Positions 1 to 37,624 of a stretch of 37,624 nt of DNA are shown in pieces. A program made the position numbers and the translations under genes. The DNA lies in assembly GCA_037384885.1 (NCBI GenBank), contig JARRNO010000066.1, positions 1 through 37,624 on the forward strand, in the 5' to 3' direction. The DNA is from Acidobacteriota bacterium (GTDB lineage: Bacteria; Acidobacteriota; UBA4820; DSQY01). The notes beneath the pieces were generated by a model. It was not told the origin of the DNA and ran no database searches. It saw nothing but the letters and a program-made list of their open reading frames with translations. Positions within the stretch are counted from its first letter, which is position 1; the number at the start of each line of letters is the position of its first letter.

Positions 1-136
1 GGCACACGCCACCGCGACTGCCGTTGGCGCTTTTCACAGGCGCAGACATCAAGCAAGCCGGCTCCGGTCCGCCGGCACGGGCGCCGAAGAATCACTTTCC
101 GGGCCTCAGAAGATCAGAGGGCCGGGGGCGCTTTGA

Positions 137-478
137 TCAGACGCCGCCCCGGTGCATCATGCCCTGCATGACTCCCGTGCCGCCGAGGAAAAAGAACCAA
201 AGCGTGAACAGGCAGCCCCACAAGATGGCGATGATGCCAAGGACGATTCCGGCCAAAGAAAACCCCTTGCCCTTTTCAGAAGCCTGGCCGCGCTTGATTT
301 TGTTGAATTCCATGATTCCGATAATGAGTGCGGGGATGCCGGCAAGCCAGCCGCAGCAGAAAATGCCGACAATGCCCAGCACCAGAGCCGTGATGGCCAT
401 GCCGCTGGCTTTGTCCTGCACGCCCGGCGCGGACGGGGGCGGAGTTGCTGTCGTGGTAGGGGGAGGTACATCGCTCAT
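137..478 (-). CDS. small DUF4190-like integral membrane protein (113 aa)
   Basis: ORF 137..691 trimmed to the ATG at 476-478, which is preceded by AAGGAGG (rc of 485-491). The product starts MSDVPPPTTTATPPP, followed by two long hydrophobic helices (ITALVLGIVGIFCCGWLAGIPALIIGI and GFSLAGIVLGIIAILWGCLFTLWFFF). Confidence 0.55.
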   Translation of the reverse strand: MSDVPPPTTTATPPPSAPGVQDKASGMAITALVLGIVGIFCCGWLAGIPALIIGIMEFNKIKRGQASEKGKGFSLAGIVLGIIAILWGCLFTLWFFFLGGTGVMQGMMHRGGV

Positions 479-715
479 TCCATTCCTCCTTTTAAGGTTT
501 CCGTGCTTTCGGTGCTCTTCCTGGAAATTTACACCCTGCCGCCGGAAGGGGGCGCCCACAAGCTCCGGCAGGCGTCCCGTGTCCCCGTATCCCCCTCCCA
601 GAGACCTATCGGATGAAACACATGAAATATATACCACGAGGAGAGCGGGAAAGCCAGCCCGAACCCGGCCGGAAACACGCGAAGGGAACACTCGGCCTCC
701 CGCCTTTTGCGGCGG

Positions 716-1077
716 TCAGCTTAGAAGACGCCAGATCCAGAATGTCAGGATGATCGTGATGAGCGTCACACAGACCGGGAGAAAGATTTTGAGCTCGAGG
801 TAGTGCCAGAAGGGCCGGCGCTTGAGCCACGCCACGGGGGCGTACAGCCAGGCGGCCAGACAGGCCAGAAATACTAAAATCCGCAGGGGGGAAGTCCCAG
901 TTCCGTGTGAGTTCCCAGGCCGGCTGGATCGGGAACGAGGTGATGTGCGAGGAGCATGACGGCGAGAAAGCCCAGCCACGCGCCGGCGTACCAGACGTGG
1001 TCCAGGAGCTTCCAGCCGGCGCTTTTCTCAACGGAAGGGATTGCTTCGGCGCGGGCTACGGCCCGTAACCCGCCCAT
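716..1077 (-). pseudogene. small 3-TM membrane protein gene, frameshifted at a G6/C6 homopolymer
   Basis: The ATG at 1075-1077 overlaps the cheC stop (TGATG). This frame gives 67 aa (WKLLDHVWYAGAWLGFLAVMLLAHH...) ending at TAG 874. The hydrophobic continuation LRILVFLACLAAWLYAPVAWLKRRPFWHYLELKIFLPVCVTLITIILTFWIWRLLS lies in another frame down to 716 and has no canonical start of its own. One extra base in the G run 886-891 would fuse the two into a protein of about 121 aa. Confidence 0.4.
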
Positions 1078-1709
1078 CAGGCCCCTCCCGGCCCGCCGTC
1101 GGAAATCGCGGCCCGGATCCCCTGGAGCATGGTGTCGATAGAGCCCGGGTCCGGGAGGAGAAACAGGTGGCCCTGAAAGCGCCCGTCACGGGACCTGAAT
1201 TCCGTCTGGATCACGAGCGCTTCGTTGCTGACCTCGGCGAGTTCGATGAGCAGGAGATCCACAACGGCCTGGGCCATGTCCATGGAGAAGGCCGGAATGC
1301 TGGGGATGAGGGAAATGTTCAGGATCCCGCTCACCGCGGAGAGATAGGCGGATCCGATAATGTTTCCCACTTCTTTCAGCGCGCTGATCTCCATCTCGCC
1401 CAGGGCCCGGCGTCCCTCCTTGCCGTTGAAGAGGATCTGGATGAGGTGGTCCGCCGCCTTGCGGGGCATGACGGCCAGCATGTTCCCCCGGGAGTCGCCG
1501 AAGACGCGGATAAAGAGTCCCAAGACTTCTTCCTCGGGACCGCCCAAGGCATCCGAAACCTTGGAGAATGGGACAAGTCTGACCTGGGGGACTTCCAGCA
1601 TAATGGTGCGCTGGGTCATCTGGTGGAGGGCTGTCACGGCGTGTCCGGCCCCCACGTTGCTGACTTCCTTAAGAGCGTCCAGCTCGTTTTCAGACAGTTT
1701 CGAGAACAT
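1077..1709 (-). CDS. cheC: chemotaxis phosphatase CheC
   Basis: 210 aa. Two CheC-type E-x2-N motifs are present (LKEVSNVGAGHA and LKEVGNIIGSAY). ATG at 1709 is preceded by GAGGAGG, and the gene overlaps the cheA 3' end by 20 nt. Confidence 0.8.
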   Translation of the reverse strand: MFSKLSENELDALKEVSNVGAGHAVTALHQMTQRTIMLEVPQVRLVPFSKVSDALGGPEEEVLGLFIRVFGDSRGNMLAVMPRKAADHLIQILFNGKEGRRALGEMEISALKEVGNIIGSAYLSAVSGILNISLIPSIPAFSMDMAQAVVDLLLIELAEVSNEALVIQTEFRSRDGRFQGHLFLLPDPGSIDTMLQGIRAAISDGGPGGA

Positions 1710-3615
1710 TTTCCTCCTCGGCCGGATCTATCCGCAACAGGGCGCGGCTGTCCATGATGTATGAGATTTCCCCGGTAGAGAGCAGCGCGCCTCCGATCCA
1801 GTACGGAACCATGTCGAGCGGAGCGCCCCAAGGCAGGATCACGACTCGCTCGCTTTGAAAGACACGCGACACGAGCAGAGCGCGTTCTCCGGACGGGGTG
1901 TCCAGGGAGAGAGCGAACCCCTCGCGCCCCACCGGCCTGGGCCGGAAACCGAGAACCGGAATCAACCCGTTATCGTGCTGGATACAGAGCCGGGGGCCCA
2001 CGCGCACCAGCGGGTGAGCGGCCAAGGCGTAGATTCGCCGCACCTGTGAGGTGGGCAGGCCGTAACGGGTCCAGCGGTCCCAGCCGAAGACGAGAATACT
2101 TGTGAGCGTGACAGCGCTGGGAACCACCAGAGTGAAGAGGGTCCCCTGCCCCTGCACGCTGTCCATTTCGAGGTAGCCGCCCAGTGCTTCCACAGCGGCG
2201 CGCACCACGTCGAGCCCCACGCCCCGGCCGCTGATGTCGGTGACTTCCCGGCGCGTAGAGAAGGCCGGAAGCGTGATCAGTTCCAGGATCTTGGCCCGGG
2301 GAAGCTTCTTGGACTGGGCGTCGGTCAAGAGTTCCCGTTTGACGGCCGCCTCCCGGATGGCGTTCTCATCAAGACCCCTGCCGTCGTCTCCAATCGAGAC
2401 GAGCAGCGCCTCGCCTTCCCGCTGCACGGTCAAAGCAATCGTCCCCTCCTCGGGTTTTCCGGCGGACTTCCGGGCGGAGGGGGACTCGATGCCGTGATCG
2501 GCCGCGTTTCGGATGAGGTGCGTCAGAGGATCGAGAAGGCGTTCCAGAAGCGTCCGGTCCAGCCTCTGGTCCGCGCCGGTCATTTCGAACTTCAACGGTT
2601 TTCCCGTTCGGGAAGACAGCTCTCGAACGGTCCGCGCCAGTCGCTGGCCGAGAATGTCGAAAGGCAGCAGCCGGATGGAAAGAATATGGTCGAAATGCCG
2701 GTTAAGCAAGGCCCTGTGGCGTTCGAGCCAGAAATGATGTTCTTGTTGTTCCGCCGGGGACAGTTCGGCCTCGAGGCGGTTGAGATGGTACAGAAGTTCC
2801 GAGCTTCCTGCGAGCAGATCATCGAGCGCGGCGGCGCGGATCCGGACGGATTGAACCACGCCCGGCTTTTCCGGCGCCGGAGAAGGGGCCCCGGGCATTT
2901 CCAGTTCGGTTTCCTCGACTTCAGGAAGTTCGCGCAGCGCCCTGGCCGCTTCTTTGATCCCCGGCCCGGCCGGAACGCGGAAAACGACGCTGCGGAGGGC
3001 CCGTTGCTGAACCTCCGCCAGGGAAGGGGCCATGGGACACGGGCCGAATTCTGCTTCGAGGTGCTGGGCCACGACGAGAAGCCTGGCGGCGGGAAGTGGT
3101 GAGCCGGGCTCGATGGTGACGGTCAGCTTTGCGGTCTCTTTGTCTGGCTCTTGAGATGCGTCCGATGGTTCCGTTGCGGCTGGAGGCGTTTCACCGGTCC
3201 CGGGCGCCGGCCCGGCCGGTTTTTCGGCCGAGGCCTCTTCGGGCAGGGCGGCCTCGAGCTGTATGATCACTTCATCCACCCGCGATGAAAGACCTTCGTC
3301 CTTCATCTCGGCCTGAACCACGTCCATAAGATCGTCCAGCATATCCACCGCCCGGAGAGAGGCCTCGATTGCGGGGGGAGCCGGATCGGCCCCGTCACGC
3401 CACACCCCCAGGATGGTTTCAAGGCTGTGGGCAAGCCTGGACGTCGCCTCGAAGTTCATGGAAGCCGCCATCCCCTTCAGCGAATGGGCGTGGCGGAACA
3501 ATTCGCGCACCTCTTCTGCGCCGGGGGCCGAACCGCCTTCCAGCGCCTCTCGGAGCGCGGCCACATGCTCGCGCCCGTCGCTCAGGTACATTTCAAGGTA
3601 CTTCTGAAGATCCAC
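1690..3615 (-). CDS. cheA: chemotaxis histidine kinase CheA
   Basis: 641 aa. Hpt motif HSLKGMAASM, N-box HLIRNAADHGIE, G-box GRGVGLDVV, and a C-terminal CheW-like domain. GTG start at 3615 follows AGGAGAGG. Confidence 0.93.
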   Translation of the reverse strand: MDLQKYLEMYLSDGREHVAALREALEGGSAPGAEEVRELFRHAHSLKGMAASMNFEATSRLAHSLETILGVWRDGADPAPPAIEASLRAVDMLDDLMDVVQAEMKDEGLSSRVDEVIIQLEAALPEEASAEKPAGPAPGTGETPPAATEPSDASQEPDKETAKLTVTIEPGSPLPAARLLVVAQHLEAEFGPCPMAPSLAEVQQRALRSVVFRVPAGPGIKEAARALRELPEVEETELEMPGAPSPAPEKPGVVQSVRIRAAALDDLLAGSSELLYHLNRLEAELSPAEQQEHHFWLERHRALLNRHFDHILSIRLLPFDILGQRLARTVRELSSRTGKPLKFEMTGADQRLDRTLLERLLDPLTHLIRNAADHGIESPSARKSAGKPEEGTIALTVQREGEALLVSIGDDGRGLDENAIREAAVKRELLTDAQSKKLPRAKILELITLPAFSTRREVTDISGRGVGLDVVRAAVEALGGYLEMDSVQGQGTLFTLVVPSAVTLTSILVFGWDRWTRYGLPTSQVRRIYALAAHPLVRVGPRLCIQHDNGLIPVLGFRPRPVGREGFALSLDTPSGERALLVSRVFQSERVVILPWGAPLDMVPYWIGGALLSTGEISYIMDSRALLRIDPAEEENVLETV

Positions 3616-3680
3616 GGCCTCTCCTGCCCTGCTTCAGGCGTCAAGTACCGGGCGGCCTCGACAGATCCCGGAGGGTCCCG

Positions 3681-4049
3681 TCAGGACTCCATGACGGCAT
3701 TCAGGACCTTAAGGACCTTTTCGGCGGAAAAGGGCTTGACGATAAAGTCCTTGGCCCCGGCGGCGATGGATTCGATCACGAGCGCTTCCTGGCCGATCGC
3801 CGAACACATGACGACGCGCGCGCCGTCGTGTGCCTTCAGGATTTCCCGGCAGGCTTCGATGCCGTCCATCTGGGGCATGACAATATCCATGGTGACAAGG
3901 TCGGGCGTCAGCGTTTTGAATTTCTCCACCGCTTCCTGCCCGTTCGCCGCTTCGCCCACCACTTCAAACTGTCCCGAGTTGGTGAGAATGTCCCTGATCA
4001 TGGCGCGCATGAACATGGCGTCGTCAACGATGAGAACCTTGAACGGCAT
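3681..4049 (-). CDS. cheY: chemotaxis response regulator CheY
   Basis: 122-aa single receiver domain: MPFKVLIVDDAMFMR..., phospho-acceptor context LVTMDIVMPQMDG, and KDFIVKPF. GGGGAGG lies upstream of the ATG. Confidence 0.93.
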   Translation of the reverse strand: MPFKVLIVDDAMFMRAMIRDILTNSGQFEVVGEAANGQEAVEKFKTLTPDLVTMDIVMPQMDGIEACREILKAHDGARVVMCSAIGQEALVIESIAAGAKDFIVKPFSAEKVLKVLNAVMES

Positions 4050-4491
4050 CGTTCCTCCCCGTATGGTGATGGCGGAGCACTTCGGCCATGGCTCGGCCCA
4101 GGACGGCCGGAATTTCGGAACAACGGATCACCGAAATCCATTCGTCATCCTTTGGAAAGAGTCCGGCCCACAGGCCGGATTCCTGCGTGTCCTGTAAATC
4201 CAAGTCGTTGTAGCTGATTGCGGCTTCCATCATGTCCACAGTCACTGTTAGATGGTCGAACGGCGGTCTGAGCCTCAAAAGAAGCGGCGTCCCACTGTGC
4301 TTCTCGGCCTTCAGAAGTGTGGCGCCGTCCACCACGGTCAGGAGCTTTCCCCGGTGGAAGACGGTCCCGAGCAGGTTCGGGTAATTCTCCGGAAGGCGGA
4401 AAATCGGCGTGGGCGGAAGCACTTCGGAGACGTCTTCGCCCGTCCAACCTACCAACCGGTTTCCAATTCGGGAGATCAAGAGCTTCTTCAC
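4024..4491 (-). CDS. cheW: CheW-like coupling protein
   Basis: 155 aa with a CheW fold pattern (LVGWTGEDVSEVLPPTPIFRLPENYPNLLGTVFHRGKLLTVVD). GTG start at 4491 follows GGAG. The 3' end overlaps the cheY start by 26 nt. Confidence 0.75.
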   Translation of the reverse strand: MKKLLISRIGNRLVGWTGEDVSEVLPPTPIFRLPENYPNLLGTVFHRGKLLTVVDGATLLKAEKHSGTPLLLRLRPPFDHLTVTVDMMEAAISYNDLDLQDTQESGLWAGLFPKDDEWISVIRCSEIPAVLGRAMAEVLRHHHTGRNDAVQGSHR

Positions 4492-4512
4492 GGCTGCTCC
4501 ACTCCGCTCATA

Positions 4513-5751
4513 CTACACCTTGAATCCTGAAACCAGTTGGCGGAGCGAATCCGCTCTCGCCAAAAGCGATCTGGTTTCGCGGTTGATTTCCTCGATGCTT
4601 GCTGTAATCTCTTCAGCCGCCGCCGAGACTTCCTCGCTTCCCGCGGCGTTGTCGGTTGCGATTTCCTGGATTTCTTCCATCTCCCGCATGAGGGCCGAGG
4701 CGGCTTCAGCCTGGAGAGACGCCTCCCGGGTGATGATCTTCACCGCTTCGCGGGTGTCCTTAACGCGGCCCGTAATGACAGAGAGCGCCTGGGTGACGGA
4801 AGAGACCTTCTCGCGTCCGTTTCTTGCCGCGTTCCGGGTCATTTCCATGCGCTCCACCACGTCCTGGGACCCTCCGGTGATGTCCTGGGCGAGCTTGGCG
4901 ATTTTGGCGGCCAGGTCCCGTGTGTTTTCTGCGAGGCGCCTCACTTCCTCCGCGACCACTTCGAACCCGCGGCCGGCTTCGCCTGCGCGCGCGGCCTCGA
5001 TGGTGGCGTTGAGGGCCAGGATGTGGGTCTGGTGGCTCACGGCCGTAATGCTTTCCACGAGGGTGTGAATCTGGGTGGCGTGTTCTTTAAAGGATTGTGC
5101 GTGGGAGGCCGTTTCTTCAACAAGACCCAGGATCGCCTCCATCGTTGCGGCGGCCTCTCCCGCCGCTTCCACACCGCCCTTCGCCTCCTTTTCCGACTGG
5201 ACCGCCTGCTGTTCCGTCTGCTCCACCTGGCTGACCACAGAGGCTGCGGAGGAAGAGACCTGGCGGCTGAGGTCCGTGGATTTCTCCACATTGGCCGCCT
5301 GATTTTCGGCGCCCTTGGCGGAATTCTGCATGTTCACCGCCACTTCACTGGTCGCCGTCGTGACTTCAGAGGTGGACACGCTGAGATTCTGCAGCGTTTC
5401 GAAGGTATGATCGGTCGTCTCCTTGACCTGCTGGATTATTTCGCGGAGGTTTCGCACCATGGACCGGAAGGTGTCGGCGAGTTGGCCCACTTCGTCGTCC
5501 CCCCTGACCGTGACTTCCTGGGAAAGATCGCCCTCGGCCATTTTGGCGGACACCCTGGCGAGCTGGCTCATGTTTCGGGTGAACATGCCCGCGACCACCA
5601 GGGCGAACACACCTGCCACCAAAAGACCGATAAAGATTTTAAGCCACATGTTCTGGAAGGTGTTGGCGGGAGAAAAGGAATCGAGCAGGATGCTCAGCAC
5701 CAGCGGAATGAAAACAGCCAGGATGAAAGCGAGACCCAGCTTCAATTTCAT
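4513..5751 (-). CDS. methyl-accepting chemotaxis protein with two TM helices, a very short loop, HAMP and a signalling domain
   Basis: HAMP domain after TM2 and a conserved signalling hairpin ([37 protein letters not shown]). The ATG at 5749-5751 overlaps the cheR stop (TGATG). The track start at 5754 is an upstream TTG. Confidence 0.9.
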
Positions 5752-6545
5752 CAACGTCCCCCTATCTTTCCATAAATCCGGCAGTCACGGTCCACGACCT
5801 CCCATTCCGGACGGGAGCCCCTGATCCGTTCGACGCGTCCGAGAACCAGCAGGCCGCCTACCACGAGAATCTCCGACATAGTCTTGATGATTCTCTCCTG
5901 CGCCTCTTCTGTCAAGTATACAAAAACATTGCGCAAAAAAACCGAATGCACCGCTTTACACGGTATTCCCCATCCCAGGTCGCAGCAGAGGGGATGAACG
6001 CGGCTGAAAACGGACGGCCCGGGAGCGGCCCTGCTGCCTGCTATTTTAAAGTATCCTTTCCAGTCGGCCCTGTCCACCCTTTGAAGGGCCTTGGCGGGGA
6101 CCGATCCTTCGCGGAGACCGGCCAGTGCGGGCTTGTAGCGGTCGGCGGCCAGCACCAGCCCAGGCAGTCCGGCTTCCTCCAGAAGGACGGCCAGGCTCAG
6201 TGCTTCCTCTCCCGTGGCGCAGGCGGCGCTGAGAATGACCGGGCGGTTCCAACGGAAGCGCGCGATCCTTTGACTGAAATGGTTCTGGAAGGACTCGAAG
6301 ACTTCCCCGTTTCGGAAGCATTCGGTGGTGCCCACAAAGAAACGGCGAAGGAAGCCTTCGCGTTCCCGGGGATGTGTATCGAGGTGGGAAAGGCAGGCCG
6401 CGGCGTCCGGCCATCCCTGGACCTGAAGGTAAGGCCTCAGGCGCCGCCCGAGAAATTCGGACCGGTAATCCTCCGCGCGCAATCCAAGATTTCGTTTTAA
6501 CCAGCGGCGCAGAAGACCGATGTCCGACGCTGCGACGTCGCTCAC
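5751..6545 (-). CDS. cheR: chemotaxis protein methyltransferase CheR
   Basis: CheR-type SAM methyltransferase pattern ([47 protein letters not shown]). Trimmed to the GTG at 6545, which is preceded by GGGAGG and overlaps the amidohydrolase stop (GTGA). Confidence 0.8.
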
Positions 6546-7969
6546 GCGGTTGACCCTCCCGCCGTGCAGGAAATCAGCGTCCAGTCCAGTGCCCGTTCTG
6601 GATGAAGGAGGTCGTCTGGGTGGGCGCCGGCGGCCAACGTGGAGGCGCCGGGAGGAATCATGTCCGAAGGGGGCGCCGCGGCTTGGAACGCCTGGTCCCA
6701 CGAAAGAGCCTCTCCGTGATCGGCGGTAAGGGCCGCCGAGAGCGTACGGCGCGGATCCGGCTCTTCAATGGGGAAGTCGGTGCCGAGAAGCAAGGGGATG
6801 CCCGCTTCCCGGAAGGACCCGAGCCGGTAGGCCCATTGGATTCTTTCACCCAGCCTTGACGGGGCCCACGGCATGTCCGACAGCCGGTGCGTGGGCTGCA
6901 CAGAGGCGGTGACGCCGAGATGCGCCATGCGCTGAAGATCTGCGAGGCGGACGATTTGCGCATGTTCTACGCGAAGTGACGGACGCTTCCGGGCCGCCTC
7001 CAGGCCGTCCAGGAGGCGTGTAACCGCCAGGTCGCCGATGGCGTGCACGGCGGCTCCGCTTCCCAGATCGGCGGCCAGCTCCAGTTTCCGGCATATGCTT
7101 TCCGCCGTTTCGCTCATCACACCGCGGTTGCCCGGATCGTCGCTGTAATCTTCTGACAGCGAGGCGCCTCGGCTCCCGAGAGCTCCGTCCATGAAAAACT
7201 TGAAGCCCCGCACCTTGAAGCCGCCGGCCAGTTCCCGCTTGGGAAGTGTGGGGCATGAGCCGGGATCTTCGTGGAGGTATCCGTCCAGCGCCGCCGGCAA
7301 AAGGTCTTCTTGGTCCAGCCGCTCGTAAAGGGGCAGGTGGGCCGACTGGAGGCCCATGTCGGTTACGCCCCAGAGTCCTCTGGCACGAAGGGCCTGCAGA
7401 GCCAGCAGGATCCGGTGGGTCAAGACTTCCCGGTCCGGATCCGGGACTGCCGCGGCGACGCGTTCCGCCGCACTTTCCATGAGAACGCCCGTCGGAATGC
7501 CGCCCTCCCTGATAATCCGCCCGCCCGCGGGGTCGGGAGTCTCCTTCGTCATCCCTGCCAATTCGAGCGCTTTGCTGTTCACCCATGCCGCGTGTCCGTC
7601 GATCCGCCAGAAAAGCGCGGGATGACCTTTCGTGACCGTGTCCAAATCCCGGGCGCGGGGGAAAGCTCCGCCCCAGAGATTCTGGTCCCAGCCAAAGCCT
7701 TGAAGCCAATCACCGTCGGAGATTCCGAAGGTGGCGGCGCCGGCGCGCGCCAACGCCTTGCTCAGCGAGGGGCAGCCCCGCAAGTTGACCTGCTCCAGGG
7801 CCGCGCCGAATGCGAGGACATGCCCGTGGTGATCCCAGAGGGGCGGAAAGAGCATGAACGAATCGAAGCCGGAGAGATCCTCGCGTCGGGCTGTGAACCG
7901 GGCACACCAAGACTCCGGCGGGAGTTGTCCGGCCTTTTGTCCACCGGTCCATTTCCAGAAGAGCGCCAT
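6542..7969 (-). CDS. metal-dependent amidohydrolase (Amidohydro_3 / YtcJ-like)
   Basis: 475 aa. An HxH-type motif sits near the N-terminus (LWDHHGHV). Also IDGHAAWVNSKALELAG, FKFFMDGALGSRGA, AVHAIGD, and the C-terminal LLLGTDFP. ATG at 7969 follows GGAGG. Confidence 0.75.
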   Translation of the reverse strand: MALFWKWTGGQKAGQLPPESWCARFTARREDLSGFDSFMLFPPLWDHHGHVLAFGAALEQVNLRGCPSLSKALARAGAATFGISDGDWLQGFGWDQNLWGGAFPRARDLDTVTKGHPALFWRIDGHAAWVNSKALELAGMTKETPDPAGGRIIREGGIPTGVLMESAAERVAAAVPDPDREVLTHRILLALQALRARGLWGVTDMGLQSAHLPLYERLDQEDLLPAALDGYLHEDPGSCPTLPKRELAGGFKVRGFKFFMDGALGSRGASLSEDYSDDPGNRGVMSETAESICRKLELAADLGSGAAVHAIGDLAVTRLLDGLEAARKRPSLRVEHAQIVRLADLQRMAHLGVTASVQPTHRLSDMPWAPSRLGERIQWAYRLGSFREAGIPLLLGTDFPIEEPDPRRTLSAALTADHGEALSWDQAFQAAAPPSDMIPPGASTLAAGAHPDDLLHPERALDWTLISCTAGGSTA

Positions 7970-7991
7970 CTCGCCTCCGCTGCCGCGGCTG

Positions 7992-9302
7992 TCAGCTCCC
8001 GAGACTGTCGAGCGCTTCCTCCAGGTCGGCCATGATGTCGTCCGGTGCCTCGAGCCCCACGCTGATGCGGATGCCGCCTGGATCGATCCCGGCCTGAAGC
8101 TGGTCTTCGATGGGGATGGGGGCGTGGGTCATGGAGGAAGGATGCTCCACCAGGGTCCTCACCTGCCCCAGCGAGACGGCCAGCGTGGCGCACAGTGCGT
8201 GCTGGGCGAGGTGGTCCATCATGCGCGCGCCGGCGGCGCGTGCTTCTTCAGGATCCCCTTTCAGGACGAAATAGATCATGAACCCCGGGGCAAAGTTGCC
8301 TTCCACGTCTACCATCTGCCTCTGTGCCAGAACGTGCTGGGGATGGCTGGGCAAGCCGGGGAACCGGACCTTGGCGACGGCGGGGTGCCCTTCGAGAAAC
8401 CGGGCGACCTTGAAGGCCGTCTCAATCTGCCGGCGCGACCGGAGCGAAAGTGTGGGAAGGCCGTAAACGAGAGGCGGCCAGGCGGATTTTGGGCTCAGCG
8501 GAGCACCGAAATCCTTCCTGAAGAGAAGCACATCGGGTTCCAGCAGCGAGGGCCCGGCCCAGACGCCGCCCATGTCCGTGCCGAAGCCTCCGATGTTCTT
8601 GGTCAGCGAATGGCAGACCGCGTCCGCGCCCAGGGTGAGAGGCCGTTGGGAAAAAGGGGTGGCGAACGTGTTGTCCACCACGATGTAGATTTTGCGCCGG
8701 GCGCCCCGCTTTTCGTTGACGCGGTCGACAACGGCCCGGACGGCGGCAATATCTACCAATTCAAGGGTGGGGTTGGTGGGCGTCTCGAAGTAAACAGCCA
8801 TGACCTCGGGTGTCAGCAGTTCCTCCAGGGCGTCGGTGTCTTTGAGATCGGCCAGCTTGACGTTGATGCCGAGGCGAGGGTACCAGTTCTTGAACAGCGA
8901 AAAGGTGCAGCCGTAAAGGGTCTGGTGCGATACCACAGAATCGCCCGCTTTGAGCAGCACGCCCAGGCTGGCGCTGATGGCGGCCATGCCCGTTGCGAAA
9001 CACACGGCGCACTCGCCTTCCTCCGCTGCTGCGATGTTGTCTTCCAACATGGAGCGCGACGGTTCGTCCAGGCGGTCGTAAATGTAAATGGGGGGCTGAA
9101 CGTGCCGGTTGAATTCGGGATTGGCGAACTCCGTGAAGCCTTTGGCGCCCCGGGCGACGCTTTCGAGGCGGTAGGCCGCCGAGGCGGAGATCGGCGGGAC
9201 GATGTGGTCGGAGTAATTCCAGTGAGGAGAATGGAAGTCGCCGTGAATGAGGCGTGTTTCCATCTGGTAGCGTCGTTTTTTCTTGTCTTTGTCCTTGTCC
9301 AT
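7992..9302 (-). CDS. Cys/Met-metabolism PLP-dependent enzyme (methionine gamma-lyase / O-acyl-homoserine sulfhydrylase family)
   Basis: TRLIHG N-terminus, YDRLDEPS, YFETPTNPTLELVDI, the PLP-lysine context HSLTKNIGG, and C-terminal IRISVGLE. Start set to the ATG at 9300-9302 (MDKDKDKKK...). The track start at 9317 is a GTG inside the GGAGGG ribosome-binding site. Confidence 0.85.
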   Translation of the reverse strand: MDKDKDKKKRRYQMETRLIHGDFHSPHWNYSDHIVPPISASAAYRLESVARGAKGFTEFANPEFNRHVQPPIYIYDRLDEPSRSMLEDNIAAAEEGECAVCFATGMAAISASLGVLLKAGDSVVSHQTLYGCTFSLFKNWYPRLGINVKLADLKDTDALEELLTPEVMAVYFETPTNPTLELVDIAAVRAVVDRVNEKRGARRKIYIVVDNTFATPFSQRPLTLGADAVCHSLTKNIGGFGTDMGGVWAGPSLLEPDVLLFRKDFGAPLSPKSAWPPLVYGLPTLSLRSRRQIETAFKVARFLEGHPAVAKVRFPGLPSHPQHVLAQRQMVDVEGNFAPGFMIYFVLKGDPEEARAAGARMMDHLAQHALCATLAVSLGQVRTLVEHPSSMTHAPIPIEDQLQAGIDPGGIRISVGLEAPDDIMADLEEALDSLGS

Positions 9303-9456
9303 CTCAGATCCCTCCACTACTCTATTTTATACCGAATCACGCCGGTGTCAGGGAAAATCGGCGCCGCCGGAGGAGCGCGGCGAATTGCCCCGCCGCCCGG
9401 TGTGGGGGATAATTCCCGCCCTCTTGTGATATCTTAACATCCCGGAGGTTTTACAG

Positions 9457-10493
9457 ATGTTGACAGCCGTCAAAGGCACTCAGGACTTGTATTTTCCAGA
9501 CATCAGACGGTGGCAGCGTCTCGAACGGGCCGCAAGAGCGGTCTTCGAGCGCTACGGCTTTGCGGAAATCCGCACGCCGGTTCTAGAGCACACGGAGCTT
9601 TTCGTGCGCGGAATCGGGGATGAAACGGACATCGTGTCGAAGGAAATGTATACCTTCAACGACAAAAAGGGGCGCAGCCTGACACTGCGTCCCGAGAACA
9701 CGGCCGGCGTGGTGAGGGCGATCGTCGAGCACCGCCTTTTTGAATCGCCCACGCACGCGCGGCTTTATTACATCGGGCCCCAGTTCCGGTACGAGCGCCC
9801 GCAGAAAGGCCGCCACCGGCAGTTCCACCAGATCGGAATGGAGGTGATCGGAGAAGAGGCGCCCGGCTGTGATGCGGAAGGGATCACCCTCGCCGCGGAC
9901 CTGCTGCGGGACGTGGGGATCGACCGGGTGCTCGTGGGACTGAATTCGGTGGGGTGTCCCAATTGCCGGCCCGGATACGTGGCGCGTTTGAAGGAAGCGC
10001 TGGCCGGGGAAAGCGGCGCACTTTGTTCGGACTGCCGGAGGCGGCTTGAGACCAATCCGCTCCGCGTACTGGACTGCAAAGTCCCTTCGTGCCAGCCCAT
10101 TCTCGACAAGGCTCCCCGTTTTCCCGATCACCTTTGTGATGAATGCGCCGGGCACTTCGCCGGGCTGAAATCCGCCCTTCACACCTTGGGCGTTCCCTTC
10201 GAGGAGAAGCACCGGATGGTGAGAGGGCTCGATTACTACACGCGGACGGTCTTTGAAATCACGAGCGGATCGCTCGGCGCGAGGCAGACCTTCCGGTGGT
10301 GCTGGAACACTCCGAGCGTTCTTTCAAATCTTCCTTCAAACGGGCCGACAGGATCGGAACCCGATGGACGCTCGTGCTGGGGGAAAACGAAGTGGCCGAG
10401 GGCCGGTATGCGTTGAAAGACATGGAATCGGGGCGGCAGGAATCGTTCCCGCTGCCCGAGCTTATCCGCCGCTTGAAGGAGGCCGGGGCATGA
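9457..10493 (+). pseudogene. hisS: histidyl-tRNA synthetase with an internal deletion plus frameshift
   Basis: Frame 1 gives a normal HisRS N-terminus and motifs 1 and 2 (SLTLRPENTAG, FRYERPQKGRHRQFHQ) through GLDYYTRTVFEITSGSLGA at about 10281, then becomes nonsense. The conserved C-terminal end (ERSFKSSFKRADRIGTRWTLVLGENEVAEGRYALKDMESG) resumes in another frame from about 10296. That frame ends in an ATGA overlap with aspS. Motif 3 (GGGRYD...GFA.G.ER) and most of the anticodon-binding domain are absent. Confidence 0.8.
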
Positions 10494-12328
10494 CGCTCGG
10501 AGATCGCACCCATTACTGCGGCGACGTAACGGCGGAGCTTGTCGGCTCGGAAGTGCTGCTCAAGGGATGGGTCCGCCGGCGGCGCGACCTCGGCAGTCTC
10601 GTGTTTGTGGACTTGAGAGACCGCGAGGGTATTGTCCAGCTCACCTTTTCCCAGGATTCCAGGCCCGATCTCTTCGCCCTGGCGAAGACATTGAGGCCCG
10701 AATTTGTCATCGAGGCGGCGGGAAAGGTCAGACGCCGGAGCGACCGCGACGTCAACCCGCAGATGAAGACGGGGGAGGTGGAGGTGGACGCGGAGAGGCT
10801 TGAAATCCTTTCCGAGTCCGAAACGCCGCCATTCGCGGTCGAAGACGCGGTGGCTGTGAGCGAGGAGCTGCGCCTTCAGTACCGCTATCTTGATCTCCGG
10901 CGCCCCGTCCAAAATTCCCGCATCATCGCCCGCCACAAGCTGGCCATGAGAGCCCGGCGGTGCCTGTCGGAAAAAGGCTTCGTCGAAATCGAAACGCCGT
11001 TCCTGACGCGGTCCACGCCGGAAGGCGCCCGGGATTTTCTCGTGCCCAGCCGGATGCGGCCGGGCGATTTCTACGCGCTGCCGCAGTCCCCGCAGCTTTT
11101 CAAACAGCTCTCCATGGTGGCGGGGTTCGACAAATACTTTCAGGTGGCGAGGTGCTTCCGCGACGAGGACCTCCGGGCCGACCGCCAGCCGGAATTTACG
11201 CAGATCGACGTGGAAATGAGCTTTCCCACCGAAGACGGCGTGATGCGCCTGGCGGAAGACCTGGTGGACGATCTGTTCGAGGAGGCGGGGCGTCAGCGCC
11301 ACGGAGAGGTCCCCCGGCTGACCTACGACCAGGCCATGGAGCGTTACGGCACCGACAAGCCGGACACCCGTTTCGGTCTCGAACTGAAGACCGTGTCGGA
11401 CATCGCTTCGAAAACATCTTTTCGCGTGTTTCGATCGGTTTTGGAATCGGGCGGTTCAGTGCGAGGCCTGTGCGTTCCCGGTAAGGCGGGCCTGTCTCGA
11501 AAAGACCTGGATGCATTGAACGACGTTGTGAAGCCCTTCGGTGGAAAAGGCGTGGTGAGCCTGTCGCGCCGGGACGGAACCGCAGCGGGTGCCGTAGTGA
11601 AGCACCTGGGCGAATCGTACGCCGCGGCTTTGCTCGACGCCGTCGGGGCCGGAGAGGGCGACCTGGGCCTCTTCGTAGCGGCGTCCTACGAGACCGCGTG
11701 CGCGTGCCTGTCGGCTCTCCGGCTCCACTTTGCGCGGCAGCTCGAACTGACGGGCCAGAAGCGCCTGGATCTGGTGTGGGTCAACCGGTTTCCCGCCTTC
11801 GAATGGGACGAGGATGACAACCGGTGGGTGGCGCGGCACCATCCCTTCACCATGCCGCGGCCCGAGCAATGGGGCTGGCTTGAAAGCGATCCGGGCAAGG
11901 TCGAAGCAATGGCCTACGACCTGGTCCTGAACGGGAATGAAATCGCCGGCGGGTCCATCCGCATCCACCGGCGTGATGTCCAGGAAAGGGTGTTCGCCGC
12001 TCTCGGGTTTACCCGTGAGGCGGCCCGGGAGAAATTCGGATTTCTCCTCGATGCGTTCCGTTACGGGACACCTCCGCACGGAGGGATCGCCTTCGGCTTC
12101 GACCGGCTGGTCATGCTTCTGCTGGGCTGCGAATCCATCCGCGATGTCATCCCCTTTCCCAAGACGACGTCGGGACTTTGCTTGATGACCGGTTCGCCCG
12201 CTCAGGTGGATAGAAAACAGTTGGAAGACCTTCACCTCCGTGTGGAACCCAGGAAAAGGGAAGCGGCGGAAGGTGCTTCCTCCGTTTCCGGGGAGGTCGA
12301 AAATGATAAAGGGGACACCGGCCGGTAA
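10490..12328 (+). CDS. aspS: aspartyl-tRNA synthetase (bacterial type)
   Basis: 612 aa starting MTLGDRTHYCGDV. Contains LLKGWVRRRRDLGSLVFVDLRDREGIVQ (OB fold), FRDEDLRADRQPEFTQID (motif 2), and GGIAFGFDRLVMLL (motif 3). ATG at 10490 follows GAAGGAGG. Confidence 0.93.
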   Translation: MTLGDRTHYCGDVTAELVGSEVLLKGWVRRRRDLGSLVFVDLRDREGIVQLTFSQDSRPDLFALAKTLRPEFVIEAAGKVRRRSDRDVNPQMKTGEVEVDAERLEILSESETPPFAVEDAVAVSEELRLQYRYLDLRRPVQNSRIIARHKLAMRARRCLSEKGFVEIETPFLTRSTPEGARDFLVPSRMRPGDFYALPQSPQLFKQLSMVAGFDKYFQVARCFRDEDLRADRQPEFTQIDVEMSFPTEDGVMRLAEDLVDDLFEEAGRQRHGEVPRLTYDQAMERYGTDKPDTRFGLELKTVSDIASKTSFRVFRSVLESGGSVRGLCVPGKAGLSRKDLDALNDVVKPFGGKGVVSLSRRDGTAAGAVVKHLGESYAAALLDAVGAGEGDLGLFVAASYETACACLSALRLHFARQLELTGQKRLDLVWVNRFPAFEWDEDDNRWVARHHPFTMPRPEQWGWLESDPGKVEAMAYDLVLNGNEIAGGSIRIHRRDVQERVFAALGFTREAAREKFGFLLDAFRYGTPPHGGIAFGFDRLVMLLLGCESIRDVIPFPKTTSGLCLMTGSPAQVDRKQLEDLHLRVEPRKREAAEGASSVSGEVENDKGDTGR

Positions 12329-13535
12329 AGGGACCGGCTGTCATGTGACCCTCGGCGTCAGCGCGGGGATCAGCATCTACAAGTCCTGCGACCTGGTGCG
12401 AAGGTTGATTGAGCGTGGATGCGACGTCAAGGTCGTTATGACCGCCCATGCGACGCGGATGATCGGGCCCGTGACGTTCCAGGCCCTTTCCCGCAACCCC
12501 GTGATCACAAGCCTTTTTGAGGGTTCGGGAGATCCCACCATCGCACACATCGAACTCGCGAAATGGGAAGATCTGCTGCTCGTGGCGCCGGCGACGGCCA
12601 ACGTTCTGGCCAAGTTCGCGCGGGGTGTGGCGGACGACTTCCTGAGCACCCACTATCTTGCATCCACCTCACCGGTGCTGCTGGCCCCGGCGATGAACGG
12701 GAACATGTGGCGGCATCCCGCGACACGGGAAAACCTGGATATTCTGAAAGCGAGGGGGCATAAGATTCTTTCGCCCGGAGAAGGGAGCTTGGCCTGCGGC
12801 GACGTGGACGAGGGGCGCCTGCCCGAGCCCGCGGCAATCGCCGACGAAGCCCTCGCGCTCCTCTCTCCATCCGCGCAAAAGGGGAACCTGGCGGGAAAGC
12901 GGGTCCTGGTGACCGCAGGGCCAACCCGGGAACCCCTCGACGCGGTCCGCTTTCTCACCAACCGGTCGTCGGGAAAGATGGGATACGCCATGGCGGCTGC
13001 GGCCGCGAATCGTGGAGCGGACGTTACCGTGATCTCGGGCCCCGTTGCGCTTTCCCCCCCGGTGGGGGTTCGCACCATCCGCGTGGAGACAGCCGCAGAA
13101 ATGGGAACTGCCTTGGGAGGTGAATTTCCCCAATGCGACATCCTGGTCATGGCGGCGGCCGTGGCGGACTACAAACCGGCCGCGGCTTCCGCAGGAAAAA
13201 GAAAAAAGGACGGGACCGAATGGATGGTTCAGCTTCAGGAGAATAAGGATCTCGTGCAGGCGGTGGGGAAACTTAAGAAACCCGGCCAGTTCATCTGCGG
13301 GTTCGCGGCCGAAACAGACCTGCTGCACGAAAATGCACGCGCCAAGCTGAAGAAGAAGAATATGGACCTGATCGCAGCGAACGATGTTTCGCGAGAAGAT
13401 GTGGGATTCGATTCAGATCGCAACGAGCTGGTCCTGTTCTGGCCGGACGGCCGCGAGGAGGCCCTGCCCCCTGCCGCCAAGCGGGTCTGCGCCGAAGCGG
13501 TTTGGGACCGTATCGTGGAGTCGCTGCATGAATAG
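12303..13535 (+). CDS. coaBC: bifunctional phosphopantothenoylcysteine decarboxylase / phosphopantothenate-cysteine ligase
   Basis: 410 aa. Flavoprotein N-domain (LGVSAGISIYKSCDLVRRL, LLAPAMNGNMW) and a CoaB C-domain (VLVTAGPTREPLDAVRFLTNRSSGKMG, AAAVADY). A GTG at 12345 is an alternative start. Confidence 0.88.
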   Translation: MIKGTPAGKGTGCHVTLGVSAGISIYKSCDLVRRLIERGCDVKVVMTAHATRMIGPVTFQALSRNPVITSLFEGSGDPTIAHIELAKWEDLLLVAPATANVLAKFARGVADDFLSTHYLASTSPVLLAPAMNGNMWRHPATRENLDILKARGHKILSPGEGSLACGDVDEGRLPEPAAIADEALALLSPSAQKGNLAGKRVLVTAGPTREPLDAVRFLTNRSSGKMGYAMAAAAANRGADVTVISGPVALSPPVGVRTIRVETAAEMGTALGGEFPQCDILVMAAAVADYKPAAASAGKRKKDGTEWMVQLQENKDLVQAVGKLKKPGQFICGFAAETDLLHENARAKLKKKNMDLIAANDVSREDVGFDSDRNELVLFWPDGREEALPPAAKRVCAEAVWDRIVESLHE

Positions 13536-14283
13536 CGACGAACGGGTACGCCAGCTCCGATTGCGAGCCGATTACCTGAAGCAGGAGGGACTTGACTACG
13601 CGCTCGACCCTCCCCGCGCCGATTTGGCGGCGACGGATCGCCGCCCGGAGCCACGGAAGGCCAACGCTTCTATCTCTCCGGACCACAAGAGACCCGGCGA
13701 CGCGGCCGGGGATGAAGCCGCCGCTCTCGAGGCTGTTCGGGAGCGGCTCGGTGACTGCAAGAGGTGTCCGCTCCACCAAGGCCGGACGAATCTGGTGTTT
13801 GGAGTGGGGGCTCCCCATGCCCGCCTGATATTTGTGGGTGAAGGCCCCGGCGCTGACGAGGACGCCCAGGGAGTTCCCTTTGTGGGGCGTGCGGGCCGTC
13901 TCCTGACGGACATCATCACCAAGGGAATGGGACTGCGGCGCGAGGATGTCTACATCGCCAACGTGGTGAAATGCCGTCCGCCGAAAAACCGCAACCCTCT
14001 GCCGGAGGAAATGGCAACGTGTTTCCCCTTTCTCGATGCCCAGATTCAGGCGATCCGGCCCGAGGTCATTGTGGCCCTCGGCAAAATCGCGGCGTCCGCC
14101 CTCATGGGCTACGACGTTCCCATCATGAAGATGCGAGGCTGTTGGCAGGATTACAAAGGCGTTGCCCTGATGCCTACCCTCCACCCGAGCTATCTGTTGC
14201 GCAACCCCAAGGCCAAGCGCGATGTCTGGGAAGATGTCCAGCTGGTGCTGCAGCGGTTGAACCTGCCGGTCCCCACAAAATAA
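13528..14283 (+). CDS. uracil-DNA glycosylase, family 4
   Basis: CKRCPLHQGRTNLVFGVG, IFVGEGPGADEDAQGVPFVGRAG, ANVVKCRPPKNRNP, and HPSYLLR. ATG at 13528 overlaps the coaBC 3' end by 8 nt. Confidence 0.88.
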   Translation: MNSDERVRQLRLRADYLKQEGLDYALDPPRADLAATDRRPEPRKANASISPDHKRPGDAAGDEAAALEAVRERLGDCKRCPLHQGRTNLVFGVGAPHARLIFVGEGPGADEDAQGVPFVGRAGRLLTDIITKGMGLRREDVYIANVVKCRPPKNRNPLPEEMATCFPFLDAQIQAIRPEVIVALGKIAASALMGYDVPIMKMRGCWQDYKGVALMPTLHPSYLLRNPKAKRDVWEDVQLVLQRLNLPVPTK

Positions 14284-14285
14284 GC

Positions 14286-14320
14286 GCCCCGCTGGCCTGA
14301 AGCGGTGCTCCTGTTTTTTT
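14286..14320 (+). terminator. candidate intrinsic terminator of the hisS-aspS-coaBC-UDG operon
   Basis: GCCCCGCT-ggcctga-AGCGGTGC forms an 8-bp stem with one mismatch. It is followed by TCCTG and then a T7 run, 3 nt after the UDG stop. Confidence 0.4.
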
Positions 14321-14339
14321 CGCCGGACCTGCCCGGTAC

Positions 14340-14376
14340 GGGGAAAAGAAAAGCGGCAATCAACGCATGCCGCTTT
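14340..14376 (-). terminator. intrinsic terminator, minus strand
   Basis: Perfect 9-bp stem AAAGCGGCA/TGCCGCTTT (14350-14376) with a 9-nt loop. On the minus strand it is followed by TTTTCTTTTCCCC. Confidence 0.6.
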
Positions 14377-14382
14377 ACGTGC

Positions 14383-14574
14383 TTATTGCTGGCGCGTGTA
14401 CGGCGAGGCGGGTTCAGCTTCTCCGCCCGGCGCCGGACCGTCCAGCGAACCGTGAAAAGGAGGATGAATGGCCGCCCTCGACCTTGAAGAGCCCGTGGGG
14501 TGATAGCCGGGTGCGGGAATTCTTTTGGATTTTACAGGCAATGCTCGACGCACATAGGGAATGGCTTTCTTCAT
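14383..14574 (-). CDS. hypothetical 63-aa basic, Pro-rich protein (doubtful)
   Basis: The ATG is preceded by GGAGAGGTGA at 6-nt spacing, and the stop lies 6 nt before the 14350-14376 terminator hairpin. Against it: Pro/Gly/Arg-rich composition, lower third-position GC than neighbouring genes, and no motif I recognise. Confidence 0.2.
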   Translation of the reverse strand: MKKAIPYVRRALPVKSKRIPAPGYHPTGSSRSRAAIHPPFHGSLDGPAPGGEAEPASPYTRQQ

Positions 14575-14707
14575 GGAACGTCACCTCTCCAGGCCTGCCG
14601 GGTTGCCGACGGCCTCGTGAAACAGCGAGTCCGGTCAACTCTTGGCTTTCGAAGTTCAGGGCGGCGCTCGCGTCGCCCTGGGAAGGGCTTCGGAAACGAA
14701 TTGTGAA

Positions 14708-15484
14708 TTATGCACTTGATAGCGTGAATTTTCTCGACCTCCGCAACGTGCTCTCAAAATATAGGGACGTCCCCGCCGGATTGTCAAGTTTAGATAAAGC
14801 CATGCTTGTCAGCAGGTTGCGGATGTCGTCATTGGAAGCCCGCCGGCGGGTCGTTTCCTTTTCTGTGATTCGGCCTGGAGACGGTTTGGGGGAATTGCAG
14901 AAAGCCCGGGGCGGCGGCGATCCGCCCCGGGCCTTGTTCGGAGGCAGTCCCTGGGCTTCCAGGGAAGCCCGGGCCAGCCCGCGGATGACGATTTTTCTGT
15001 CCTGGTTCTCGTCCTGCAGAGTCCGTTCCGCACGCCTGTCGCTCAGAGCGCCGCGGGGTGACAGGAGCCCGTTGTTGGCTTCACCCGCCTGGCCGGACTT
15101 GAGCAGGGCCCGGACCCTGTCCTTTCTGCCGATGAGGCGCCGAAAGGCTTCCAGCACGTTCGGCATGTTCTTGATCTGGTGGTAGATTTGTCCTTTCCCG
15201 ACGCGGTCCTGCGCGTAAGCGACCCGGGGGGACAACCAATTCGAGGTCTTTTCCGCCCTGGGCGGCGTGCCGCCTTCTTTCTGCGGCGTCTTTTGCTCGC
15301 CGGGTTTTTTCTCCTGGGTTCCAGCGGGTTTTTGACCGGGCTGCTGCGCGCTTCCCTTTGACAGGTCCTGTTCCAGCATATCCAGCGCACCCTTTGCGGC
15401 CGCCTCGGGGAAATACACGTTGACGACCACGTGGAGGCAGGCAACCGTCGCAATAATCAGCGTAACAGCTGCGAGTTTCTTCAT
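14708..15484 (-). CDS. secreted DUF1318 / YdbL-like protein with a long low-complexity linker
   Basis: Signal-like N-terminus MKKLAAVTLIIATVAC and a Lys/Pro/Gln-rich linker, followed by a YdbL-type core (RKDRVRALLKSGQAGEANNGLL...LQDENQDRKIVIRGLA). GGGAGG lies before the ATG, 45 nt downstream of the glnA stop. Confidence 0.55.
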   Translation of the reverse strand: MKKLAAVTLIIATVACLHVVVNVYFPEAAAKGALDMLEQDLSKGSAQQPGQKPAGTQEKKPGEQKTPQKEGGTPPRAEKTSNWLSPRVAYAQDRVGKGQIYHQIKNMPNVLEAFRRLIGRKDRVRALLKSGQAGEANNGLLSPRGALSDRRAERTLQDENQDRKIVIRGLARASLEAQGLPPNKARGGSPPPRAFCNSPKPSPGRITEKETTRRRASNDDIRNLLTSMALSKLDNPAGTSLYFESTLRRSRKFTLSSA

Positions 15485-15529
15485 TCGATCCTCCCGTGCA
15501 GCGGGCGGAGCGGGACCATCCGTCCGGGT

Positions 15530-16942
15530 CTATATGTCGTAATACAGCGCGAATTCATACGGGTGAGGCCTGAGGTTGATTTCCATGACCTCCCGGTGGC
15601 GCTTGTAATCGATCCAGGTCTCAAGAAAATCTTCCGTGAAGACGTCGCCCCGCAAGAGGAATTCATGGTCTCTCTCGAGTTCGTCCAGGGCCTCTTCCAG
15701 GCTGCCCGGCATGACGGGAATTTCTTTAAGCTCCTCGGGGGGCAGGCCGTAAAGGTCCTTGTCGAGAGCGGGCCCGGGATCGATCCTGTTGAGGATCCCG
15801 TCCAGGCCGGCCATGAGCTGTGCGGCGAGCGCGAGGTAAGGATTGCAGGACGGATCCGGAGGCCGGAACTCAAGCCGCTTGGCCTTTGGGTTCTCCGTGT
15901 ATAGCGGAATCCGGATGGCGGCGGAGCGATTTCTCCGGCTGTAGGCGAGGTTGACGGGCGCTTCGAAGCCCGGCACCAGCCGCTTGTACGAGTTCGTGGT
16001 GGGAGCGATAACCGCAGCGAGCGCCCGCGCGTGCTTGAGCAGGCCGCCCAGGTAGTAGAGGGCGGTCTGGGAAAGCCCCGCGTACTCACCGCCGGCGAAG
16101 AGCGGTTCACTGCCTTTCCAGAGGCTCTGATGGGTGTGCATCCCGGAGCCGTTGTCTCCGAAAACGGGCTTGGGCATGAAGGTTGCGGTTTTTCCGTGGC
16201 GCAGTGCGGTGTTTTTGACCACGTACTTGAATTTCATCAGCGCGTCCGCCGTCTTGACCATGGTGTCGAACCGGATGTCGATTTCGGACTGTCCCGCGGT
16301 GGCCACCTCATGATGGTGGGCTTCCACCGTCAGACCGACAGACTGCATGATCCGGACCATCTCACTTCTCAGGTCATGAAGAGAGTCCGTGGGCGGGACG
16401 GGGAAATACCCTTCCTTGTAACGGGGCTTGTAGCCCAGGTTCGGGTTTTCTTCGCGCCCGCTGTTCCAGCGGCCTTCCGTGGAATCTACGAAATAGTAAC
16501 CGGCTTGCGCATTCTGGTCGAACCGGATGTCGTCGAAAACGAAAAATTCCGCTTCACACCCAAAGTAGGCGGTGTCGGCGATTCCCGTGGACAGGAGAAA
16601 CTGGGTAGCCTTGAGCGCGATATTCCTGGGATCCCTGTTGTAGGGTTCATGGGTAACCGGGTCCATGATGTTGCAGATCATCGTCAGCGTCGGCTGGGCG
16701 AAAAACGGATCGACAAAAGCCGTCTCCGGGTCGGGGATGACGATCATGTCGCTTTCATGGATGGAACGCCAGCCGCGTATGGATGAACCGTCGAATCCGA
16801 CGCCCTCCGTGAAGGCGCTTTCGCTGAAGACGTCGGCCGGGATCGTGAAATGCTGCCAGAGTCCCGGAAGATCCATGAAGCGAAGATCGACCATTTTTAT
16901 GCCTTCGGACTTTATCATCTCCATAACACGTGTACTGTCCAT
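15530..16942 (-). CDS. glnA: glutamine synthetase type I
   Basis: 470 aa from the ATG at 16942, with GGAG 9 nt upstream. Contains [64 protein letters not shown] and a Tyr in [10 protein letters not shown]. Confidence 0.95.
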
Positions 16943-16980
16943 TCGCCCGGCTCCAATAATTAGGGGGGAGACCCCCGGGG

Positions 16981-18990
16981 TCACTGTTCGATCTGGAACT
17001 CGACAGGGTACGTCAGCTGCGTTTTAACAGGGACGCCGTCCTTTATGGCGGGAGAGTATCGAGTCTTCATGGCGGCTTCAATGCAGGCCTCGTCCAGCCC
17101 GTAATCGGGCTGGGGCCCGCGGATGACTTTGGCGTCTGTCACCCGGCCCTGTTCGTCGATGTCCACGGTAACGTAGACCGTTCCCTCCACTCGGTGCTGG
17201 CGGGCAAGGGACGTATAGCGAACGGAAACGCGCTTGATGACTTTGGGCTTGATGTCCACCTCCCAGATGTGGACGAAAGCTCCGGCTTTCACCTTGGGTT
17301 TCGGCACAGGAGCCTTCATGACAAGCTCGTTGTCGGCGGGAGGCTGCTGGAGGGCAGGACCCGGGGCGGCTGTTTCGTTGGCGGACGCGGAAGGAAGAGC
17401 ATTGGCCCGAGGCGGCTCGGAGGGGGTCCCGGAATCGCCAGCCCCCTTGCCGGCAGCGGCTTCATTGGGCTTCGGCGAAGGAGACGCGGCGGCGTTGCCA
17501 TCCGCCGGTTTCGGCGCGGCGTCTTCTTCTGCGTTCTTTTCTTTCGGAGCGCTCTCTTGCTGCGAACTGAGCTTGGCCAGAAGGGCCTGCTGCTGCCGGC
17601 GCTGATCAGCGATGGTTTGTCTGGCCTTGGCGAGAGCGTCCAGCATCTGCTGCCTCTCCTCTGTCGTTTTGGCATTCGGGAGAGAACCCTCTAGGCGTGT
17701 TTTCTGCTTTTCCGCGGCCGAAAGCTGCTTGGCGAGTTGCTGCTGCTTCTTCTGGAAGTTCTCTCTTTCTTTCGCCATCTGTGCTTCATACTGGGCGCGA
17801 AGCCGGGCCTCCTGAGCCCTCCTGGGCGCGATGACCAAAAACCATACGCCGGCAGCCGCGACAGCGATCACGGCAGCGGCGGCGCCTCCGATCTTCAGCC
17901 ACTTCCCAGCGCTTCCTCCTTCCGAGCCGGCTGCTCCATAGGAGGAGAAGAGCGAGCTCCCGCTTTCCGGGAACTCTCCCGAACGCTGCTTTTCGCCTCC
18001 CCCGGAGGGCGCGGCCTTGGCTGGGGCCTTAAACGGCGGAGCCTTGAGAAAAGGCGTCCGGTTCAGACTCAGGTGCCCGCGGTTTGTCTCGGCCTCCTGC
18101 TCATCCTGGCCCCGGAAAAGGGTATGCATCAGGAAGGCGATATTAAAAGTTGTGGGGCTGTATTCACCGGAGGCAATCAACGCGTCCAGATCGCTTTTCA
18201 TGGCCTGGAGATCGGTGTATGCCCCGGAGTGGTCCGGGTCAAGCCCCTTCCGGACGATCTCCATGATATCCGCCGGGGGCGGCTCCGCCAGTCCCAGACC
18301 CTTCGCGCCCTGCTCGAGGCGGGTCTGGAGATTGATCTGCTCGGGACCTTCGGAGCAAAAGGGCTCATGGCAGATGAACTCAAAAAGCAGCAATGCAAGC
18401 GCCTTGGGGTCCTGCGATGGGCTCAGGGGCTGCCCCTTGGGAAGCGTGGGAGGCAGATAGGCCCGATGGTGCGCGAGGATCGGCGAGCCGGCCAGGGAGG
18501 TGGTGTGGAGGTTTCGTATGGCCGGCGGGAAGAGCCGGACCTCGCCTTCGAAAGTTATCAGCACCTGGTGCGGGGAAAGATGGCCGAGGAATTCTTCCTG
18601 GGTGCCCACGGACACAGCGGCGCCGGCAAGACGTTCCGCCAGGTAGACGGCCTGGTCGGGTGCGAGCGGCACCCCTTCTTCGCGGCAGCGGCCCAGCATC
18701 TGGCCGAGGGTCCGGCCGAGGCGGAACTCACACACGTAGTAAAGCCGGCCGCCCAGTTCGCCGAAGTCGAGAAGGTTCAGGGTGTGGATATCCCGGATTT
18801 CCTTCCAGTGCTGGCAACGTGTCTTAATAAGTGCCACTGCGGCGGCGTCTTCTGAAAGCTCTGGCGAAAACCGGACGAGGAATTTCAGCTCCGGCGGGCC
18901 TTCCAGGTTGACAGCCTTGTACACGATCCCCAGGTCGAAACGCGAGTGCTCTTCGACCAACAGGTATTCGCCCCAGCGTTCCGGCTTCAT
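16981..18990 (-). CDS. membrane-anchored pseudokinase with coiled coil, Pro/Ala-rich spacer and a TonB C-terminal domain
   Basis: The N-terminal roughly 270 aa has a Hanks-kinase-like fold, but the Gly loop, VAIK Lys, HRD Asp and DFG are all absent ([20 protein letters not shown]). One TM helix ([25 protein letters not shown]) is followed by a coiled coil ([28 protein letters not shown]). The C-terminal 85 aa match TonB_C ([27 protein letters not shown]...[11 protein letters not shown]). Confidence 0.8.
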
Positions 18991-19019
18991 TACAGGCCCT
19001 CTTCAAAAGACACGGCCAG

Positions 19020-19047
19020 TTTAAACAGACCCGGCCGGTCCTGTCAA
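19020..19047 (-). promoter_or_regulatory. candidate sigma70 promoter of the pseudokinase-glnA operon
   Basis: On the minus strand, TTGACA (19047-19042), a 16-nt spacer, then TTTAAA (19025-19020). This lies about 30 nt upstream of the ATG at 18990 and downstream of terminator B. Confidence 0.45.
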
Positions 19048-19136
19048 TCGGGCCTGGCCCCGGCGGGAAGGACGATTCGAGGAATACCATCGAACCCTTC
19101 GGCATGGTTTGCGCCGGACCCGCACGGGGGGCGGGG

Positions 19137-19202
19137 ACAAAAAAAGAGAACGGGAGCTGGGGAGCTCCCGTTCAATAAGGGATGGGAGGGGTGTTCTGCC
19201 GA
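19137..19202 (-). ncRNA. candidate sigma54-dependent small RNA B (about 65 nt)
   Basis: The predicted start is about 12 nt downstream of the -12 GC at 19214-19215. The G-poor 5' part is ..GAACACCCCUCCCAUCCCUUAUU. It ends in a perfect 11-bp hairpin GAACGGGAGCU-CCCC-AGCUCCCGUUC (19148-19173) followed by UCUUUUUUU. There is no start codon or ORF. Confidence 0.6.
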
Positions 19203-19213
19203 CTCTTACTAAA

Positions 19214-19228
19214 GCAACATGCGTGCCA
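19214..19228 (-). promoter_or_regulatory. sigma54 -24/-12 promoter B
   Basis: The minus strand reads TTGGCACGCATGTTGCTT. This matches the consensus YTGGCACG-N4-TTGCW with correct GG/GC spacing. Confidence 0.7.
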
Positions 19229-19270
19229 ATTATTACGTCCTTTAAATTCAGTGACTTAGCGCTTTTGGGG

Positions 19271-19318
19271 GGCATGCCGTTTTGGCGCACTACGTGCCAT
19301 TATGGCGCACATGGCGCC
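19271..19318. promoter_or_regulatory. tandem 20-bp imperfect dyads, candidate enhancer-binding-protein sites
   Basis: The plus strand reads ggcatgccgttttggcgcac / tacgtgccattatggcgcac (15 of 20 identical), plus a third partial atggcgcc. On the minus strand these read GTGCGCCA-WAA-YGGCAYG, resembling the NtrC-type TGCACCA-N3-TGGTGCA. They sit 45-90 bp upstream of promoter B, and an AT-rich tract (19229-19255) lies between. Confidence 0.45.
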
Positions 19319-19388
19319 GGGACGGCAGGTGTGTCGAAAAGGTCTCACTTGCCGCCGCTTGAAAATTTGCCTTGGACCCGTCCAGTTC

Positions 19389-19439
19389 AAAGAAAAAGCC
19401 CCTTTCGGGGCTATAAGGAGGAATGGAGGGGGTATGAGG
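19389..19439 (-). ncRNA. candidate sigma54-dependent small RNA A (about 50 nt)
   Basis: The predicted start is about 12 nt downstream of the -12 GC at 19451-19452. The sequence is GCCUCAUACCCCCUCCAUUCCUCCUUAUAG, then hairpin AGCCCC-GAAA-GGGGCU (19397-19412), then UUUUCUUU. There is no ORF. Confidence 0.6.
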
Positions 19440-19449
19440 CAATATATTA

Positions 19450-19465
19450 TGCAAGCCGTGTGCCA
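19450..19465 (-). promoter_or_regulatory. sigma54 -24/-12 promoter A
   Basis: The minus strand reads CTGGCACACGGCTTGCAT, a near-perfect TGGCAC-N5-TTGCA. Confidence 0.7.
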
Positions 19466-19509
19466 GAAACGTGATTCCTGCCCCTTCGCAAACGCCGCGA
19501 TTCGCCCTG

Positions 19510-19518
19510 TGGTATACT
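19510..19518 (+). promoter_or_regulatory. possible extended -10 element for pyrK
   Basis: TGgTATACT lies 16 nt upstream of the pyrK ATG. There is no convincing -35, and it would give a very short leader. Confidence 0.25.
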
Positions 19519-19533
19519 CCCAACGGAGGTTGC

Positions 19534-20310
19534 ATGGCCCTTAAGACATTTCAGGTGACGGAAAACCGCGTGCAAGGTTCCTACGCCGCCATTACGGCTG
19601 AAGGGCCCGTCAGTCCTGCACTTCCAGGCCAGTTCTACATGTTGAGAGGAGACTGGGGCGCCGATCCTCTCTTAAGCCGTCCTGTGTCTATTTTGGCGCA
19701 AGACGTGTCATCTCGACAGATTCGCTTCCTGATAAAGGTGTTCGGTGAGGGCTCGCGCCGGCTGGCGTCGCTGAAGCCCGGCGAGCTGCTCTACGGGACG
19801 GGACCCTTCGGGAATACGTTTCCAGTGGATTTTCTTTCGCCGGAAGATCGTGTCCTGCTGGTGGGCGGCGGGGTGGGCATGCCGCCCATCGTCTACTTGG
19901 CGGAATCCACGAAAGCGATGGGAGTATCCCCCGTCGTTCTTCAGGGGGGGCGCACTGAAAAGGATCTCGTCCTGCTGGAGGAGCTGGCCGGCCTGAAGAT
20001 CGATCCGGTCCTGGCCACCGAAGACGGCAGCCGTGGCCGTAAGGGCCGGGTGACCGTCCTCCTGGAAGAGGCTCTGAAAGATGCGCCACGTGTGGTCTAT
20101 GCCTGCGGTCCGGAAGGCATGTTGCAGGCCGTGGCGGACGTTTGCCGCGGCAGAGTGGCCTGCTACCTGAGCCTGGAAGCCTACATGGCTTGCGGCTATG
20201 GCGTCTGCCTCGGTTGCGTCGTGTCCGTGCGGCAGGAGGAGGGAGGCCGCTACCGCCGTGTATGCAAGGAAGGGCCCGTCTTTTCGGCGGAGGATCTGAC
20301 ATGGCGGTAG
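19534..20310 (+). CDS. pyrK: dihydroorotate dehydrogenase B electron-transfer subunit
   Basis: 258 aa from the ATG at 19534 (GGAGG upstream). FNR-like fold (PGQFYMLR, RPVSI, GPFGN, LVGGGVGMPP) and a C-terminal 2Fe-2S motif (CGYGVCLGCVV...CKEGPVF). Confidence 0.9.
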   Translation: MALKTFQVTENRVQGSYAAITAEGPVSPALPGQFYMLRGDWGADPLLSRPVSILAQDVSSRQIRFLIKVFGEGSRRLASLKPGELLYGTGPFGNTFPVDFLSPEDRVLLVGGGVGMPPIVYLAESTKAMGVSPVVLQGGRTEKDLVLLEELAGLKIDPVLATEDGSRGRKGRVTVLLEEALKDAPRVVYACGPEGMLQAVADVCRGRVACYLSLEAYMACGYGVCLGCVVSVRQEEGGRYRRVCKEGPVFSAEDLTWR

Positions 20311-21248
20311 AGATGTCGGTAAAGATCGGCGCCGTCCGTCTCTCCAACCCGGTGCTTCTGGCCTCCGGCTGTTGCGGCTACGGACTTGACATGGAATCCC
20401 ACCTCGACCTCAACGCCGTGGGCGGGGTTTGCCTGAAAGGACTGTCCATGTCCGGGAGCGAGGGGAATCCCCCGCCCCGTATCTGCGAAACACCGGCAGG
20501 CATGTTGAACTCCATCGGACTCCAGAACGTGGGTGTGCCGGAGTTTAGGCGCACATATGCGCCGAAGCTCCGGAAATACCGGACGGCCTTTATTGCGAAC
20601 TTTTATGGGCATACGGTGGAAGAGTACGTCGCCGCCGCCCGGGCCCTTGACGAAGAACCTGTGGTGGCGGCCCTTGAGATGAATATATCCTGTCCCAACA
20701 TCAGGCAGGGCGGCATTTCCTTTGGAACGGATCCCAGGTCGGTTCACGAAGTTACGGCGGCCTGTCGGCGTGTGTGCGGCAAGCCTCTCTGGGTCAAGTT
20801 GAGTCCGAACGTCACCGACATCACGGTGACCGCGCGGGCCGCACAGGACGCGGGCGCGGATGCCCTGACCTGCATCAATACGCTCCCGGGCATGGCGATC
20901 GATGTGGAACGGCGGACGTTCAAGATCAACACGAAGACAGGAGGGCTGTCGGGCCCGGCCTTAAGACCGGTGGCCGTCCGAATGGTTTACCAGGTGGCTC
21001 AGGCCGTAAAAATCCCCGTAGTGGGAATCGGCGGCATCTCCAAGGCTTCCGATGCGCTTGAATTCCTGTTGGCAGGCGCGCAGGCGGTGCAGGTAGGCAC
21101 GGCGCTCTTTACCAACCCTCAAGCGCCGCTGGATATTCTCGAGGGTATTGAAGATTACTGTTCGAGACACGGATTCGGCGCGGCAGGCGACCTGTCCGGT
21201 GCCGTCGAGGACGACCGAAGTCCCCGGCGCGGACCCGTCTGCAGCTGA
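20301..21248 (+). CDS. pyrD: dihydroorotate dehydrogenase B catalytic subunit
   Basis: 315 aa. Contains NPVLLASGCCGYG, LNSIGLQNVG, LEMNISCPN, PLWVKLSPNV, INTKTGGLSGPALRPVA and VGIGGI. Overlaps the pyrK 3' end by 10 nt. Confidence 0.93.
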   Translation: MAVEMSVKIGAVRLSNPVLLASGCCGYGLDMESHLDLNAVGGVCLKGLSMSGSEGNPPPRICETPAGMLNSIGLQNVGVPEFRRTYAPKLRKYRTAFIANFYGHTVEEYVAAARALDEEPVVAALEMNISCPNIRQGGISFGTDPRSVHEVTAACRRVCGKPLWVKLSPNVTDITVTARAAQDAGADALTCINTLPGMAIDVERRTFKINTKTGGLSGPALRPVAVRMVYQVAQAVKIPVVGIGGISKASDALEFLLAGAQAVQVGTALFTNPQAPLDILEGIEDYCSRHGFGAAGDLSGAVEDDRSPRRGPVCS

Positions 21249-21312
21249 AACGTCTTCCCGCTTCGCTCATGCTTTTCATCGGACGAGGCGGCGGTTATGC
21301 GGGAGAACAACC

Positions 21313-22023
21313 ATGGCGGAACTGATCATCGCACTTGATACGAGCGATCCTTATCAAGTTGAAGATCTCATGAAGGCCCTCAAAGGTAGAAAGGTCTGGA
21401 TCAAGTTGGGCCTCGAGGCATTGAGCGCATTCGGATACCAGGTGATCGAGCGGATCGCCGAGCAGGACTTCAAGGTCTTTTCCGACACGAAGTTCCACGA
21501 CATTCCCAACACGGTGGGTGCGGCGACCCGCGTGCTTTGCGGCATGGGGCCGTCCATGTTCACGGTCCACTGCGCCGGCGGGGCGGCCATGATCCGGGCC
21601 GCGAGAAAGGAATCGGCCGAAGAAGCCGCTCGCCACGCGCTCCGGCGGCCCCTGGTTGTGGGGGTGACCGTTCTCACGAGTCTCTCGCAAGACGATTTTA
21701 GAACGGTGGGGTTTGAAGGGACCCCGGTTGATGCGGCCTTGGCCATGGCGAAAATGGGAAAGGACAGCGGCCTGGACGGGGTGGTCTGTTCCGTTCACGA
21801 GGCCCCCGCCATTCGAAAGGCGATGGGGCGCGACTTTCTCATCGTCTGCCCCGGAATCCGGCCGCGCGATGCGTCGGTGCAGGATCAAAAGCGGGTGGCA
21901 ACGCCTTCGGAGGCGATCCGGGCCGGGGCCAATTTTCTCGTCGTCGGACGGCCGGTTACCCAATCCGATTCACCGGGGGAGGCCTGCGACCGCATCTTGG
22001 AAGAAATGCGCCGGGTGGAATAA
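21313..22023 (+). CDS. pyrF: orotidine-5'-phosphate decarboxylase
   Basis: 236 aa. Contains LIIALD, WIKLGLE, KVFSDTKFHDIPNTV, PGIRP and FLVVGRPVT. Confidence 0.92.
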   Translation: MAELIIALDTSDPYQVEDLMKALKGRKVWIKLGLEALSAFGYQVIERIAEQDFKVFSDTKFHDIPNTVGAATRVLCGMGPSMFTVHCAGGAAMIRAARKESAEEAARHALRRPLVVGVTVLTSLSQDDFRTVGFEGTPVDAALAMAKMGKDSGLDGVVCSVHEAPAIRKAMGRDFLIVCPGIRPRDASVQDQKRVATPSEAIRAGANFLVVGRPVTQSDSPGEACDRILEEMRRVE

Positions 22024-22047
22024 TGCTCTCCGGCCCGTCAAGTCGCA

Positions 22048-23184
22048 ATGGCGGAAGGCCCGGAGTCGTTCATTGAAGCGCGTGGAGGCATTCGAAGGAA
22101 GGTTCTGCCCGCCGGTCCGGAATCAAGTTCCGGGCATATCCAAGCCTCCAACCATGTTGTCCCAATAGAGACTGCAATGAAGGACATCGGGGATCAGGAG
22201 GAGGCCTTGACTATTCTATCAACTCTCAAGTCCAGGTATTACGTATCCGACGAAAGGGACCCGCTCCCCGTCAAGGCGTTTCGCCGCTTGACGAGCCGCA
22301 AGGTTCCGTCCTTTCCCAGAACGGTCCAGATTCAGACCCAGACGGGCTGCAACGCTGCATGTGTCTTTTGTCCCTACCCCGACACGGTGGACACCCAGCC
22401 CAAAGGCCGGATGCCGCCTGAGCTGTTCGAGCAGATTATCGACGAGATCGCGAGGCACGGCGTGCGCCGGATTTCGCCTTACCTGATGAACGAGCCTTTC
22501 CTCGACCGCGGAATCATCGAAAAGATGCAGTACATCCACAAGAAGATTCCCGATGCGCGCCTGGTTCTGACGACCAACGGATCGCGCCTCACACCGGACC
22601 TTGTGAACCGCCTGGTGGCCCTGGAGTGCATCCACGCCGTCTACATTTCCTTCCAGGGCGTGGAAAAGGAGGGCTACGAGGCTACAATGCGAGGGAGCAT
22701 GGTGTTCGAGAAGACCATGGAAAATGTGCTCCACCTGGCCGACCGTTGGAAGGCCGCCGGAGGACGCGACCGGTTTAAGCTGGTGGTTACCATGGTTGCG
22801 ACAAGGCTGATCGATCCGGAAAAGGCTGTGGCGTTCTGGCGGGAACGGGGCGTGGACAGCAAGTACACCCCCCTGGAAAACCGCGGCGGGAACATCGGGC
22901 TGGCCCGGGACATCAGCCGGAACGGCATGCAGGCTTTTTCCACATGCACCCGCCTTTTCAAACAGGCTTACATCATGTTCAACGGGGACATGGTGCTCTG
23001 CTGCACCGATTACAGCCGCGAAGAGGTGCTGGGGAACATCAGGGGTTCCTCCATCGAGGCCGTTTGGAACTCACCCCGCGCCGTTCAGATCCGGCGGGAC
23101 TATACGCACGGCCGTTTCGACCGGCTGCCTCTCTGCTCCAAATGCGAAATCGCCGACAGCACGGGCGACGAAGAATTCGAATAG
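22048..23184 (+). CDS. radical SAM protein with a SPASM/twitch-type Cys-rich C-terminal domain
   Basis: CX3CX2C motif (GCNAACVFCPY) and a C-terminal Cys cluster (CTRLF...LCCTDY...LCSKCEI). The start is uncertain: ATG at 22048 or ATG at 22177, neither with a good SD. Confidence 0.75.
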   Translation: MAEGPESFIEARGGIRRKVLPAGPESSSGHIQASNHVVPIETAMKDIGDQEEALTILSTLKSRYYVSDERDPLPVKAFRRLTSRKVPSFPRTVQIQTQTGCNAACVFCPYPDTVDTQPKGRMPPELFEQIIDEIARHGVRRISPYLMNEPFLDRGIIEKMQYIHKKIPDARLVLTTNGSRLTPDLVNRLVALECIHAVYISFQGVEKEGYEATMRGSMVFEKTMENVLHLADRWKAAGGRDRFKLVVTMVATRLIDPEKAVAFWRERGVDSKYTPLENRGGNIGLARDISRNGMQAFSTCTRLFKQAYIMFNGDMVLCCTDYSREEVLGNIRGSSIEAVWNSPRAVQIRRDYTHGRFDRLPLCSKCEIADSTGDEEFE

Positions 23185-23203
23185 ACGCCGGCTCCTCCCG
23201 TCT

Positions 23204-24238
23204 TCACCTCTGCCCTTTACCGAATGAATAAGACCGCCCCCGCCAGACGATGCCACGCCTTCTGAAGCGGAGCAGGGACCGGAACTGGATCCAGGCCCAG
23301 AGCAGGGTCCGGACTGGGAAGATGAGGGCGGTCCACCAAGGCTGGCGGGACCATGCAGCCATAAAGGAATTGCAGATCACTCCGAGGGAGACGGACACCA
23401 GCAGGGGAGCGCCGAGCACGGCCGGTTGACGAGACAGGCTGAGAACCAAGGGCAGGGCGGCGGCCGGCAGAACATGCACCAGGATGTCCAGGGCGCTTCC
23501 GGCAAGGGCGAAAAGCGGGTTTCTCCGGAAGGCGGAATACATGTTTTTGGTAAAGCCCTCGATGCTGGCGCGAAACGATGGATACATCCTTACGGCGACG
23601 TTCCTGTAGGCCGTGACGACTTTGACCCGGAAACCGGCGCCGCGTATCGCCCGCGCCAGGGCGACGTCGTCCACGACCTCGGCCTTCACAGCCTCCAGGC
23701 CGCCTGCGCCCTAAAGGACAAGCGGTTCCAGACCGCGGCCTTCGAGAAGGCCAAGGACCGCGGCCATATCGGCGTTTTCCCTTTTCATGAAGGCGGCCAG
23801 CCTGCGGTGAGACCCCGGAGCGTAACGCACGTCTGCGTCCGCAAAGAGAACCAGCTCGCCGCTCGTGCGGGACAGGGCCTGGGCCTGGGCGTTGGGCTTG
23901 CCGAGCCATCCGGGAGGAGGTTCAGTCCCGCGCACGATCTTCAGCCGGGCGAATTCCCGGGAGAGGGCTTCCAGAATTCCAGGGGTCCTGTCGGTGGAGC
24001 CGTCGTCGCACACGACGACCTCGAGGCCGGGATAATCTTGTTCGAGGTGCGACCTGAGGGCCGCCTCCACACCGGCCTCTTCGTTCCGGGCGGGAACGAC
24101 GACGCTCAGCGTGGGAGGGTTCTCTTCCCCGGCAAAGGTTTCGAGCCTGGGGACGAGAGCATGGTTCAGGAGCGACTGGACGAAGGCTAAGCACCACCAG
24201 GCCGCGATCCCCCAGGCCAACACGGTCAGCCACATCAT
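23204..24238 (-). pseudogene. membrane GT2 glycosyltransferase interrupted by an in-frame TAG
   Basis: ORFs 23711..24238 (VVVPARNEE, VVCDDGSTD, GWLGKPNA, LFADADV) and 23204..23689 (VVDDVALARAI, VRMY, C-terminal TM helices) are in the same frame. They are separated only by TAG at 23711-23713 plus 7 codons. The DAD-to-DDxxLA spacing (about 55 aa) looks shorter than I expect for this family. Confidence 0.65.
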
Positions 24239-24495
24239 CGGATGGCCATCATAGCATGCAAACCGTGGACGAATGCACTTCTCAGCAAGCCCGCAGCGTT
24301 GTCAGAAACGAGGAAGGAGGGAAGTGGAGAGGGCGCCGTTTGGGCGCCTGAAGCATCCTCCGCCCGTCAAAATGCGAAGTGCGCATCGGTGGGCATTTCA
24401 ACTCAGAATTGCCCGGCTCCGTTCTCTCCCGTTCTCTACGAAACTTAAACCGGGGCGTCCGGGATGAGGTGCAATGCGGCACAGGACGGAGGGCT

Positions 24496-25482
24496 TCACT
24501 CGTCGGGGCGTTCGCGGGCGCCCGGAACCGGGCGGCGTCCCTCCCGGCTGTTCAGGCGGTCGCGCCGGGCGAACTCCTCGGCTTCTTCGGCCAAAATGCG
24601 AAAACTTTCGTACCTGCCGCCGGCGATTTCACCGCGTTCGCAGGCTGCGACGACGGCGCAGTCGGGTTCGGAGTCGTGCCGGCAGCCGGGGAAACGGCAG
24701 CCAAGGGCGGCCCGTCTGATTTCCGGAAAAGCCGCCTCCACGTCCCGCCAACCGAGTCCCCACAGGGCGAATTCGCGGATGCCGGCCGTATCGATCACAA
24801 CGGTGTCTTCGTCCAGATGCAGCGCCGTGGCGCTGCTGGTCGTGTGCCGTCCCTTGCCGGATACCCCGGATACCTCGCCGACCTGGAGCCCGGCGTCGGG
24901 GACCAGGTCATTCACGAGCGTGGTTTTCCCGACGCCCGAATGACCCGCCAGGAGACACCATTTTCCCGAAATGTGCTTCCGGAAGGCCGACAGGCCTCTT
25001 CTTTCCTTGGCGCTCATCAGAAAGACCGGGTAGCCGAGCGTCTTGTAGGGGGCCAGAAGTTCGAGCACGGATTGGCGGTCGAGCAGATCCATCTTGTTGA
25101 CGACAATGGCGGCGGGAATACCGGCGGCGTGGCATGCGGTCAGGTAGCGGTCCAGGATGCCGGTGTTGACCTGGGGATTGGGACCCAGCATGATTGCCGT
25201 TTCGTGGATGTTTGCGGCCACGACGTGCTCGCGCCCCGTGAATGTGATTCTCCGGGAAAGCTTGCAGTCGCGCTCGAGAACGGTTTCGATGAGCGCCGTG
25301 CCGTCCTTCTGGGGACGCACTTCAACGCGGTCGCCCACGGCCACCCGGTTCTTCAGCCCCCGGGAAGACAGTTCCAGCCGCCCGCCGGGGAAGGCTTCCA
25401 AAGCTCGGCCGTCCAGCCAGATCGCGTGAAGCTTGCCCATCGTGCGGATGACGCGGGCTTCCTTCTGAATGTCGCCGTTCAT
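24496..25482 (-). CDS. rsgA: ribosome small-subunit-dependent GTPase A
   Basis: 328 aa from the ATG at 25482. Circularly permuted GTPase: NKMDL precedes GHSGVGKTTLVN, followed by GRHTTS, DTAGIREF and a zinc knuckle (CRFPGCRHDSEPDC). Confidence 0.88.
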   Translation of the reverse strand: MNGDIQKEARVIRTMGKLHAIWLDGRALEAFPGGRLELSSRGLKNRVAVGDRVEVRPQKDGTALIETVLERDCKLSRRITFTGREHVVAANIHETAIMLGPNPQVNTGILDRYLTACHAAGIPAAIVVNKMDLLDRQSVLELLAPYKTLGYPVFLMSAKERRGLSAFRKHISGKWCLLAGHSGVGKTTLVNDLVPDAGLQVGEVSGVSGKGRHTTSSATALHLDEDTVVIDTAGIREFALWGLGWRDVEAAFPEIRRAALGCRFPGCRHDSEPDCAVVAACERGEIAGGRYESFRILAEEAEEFARRDRLNSREGRRPVPGARERPDE

Positions 25483-25606
25483 GGGTGTATTTCCGCTCTC
25501 CCTGCGAATCGTCCGGGCATGTTCCTGCCCCGCTGGGGCGTTCCCCAACACCTTCAGCTTCTGAGGGTTATATCCCCCAAGAGGGCCCCCGCGCCGTCCC
25601 CCGTCC

Positions 25607-25635
25607 TTGTCAAGTTTGGAGGGCGGCATTACAAT
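25607..25635 (+). promoter_or_regulatory. candidate sigma70 promoter of the nfnAB-like operon
   Basis: TTGTCA (25607-25612), a 17-nt spacer, then TACAAT (25630-25635), about 70 nt upstream of the ATG at 25706. Confidence 0.5.
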
Positions 25636-25705
25636 CATGCCCCTCAAAGGCCTCGGGCCCATTCATGGTAGCACGCCCGGGTCCCAAGACAGTATAGGGG
25701 AGCCA

Positions 25706-26560
25706 ATGTACGAAATCACTGGAAAAAAATCGCTGGCGACCGGGGTTGTGGAGATGAAAGTTTACGCGCCCAGGGTAGCCCGGCATCATAAGCCCGGCCA
25801 GTTCCTGATGGTCATGAACGACGAGGACGGCGAACGCATCCCCCTCACCATCGCCGATTCCAACGCGGAAAGCGGCGAAGTGACCATTGTTTTCCTGGAA
25901 GTGGGGCGGACCACCATCGAATTGGCCACGAAGTTCAACGTGGGCGATTCGCTTTTTGCCGTGGTCGGCCCGCTGGGCACTCCCACGCATATCGAGAACT
26001 TCGGGACGGTCGTGGTGGTGGGAGGCGGCCTCGGTGTCGCTCCCATCTACCCCATCTGCAAGGGGTTGAAAGAGGCGGGCAACAAGGTCGTTTCCATCGT
26101 CGGGTACCGCCGGAAGGACCTGATGTTCTGGGAGGACCGCATCGAGTCCGCATCGAGCGAGATGATCGTGACCACCGACGACGGCTCCTTCGGTATGAAG
26201 GGATTTGTCACCACGGCGCTCGAAAAGCTCCACGACGAAGGGCGGAAGATCGACCGGATTATCGCCATCGGCCCACCCGTCATGATGCGCGCCGTTTCCC
26301 AGCTCACAGAACCCTGGAAGATTTCCACCTGGGTCTCTCTCAATACCATCATGGTGGACGGCACCGGCATGTGCGGCGGCTGCCGTGTGGAAGTGGGCGA
26401 CGAAACGCGGTTCGTCTGCGTGGACGGCCCGGATTTCGATGCACACAAAGTCAACTGGGACGAGATGTTCAAGCGCATGAAGGTGTACACCGAAGAAGAA
26501 CGCCGCGCATTGCACGCCGACGAGCCTTGCCGGCTCGAGTTCCAGGCGCTCAAGAAGTAA
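25706..26560 (+). CDS. NfnA / SudB-like FAD and 2Fe-2S subunit (ferredoxin-NADP+ oxidoreductase small subunit family)
   Basis: 284 aa from the ATG at 25706 (GGGGAG upstream). Contains KPGQFLMV, RIPLTIAD, GPLGTP, VVVGGGLGVAPIYP, and MVDGTGMCGGCRV...FVCVDGPDF. Confidence 0.85.
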   Translation: MYEITGKKSLATGVVEMKVYAPRVARHHKPGQFLMVMNDEDGERIPLTIADSNAESGEVTIVFLEVGRTTIELATKFNVGDSLFAVVGPLGTPTHIENFGTVVVVGGGLGVAPIYPICKGLKEAGNKVVSIVGYRRKDLMFWEDRIESASSEMIVTTDDGSFGMKGFVTTALEKLHDEGRKIDRIIAIGPPVMMRAVSQLTEPWKISTWVSLNTIMVDGTGMCGGCRVEVGDETRFVCVDGPDFDAHKVNWDEMFKRMKVYTEEERRALHADEPCRLEFQALKK

Positions 26561-26570
26561 GGGGATCAAC

Positions 26571-28859
26571 ATGCATGAAGCAATTGACATAGAAAAGCTC
26601 GGCGGGGTCAAGGAGGGGGAACGTAAAAAACCCCGGTCCAAGGAAGCCCGCCACGAGATCGCCTGCCAACCCGCCGACGAACGGATTCACAACTACAACG
26701 AGGTGGCGCTGGGGTATAACCCGGAAATTGCGGTGTCCGAGGCAATGAGATGCCTGGAATGTCCCAAGCCGCGCTGTGTGGTTGCATGCCCGGTCCACAT
26801 CGATATTCCCTCGTTCATCGGAAAGGTCTCCCGGGGGAAATTCGAAGAGGCGGCCGAGGACATCAGGCAGTACAATAATCTGCCGGCCATTTGCGGCCGG
26901 GTCTGCCCCCAGGAAAACCTCTGCGAGGCGGCATGCATCATCAACGACACCAATGAGGGCAACCCGATCGCCATCGGCCGCTTGGAAAGATTCTCCGCGG
27001 ACTGGCAGCTTCTCCACGGGAACCACAGCGGCAGCGAGGTCCACAAACGTCCCGCGACCGGGTGCAAAGTGGCCGTCATCGGCACGGGGCCCTCGGGCCT
27101 CTCATGTGCTGCGGACCTTGCAAAGATGGGACACTCGGTGGACATGTACGAGGCCCTGCACAAGCCGGGCGGCGTGCTGATGTACGGCATTCCCGAATTC
27201 CGGCTTCCCAAGGAGATCGTGCAAAAGGAAATCAGTTTCGTGAAGTCGCTCGGCGTGAATATCGAGCTGAACTGCGTGGTGGGGCGGACCATCCCGGTGG
27301 AAGAGATCATGGAGACCTACGACGCGGTCTACGTGGCCACCGGCGCCGGCTTTCCCAACATGATGAAAATCCCCGGGGAGAACCTCAACGGAATCTATTC
27401 CGCCAACGAGTTCCTGACCCGGGTGAATCTCATGCGGGCCTGGCAGCATCCAGCGGCGGGCACGCCCGTCCGCAAGCCCAAGAAGGCCGTTGTCGTCGGC
27501 GCAGGGTTTACCGCCTTCGACGTGGTGCGCATCGCGCTCCGGCTTGGCGCAGAAGAGGCGCAGATCGTCTACCGGCGGTCCCGTGAGGAAATGCCGGGCC
27601 GCGGCGAAGAGATCGAGCATGCCGAAGAAGAGGGCGCCAAACTGACGCTTCTAACCAACCCCGTGCAGTACATCGGGGATGAAAGGGGCTTTGTCAAGGC
27701 CGTGGAAGTTCAGAAGATGGAGTTGGGAGAGCCCGACTCCTCAGGACGGAGGCGCCCGGTTCCCATCGAGGGGAGCAATTACATCATCGATGCCGACCTG
27801 GTGGTCGTGGCCATCGGCCAGACGCCCAACGTGCTCATCCCTTCGAACCTTCCCGGGCTCGAAACGCGCTGGGGTTCCATCATCAAGGTAAACCGGGAGA
27901 CCTATATGACCTCGGTTCCCAAAGTCTTCGCCGGAGGGGACGCCATCACGGGGGCCGCCACCGTTATTCTCGCCACCCGGGCCGGGCGCGAAGCGGCGCG
28001 CTCCATCGACGCCTACGTGCGCATCCCAACCGAAGCTGGGCCGAACCCAACTGATCCGGCAGATAGGGGATTTCTCATGGAAGTAGTGGAACGATTCAAA
28101 GCATACCTGGAAGAACCCTTCGCCGAGTCTCTCATGAAGGATTTCGAATCCGCGCTCAAACATCTCGAGGAGGTGGATGCCTCGCCGTCCATGCAGGACC
28201 TCGTTACAGACATGGCCGGATTGCGGGAAAATCCCTCATTCCCGAGGAAGGCGGGGCTTTTCCTGTCTGCGTACCTGAAAATAGCGGCCCGTCCAGAGTC
28301 TATCGACCTGGAATCTTTCGAAGACACGCGCCTGGAAGGTCTCGGCGCTTGCATGGACAAAGCCGATCTCACCGTCAAGGGTGATGCGGGCAACTATACG
28401 GGCGCCTTCATGCTGTCCGGAACCCTCACCGTTGAAGGGGACGTGGGGGACTACACCGGATTTTCCATGGAAGGCGGCACGCTGCACGTCAAGGGCCTCT
28501 CGGAAAGCCACACCGGCCACTCCATGTCCGGCGGGCGCATCGTGGTGGACCGCAATGCGCACGATTTTACCGGCAACCGCATGACGGGCGGCTACATCCG
28601 CATCCGGGCGAACGCCGGCTATTCGACCGGCTACCGCATGGTCGGCGGGTTTATCGAGGTCCGGGACTTGGCATGGGACCTGGCCGGCGAAGAAATGATC
28701 GGAGGCCGCATCCAAATCGGCGGCCACGTGGGACACGACCTTGGTTATTCCATGGTCGGCGGCGAACTCGCCGTCAACGAGAAGAACAGCGAAACGCCTC
28801 GTGTCAGAGCAAAGGGGGGACAGCTCACTGTGGTAGCGCGCGGAAAAAAGCGACGCTGA
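26571..28859 (+). CDS. NfnB / GltD-like NAD(P)H flavin oxidoreductase fused to a C-terminal GXGXG beta-helix domain
   Basis: Residues 1 to about 470 have Fe-S Cys motifs (CLECPKPRCVVACP, CGRVCPQENLCEAAC), an FAD site (VAVIGTGPSGLSCA), a second Rossmann fold (VVVGAGFTAFD) and AGGDA. Residues 600 to 745 (nt 28368 onward) are repeated G-x-x-G-x-x-M-x-GG-x-I/L turns (GDAGNYTGAFMLSGTLTVEG, GDYTGFSMEGGTLHVKG, HTGHSMSGGRIVV, FTGNRMTGGYIRI...). These resemble the C-terminal domain of glutamate synthase large subunit and FwdC. Confidence 0.8.
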   Translation: MHEAIDIEKLGGVKEGERKKPRSKEARHEIACQPADERIHNYNEVALGYNPEIAVSEAMRCLECPKPRCVVACPVHIDIPSFIGKVSRGKFEEAAEDIRQYNNLPAICGRVCPQENLCEAACIINDTNEGNPIAIGRLERFSADWQLLHGNHSGSEVHKRPATGCKVAVIGTGPSGLSCAADLAKMGHSVDMYEALHKPGGVLMYGIPEFRLPKEIVQKEISFVKSLGVNIELNCVVGRTIPVEEIMETYDAVYVATGAGFPNMMKIPGENLNGIYSANEFLTRVNLMRAWQHPAAGTPVRKPKKAVVVGAGFTAFDVVRIALRLGAEEAQIVYRRSREEMPGRGEEIEHAEEEGAKLTLLTNPVQYIGDERGFVKAVEVQKMELGEPDSSGRRRPVPIEGSNYIIDADLVVVAIGQTPNVLIPSNLPGLETRWGSIIKVNRETYMTSVPKVFAGGDAITGAATVILATRAGREAARSIDAYVRIPTEAGPNPTDPADRGFLMEVVERFKAYLEEPFAESLMKDFESALKHLEEVDASPSMQDLVTDMAGLRENPSFPRKAGLFLSAYLKIAARPESIDLESFEDTRLEGLGACMDKADLTVKGDAGNYTGAFMLSGTLTVEGDVGDYTGFSMEGGTLHVKGLSESHTGHSMSGGRIVVDRNAHDFTGNRMTGGYIRIRANAGYSTGYRMVGGFIEVRDLAWDLAGEEMIGGRIQIGGHVGHDLGYSMVGGELAVNEKNSETPRVRAKGGQLTVVARGKKRR

Positions 28860-28880
28860 ATCGAACGAAAACACCACGCA

Positions 28881-28908
28881 GGGGAGGCCTTCGGGCCTCC
28901 CTTTTTTG
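28881..28908 (+). terminator. intrinsic terminator after the nfnB-like gene
   Basis: GGGAGGCC-ttcg-GGCCTCCC is a perfect 8-bp stem, followed directly by TTTTTTG. Confidence 0.75.
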
Positions 28909-28983
28909 TCGGAAAACAGGCCGGCCGGATGGGGAACAATTGGCGTCTCCTGCTGTTAGTGAAATTAAGCAGGGAGGGGTGGC

Positions 28984-29610
28984 ATGCGGTCTCTTATTTT
29001 CCTGGCGCTGGCCGTCCTGGCGGCGGCCTCGCCGGTTTTTGGGAAGGAGCCCCCAATCGTGGACGCCTTAAACCGGGATGAAGTGATAACTTTGGGCGGG
29101 GGATGTTTCTGGTGCCTCGAAGCGGTTTTCGAAGAGGTCAAGGGCGTGCGGCGGGCGGTTTCGGGCTATTCCGGCGGCACCGTGGCGGATCCCAGCTACC
29201 AGGATGTCTGCAGTGGTGAAACGGGCCACGCCGAAGTGGTCCAGGTGACCTTCGATCCCAGCGTTATCAGTCTGAAAGAACTCCTGTCCGTCTTCTTTAC
29301 CATTCACGATCCCACAACCCTCAACCGGCAGGGCGCCGACCGGGGAACCCAGTACCGCTCGATCGTGCTTTACAGGAACGAGGCGCAGAAGGCCGCGGCG
29401 GAAGCGGTGATCCGCGAAATCGAAGCGGCGAAGATCTATGGATCGCCCATCGTGACCCAACTTGTTCCCTTCAAAGCCTTTTACGAGGCCGAGAGCTACC
29501 ACCAGGACTATTACCGGACCCACCCCTCCCAGGCCTACTGCCGTATCGTCATCTCGCCGAAGGTGGCGAAGTTCCGCGAAAAATTCAGAAGGCTGATGAA
29601 AAGCCCCTGA
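28984..29610 (+). CDS. msrA: peptide-methionine (S)-S-oxide reductase with a signal peptide
   Basis: 208 aa. N-terminus [20 protein letters not shown], active site [24 protein letters not shown], and [26 protein letters not shown] lies before the ATG. Confidence 0.92.
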
Positions 29611-29716
29611 TTCCCTTTGCCGCTCCCTTCCCGAGCGGCCTGTTCACGTCAACTCAAACGCTATAAGTTTTGAAAGAGATACCTTCCCGTACTGCGAAAC
29701 GGGATGGGAGGGAACG

Positions 29717-30821
29717 ATGACGGCGAAGGTGGATCTTTCCGCCGAAACCAAGTACGGTCTCCTGCTCGAAATCGAACACAAAGTGAGGGGGACGCTCGAT
29801 CTGGACTCCATCATGAACCACCTCCTGGATACCATCGGGTCGGTCATGGATTATGACGCCGCCGGGATCTTCATCCTCAACCGGGGAGCGGTCCTCCCCC
29901 ATCGCGGGCCGCCGGGCAATGTCATCGCCGGGATCGCCTTGAGGGGTTTCGACCTGGGGCCGCCCGAGGCCGATCCCATGCTGTCCGAAGGGAAGGGCGT
30001 CATCGGCCGGGTCATCCGCACCGGGGAGACAGTCCTGATCTCCGATGTGGCGAAGGATCCGGACTATATTGCCGGCAGGAAGAGAACCCGTTCCGAGGTG
30101 GCGGTGCCCATTTGCCATCAGGACCGCGTGATCGGCGCCCTCAACGTGGAGAGCGACCGTCCCGGCGCATTCAGCGAGAGGGACCTCGGCATCCTGAACT
30201 TCTTTGCAGACGCCACCGGAATCTCTATCGAAAGGGCCGTCCTTCACCGGCAGATTCTGGAGAAGAAGTGCATGGAGGAGCAGCTCCGCCTCGCCCGCGA
30301 CGTGCAGGCGCGCCTGCTTCCGGCCGCCCCGCCGGGAATTGCGGGATACGACATCGACGGATTATGCATTCCCGCTTACGAAATCGGCGGAGACAGCACA
30401 TGGCCGGCCGGCTCAACAAATTTCTCCTGGACGACTCCAATACGGCCACTTTCGTGACCGCCGTCTACGGAACTCTTGATCCTCCGAGCGGAGAGTTCCG
30501 CTATTCGGTGCTCGGCCATAATCCGCCCCTTCTTCTCCGCGCCGACGGCAGGTGCGAAGAGCTTCGAGCGGGCGGGCTGCCTCTGGGGATTCGTCCGCGG
30601 GTGTCGCCCCTGATGGGAGAGGCCCGCCTGCGGCGGGGAGACGTGCTCGTCCTCTATACGGATGGAGTGGTGGAAAGCGGTGGACCGGAAGGGCCCGATT
30701 TCGGACTGGAGCGGCTGGTCGATGTTCTCAGGCATTCACTGCAGCAAAACGCCATGGGCATGATCAAAAATGTGGTCCAGGCCACGACTTTACGCTTGTC
30801 GTGGTCAAGCGTACCCCCTGA
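29717..30821 (+). pseudogene. GAF-domain PP2C (SpoIIE-type) phosphatase, disrupted and spread over three frames
   Basis: Frame 1 carries the GAF domain (GVIGRVIRTGETVLISDV, EVAVPICHQDRVIGALNVES) and the PP2C start (ARDVQARLLP...AYEIGGD) to about 30394, then nonsense. Frame 2 from about 30400 carries the middle of PP2C (RLNKFLLDDSNTATFVTAVYG, LGHNPPLLL, VLYTDGVVE). Frame 3 from about 30780 carries the end (HDFTLVVVKRTP, stop at 30819-30821). The GGD(Y)YD...DVSGKG...AAL segment is missing. Confidence 0.7.
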
Positions 30822-30861
30822 TCGGCGGAGGAACCGGGGGAGTTTCACCGTGGTGCCCCCG

Positions 30862-31971
30862 TCACCGCCCCGCCGCCTCCGGACTTCCGAACAACGCCGG
30901 CTGCAGGGTGCGTCCGTCAGCCATCCCGGCGCCTTCCCGCTCGAGGTCCAGCAGCTTCTGCTTTCTCCAGAGACCGCCTCCATAGCCGCCAAGGTCCCCG
31001 TTTTTGTTGACGACCCGGTGGCAGGGGATGACGATGGCGATCCGGTTCATTCCGTTGGCCGTGCCCACGGCGCGGCAGGCGCCGGGTGAACCCACCGCAA
31101 GGGCGAGATCCTGGTAACTGCGCGTTTCCCCGTAGGGGATTTTCAAGAGTTCGTCCCAGACCTGCTGCTGAAAGGGGGTTCCGGGGTAAAGCAGCGGCAG
31201 GTCGAATGCACGGCGGTTGCCGGAAAAATACTCGGAAAGCTGCCGGCGGAGATCTTTCAGATGGACATTCGCGCCCGGCACGACCGCCCGTTTGAATCGC
31301 TTCTGTATTGTTTGAAATTGGGCCTCCAGCCTCCGCCGGTCTGTGAATTCCAGCAGGCACACGCCCTCCTGGGTCGAGCCGGCCACGAGCGGACCCAGGG
31401 GACTGTCGATCCAGGAAAGGAGAACACAGTCCCCGTCCGCCGAACGGCCGGGCGGAATACCGAATGCTCTCTGGAAGGCGTCGCGGAATCCGCTTAAGGA
31501 CTCGTAGCCGTGGTCCAGCGCGGCGCCGTCAAGGGATTCTCCCTTGCGGATCCCTTCCAGCGCCCGGCCAAGCCGGAGCCCCCTGCAGAACGCCTGGAAG
31601 GTCATGCCGAAGTTCGCCTTGAAGTAGCGCCGGACCCTCACGGGGTCCACTCCGGATTCCCTCAAGTCGCCGTCGGAAATCCTGCGGGAGGGATCGGCTT
31701 CCGCTTGCTCGATCAGCGACCGGACCCATTCGGGCGGCCGTCCGGCCGTTTCCATCGGCCTGCAACGCTTGCAGGGGCGGAATCCAGAAAAGAGGGCCTC
31801 GCGCGCGGTGCCGAAAAAACGGCGGTGTGCAGGCAGGGCCCTTTTCGCCGGACATGAGGGCCGGCAAAACACGCCGGTGCTTGTGATGCCCACAAAGAAG
31901 ATCCCGTCATAGTCCGCGTCGCGTCGTTCGAAGGCCTGTTCCATCTCTTCCAGAGGGGGCAATACAGGCAC
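30862..31971 (-). CDS. ada: bifunctional Ada: Zn-finger methylphosphotriester acceptor, AraC HTH, and O6-methylguanine-DNA methyltransferase
   Basis: Ada Zn motif (FCRPSCPAKR...FRPCKRCRP), AraC-type HTH (GYESLSGFRDAFQRAFG), and MGMT active site (IPCHRVV). Start set to the GTG at 31971, 5 nt after AAGGAGG. The track ATG at 32025 is an alternative. Confidence 0.85.
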   Translation of the reverse strand: MPVLPPLEEMEQAFERRDADYDGIFFVGITSTGVFCRPSCPAKRALPAHRRFFGTAREALFSGFRPCKRCRPMETAGRPPEWVRSLIEQAEADPSRRISDGDLRESGVDPVRVRRYFKANFGMTFQAFCRGLRLGRALEGIRKGESLDGAALDHGYESLSGFRDAFQRAFGIPPGRSADGDCVLLSWIDSPLGPLVAGSTQEGVCLLEFTDRRRLEAQFQTIQKRFKRAVVPGANVHLKDLRRQLSEYFSGNRRAFDLPLLYPGTPFQQQVWDELLKIPYGETRSYQDLALAVGSPGACRAVGTANGMNRIAIVIPCHRVVNKNGDLGGYGGGLWRKQKLLDLEREGAGMADGRTLQPALFGSPEAAGR

Positions 31972-32102
31972 GGCGGCCTCCTTTCCGGTTTCAGGGTTCA
32001 ACCCCTGCTGGCACAGATTTATCATCCCCGGCGTATCTTTTCCACCGATTTCTGAACAGGTATTTTACAAGCGTGCCGCTCCCTCTGTTCGGGAGAGAAG
32101 AA

Positions 32103-35100
32103 TCAGCTTGCCGTCCGGGCCGCCCTCTTGCCGCCCCAGCGAAGGTAGAGCGCTGGAATGAGATTCGTGCTCAGGATGGAACTCCAGATGACTCCGCCGA
32201 GGATCACCAGGGCCAGTCCCTGCTCGGGTTCGGCCCCGAGCCCCCATCCAGCCGCCGTTGGGAGCATGCCGAGCGCCGCCGTGAGCGTGGTGAGGAGAAT
32301 CGGCCTGAACCGGACGCGGACGGCCTCCCGGACGGCTTCTTCGCGTCCCATGCCTTCTTTCTCGTTCCGGCGGGCCCTGTGAAGCAGGACGATATCGTGG
32401 TTCAGGCTGACGCCGATGAGGGTCAGCAGCCCCACGAGGCCCGTGGCGTTGAGCCCCACGCCGCTGATTTCCAGGGCGACAACTCCTCCGCTGAACGCGA
32501 GCGGCATTTCCAACAGGAGAAGGCCGGGAAGAAGGAATCCGTCGAACTGCAGCAGGAGGAGCCCGATCATGAGCAGCAGGGCGCCCGCTGCAGCGGCGCC
32601 GAGTCCCTCCGCGGCGTGCTCGAGGCTTGGGATCAAGCCCCCGAAGCTGATCCGGTATCCCGGAGGAAGCTTGAGCCCTTTCAGGGCCTTCCGGGCCGCG
32701 GAAACCGTAAAACTCAACGGACCGAGCGGAGTGGCCATGATCTGAAGAGCCCTTGCCCCATCGATGTGTCGGATCTCGTTCGGCCCGGCCTCCATTTTGA
32801 CGGCGGCCAGTTCGGAAAGGGGAGTCCATCCCTTCCGGGTCCGGATGAGCAGGGCGCCGAGCTCCGAGGGATCCATGTCCGGGGCGTGAAGAAGCCGGAG
32901 GTAAATATCCAGATGGTAGTTTCCTTCGGGGACCCTGGCGACGACGGAGCCCCCCAGGGCCGGCTTCAGCTGCTTGTAGAGGGATTCCGGCGTCAGGCCG
33001 TAGAGGGCGAGGGCGGATTCCCGCGGCTGGATCCGGAGCCGGGTGACCGGATAGGCGTCGTTGTTGAAAAGGTCGGTCAAGTCATGAACGCGCCGCAGGC
33101 GCTTCGTGATTCGAATCGAGAGCCGCCTGAGCGTCCGGATCCTGTTCCCGTAAAGTGTGACGGCAAAGGGCTGCGGCAAGCCTGACAGGCTCTCTCCGAG
33201 CCGCTCCACGGTTGGCGTGTCCACGCTTTGTTGCACGCCGTCAATCCTGCTTTCCCTCATCAGACGGGCCGCTATCCGATCCAGGCTCTTGACATTGACG
33301 CCGGGTTTGAGGCGGACCTGGATTTCTCCGGCGAAATTGGGCTCGGTATAGGAGGTGCCCGGGGCGGATCCGATACGGGTCAGCGTATGAGCCACGTCGG
33401 GATCGGACCGAAGCTTCGCCGTCAAGCGATTTACAGCGCGGCGCGTTTCTTTGAGCGCCGTTCCCGGTGGGAGGGTGAAGCTGTCCAGGAGAACCCCTTC
33501 ATTGGGAAGCGGCAGGAAGTTGAAGGGGACGAGAAAGAGAATCCCCACGCTGAGGGCCAGGAGCGCCGCCGCCAGTGAAAGGGACCAGCGGGGGTGCCGG
33601 ATGGTCACGTTCAGGATTCGTTCGTTCCAGTGCTCCAGCCAGTGAACAAACACCCTTCCCGGGGCTTTTACGGCGGAGTGGGGGGTGTTGATCAGGCTGA
33701 GGAGCAGGGGAATCAGCGTAAGGGAAACGGCAAGGGACGCCAGTAGGGAGAAGCCCATGGCCATCGCAAAGGGGATGAAAAAAAGCCCGGCGAGACCGCC
33801 GACGAATAGGAGCGGCAGAAACACGGCGACCGTGGTCAACGTCCCCGTGGCGTCCGGAGCAGCGATGTCGGCCAGTCCGAGACGGATTCCGTCATACCCT
33901 TCGAAGCCGTTTTCCCAACGGTGGTAGATGCTTTCCAAGACGATGATGCCGTCGTCCGCCAGGAGGCCGATTCCCACTGAAAGGGCCCCCAACGTCAGAA
34001 GGTTCAGGCTCTGCCCCAGCGCATAGAGGCATGCTATCCCGGTCAAGAGCGCCACCGGAATGCTGAGCGCCAGGATCCAGACGCCTCGGTGGATGCCGAG
34101 CAACCAGAAAAGGACGAGAATGGCGAGCAAGCCTCCGATCAGCAGGTCACGGCCCAAATCGTGGCCGATGAGCCCCACCAGGTGCCCCTGGCTGTAAATG
34201 CGAATCCATCGTGTGCCGGCCGGCAATTCGCCGGTCAACGACTTCAGCTTGTGCGCCACCTCGCGGGTCACGGGGAGCGTGGAAGCGCCGCTGTGCTTGA
34301 AAACCAGCATGGCGACCGTCCGGCGGCCGTCCAGGCGTTCCCCGCAACGTATGGGACGCGCCGTGTAGACGATGCGGGCGAGGGCGTTCAGCGGAATGGC
34401 CCCGGAGGGGGAATGGACCGCGATGGAAGCCAGGTCTGCGATGCGCCCCGGGAGATTTCTTGCCTGGATCAGGACATCCTGGCCGCCGAGTCTCACGTAG
34501 CCCGCGGGTCCCAGGACAACCTGCCGGCGAAGCGCATTTTCAAGCGCCGTCATGGAAACGCCGTGGCGCCTCATGGCCTCCAGCGAAGGCTGCACCCAGA
34601 GTGAGGGAGCTCCGCTGCCGAAGACTTCGACTCTCTGGACGCCCGGGAGAGCCCTGACGGCTGGGAGAATGCGCGTGATAACCGCACGCTGGGCATCCGC
34701 AGGCGCTACGGTGGCTGGAATCTCGAGAGCGTAGTCCGCTACCTCGTTGATGGCCGCACCCATGATTTCGGCATAGGGGTGCACCGTGGGCGGGAGCGAA
34801 CCCCGGGCCCTGTCTATGGCAGAGTACGCCGCCTGGAGATCCAGCTGTGCGCTGCTTCCGTTCCTGAACCTCGCATCCATTTCCAGCGTACCGGAACCCA
34901 TCACCGAACGCAGAGCCGACAGCTTGGGAAGAGCGAGCATCTGCCCTTCCAGCGGTCTGGCCACCAAGTTCTCCAGGTCCTCGGGTGTGGCGCCGGGGTC
35001 ATGGACGATGATGCTGATTTCGGGATAATCGAAGTGAGGCAGAACCTCCACCGGGATGCGCACCAGAGCGTACACGCCGGACAGCAGCAGGGCGCCGTAA

Positions 35101-35171
35101 ATCATGAGCCAAAGGACAGGTTTTTTGAAAAGCCGGGGCGGTTTGAGGGAGGGCGGCATGAAGGGATTCAA
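32103..35171 (-). CDS. RND efflux transporter permease (AcrB/CzcA superfamily)
   Basis: 1022 aa with a 12-TM RND layout and two large periplasmic loops (N-terminus PVLWLMIYGALLLSGVYALVRIPVEVLP, then LLADDGIIVLESI). The start is either the TTG at 35171 overlapping the MFP stop or the ATG at 35159. Confidence 0.88.
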   Translation of the reverse strand: MNPFMPPSLKPPRLFKKPVLWLMIYGALLLSGVYALVRIPVEVLPHFDYPEISIIVHDPGATPEDLENLVARPLEGQMLALPKLSALRSVMGSGTLEMDARFRNGSSAQLDLQAAYSAIDRARGSLPPTVHPYAEIMGAAINEVADYALEIPATVAPADAQRAVITRILPAVRALPGVQRVEVFGSGAPSLWVQPSLEAMRRHGVSMTALENALRRQVVLGPAGYVRLGGQDVLIQARNLPGRIADLASIAVHSPSGAIPLNALARIVYTARPIRCGERLDGRRTVAMLVFKHSGASTLPVTREVAHKLKSLTGELPAGTRWIRIYSQGHLVGLIGHDLGRDLLIGGLLAILVLFWLLGIHRGVWILALSIPVALLTGIACLYALGQSLNLLTLGALSVGIGLLADDGIIVLESIYHRWENGFEGYDGIRLGLADIAAPDATGTLTTVAVFLPLLFVGGLAGLFFIPFAMAMGFSLLASLAVSLTLIPLLLSLINTPHSAVKAPGRVFVHWLEHWNERILNVTIRHPRWSLSLAAALLALSVGILFLVPFNFLPLPNEGVLLDSFTLPPGTALKETRRAVNRLTAKLRSDPDVAHTLTRIGSAPGTSYTEPNFAGEIQVRLKPGVNVKSLDRIAARLMRESRIDGVQQSVDTPTVERLGESLSGLPQPFAVTLYGNRIRTLRRLSIRITKRLRRVHDLTDLFNNDAYPVTRLRIQPRESALALYGLTPESLYKQLKPALGGSVVARVPEGNYHLDIYLRLLHAPDMDPSELGALLIRTRKGWTPLSELAAVKMEAGPNEIRHIDGARALQIMATPLGPLSFTVSAARKALKGLKLPPGYRISFGGLIPSLEHAAEGLGAAAAGALLLMIGLLLLQFDGFLLPGLLLLEMPLAFSGGVVALEISGVGLNATGLVGLLTLIGVSLNHDIVLLHRARRNEKEGMGREEAVREAVRVRFRPILLTTLTAALGMLPTAAGWGLGAEPEQGLALVILGGVIWSSILSTNLIPALYLRWGGKRAARTAS

Positions 35172-36268
35172 TCCGGAGGCGTGTATGCTTTGGCGACATG
35201 ACGGTGAAATTCGAGATAGGCGTTTCTGACGACGACGCGTTCTCCTGGTCGAAGTCCTTTGAGGATCGTCGTGACGGATCCGGACCGGTCTCCCGGGATT
35301 ACGGCCTGCCGACGAGTTCCTGTCTTCCCGTGTATGAGGACATACCAGCGGCCTCCCCGGAGAATGAGCGCTGCGGTGGGAACGACGACCTGCTCTTGGG
35401 CCGCTCCCTTCAGCTGGAGCATGCCCGCTTCACCGGCAGGAAGACGGCTCCCATTCAGCGGCAGGCATCCCACGCCTTCTCCGCCGTCGGGACGCAGGGG
35501 GCTGGCAACGCTTCGGACGCTCACCGCCACGGCCGGACCGCCGCCGGCGGGTTGAAACGTTCCCTGCATTCCCGGGCGAATTTTAAACGCGATGGGCCCG
35601 TAAAAGGCCCCGTATACCCACAAGCTGTGTGGATTCTGAATCCGCAGCAGCACGGTTCCGGAGGTGACTGACTCGCCATCTTGGGCGCTTACTGAGGTTA
35701 CCGTACCGCCGGCGGGCGCTCTGATGACCGAGGCGAAGCGTAGAAGCGACACACGGCTCTCGTCGGCGTGAAAGATCGCCCTCGCTTCAGACAAGGAGGC
35801 TCTGGCCGCTAGGAGCGCCTGGAGGCTGCTGACGCCCGGGTAGGTCCGCTTGACCGCGCGCTCCTGTTTCGCGGCCAGGGACAGCTCGGCTTGAGCCCGC
35901 TGGAGGGCGGCGCGGCCTGCCGAGAGTTCCCGACGGTGCTCCGGCCCGGACAGCCGTCCGAGAACTTCCCCCTTTTGGACCCGCTCTCCCGGAATCACCC
36001 GGAACCCCTTCAAGGTGCCGTCCATAAGAACGCGTACAGGGACAAGGCCGATAGGGCGCACCATGGCGTAAGAGGAAAAACTGGGCGCCGTCTTTCTGAG
36101 GTGCGCGACAGCATACGGTTGGAGGGCGGCTGCGGGAAGGGTGAGAAAGAAGGCGGCGGCGGCAACGGGCCAGGCCGGGCGGTGGGGAGCAAACCTGTGC
36201 GGGGATGCTGTGGCGAGTGGGTCTGCTGAGAGGCGGAGAAGCGGGCGAAGTGGGCGCGGAACCATCAT
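35168..36268 (-). CDS. RND periplasmic adaptor (membrane fusion protein)
   Basis: 366 aa. Lipoyl/hairpin pattern (VQKGEVLGRL...AELSLAAKQERAVKR...IRAPAGGTVTSVSAQDGESVTSGTVLLRI). AGGAGG lies 4 nt before the ATG. Confidence 0.8.
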   Translation of the reverse strand: MMVPRPLRPLLRLSADPLATASPHRFAPHRPAWPVAAAAFFLTLPAAALQPYAVAHLRKTAPSFSSYAMVRPIGLVPVRVLMDGTLKGFRVIPGERVQKGEVLGRLSGPEHRRELSAGRAALQRAQAELSLAAKQERAVKRTYPGVSSLQALLAARASLSEARAIFHADESRVSLLRFASVIRAPAGGTVTSVSAQDGESVTSGTVLLRIQNPHSLWVYGAFYGPIAFKIRPGMQGTFQPAGGGPAVAVSVRSVASPLRPDGGEGVGCLPLNGSRLPAGEAGMLQLKGAAQEQVVVPTAALILRGGRWYVLIHGKTGTRRQAVIPGDRSGSVTTILKGLRPGERVVVRNAYLEFHRHVAKAYTPPD

Positions 36269-36381
36269 CAGGCCTCCTGACGGCTCTCAGAATGGCAGAC
36301 AAACCTTACCGCACCCTGACCTGAATCTCACATTTCGGTCATTTTTGCGTCCTTTCGCAGACGCGGGCGTCTCGGGGCGTC

Positions 36382-37624
36382 TCAATCCCGCTCATGCCGG
36401 GATGACAGCGGTTTCGATCGCCTCTTGGAAGCCCCGGCTGCCCGATTTTCAACCTTTTCCAGCCGGTCCTTCAGAGAGCGGTTCTCCTCGCGAATCTTTT
36501 CCAGATCCTCCCGCAGGGCGTTGAGTTCTTCGCCTGGAGTCTTCCCCTCCCTGAGGCTTCTTGCAATCCTGCGGCTCATGAGGACGAGCCGGCTGTCGGC
36601 CTCCCGGTTTCTCACAGTCTCGACGGCCTCCGCGGCGGCGGCCTCTCCGAGCGTTTCGAGGGCAGACATGGCCCCGAGTCTTGCGAAATAGTCCTCATCT
36701 CTCAGATAGGGCTCCAACTCCAGGCGCGCCTCGCCGCGCTGCGGATCACGTCCCTTAGACAACTCCGCCAGGGCGCGCATGGCGCTCATACGTCCCACCG
36801 GCCGGCCGCCCGGAGCCGCATTGGCGGCGAGGATGGGGAAGGCCCGGTCGTCCCTCAGGCCGGCCATTCCCATGAGAGAGTAGGCGCGAACGACGTCCGA
36901 GTGGCTTTCCTTCGCGGCGTTTTGTTTCAGGACATCGAACGCCTCAATCGCGCGTGTCTTTCCCAAGGCCAGGGAGGCCTCCGCCTCCACAAAGTAGGAC
37001 GGATCCGTCCCGGCGGCTTTGGCGAGTGCCGAGCCGGCCTCGTCATCCCGGAAGGCGCCCAGAGCTTTTGCGACGGCCCGGCGTACTTTGGGATGCTTGT
37101 GCTTCAAGCCCGCGATGAGAAAGTCGCGTGCGCGAAGCGAACCGTTCTTGCCCAGCGCAGAAGCAATTTCGACCGCGGCGCCCCAGAAGGGTTCCTTCAT
37201 CAGGGCTTTGCCGAGCGCCTCCACCGCTTCCACCGATCCGTTTCCCGCCAGCGCCTCCGCCGCGACGGCGCGGCCCAGCCAATCCGGGTCCTTCGTTAGC
37301 TGCGAGCGCATCAGGGCCAGGGGTTTCTTGAATTCCAAAGTCTTGACGATGTGGAAGCCCGGGTCGAAACGGACCACCACCGGCTTTTCCGGGAGAAAGA
37401 AAGTAAAGACGTGATTGGAAGAATCCACCTCTACCCGACGGTCCGTAACCTTCTTATTCCCCTGAAAGCGGATGACCACCGGCATCCTGAAGAGACCGGC
37501 GCCGTTTCCCAGCTTCTGCTTCTGGTCCACCGTGAGCGTGGCCGTTTTCGAAGAATCCTCCCAACCGAAGGAGACCTCGAACTCGGGGTAGCCGGCGCCG
37601 AAGATCCATTCATCGAAAAACCAT
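36382..37624 (-). CDS. M1-family aminopeptidase N-like protein, C-terminal part (5' end is outside the window)
   Basis: The reading frame is open to the window edge (WFFDEWIFGAGYPEFEVSFGWEDSSKTATLTVDQKQ...). It continues through HEAT-like repeats (HPKVRRAVAKALG) and a coiled-coil tail. The track start at 37530 is an internal GTG. Confidence 0.7.
   Translation of the reverse strand, partial: WFFDEWIFGAGYPEFEVSFGWEDSSKTATLTVDQKQKLGNGAGLFRMPVVIRFQGNKKVTDRRVEVDSSNHVFTFFLPEKPVVVRFDPGFHIVKTLEFKKPLALMRSQLTKDPDWLGRAVAAEALAGNGSVEAVEALGKALMKEPFWGAAVEIASALGKNGSLRARDFLIAGLKHKHPKVRRAVAKALGAFRDDEAGSALAKAAGTDPSYFVEAEASLALGKTRAIEAFDVLKQNAAKESHSDVVRAYSLMGMAGLRDDRAFPILAANAAPGGRPVGRMSAMRALAELSKGRDPQRGEARLELEPYLRDEDYFARLGAMSALETLGEAAAAEAVETVRNREADSRLVLMSRRIARSLREGKTPGEELNALREDLEKIREENRSLKDRLEKVENRAAGASKRRSKPLSSRHERD

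Follow-up and report, generated by a model that had tools for sequence, protein, structure and literature searches.

A putative pair of sigma-54-dependent small RNAs in Acidobacteriota, with the ribosome-binding site of a DUF4190 gene as a probable conserved target

Two small RNAs encoded in tandem in an Acidobacteriota bacterium, each apparently induced through sigma-54 and each carrying an anti-Shine-Dalgarno (anti-SD) seed, probably act by occluding ribosome-binding sites (RBSs), and the gene of a DUF4190 protein appears to be a conserved target, with sRNA-A as its partner in this organism. The DNA considered here is a stretch of 37,624 nucleotides (contig JARRNO010000066.1), the whole of which is called the window in what follows. 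It is very likely that sRNA-A and sRNA-B are real sigma-54-dependent sRNAs; that DUF4190 is a genuine direct target of sRNA-A we hold to be probable, with less assurance, on the strength of predicted pairing and its retention in relatives.

The process that we envisage would begin with a sigma-54 activator switching on both promoters. Each unit would combine an enhancer-dependent promoter, a C/U-rich unpaired 5′ seed with anti-SD motifs, and an intrinsic terminator. Once made, sRNA-A would pair through UCCAUUCCUCCUU with AAGGAGGAAUGGA of the DUF4190 mRNA, in a duplex that would cover the Shine-Dalgarno (SD) sequence and the entire spacer up to the AUG and, being expected to outcompete the 16S anti-SD (-21 against -12 kcal/mol), would block binding of the 30S subunit. 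Synthesis of DUF4190 would then fall, possibly with decay of the mRNA to follow. The sequence itself shows the layout of the units, the conservation of seed and target and the complementarity between them; from it we infer both the transcription of the two RNAs and repression as its outcome. As a complementary motif is kept in the relatives of DUF4190, this is probably a genuine, conserved translational switch.

Two tandem units and their family

The contig of the window is identical, over the shared part, to GCA_037384925.1 and two other assemblies, and the nearest species representatives have PyrK proteins of 51-58% identity.

An intergenic gap of 543 bp (18991-19533), flanked by a TonB_C-domain gene (16981-18990, minus strand) and by pyrK (from 19534, plus strand), holds two minus-strand terminators and two tandem sRNA units, sRNA-A being the first and sRNA-B lying 240 nt downstream. 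The features of this region, together with those of the proposed target, are as follows.

137..478, minus strand: DUF4190 gene, 113 aa (Pfam PF13828, E=6.7e-15)
479..491, minus strand: predicted sRNA-A binding site on the DUF4190 mRNA, AAGGAGGAAUGGA, covering the SD and the whole spacer and ending at position -1
19451..19465, minus strand: predicted sigma-54 (-24/-12) promoter of sRNA-A, TGGCACacggcTTGC, an exact TGGCAC-N5-TTGC
19388..19440, minus strand: sRNA-A, predicted, about 50 nt, GCCUCAUACCCCCUCCAUUCCUCCUUAUA followed by hairpin and U-tract
19415..19427, minus strand: 13-nt seed segment of sRNA-A, UCCAUUCCUCCUU, complement of the DUF4190 RBS
19397..19412, minus strand: predicted intrinsic terminator hairpin of sRNA-A, AGCCCCGAAAGGGGCU, with U-tract 19388-19396
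19284..19318, no strand assigned: probable enhancer (UAS) for a sigma-54 activator, GGCGCACtacGTGCCA and a second GGCGCACatgGCGCC repeat
19214..19228, minus strand: predicted sigma-54 promoter of sRNA-B, TGGCACgcatgTTGC, an exact TGGCAC-N5-TTGC
19139..19202, minus strand: sRNA-B, predicted, about 64 nt, UCGGCAGAACACCCCUCCCAUCCCUUAUUGA followed by an 11-bp hairpin (19173..19148) and U-tract

The motif TGGCAC-N5-TTGC has just two exact matches in the 37.6-kb window, both in this intergenic region and on the minus strand, and each lies 40-55 nt upstream of a minus-strand terminator. When the promoter pattern was searched over about 1.2 Mb of loci, seven matches were returned, four of which are these sRNAs, and a conserved sigma-70 -10 box is absent at the sRNA promoters. 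Promoter geometry places the start of transcription at about 19439/19440 for sRNA-A, within about 2 nt, and near 19202 for sRNA-B. The predicted fold of sRNA-A consists of a C/U-rich 5′ tail of about 28-29 nt, unpaired, and of a 6-bp GC hairpin, the terminator stem 19412..19397 being followed by UUUUUCUUU. The original prediction had described the seed as unstructured and located just 5′ of the terminator; this is what the fold gives, with an unpaired probability of about 1.0 across nucleotides 1-28 and a seed segment that stops 2 nt short of the terminator.

Between the two units, downstream of sRNA-A and about 70 nt upstream of the sRNA-B promoter, sits the probable enhancer. Its GGCAC-N3-GTGCC dyad is found 65-70 nt upstream of the TGGCAC of the B promoter, that is, about 90-95 nt from the B transcription start, in the window and in three other loci (L115, L128 and L107), and variants of it are present in L013 and L014. 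A stretch at about 19290-19306 (TGGCACGTAGTGCGCC), considered as a third sigma-54 promoter, was re-read as this dyad. No obvious activator dyad was seen upstream of the A promoter, and the dyad is plausibly an activator site, possibly common to both promoters. Neither rpoN, nor an activator, nor Hfq is encoded in the 37.6-kb window.

The sRNA pair recurs beside TonB-family genes in at least eight Acidobacteriota lineages. A cmscan of the whole window against Rfam 15 at gathering thresholds, with Qrr, GlmY/Z, RsaE, Acido-1 and Acido-Lenti-1 among the models, gave no match, and at E<=10 the region 18900-19650 returned noise only. With BLAST the intergenic region matched L014 (85% over 54 nt) and L013, both times at the corresponding place ahead of pyrK; in these two loci the sRNA element is still recovered at a PyrK identity to the window of 51-55%. 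A metagenome scan with a pattern of promoter and seed yielded nine more clear members, and a covariance model, R1, was built on 12 copies. R1 scores family members at E 1e-11 to 1e-21 (85.9 bits, E=3.6e-19 for sRNA-A) and detects, at nearly every locus, a further copy of lower score, 220-320 nt downstream and in the same orientation, which is sRNA-B. A look-up of orthologs of the kinase-like TonB_C gene added L145 and L146-149, again with A and B in tandem. Homologues of sRNA-A are known in L013, L014, L094, L099, L107, L115, L117, L120, L128, L133, L136, L145 and L146-149, and tandem B copies in the window, L013, L014, L107, L115, L128, L133, L136, L145 and L146.

What is conserved in these copies is distributed in a telling manner. 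Alignment of the A and B homologues shows no change in TGGCA or TTGC, and variation in the N5 spacer and at positions -11 to -1; in a few copies outside the alignment T or A replaces the final C of TGGCAC. The 5′ end of the RNA, CCUCAUACCCCCUCCAUUCCUC, is nearly fixed, and its extension CCUCAUACCCCCUCCAU(U/C)CCUC is almost invariant across the family. The seed core CCCCCUCCAU(U/C)CCUC is kept in all 10-14 homologues, with variation in the flanks and in the loop; the 3-5 nt ahead of the hairpin are also variable, and the stem and the U-tract are kept. In the sRNA-B terminator one pair alternates between G-C and A-U in a compensatory manner, at 4:4. Fixed promoter elements, a fixed RNA 5′ end and alignment gaps that are not multiples of three make up the pattern of a promoter and an RNA, not that of an open reading frame. 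With its exact promoter for sigma-54, its unpaired seed and its terminator, sRNA-A has the look of a genuine transcription unit, and as a family it is conserved in distant Acidobacteriota. The most conserved part of the RNA, UCCAU(U/C)CCUC, overlaps the 13-nt stretch, so that 10 or 11 of the 13 pairing bases fall inside the family seed core CCCCCUCCAUUCCUC; the terminal CUU of the seed segment in the window is variable between lineages.

Pairing at the DUF4190 start and its specificity

DUF4190 and DUF2752 are widespread proteins of unknown function. In the window they close a block formed by the che operon, DUF2752 and, as its final gene, DUF4190. The latter passes the Pfam gathering score (55 bits against a cut-off of 35); its product is small, of membrane type to judge from its Pfam family, and contains a conserved cluster of cysteines, and its N-terminus, MSD..., agrees with those of its orthologs in the alignment. 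Abutting the start codon is the 13-mer AAGGAGGAATGGA (479-491, minus strand): the minus strand from 491 to 479 reads AAGGAGGAAUGGA, followed by AUG at 478..476. The 13-mer has one further copy, on the plus strand at 19415-19427, so that the minus-strand RNA made there would read UCCAUUCCUCCUU, and the pairing would comprise 13 contiguous base pairs spanning -13 to -1 of DUF4190. Both copies are exactly as in the original prediction, which had announced a perfect complementarity of 13 nt between sRNA-A and this RBS, and its reading of them as seed and target is supported in silico. Its division of the site into seven generic SD bases and six specific ones is a fair one, AAGGAGG alone occurring 13 times in the window.

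How far this match exceeds chance depends on what is counted. Inverted pairs of 13-mers number 65 in the window against about 41 in Markov-2 shuffles, and the bare repeat is unremarkable. A 13-nt match to the 29-nt unpaired seed of sRNA-A, anywhere in the window, is seen in 1.5% of shuffled windows, and the longest contiguous match to that seed in the window is the DUF4190 site. The 13-bp duplex is computed at -21.2 kcal/mol; the 16S anti-SD, paired with the DUF4190 leader, reaches -12.2. Since the SD is predicted to be engaged with CCUCC in codons 5-7, opening the mRNA site would cost +6.4 kcal/mol; opening the sRNA would cost nothing, which leaves a net value of about -14.8 kcal/mol.

It may be argued that the sRNAs are real and that DUF4190 is not their specific target: the seeds would be generic anti-SD sequences that dampen many mRNAs with G-rich SDs, or titrate something, and the 13-nt match and AUGG(G)AGG would have some other origin, such as a standby site, or an extended one, for ribosomes on a small gene that is translated well. 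The CCUCC motifs indeed make any strong SD a partner. Among the 31 translation-initiation regions of the window DUF4190 ranks first with seed A by contiguous pairing and second by duplex energy, six of the 31 reach -22 kcal/mol or better, and those of AspS, MsrA and PyrD lie within about 4 kcal/mol. For raw duplex energy, in a window of 62% GC, many G-rich sites equal or beat DUF4190, and many of those scoring higher with duplexfold are not RBSs. A duplexfold scan of the whole window as a target predictor, which put DUF4190 outside the top 25, was accordingly set aside as uninformative, being dominated by G-rich sites with loopy duplexes, and scores restricted to translation-initiation regions or to contiguous pairing were used instead. 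By the latter the site is singular: the window and 44 related loci contain 3,656 start-like sites with an SD, and outside DUF4190 the contiguous match never goes beyond 10 nt. In 1.64 Mb of fetched loci no seed complement of at least 11 nt was found at an RBS besides the sRNA genes themselves.

The orthologs of DUF4190 carry the argument further. They are 50-63% identical to the window protein and share the order che operon - DUF2752 - DUF4190 (L084-L091, L151, L153, L154); no sRNA copy was found within the DUF4190 loci. The exact 13-mer is not conserved in them, and the first four looked negative for it, because only GGAGG was shared. This view was revised after scoring against the seed cores of both sRNAs, using the two consensus cores only and the region -30..+3: in seven of nine ortholog lineages the RBS contains AUGG(G)AGG or GAGGAAUGG, complementary to the seed core of A or of B. 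The longest core matches in the nine lineages are 10, 6, 6, 8, 8, 8, 9, 12 and 8 nt. The motif AUGG(G)AGG or GGAAUGG is found in 7/9 orthologs against 3/156 neighbouring genes (Fisher p=7e-9), and matches of at least 8 nt in 2.6% of the 156 called neighbouring genes (Mann-Whitney p=2.6e-6), it being understood in both tests that orthologous leaders are not fully independent samples. An earlier enrichment test, made post hoc, had given p=0.0017 against 127 neighbouring genes. Before three new orthologs were fetched, the prediction was recorded that most would have at least 8 nt, including the AU of the seed; they (P0107, P0108 and P0105) came out in agreement with it, at 9, 12 and 8 nt.

Individual leaders illustrate the variety of these sites. 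The RBS GAGGAAUGGAGG of L153 is a 12-nt complement of the A core CCUCCAUUCCUC, and GAGGAAUGGA is common to L153 and to the window; that of L150-152, AUGGAGGGG, matches over 9 nt and that of L154, AAUGGGAGG, over 8-9 nt. In L087, L089 and L140 the RBS carries (G)AUGGGAGG, the complement of the B core CCUCCCAU(C). L084 and L086, two of the nine lineages, have an SD only and no motif, which suits the generic reading of the seeds, as does the difference in register: the non-SD pairing (AAUGGA) lies 3′ of the SD in the window and AUGG lies 5′ of it in most orthologs. An alignment of the nine leaders has invariant columns only at the SD, the start codon and one position of codon 2. Beyond the window, seeds and targets were read on separate contigs, the pairing within one genome being read in the window alone; L140 and L145, with a tetranucleotide similarity of 0.80-0.86 against 0.98-0.99 within a genome, are too dissimilar not to represent different organisms.

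Against generic pairing, the enrichment rests on bases that are not part of the SD, the AU of CCAU and AUGG, and what separates 7/9 DUF4190 orthologs from 3/156 neighbouring genes is precisely a motif with which the 16S 3′ end, if it has the usual bacterial tail, cannot pair at AUGG. That tail reads ...CCUCCUUUCU, as generally found in bacteria and not as sequenced in this organism. Together with the lack of any other start-like site above 10 nt, this leaves a purely generic action of the seeds an appreciable but minor probability. Specific occlusion of the DUF4190 RBS by the sRNAs, which we prefer, does not demand that DUF4190 be alone: co-regulation probably extends to further mRNAs whose SDs are extended and G-rich, and the candidates suggested by pairing in the window are, for sRNA-B, those of a GAF-PP2C phosphatase (12 contiguous nt, 29701-29712) and of MsrA (10 nt, 28972-28981), the best matches of seed B there.

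Separation of the units from their neighbours

It could also be supposed that the sigma-54 transcripts are the terminated leaders, or attenuators, of the downstream TonB-family gene, with C-rich tracts acting in cis. The pair always adjoins a TonB-family gene, and both units point toward the kinase-like TonB_C gene in the window and in L013, L014, L145 and L146, the order in L146 being TonB_2, A, B and the kinase-like TonB_C gene (in the window, pyrK takes the place of the left neighbour). Yet beyond the second terminator a conserved promoter of the sigma-70 type, TTGACA-N17/18-TA(C/A)ACT, serves the kinase-like TonB_C gene, and in L107, L115, L128, L133 and L136 the right neighbour, downstream, is an MFS transporter, with the sRNA pair unchanged. 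Each of the two tandem units is complete from promoter to terminator, an alternative fold that could act as anti-terminator is not evident, and the tail of sRNA-A is predicted to be fully unpaired. We regard attenuation in cis as improbable.

The same conclusion is reached on the other side of the gap. In all relatives a conserved TATACT promoter serves pyrK from a point downstream of the sRNA element, which places the hairpin outside the pyrK leader; a PyrR-type or other plus-strand pyr leader was ruled out on this ground, the Rfam search being empty as well. With pyrK and the kinase-like TonB_C gene each having a promoter, the sRNAs are separate transcription units. That there would be no sRNA at all, positions 19415-19427 being the plus-strand RBS (AAGGAGG...) of a small open reading frame or leader upstream of pyrK and the two sites merely two similar RBSs, is very improbable: the 13-mer is SD-like and an ATG at 19434 opens a frame of about 37 codons overlapping the pyrK start, but 12 nt separate the SD from this ATG, the frame is not conserved and is broken by indels (for which it was discarded), no plus-strand promoter was identified upstream and the TATACT promoter of pyrK lies downstream of the frame, pyrK is not adjacent in most loci, and every homologue retains the U-tract and the sigma-54 elements, which belong to the minus strand.

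Related systems and meaning for Acidobacteriota

Several known systems share one or another trait with independent sRNAs of the kind proposed here. Qrr1-5 of Vibrio are LuxO/sigma-54-dependent siblings with upstream activator sites and a single-stranded seed that represses by pairing at RBSs. The likeness is in the wiring, sibling sRNAs each driven by sigma-54 with a conserved single-stranded seed; the Qrr RNAs, however, are of about 100 nt, with several stem-loops, depend on Hfq and have seeds that are not anti-SD C-tracts, whereas the present siblings are in tandem, 240 nt apart, apparently with one shared enhancer between them. RsaE/RoxS of Bacillota target SD regions through unpaired C-rich or CCUU anti-SD stretches, with C-rich motifs in loops and promoters of the sigma-A type. 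A comparable use of such stretches against SD regions is made by CJnc230 of Campylobacter, the expression of which is RpoN-dependent (PMC11187230); unlike sRNA-A and sRNA-B, it is processed from the flgE mRNA. Rfam detected no homology to RsaE/RoxS or to CJnc230. GlmY and GlmZ of Enterobacteriaceae form a homologous pair with sigma-54 promoters and GlrR sites, devoted to control of the cell envelope (PMC3045617). Here again the resemblance lies in sigma-54-driven sibling sRNAs and not in sequence or structure, for which there is no similarity: those RNAs have about 150-200 nt, GlmZ activates its target, GlmY is a protein decoy, and neither has an anti-SD seed.

By mechanism, C-rich anti-SD pairing at translation-initiation regions, a parallel beside the RsaE type is the alpha-proteobacterial alpha-r14/NfeR1, which may be grouped with the 'cuckoo' type AbcR and CcsR among the anti-SD sRNAs of that class. 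It is a trans-acting sRNA that blocks the RBSs of several mRNAs with an ultraconserved unpaired C-rich motif, CCUCCUCCC, and that is tied into the NtrBC/sigma-54 nitrogen circuit (PMC10746234). According to the same paper LsrB acts as activator and NtrC as repressor of NfeR1 transcription, which therefore does not start from a sigma-54 promoter of the kind proposed here. Alpha-r14 RNAs present the motif in the loops of three hairpins; the present seed forms one long, linear 5′ tail, in an RNA of about 50-65 nt with a terminator hairpin only, and in another phylum, the Acidobacteriota. The best sub-threshold Rfam match of sRNA-B is ar14 (RF02344), at 17.5 bits against a gathering score of 58.8, which does not amount to membership. 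As judged from sequence and predicted structure, sRNA-A and sRNA-B belong to none of the alpha-r14, Qrr, GlmY/Z and RsaE families.

We are very probably dealing with a new sRNA family of Acidobacteriota. Occlusion of the SD by a C-rich seed is itself well known, and the value of the present case is in the family, the phylum and the target, not in a new principle. Acidobacteriota are among the most abundant bacteria of soils and sediments, with almost no described riboregulators. A survey of 2022 counted four annotated sRNAs for them, against 345 for Proteobacteria (PMC9029176), and in the literature we found no paper on DUF4190 and an sRNA, nor on sigma-54 sRNAs in Acidobacteria. The family is sharply delimited: the RNA is about 50 nt long, both its type of promoter and its seed are defined, and its predicted target is conserved. 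Through this locus one may approach what DUF4190 and DUF2752 do, and it points to a new member of a sigma-54 regulon, the activator of which could be reached through the conserved dyad.

A more general reading may be put forward tentatively, as somewhat short of an even chance: a twin-sRNA module, under sigma-54 and an enhancer-binding activator and tied to TonB-family genes, would be widespread in at least one large clade of Acidobacteriota, with the DUF4190 gene, which closes a chemotaxis operon, as its primary retained target. If so, no sRNA regulon of Acidobacteriota would have had a defined conserved target before this one, envelope or chemosensory output would be connected with enhancer-dependent transcription via anti-SD pairing, and the seeds of A and B would swap on the same target between lineages.

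Candidate targets of sRNA-B and the dyads between the small RNA genes

The seed of sRNA-B, the unpaired C/U-rich tail at its 5′ end, has two complements at ribosome-binding sites in the window, and we may take the GAF-PP2C (SpoIIE-type phosphatase) gene and msrA, from sequence complementarity, as its candidate targets there. At the first of these genes the complement, GGGAUGGGAGGG, covers the Shine-Dalgarno (SD) sequence.

19139-19228, minus strand: sRNA-B gene including its sigma-54 promoter
29701-29712, plus strand: 12-nt perfect complement to sRNA-B at GAF-PP2C (gene ATG at 29717)
28972-28981, plus strand: 10-nt complement to sRNA-B at the msrA ribosome-binding site, GGGAGGGGUG (gene ATG at 28984)

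Repeated dyads, GGCGCACtacGTGCCA and GGCGCACatgGCGCC, occupy the stretch between the two small RNA genes (19284-19318). The GGCAC-N3-GTGCC dyad among them recurs in three related loci (L115, L128 and L107), where it precedes the promoter of sRNA-B by 65-70 nt, and is probably the site bound by the sigma-54 activator.

The TonB_C neighbour, similar units and assembly differences

The small RNAs adjoin a gene for a 669-aa TonB_C protein (16981-18990, minus strand), many orthologs of which begin with a protein-kinase domain at the N-terminus (Pkinase + TonB_C); this uncharacterised kinase-TonB fusion family appears to be confined to Acidobacteriota. At the related locus L146 (8493-11887) a second, small gene of the TonB family, TonB_2, lies ahead of the small RNA pair.

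A different sigma-54-promoted small unit, in which GGCACCCUCCCAUCCCCUAUCC accompanies a long hairpin and a U-tract, is found in low-GC (41-45%) metagenome contigs; its seed is similar to that of sRNA-B, and the unit may be a remote offshoot of this small RNA family, present in a different lineage.

L104, 2542-2655: low-GC small unit
L110, 3780-3893: low-GC small unit
L111, 88-201: low-GC small unit

Within the window, the rsgA/glycosyltransferase intergenic region (24300-24350, minus strand) holds a hairpin, GGCGCCCAAACGGCGCC, followed by a C/U-rich tract, CUCUCCACUUCCCUCCUUCCUCGUUUCU. Of all non-self partners in the window, the plus-strand complement of this tract forms the best duplex with the sRNA-A seed; no sigma-54 promoter was seen there.

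The window differs from near-identical assemblies by assembly or strain indels: 117 nt inside the glycosyltransferase gene are absent from it as compared with L001, as are 133 nt of L002 (sites 23712/23713 and 14932/14933), and a glutamate-synthase-like ORF (26571-28859), a single frame of 762 aa in the window, is broken in L001 into two parts of 494 and 260 aa.

The DUF4190 leader and neighbouring genes

In the DUF4190 mRNA a predicted intrinsic hairpin (440-492, minus strand) sequesters the SD, GGAGG, by pairing it with the CCUCC that codons 5-7 of the gene itself contain (GUACCUCCCCCUACC); opening it would cost about 5-6 kcal/mol.

One lineage has, immediately 5′ of the DUF4190 ortholog, another DUF4190-like gene, divergent in sequence, the ribosome-binding site of which lacks the seed-complementary motif.

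L150, 18-308: second DUF4190-like gene
L151, 3168-3515: second DUF4190-like gene
L152, 1549-1839: second DUF4190-like gene

The CheC gene of another related locus, L153 (8344-8376), likewise has AAUGGAGG, matching 8 nt of the conserved sRNA-A seed core, at its ribosome-binding site; only two further background genes carry the motif. This hints that the small RNAs may target additional che-block genes as well.

Follow-up and report, generated by a model that had tools for sequence, protein, structure and literature searches.

A conserved tandem of predicted sigma-54-type small RNA genes with anti-Shine-Dalgarno seeds in Acidobacteriota

Homologous small RNAs (sRNAs) expressed from -24/-12 promoters under the control of enhancer-binding proteins (EBPs) are known from Vibrio, where Qrr1-5 depend on LuxO, and from Enterobacteria, where GlmY and GlmZ depend on GlrR/QseF, the glmY and glmZ promoters also using IHF. 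NrsZ of Pseudomonas aeruginosa, an sRNA associated with nitrogen limitation, is likewise sigma-54/NtrC-dependent and contains repeated short modules with terminator-like hairpins. Adjacent sibling sRNAs with separate promoters and terminators and a common 5' seed occur in Enterobacterales in the form of OmrA and OmrB, whose OmpR-dependent promoters are of the sigma-70 type, and C-rich single-stranded motifs that pair with G-rich mRNA sequence close to the Shine-Dalgarno (SD) element are found in sX13 of Xanthomonas, RsaE/RoxS of Firmicutes, CcsR of Rhodobacter and 6C RNA of Actinobacteria. The NfeR1 'CuKoo' sRNAs and AbcR1/AbcR2 act in trans through seeds with anti-SD motifs (CCUCCUCCC) that occlude many ribosome-binding sites, and their sibling copies bear similar seeds; NfeR1 itself is about 120 nt long, exposes three such motifs in hairpin loops, and is preceded by predicted RpoD, LsrB and NtrC sites, with LsrB acting as activator and NtrC as repressor (10.1101/2025.11.14.688489).

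Here we describe two putative sRNA genes, A and B, which follow each other on the minus strand of an intergenic gap (18991-19533) in a 37,624-nt stretch of acidobacterial DNA, referred to as the window. The gap separates pyrK, starting at 19534 on the plus strand, from the gene of a 669-aa, pseudokinase-like TonB_C protein (minus strand, start at 18990), after which comes glnA. The original prediction had noticed two -24/-12 elements on the minus strand of this gap, and both contain an exact TGGCAC-N5-TTGC: the element of A, CTGGCACACGGCTTGCAT (19449..19466), at 19465-19451, and that of B, TTGGCACGCATGTTGCTT (19212..19229), at 19228-19214. As a small correction, the 18-nt strings quoted there span 19466-19449 and 19229-19212. 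No further match to this consensus exists in the window, even at one mismatch; two exact matches compare with 0.04 expected, and none of 100 dinucleotide shuffles yielded two or more. Among the 33 aligned copies (17 of A, 16 of B), TGGCA-N6-TTGC is invariant and the -24/-12 spacing constant, with the N6 spacer and the stretch from -12 to +1 varying freely, and three copies found later are each one base off (ATGC in A of L083, TGGTA in A of L111, ATGC in B of L108; L numbers denote individual loci). A and B are therefore both preceded by the GG at -24 and GC at -12, at fixed spacing, of a sigma-54 promoter, from which we infer that they are transcribed and that this depends on sigma-54.

Predicted RNA A measures about 51 nt (19389..19439, minus strand), its start being placed by the spacing from the -12 element, and is composed of an unstructured 5' seed, CCUCAUACCCCCUCCAUUCCUCCUUAU (19439-19413), the terminator hairpin AGCCCC-GAAA-GGGGCT (19412-19397) and the U tail TTTTCTTT (19396-19389). 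Predicted RNA B, of about 62-64 nt (19139..19202, minus strand, start at ~19200-19202), is built in the same way from the seed (UC)GGCAGAACACCCCUCCCAUCCCUUAUU (19202-19174), a terminator with an 11-bp stem, GAACGGGAGCT-CCCC-AGCTCCCGTTC (19173-19148), and the U tail TCTTTTTTT (19147-19139). The two seeds have the G-poor, C/U-rich core CCCCUCC(A/C)AU(U/C)CC in common, and the seed CCCCUCC(A/C)AUUCCUC is nearly invariant across copies. Conservation sets in at the predicted starts, ~19439 for A and ~19202 for B: the conserved blocks, (C)CUCAU... in A and GGCAGAAC... or UGCCUAAC... in B, begin 0-4 nt from the site predicted from the -12 element, and GGCAGAACACCCC is kept from the predicted start onward in the alignment of B. 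In computed folds the 5' 25-27 nt of both RNAs are unpaired and the terminator alone forms (Z-scores -2.5 for A and -5.8 for B). The minimum-free-energy structures contain nothing but the terminator, at ensemble frequencies of 46-86% and with no competing structure, and the seed was free in six of six RNAs folded, so that the nearly invariant core would be single-stranded, as had been proposed.

Also in line with the original prediction, each promoter is followed by an intrinsic terminator with a G+C-rich hairpin and a U tract, and the stems covary. In 15 distinct sequences, pairing of the terminator B stem is complete (100%), with compensatory changes at three pairs (e.g. G-C in 8, A-U in 6 and G-U in 1); its covariation, scored by direct pair counts, exceeded that of 498-500 among 500 shuffles and of every slid control. 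In terminator A the closing pair alternates between A-U, G-C and G-U, and the loops vary. A generic terminator scan by itself gave no enrichment (3 found, 2.7 expected), so the significance of the two hairpins derives from their position, conservation and covariation rather than from the scan.

Acidobacteriota are among the most abundant bacteria of soils and sediments. A survey from 2022 counted four annotated sRNA families in this phylum, compared with 345 in Proteobacteria (PMC9029176), and almost no acidobacterial riboregulators have been described. We found A followed by B in more than 20 acidobacterial loci, with 23 copies of A (18 distinct) and 20 of B (12 distinct) in total. All loci with a taxon in their source record are labelled Acidobacteriota, as are all named TonB-like homologues that led to L106-L111; for the JGI metagenome contigs L081-L099 no taxon is given. 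A local profile HMM, with which the family was searched, detected no copy in 64 control loci from Bdellovibrionota, Myxococcota or other groups. Within Acidobacteriota the cassette is not universal, since it is missing 3' of the same TonB_2 gene in L101-L105 and L112. The relatives that have it keep both the -24/-12 elements and the seed, arranged as promoter, seed and terminator, the conservation that the original prediction had wanted checked, and this comparison shows selection on the putative promoters, on the seeds from the predicted +1 and on the terminator structure in many Acidobacteriota. The earlier observation is confirmed, and its reading is supported, having passed each sequence-level test by which it might have been refuted. 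A pattern scan of metagenomes had additionally returned L084, L089 and L096 (within coding sequence and lacking a terminator) as well as L100, which are false positives and not family members; nor is L091 one, where a sigma-54-like promoter and a C-rich leader precede a livH-like gene.

The pair had not been recognised as any of the sigma-54-dependent sRNAs Qrr, Pxr, CrcZ and NrsZ, and we found no match to it among described RNA families (Rfam) or in the literature. Neither the window nor any of 15 related loci gave an Rfam match at gathering thresholds, and no Qrr, Pxr, CrcZ, NrsZ, GlmY or GlmZ was recovered from the gap at E values up to 10, where sX13 scored 13.1 bits (threshold 50) and ErsA 13.9 bits (threshold 50). 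The best sub-threshold match was that of B to the alpha-proteobacterial alpha-r14/NfeR1 family (RF02344; E = 0.88), and its alignment covers only the CCUCCC tract and the terminator; at 17.5 bits, below the gathering score of 58.8, B does not belong to this family. A and B resemble alpha-r14/NfeR1 in their anti-SD seeds and sibling copies, but they have one linear 5' seed of ~25 nt plus a terminator, a sigma-54-type promoter, and a home in another phylum. OmrA and OmrB differ in being more structured and longer (~80-90 nt) and in having no anti-SD C/U seeds and no sequence similarity to A or B. In sX13, RsaE/RoxS, CcsR and 6C RNA, none of which is sigma-54-dependent or homologous to A/B, the C-rich motifs reside in hairpin loops. 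NrsZ is made as one transcript and then cut into modules, whereas A and B each have their own promoter, and its link to nitrogen is unsupported for the acidobacterial pair. With Qrr and GlmY/GlmZ, finally, the promoter region of B shares the succession of dyad, IHF-like site and -24/-12 element, whereas those sRNAs are 100-200 nt long, contain several hairpins, are encoded by dispersed copies rather than a fixed tandem cassette, and have enhancer dyads of different sequence.

A and B change no concept of sRNA function. They offer a clean family of predicted sRNAs that can be defined by sequence across many lineages, with a minimal RNA design of seed and terminator and an unusually legible cassette architecture, in which the -24/-12 promoter, an IHF-like site and activator dyads occupy fixed positions. 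This offers a handle for annotating such RNAs in metagenome-assembled genomes and for finding their cognate EBP and its signal, and on the question of whether sibling sRNAs of the anti-SD type, so far described mostly in Proteobacteria, have evolved convergently in a phylum remote from them.

The IHF-like site and the dyads lie between A and B. Two enhancer-like dyads, CGCCATAATGGCA (19307-19295) and CGCCAAAACGGCA (19287-19275), together spanning 19275..19307 on the minus strand, are located at -105 and -85 from the start of B; (T/C)GCC-N5-GGCA dyads recur at ~-102 and ~-84 in seven loci (L001, L090, L094, L099, L106, L107 and L108), and further loci carry a single one. An IHF-like site, TAAGTCACTGAA (19247..19258, minus strand), named by consensus only, is found at -56 from the B start, and in 14 of the 19 B loci a YAA-N4-YTGAW begins at -54 to -56. 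A degenerate dyad, GAGAC-N6-GACAC (19331..19346, minus strand), is the window's copy of a conserved GTGTC-N6-GACAC, which most loci carry intact or with a single mismatch, +71 to +96 from the start of A and/or ~-142 from that of B. Candidate dyads at ~-84, ~-102 and ~-142, together with the IHF-like site at ~-55, give the region 5' of B the layout of a classical enhancer-dependent promoter, as judged by motif and position. The dyads are unlike the NtrC consensus, which we take in its enterobacterial form. Neither the window nor any of the loci contained an rpoN or EBP gene, and six-frame translations of the window and 36 loci showed no EBP signature of the GAFTGA or Walker type.

Upstream of A we found no dyad or IHF-like site that is conserved across loci, and this suggests that A is activated from the dyad or dyads downstream of it. 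Furthermore, the DNA upstream of A has been replaced from lineage to lineage, and GTGTC-N6-GACAC persists even where B was lost: both loci that have only A, L097 and L111, retain it, at +71 and +73. The enhancer could therefore lie inside the cassette, with A, enhancer and B forming one module in which B is driven from upstream and A from a dyad 3' of its own terminator, so that two different activators would feed two near-identical anti-SD seeds; as a whole, the module might constitute the post-transcriptional arm of an acidobacterial sigma-54 regulon, for the envelope or for oxidative stress, anchored where the lipid A operon (lpxD-fabZ-lpxA) ends. We offer this extended reading as a speculation and consider it doubtful.

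In the usual gene order, a lipid A/TonB-like operon (lpxD-fabZ-lpxA...TonB-like) is followed by A, B and a variable gene. Upstream, most loci have a TonB_2 gene, whereas the window and L001 have pyrK in divergent orientation; on the other side, we find a pseudokinase-like TonB_C gene, an MFS transporter gene, a ferritin-like gene, ftsEX or a tRNA synthetase gene, depending on the locus. Since the flanking genes thus change on both sides, and the next gene is even convergent in one lineage (the ferritin-like gene of L108 and L109), A and B appear to be autonomous sRNA genes rather than leaders, which agrees with the earlier view that they are stand-alone units and not the leader of the glnA operon. 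The link to glnA and nitrogen limitation that the original prediction implied found no support: the pair precedes glnA in no lineage but that of the window (the window and L001), and the initiation regions of glnA, the pseudokinase-like gene and pyrK are not complementary to the seeds. With its link to glnA confined to one lineage, a role in nitrogen control is unsupported, and the position at the 3' end of the lpxD-fabZ-lpxA...TonB-like operon hints at an envelope-related regulon instead.

The glnA gene is nonetheless a classical sigma-54/NtrC target, and B is co-directional with the next gene in most loci, so one can ask whether A and B are cis-acting leaders or attenuators. Sigma-54 transcription would then begin at A or B, and a protein or RNA antiterminator would let it pass the terminators under some conditions and reach the downstream operon, here the TonB_C/pseudokinase-like gene with glnA, much as at a nitrogen promoter of the glnAp2 type. 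Weak pairing between the C-rich seed and the G-rich 5' arm of terminator B is conceivable in principle, but the predicted folds offer no such competing structure; neither a constant co-directional gene across loci nor, in the RNAs folded, an antiterminator structure was found. In two loci A stands by itself, before ftsEX (L097) or a tRNA synthetase gene (L111), and the only other pseudokinase loci with glnA next in line are L002 and L003, in which no sRNA was found; where an MFS gene follows, its start codon lies 130-500 nt beyond terminator B, across unconserved sequence. Moreover, the TonB_C gene-glnA operon would be served by its own sigma-70-like promoter, TTGACA-N18-TAAACT (19018..19047, minus strand), which lies 3' of terminator B, outside the sRNA cassette, and is kept 5' of most TonB_C-gene orthologues, as well as of most that are without the sRNAs (among them L003-L006, L011, L015 and L016). 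A separate promoter had indeed been noted there, but as TTGACA-N16-TTTAAA; the N18 version (19047-19018) fits equally well and is the form conserved in orthologues. We consider a leader function quite unlikely, with partial read-through being possible besides sRNA production. It is very unlikely that there are no sRNA genes at all, and that the hairpins are the ordinary terminators of neighbouring operons beside -24/-12 matches that are non-functional or due to chance. In most loci terminator A probably doubles as the end of the TonB_2 operon before it, there being no other terminator between the stop codon of that operon and A; in L087 this stop codon is only 10 nt from the -24 element, and the generic scan showed no excess of terminator-like hairpins in the region. 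Against this stand the excess of exact promoters over expectation, their invariance in the 33 aligned copies, with a single base changed in each of three others, at constant spacing and amid varying neighbours, the fixed enhancer and IHF-like arrangement 5' of B, and the 25-nt seed between promoter and hairpin, which is the most conserved sequence of the whole intergenic region. That A and B encode very small proteins has practically negligible probability. The absence of a start codon or reading frame between promoter and terminator, as originally claimed, holds for RNA A, which is devoid of ATG, GTG and TTG, and no conserved open reading frame exists; RNA B of the window has a UUG with an open frame after it, but this UUG is not conserved. 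Both RNAs are G-poor and have no SD. Frames in the gap yield just 14-25-aa fragments in tblastn, which fall in several frames on both strands and all on conserved RNA sequence; being so short and scattered, they reflect conservation of nucleotides rather than of coding.

The properties of the pair are best accommodated, and in our estimation probably explained, by an autonomous cassette of two sibling sRNA genes with their own sigma-54 promoters and terminators, which would be switched by EBPs and whose seeds would occlude SD regions in trans. One or two EBPs would turn on A and B upon a signal, in the case of A possibly from the conserved dyad or dyads 3' of it; sigma-54 RNA polymerase would transcribe both from their separate promoters and stop at the terminator of each, releasing RNAs that comprise a single-stranded C/U-rich 5' seed, a terminator hairpin and a U tail, and nothing else. 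The seeds, which contain CCUCC, would then pair with the SD and start regions of several mRNAs in trans, blocking translation and probably destabilising the mRNAs. The same RNAs could instead be genuine sigma-54 products whose C/U tract titrates an RNA-binding protein, similar to CsrB or CrcZ, or sponges another RNA. CrcZ, one of the comparators named in the original prediction, is a sigma-54-dependent protein sponge, the best-conserved part of A and B is a C/U tract of low complexity that recurs in both siblings, and no mRNA target conserved across loci has been demonstrated. Sponges, however, typically carry many repeated motifs, compared to a single short tract in each of these RNAs; the tract holds the exact anti-SD core, the succession of 5' seed, terminator and U tail is the layout of a base-pairing sRNA, and perfect matches of 10-13 nt are centred on the SDs of three window genes. 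We regard titration as unlikely, and occlusion of SD regions in trans by EBP/sigma-54-induced sibling sRNAs as the most likely mechanism; the anti-SD action is deduced from the complementarity of the seeds.

The three window genes are outliers among 28 translation-initiation regions, the others reaching -19.3 kcal/mol or weaker. For B, the candidate targets are msrA, with a predicted duplex of -29.1 kcal/mol and a 10-nt perfect match over the SD, and the adjacent GAF-SpoIIE phosphatase gene, with -28.7 kcal/mol and a 12-nt match over the SD. For A, the candidate is a gene for a DUF4190-like membrane protein (-25.7 kcal/mol), where a 13-nt match over the SD is predicted and CUCAU pairs with the start-codon sequence AUGAG. 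Perfect matches of at least 12 nt arise for each seed in ~9% of Markov simulations of random 37.6-kb sequence, and anti-SD seeds have low specificity, SD regions being G-rich by nature. Across loci, the neighbouring genes had no consistent complementarity to the seeds and no conserved target emerged; a Gfo/Idh/MocA gene of the upstream operon forms strong predicted duplexes in only three of five loci and is a weak lead. The closest named homologues of the GAF-SpoIIE protein, at ~60% identity, come from other phyla, being labelled Latescibacteria or Ignavibacteriaceae.

The divergent intergenic gap at 18991-19533 is bordered by pyrK (start 19534, plus strand) and by a gene for a 669-aa TonB_C-domain protein (start 18990, minus strand), which is followed by glnA. 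Its minus strand carries two exact TGGCAC-N5-TTGC sigma-54 elements, at 19465-19451 for unit A and at 19228-19214 for unit B. A pattern scan of the 37.6-kb window returned no others, even at one mismatch, and shuffling gave an expectation of 0.04 exact matches, compared to the 2 observed. With +1 set 12 bases past the C of the -12 GC, transcription is predicted to start at ~19439 (A) and ~19202 (B). Downstream of each predicted start, 25-27 nt of G-poor, C/U-rich sequence precede a strong hairpin and its U tract; on the minus strand, the terminator stems lie at 19412-19397 (A) and 19173-19148 (B). RNA folding predicts that in both RNAs the terminator alone forms, leaving the C/U tract single-stranded, as had been proposed. 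Fold, promoters and hairpins thus confirm the original prediction of two -24/-12 elements, each with a C/U core and a terminator; only small positional offsets in its coordinates needed mending.

Five GTDB species representatives (L001, L007, L010, L013 and L014) also carry A followed by B ahead of their TonB_C orthologue. A pattern scan of metagenome contigs yielded 16 more loci, in 15 of which promoter, seed (the C/U-rich 5' stretch of each RNA) and terminator are present or truncated by the contig end, while the remaining one, L083, has a variant A copy picked up later by a profile HMM; four further matches were false positives. With L106-L111, obtained by searching next to homologues of the gene that usually lies upstream, the total reaches 23 copies of A (18 distinct) and 20 of B (12 distinct). 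TGGCA and TTGC are invariant in 33 aligned copies, with a variable promoter spacer and -12 to +1 region, in an alignment that leaves out three later-found copies with one-base departures (ATGC in L083 A and L108 B, TGGTA in L111 A). The conserved RNA blocks, (C)CUCAU(A)CCCCCUCCAUUCCUC in A and GGCAGAACACCCCUCCCAUUCCUCC or UGCCUAACCCCCUCCC... in B, start a few bases at most from the predicted +1, in agreement with the proposed start sites. In the B terminator, 100% of alignment cells are paired and three pairs are altered on both sides, exceeding shuffles and every slid control; the A stem closes with A-U, G-C or G-U, depending on the copy, and has variable loops. The promoter-seed-terminator layout is therefore kept among relatives. 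None of 64 control loci from outside the Acidobacteriota matched the profile HMM, and neither did L101-L105 and L112, Acidobacteriota loci sharing the same upstream operon. The units had been described as lacking an ORF, and none is conserved, tblastn giving only 14-25-aa fragments spread over several frames and both strands.

It was conceivable that the units form a dedicated leader or attenuator of the downstream operon. In the commonest order, lpxD-fabZ-lpxA and genes for Gfo/Idh/MocA, beta-lactamase-like and TonB_2-domain proteins precede A and B, which are followed by a variable gene. This is the pseudokinase-like TonB_C gene in the window, L001, L007, L010, L013, L014, L083, L088 and L098, an MFS transporter gene in L085, L090, L094, L099, L106, L107 and L110, and a convergent ferritin-like gene in L108 and L109. 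A without B precedes ftsEX in L097 and a tRNA synthetase gene in L111, and in the window and L001 divergent pyrK-pyrD replaces the usual upstream operon. A separate sigma-70-like promoter, TTGACA-N17/18-TA(A/C)ACT, follows terminator B ahead of the pseudokinase-like gene, and most orthologues without the sRNAs have it too. These changing, partly convergent neighbours and the separate promoter exclude a dedicated leader or attenuator and uphold A and B as stand-alone units; they also show that the A-B cassette moves and persists as one unit. A suggested link to nitrogen was not supported: glnA lies 3' of the pseudokinase-like gene in the window and L001-L003 only. Other nitrogen-assimilation genes near the gap have no visible tie to the sRNAs; at 25607-28859 (plus strand), a second pyrK-like ferredoxin-reductase-type gene and, after it, a GltD-like gene (Fer4_20, Pyr_redox_2, GXGXG) resemble a pair for an NADPH-dependent glutamate-synthase-like enzyme or a related oxidoreductase.

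The 669-aa protein (16981-18990, minus strand), the stop of whose gene overlaps the glnA start, consists of a kinase-like N-terminal domain, a low-complexity coiled middle and a TonB_C end; distant relatives of the first of these occur in Bdellovibrionota and Myxococcota. Pfam gave no kinase domain in the window protein, Pkinase matches appearing in homologues instead. It places the window in Acidobacteriota, its nearest homologues being only ~40% identical. Elsewhere, one 827,786-nt JGI contig (L101 and L102) holds two near-identical copies, ~290 kb apart, of a lpxD-fabZ-lpxA-Gfo/Idh/MocA-beta-lactamase-like-TonB_2-DHH/CBS/PolyA_pol cluster, apparently the product either of a large duplication or of chimeric assembly; neither copy contains the sRNA cassette.

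No Rfam family reached its gathering threshold in the window or 15 related loci, the top score being alpha-r14 with 17.5 bits versus 58.8, which bears out that the pair is unlike known sigma-54 sRNAs. Qrr and GlmY/GlmZ are sigma-54-dependent siblings and OmrA/OmrB tandem siblings; A and B are similar in these respects, but belong to none of them. Functionally, they are like the anti-Shine-Dalgarno (anti-SD) 'CuKoo' sRNAs alpha-r14/NfeR1 and AbcR1/2 (10.1101/2025.11.14.688489), again without being members. Full-text literature searches turned up no description of sRNAs in Acidobacteria that are sigma-54-dependent or anti-SD, and in a 2022 survey the phylum has just four annotated sRNA families (PMC9029176). 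We judge A and B to be a genuine, conserved sRNA family, not described before but of an already known functional kind, and apart from nitrogen the original interpretation is supported as a whole. The family is useful for a poorly studied phylum and its regulatory architecture is neat, though conceptually unsurprising.

Upstream of B, the predicted layout is that of a textbook enhancer-dependent sigma-54 promoter. An IHF-like YAA-N4-YTGAW starts -54 to -56 from the predicted B start in 14 of 19 loci, (T/C)GCC-N5-GGCA dyads (e.g. GTGCCATATTGGCAC) lie at ~-84 and ~-102, and a GTGTC-N6-GACAC dyad at ~-142, all at distances fixed across loci; we take their half-sites to be unlike the enterobacterial NtrC consensus. 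No conserved element was found upstream of A across loci, where the TonB_2 stop codon mostly lies just 10-70 nt away from the -24 element; in the window this DNA is wholly replaced. Measured from the A start, many loci have the GTGTC-N6-GACAC dyad at +71 to +96, and the A-only loci L097 and L111 keep it at +71 and +73. We infer that A would be activated from a site downstream of it, perhaps through another activator than that of B, which would explain both the fixed tandem order and why two near-identical seeds are kept. Neither the window nor the loci examined contain genes for enhancer-binding proteins (EBPs) or rpoN. In L098 (~3720-3900, minus strand), the usual TonB_2 3' end, directly 5' of the A promoter, gives way to a long array of short tandem repeats resembling CCGCCTTCCG/TCTTTCG. 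At L091 (2266-2313, minus strand), a sigma-54-like promoter TTGGCATCGTCATTGC and a C-rich leader CCCCCUCCCUUUCCUUCCCCCGC are followed by a hairpin without U tract, 5' of a livH-like ABC permease gene; it does not belong to the family, and may be a separate 5' UTR driven by sigma-54 whose C-rich motif is similar.

Linear seed, terminator and U tail constitute a minimal base-pairing-sRNA design, and the seed includes the anti-SD core CCUCC. Most likely, and in our view with good probability, a signal would switch on the siblings A and B through an EBP and sigma-54, and their seeds would occlude the ribosome-binding sites of several mRNAs, repressing them; of the narrower claim, that A and B are real sigma-54 sRNA genes, we are more confident still. 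Among 28 translation-initiation regions, all within the window, three stand out in predicted duplex energy, the others reaching -19.3 kcal/mol or weaker: msrA with B (-29.1 kcal/mol, GGGAGGGGUG across the SD), the adjoining GAF-SpoIIE phosphatase gene, again with B (-28.7 kcal/mol, GGGAUGGGAGGG across the SD), and a DUF4190-like membrane-protein gene (113 aa) with A (-25.7 kcal/mol, AAGGAGGAAUGGA across the SD, the best predicted match for the A seed), where CUCAU also faces AUGAG at the start codon. As a perfect match of at least 12 nt arises by chance in ~9% of random windows per seed, these candidate targets are leads only. The initiation regions of pyrK, glnA and the pseudokinase-like gene have no complementarity to the seeds. 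The DUF4190-like ORF (137-478, minus strand) likely begins with the ATG at 478, which has an AGGAGG SD in front of it; automatic ORF calling placed the start at a GTG (691). The GAF-SpoIIE/PP2C phosphatase, a single protein of ~425 aa in homologues, is split in the window (29717-31089, plus strand): a GAF-domain ORF (29717-30457, 246 aa) forms the N-terminal half and an overlapping ORF (30112-31089) continues it in another frame, so that the gene is apparently frameshifted, pseudogenized or misassembled. The Gfo/Idh/MocA gene of the lpx operon is a possible nearby target, though inconsistently so between loci: its initiation region is G-rich in L106-L110, and strong duplexes with the local seeds are predicted in three of these five loci, the strongest, in L110, at -33.3 kcal/mol.

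Follow-up and report, generated by a model that had tools for sequence, protein, structure and literature searches.

The question raised by this locus is whether a small RNA, sRNA-B, regulates two neighboring genes, msrA and the gene of a GAF-SpoIIE phosphatase (hereinafter GAF-PP2C), by pairing with their ribosome-binding sites (RBSs). An earlier note, made from the sequence, had predicted sRNA-B in the window (the whole 37.6-kb stretch of DNA analyzed here), had pointed to perfect complementarity between its C-rich seed and the Shine-Dalgarno (SD) sequences of both genes and, adding a match between the sibling sRNA-A and a gene coding for a DUF4190 protein, had proposed a small trans-acting regulon.

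The sRNA-A/sRNA-B locus and its conservation

Between a gene coding for a TonB_C-domain protein (16981-18990, minus strand) and pyrK, which probably starts at 19534, there is a gap of 540 bp with two orphan terminators on the minus strand. The features in this gap are:

19139..19200, minus strand: sRNA-B, predicted at ~62 nt, 5'-GGCAGAACACCCCUCCCAUCCCUUAUUG- followed by a terminator hairpin and a U-tail, with its probable ends deduced from the sequence
19173..19148, minus strand: sRNA-B terminator, 11 pairs plus a T-run; an orphan, without a minus-strand gene upstream
19179..19193, minus strand: C-rich seed CACCCCUCCCAUCCC of sRNA-B, read directly (plus strand GGGATGGGAGGGGTG)
19213..19228, minus strand: sRNA-B sigma-54 promoter TGGCACGCATGTTGCT, a perfect consensus match
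19275..19310, no strand assigned: direct repeat TGCCGTTTTGGCGCAC / TGCCATTATGGCGCAC, 20 nt apart (repeat family D2)
19388..19440, minus strand: sRNA-A, ~50 nt, CCUCAUACCCCCUCCAUUCCUCCUUAUA and then a terminator (19412..19397)
19450..19465, minus strand: sRNA-A sigma-54 promoter TGGCACACGGCTTGCA, a perfect consensus match, conserved in the homologues

Scanning the window for TGGCAC-N5-TTGCW with at most one mismatch recovered two matches, both of them perfect, namely the sRNA-A and sRNA-B promoters, each positioned directly upstream of a C-rich stretch that is in turn followed by an orphan terminator. Downstream of the sRNA-B promoter, GGCAGAACACCCC begins ~12-14 nt past the -12 GC, and the spacing of the -24 GG and -12 GC elements, together with the distance to the RNA 5' end, fits that of a sigma-54-dependent sRNA. 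The fold of sRNA-B (-21.6 kcal/mol, z -5.8) consists of a single terminator hairpin with the seed linear and unpaired; the sRNA-A seed (CCCCCUCCAUUCCUCC) is also unpaired in its fold. The direct repeat lies 50-100 nt upstream of the sRNA-B promoter, and the repeat form TGCC(A/G)TT(A/T)TGGCGCAC occurs upstream of both sigma-54 promoters, with related copies at 19583-19598 and 19691-19700 upstream of that of sRNA-A; four relatives (L250, L252, L268, L294) display GCGCCA-N3-TGGCGC-like palindromes in the equivalent position. By their placement, the repeats at 19275-19310 probably constitute a candidate site for an activator of sigma-54 transcription, and Pfam scans of the window ORFs detected no sigma-54 activator domain.

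As to the surrounding genes, pyrK probably starts at ATG 19534 (SD GGAGG) and not at GTG 19471, and a 36-codon ORF at 19434-19544 with an apparently perfect SD is the antisense of the sRNA-A seed and probably non-coding. The TonB_C-domain gene lies immediately next to glnA and is preceded by a conserved sigma-70-like promoter of its own; its 669-aa product combines a conserved N-terminal region of ~310 aa without a Pfam match, a low-complexity linker and the C-terminal TonB_C domain.

A pattern scan across 185,579 species genomes returned 57 matches, nine of which are true sRNA-B homologues, i.e., show TTGGCA-N6-TTGCT, a gap of ~12 nt, GGCAGAACACCCC, a C-rich tract and then a terminator. All nine belong to Acidobacteriota MAGs (loci L244, L250, L252, L257, L264, L268, L274, L280, and L294) and make up, with the present genome, the 10 genomes counted below. 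The tandem pair is present in each of these nine MAGs, with sRNA-A a few hundred nucleotides upstream of sRNA-B, and it directly precedes the TonB_C-domain gene wherever the sequence extends that far downstream. TTGGCA-N6-TTGCT is conserved in 10/10 genomes and GGCAGAACACCCC is invariant across the same 10/10; the C-rich tract is always present. Within the seed, CACCCC is invariant and the remainder reads CUCCCAUCCC here, CUCCCAUUCC in five MAGs and CCUCCCACCCCC in four, and a core, CCAUUCCUCC, is common to sRNA-A and sRNA-B in five MAGs. The terminator stems vary by clade yet stay paired (GAACGGGAGCU/AGCUCCCGUUC, GCGGGGGCC/GGCCCCCGC, and GCGGGAGCC/GGCUCCCGC), and the seeds are unpaired in all folds. 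These folds are of single sequences; RNAalifold on a MAFFT alignment missed the terminator because indels were misaligned.

A genome scan with the TonB_C-domain protein gave no matches, and two Thermoanaerobaculum-type relatives (L018, L019) possess the TonB_C-domain gene without the sRNAs upstream. The GlnA of the window is 80-86% identical to those of Acidobacteriota MAGs, some of which are labelled Thermoanaerobaculia or Aminicenantes, and the locus was found only in low-depth DNA metagenome runs from salt marsh and sediment.

The perfect sigma-54 promoter, the orphan terminator, the unpaired C-rich 5' region and the conservation alongside sRNA-A in 10 genomes support the earlier prediction of sRNA-B. 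We hold it highly probable that sRNA-B is a real sRNA gene, and its anatomy makes a small transcript very likely. Going by these sequence features, we conclude that sRNA-A and sRNA-B represent a real, undescribed family of putatively sigma-54-dependent sibling sRNAs.

The msrA, GAF-PP2C, and DUF4190 sites

The candidate target region lies on the opposite strand and comprises the following features:

28880..28903, plus strand: terminator of the upstream GltD/GXGXG operon
28972..28981, plus strand: msrA SD GGGAGGGGUG, a 10-nt perfect complement of CACCCCUCCC (site GGGAGGGGTG), 2 nt before the ATG at 28984
28984..29610, plus strand: msrA, 208 aa (PF01625, E 1e-65; from the translation; locus L001)
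29682..29712, plus strand: predicted GAF-PP2C leader hairpin in which CCUUCCCGU (29682-29690) pairs with AUGGGAGGG (MFE -25.3 kcal/mol, z -2.4)
29701..29712, plus strand: GAF-PP2C SD region GGGAUGGGAGGG, a 12-nt perfect complement of CCCUCCCAUCCC (site GGGATGGGAGGG), 4 nt before the ATG at 29717
29717..31089, plus strand: gene coding for the GAF-SpoIIE (RsbU-like) phosphatase, split over two frames (Pfam)

The seed at 19179-19193 and the 12-nt and 10-nt complements at the two leaders are exactly as they had been reported, including their distances from the respective start codons. The 12-mer of the GAF-PP2C leader has no further copy in the window, even allowing one mismatch, and the msrA 10-mer has one other exact copy (29521-29530, on the antisense strand inside msrA). 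Both SDs are the most G-rich and extended ones in the window, where most genes have plain GGAGG-type SDs. The terminator at 28880..28903 implies that msrA begins a new transcription unit and, since no further terminator was detected from msrA to GAF-PP2C, the two genes are possibly transcribed as one mRNA, on which both sites may therefore lie. Two elaborations of the pairing were discarded: an origin of the GAF-PP2C leader from the sRNA-B gene by inverted duplication, for which local alignment gave the 12-mer only, and pairing with msrA in two parts by an sRNA lengthened at its 5' end (AGAGUC), given that conservation and the sigma-54 spacing put the start at ~GGCAG.

Pfam places the GAF domain in 29717-30457 and the SpoIIE/PP2C domain in the frame of 30112-31089. 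The gene is intact (426 aa) in loci L001 and L002; the copy in the window is without 142 nt at 30397/30398 and ~25 nt near 30781-30789, resulting in the frameshift. Loci L001-L003 and L301 (GCA_037384925.1) are of the same species as the window (99-100% identity), and the indels by which the assembly differs from L001, L002, and L301 may reflect true strain differences or mistakes of assembly. For instance, the GT2 gene of the window is without 117 nt (23712/23713) relative to same-species contigs, and a 1-nt indel within 26571-28859 leaves one ORF of 762 aa where GltD (494 aa) and the GXGXG protein (260 aa) are otherwise separate. The N-terminus of MsrA (window 28984-29050) is signal-peptide-like, which suggests an exported methionine sulfoxide reductase.

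The sibling match invoked for the regulon was also seen: sRNA-A has a perfect 13-nt match (AAGGAGGAAUGGA) at window 479-491 (minus strand), ending directly at the DUF4190 ATG 478, and among 30 RBSs this is the best sRNA-A site (duplex energy -25.7, cofold -18.3). The DUF4190 gene probably starts at 478 rather than at 691, and it adjoins a complete chemotaxis cluster (window 1077-6701, minus strand) coding for CheC/CheX, CheA, CheY, CheW, MCP, and CheR.

The sRNA pair and the two candidate targets differ in their phyletic reach. A scan of genome contigs for msrA recovered only matches of at most 67% identity, all from other phyla, and a GltD-anchored scan of metagenome contigs recovered L164-L176, which keep RsgA-PyrK2-GltD-GXGXG without msrA or GAF-PP2C downstream and on which the sRNA was not found. 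Homologues of GAF-PP2C above 57% identity are same-species only (P0001, 73%), and the leaders of those at 55-57% are unrelated to the one in the window. No orthologue of GAF-PP2C or msrA was recovered from any sRNA-B-bearing MAG. With both genes missing from the syntenic position in the relatives, the pair looks like a lineage-specific insertion, and as such it cannot supply conserved targets of the conserved sRNA-B, though the two could be species-specific ones. The msrA and GAF-PP2C leaders are identical among the same-species copies, and L001-L003 and L301 consequently carry no comparative information.

The TonB_C-domain gene, glnA, and pyrK were considered as conserved sRNA targets and rejected, their pairing being weak or unconserved; against the TonB_C translation initiation region it is weak and variable (-12.8 to -23.2). 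A separate observation concerns MAG QNF170220_bin_258 (L010 ~2240-2285, minus strand in the locus), whose pyrK RBS GGGGGUGGAGGGAAU pairs with its own sRNA-B at -34.0 and its own sRNA-A at -32.6. In L250 and L294 the pairing is less strong, and the window does not show it (-13.2), so that pyrK is not a conserved target.

Proposed action and competing explanations

Our main reading, to which we assign a probability of roughly 0.5, is that a real, sigma-54-driven sRNA-B acts by anti-SD pairing, with the msrA and GAF-PP2C sites as its best candidate targets in the window. The sigma-54 promoter would drive a ~62-nt RNA, one half of the conserved tandem pair upstream of the TonB_C-domain gene and glnA, whose 5' half is C-rich, predicted to be single-stranded, and similar to the 16S rRNA 3' tail; by anti-SD pairing, this RNA would cover strong G-rich RBSs and block binding of the 30S subunit. 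Its individual parts are not equally firm. That sRNA-B acts by anti-SD pairing is, from its seed and structure, slightly more likely than not; that msrA and/or GAF-PP2C are its true targets is, on the matches described here, plausible but less likely than not.

The 16S rRNA 3' tail reads AUCACCUCCUUU. Set beside this commonly known sequence, the seed AACACCCCUCCCAU resembles the tail, and because of this resemblance an extended SD such as that of msrA would be expected to match the seed. The strength of the pairing was evaluated over a set of 30 gene starts with Pfam support annotated in the window. By the contiguous measure, i.e., the longest perfect match of the 17-nt seed to the 30 RBS windows, GAF-PP2C (12 nt) and msrA (10 nt) stand clear of the next RBS (6 nt). 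Shuffled 17-nt seeds give a maximum of at least 12 nt with P = 0.003 (0.015 with the CCCTCCC core kept) and a second best of at least 10 nt with P <= 0.005. When sRNA-A and sRNA-B were both run against the two window strands, with their own genes excluded, six matches of at least 10 nt were recovered, of which three sit at true RBSs (msrA, GAF-PP2C, and, for sRNA-A, DUF4190), an excess over the background rate of ~1 match per 25-40 kb of strand. In ~100 kb of related loci from the nine MAGs with sRNA-B homologues, the cognate seeds give a comparable background of 10-nt matches, none of which falls at a genuine RBS. Plain duplex energies likewise make outliers of both sites (msrA -29.1, GAF-PP2C -28.7, next RBS -19.3).

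These rare perfect runs, the clustering at RBSs and the contrast with the relatives count against the strongest rival, according to which sRNA-B is real but the complementarity is incidental: the two most G-rich SDs would match any C-rich, 16S-tail-like RNA, with no regulation involved. Several results nevertheless lean toward this explanation, which we rate as a serious contender at somewhat less than even odds. On the msrA and GAF-PP2C RBSs, sRNA-B seeds from other species reach -26 to -29, almost equal to the cognate seed, and sRNA-A reaches -21.8 and -23.2, in keeping with the caution, voiced in the earlier note itself, that G-rich SDs inflate such matches. Binding to the 16S tail is itself predicted to be strongest at four RBSs, those of msrA, GAF-PP2C, Ada, and CysMetPLP. 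Equal duplex energies are reached at non-RBS places (e.g., 29544, minus strand; 25859, minus strand; 19841, plus strand) and, in the relatives, a crude gene call gave 59 RBS regions, of which 6 pair with their own seed at -26 kcal/mol or below, at least one of these six being an artefact. The restriction of the target genes to one lineage, against the conservation of the sRNA, points the same way.

The accessibility-aware energies, obtained by cofolding the entire sRNA and 100 nt of mRNA such that intramolecular structure is counted, also favor an incidental match. Among the 30 RBSs, GAF-PP2C ranks first (-14.7) and msrA sixth (-11.2), and neither is an outlier, with MCP (-13.7), Ada (-12.8), GltD (-11.7), and CoaBC (-11.6) falling between them and no gap to the rest. 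Hence, on whether unrelated RBSs match the seed equally well, a point raised in the earlier note, the 30 window RBSs give a divided answer: in contiguous length they do not (12 and 10 against 6 nt), but in cofold energy nothing separates the two sites from the rest. The complementarity is thus real, and it exceeds chance by the contiguous-match measure only. Of the proposed small trans-acting regulon, what is supported is that, of the RBSs in the window, those of msrA and GAF-PP2C match the seed over the longest contiguous runs; the regulon itself is not established, and the accessibility-aware energies remove the outlier status of the two sites. More generally, a C-rich seed may pair perfectly with an RBS over 10-12 nt in a GC-rich genome with strong SDs; such a match hints at regulation but does not suffice as evidence of it.

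A second rival places the function of the GGGAUGGGAGGG tract in cis. In the predicted leader fold, the GAF-PP2C SD is masked by its own hairpin with CCUUCCCGU 13 nt upstream, which could serve as a switch of translation or as a thermometer-like element, the resemblance to the seed being a by-product of both elements being anti-SD-like. The 9-pair outer stem would cover the whole SD (5 of 200 shuffles fold equally well), would explain why the G-tract is longer than a normal SD, and would reduce the net gain from sRNA binding. The z-score is modest, however, and all available copies are identical and thus show no covariation; moreover, the hairpin leaves the msrA match unexplained, and masking in cis is compatible with pairing in trans. 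We regard this explanation as rather unlikely.

The hairpin also bears on the GGGAU extension of the GAF-PP2C match, which had been singled out as noteworthy. This emphasis did not survive: the extension is accounted for by the leader hairpin as well, and the seed bases with which it pairs, AUCCC, are the least conserved part of sRNA-B and occur in none of the other nine homologues, of which five have AUUCC and four ACCCC. The variability of AUCCC fits either recent co-adaptation or coincidence.

The weakest rival denies sRNA-B a role in trans and sees in it either an attenuator-bearing leader driven by sigma-54 or a CT-rich insulator, in both cases serving the downstream TonB_C/glnA operon. 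It draws on the position of sRNA-B ~150 nt upstream of the TonB_C-domain gene in the same orientation, in the genomes that include that region, and on a reported enrichment of CT-rich anti-SD motifs near sigma-54 promoters, the motifs silencing RBSs farther downstream when transcription reads through (bioRxiv 10.1101/086108). This rival is improbable given the strong terminator with its U-tail, the separate sigma-70-like promoter TTGACA-18-TAAACT (19047..19018) between this terminator and the TonB_C-domain gene (with TTGACA/TTGACG and a -10-like box visible in the equivalent place in relatives), the weak and variable seed pairing with the TonB_C initiation region, and the tandem organization, in which the first unit is followed by the second alone.

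Returning to anti-SD action by sRNA-B, a more ambitious version of it can be sketched, which we offer as speculative and unlikely to hold in full. The siblings would be the first riboregulators to be defined in Acidobacteriota, with sigma-54 promoters and seeds mimicking the 16S tail. Once their activator fires, possibly on a nitrogen signal in view of the neighboring glnA, the two RNAs would vie with ribosomes for extended G-rich SDs, including those of a bicistronic msrA/RsbU-like phosphatase stress operon and of DUF4190.

Comparison with known sRNA systems

In a limited literature search, no described sRNA regulator was found for Acidobacteriota, an abundant phylum of soil and sediment. The sRNA-A/sRNA-B pair could hence open a way to studying post-transcriptional control in these bacteria, most of which are uncultured: it offers a conserved family absent from Rfam, with a clear anatomy of promoter, seed, and terminator, and with concrete candidate targets.

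The Qrr1-4/5 sRNAs of Vibrio are sigma-54-dependent siblings with a common seed. In this sibling organization they are like sRNA-A and sRNA-B. The Pseudomonas sRNA NrsZ is induced by NtrB/C under nitrogen limitation from an RpoN promoter (PMC4253122). Both NrsZ and Qrr combine an RpoN promoter with upstream activator sites; sRNA-A and sRNA-B have sigma-54 promoters and, upstream of them, repeats that are candidates for such sites. The seeds of NrsZ and Qrr, however, are gene-specific, whereas that of sRNA-A/B is anti-SD-like. Homology to Qrr or NrsZ was not detected: there was no Rfam match even at E-values up to 10, and no similarity in sequence or structure.

In the mode of pairing, the closest parallel is with the alpha-proteobacterial NfeR1, in which ultraconserved unpaired anti-SD motifs (CCUCCUCCC) occlude the translation initiation regions of many mRNAs, with a link to nitrogen status (PMC10746234). 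No Rfam match at the gathering score was found for the sRNAs, and the best sub-threshold match is to this very family of anti-SD sRNAs (alpha-r14/NfeR1, ar14; RF02344), which like sRNA-B has an unpaired anti-SD motif; at 17.5 bits against a gathering score of 58.8, sRNA-B is not a member. NfeR1 has three hairpins with three seeds (CCUCCUCCC in each), in contrast to the one linear 5' seed and terminator of sRNA-B, and its promoter is NtrC-repressed without a sigma-54 signature, unlike that of sRNA-B; the phyla also differ. In Firmicutes, RsaE/RoxS and other UCCC-motif sRNAs use unpaired C-rich motifs to pair with the SDs of several mRNAs (PMC2790875, PMC6158497), but these motifs lie in loops, the RNAs are not sigma-54 dependent and, coming from another phylum, they show no homology to sRNA-B.

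Finally, Levy et al. described short CT-rich anti-SD motifs at sigma-54 promoters that pair with the SD (bioRxiv 10.1101/086108). These insulators act in cis: motif and silenced SD share a transcript and are at most ~25 nt apart, with the motif upstream. sRNA-B is arranged otherwise, in that a strong terminator comes after its C-rich stretch and its candidate SDs are 10 kb away. By these comparisons, sRNA-B would be an sRNA of the anti-SD type that is driven by sigma-54 and deployed in a sibling arrangement, falling outside each of the named families.
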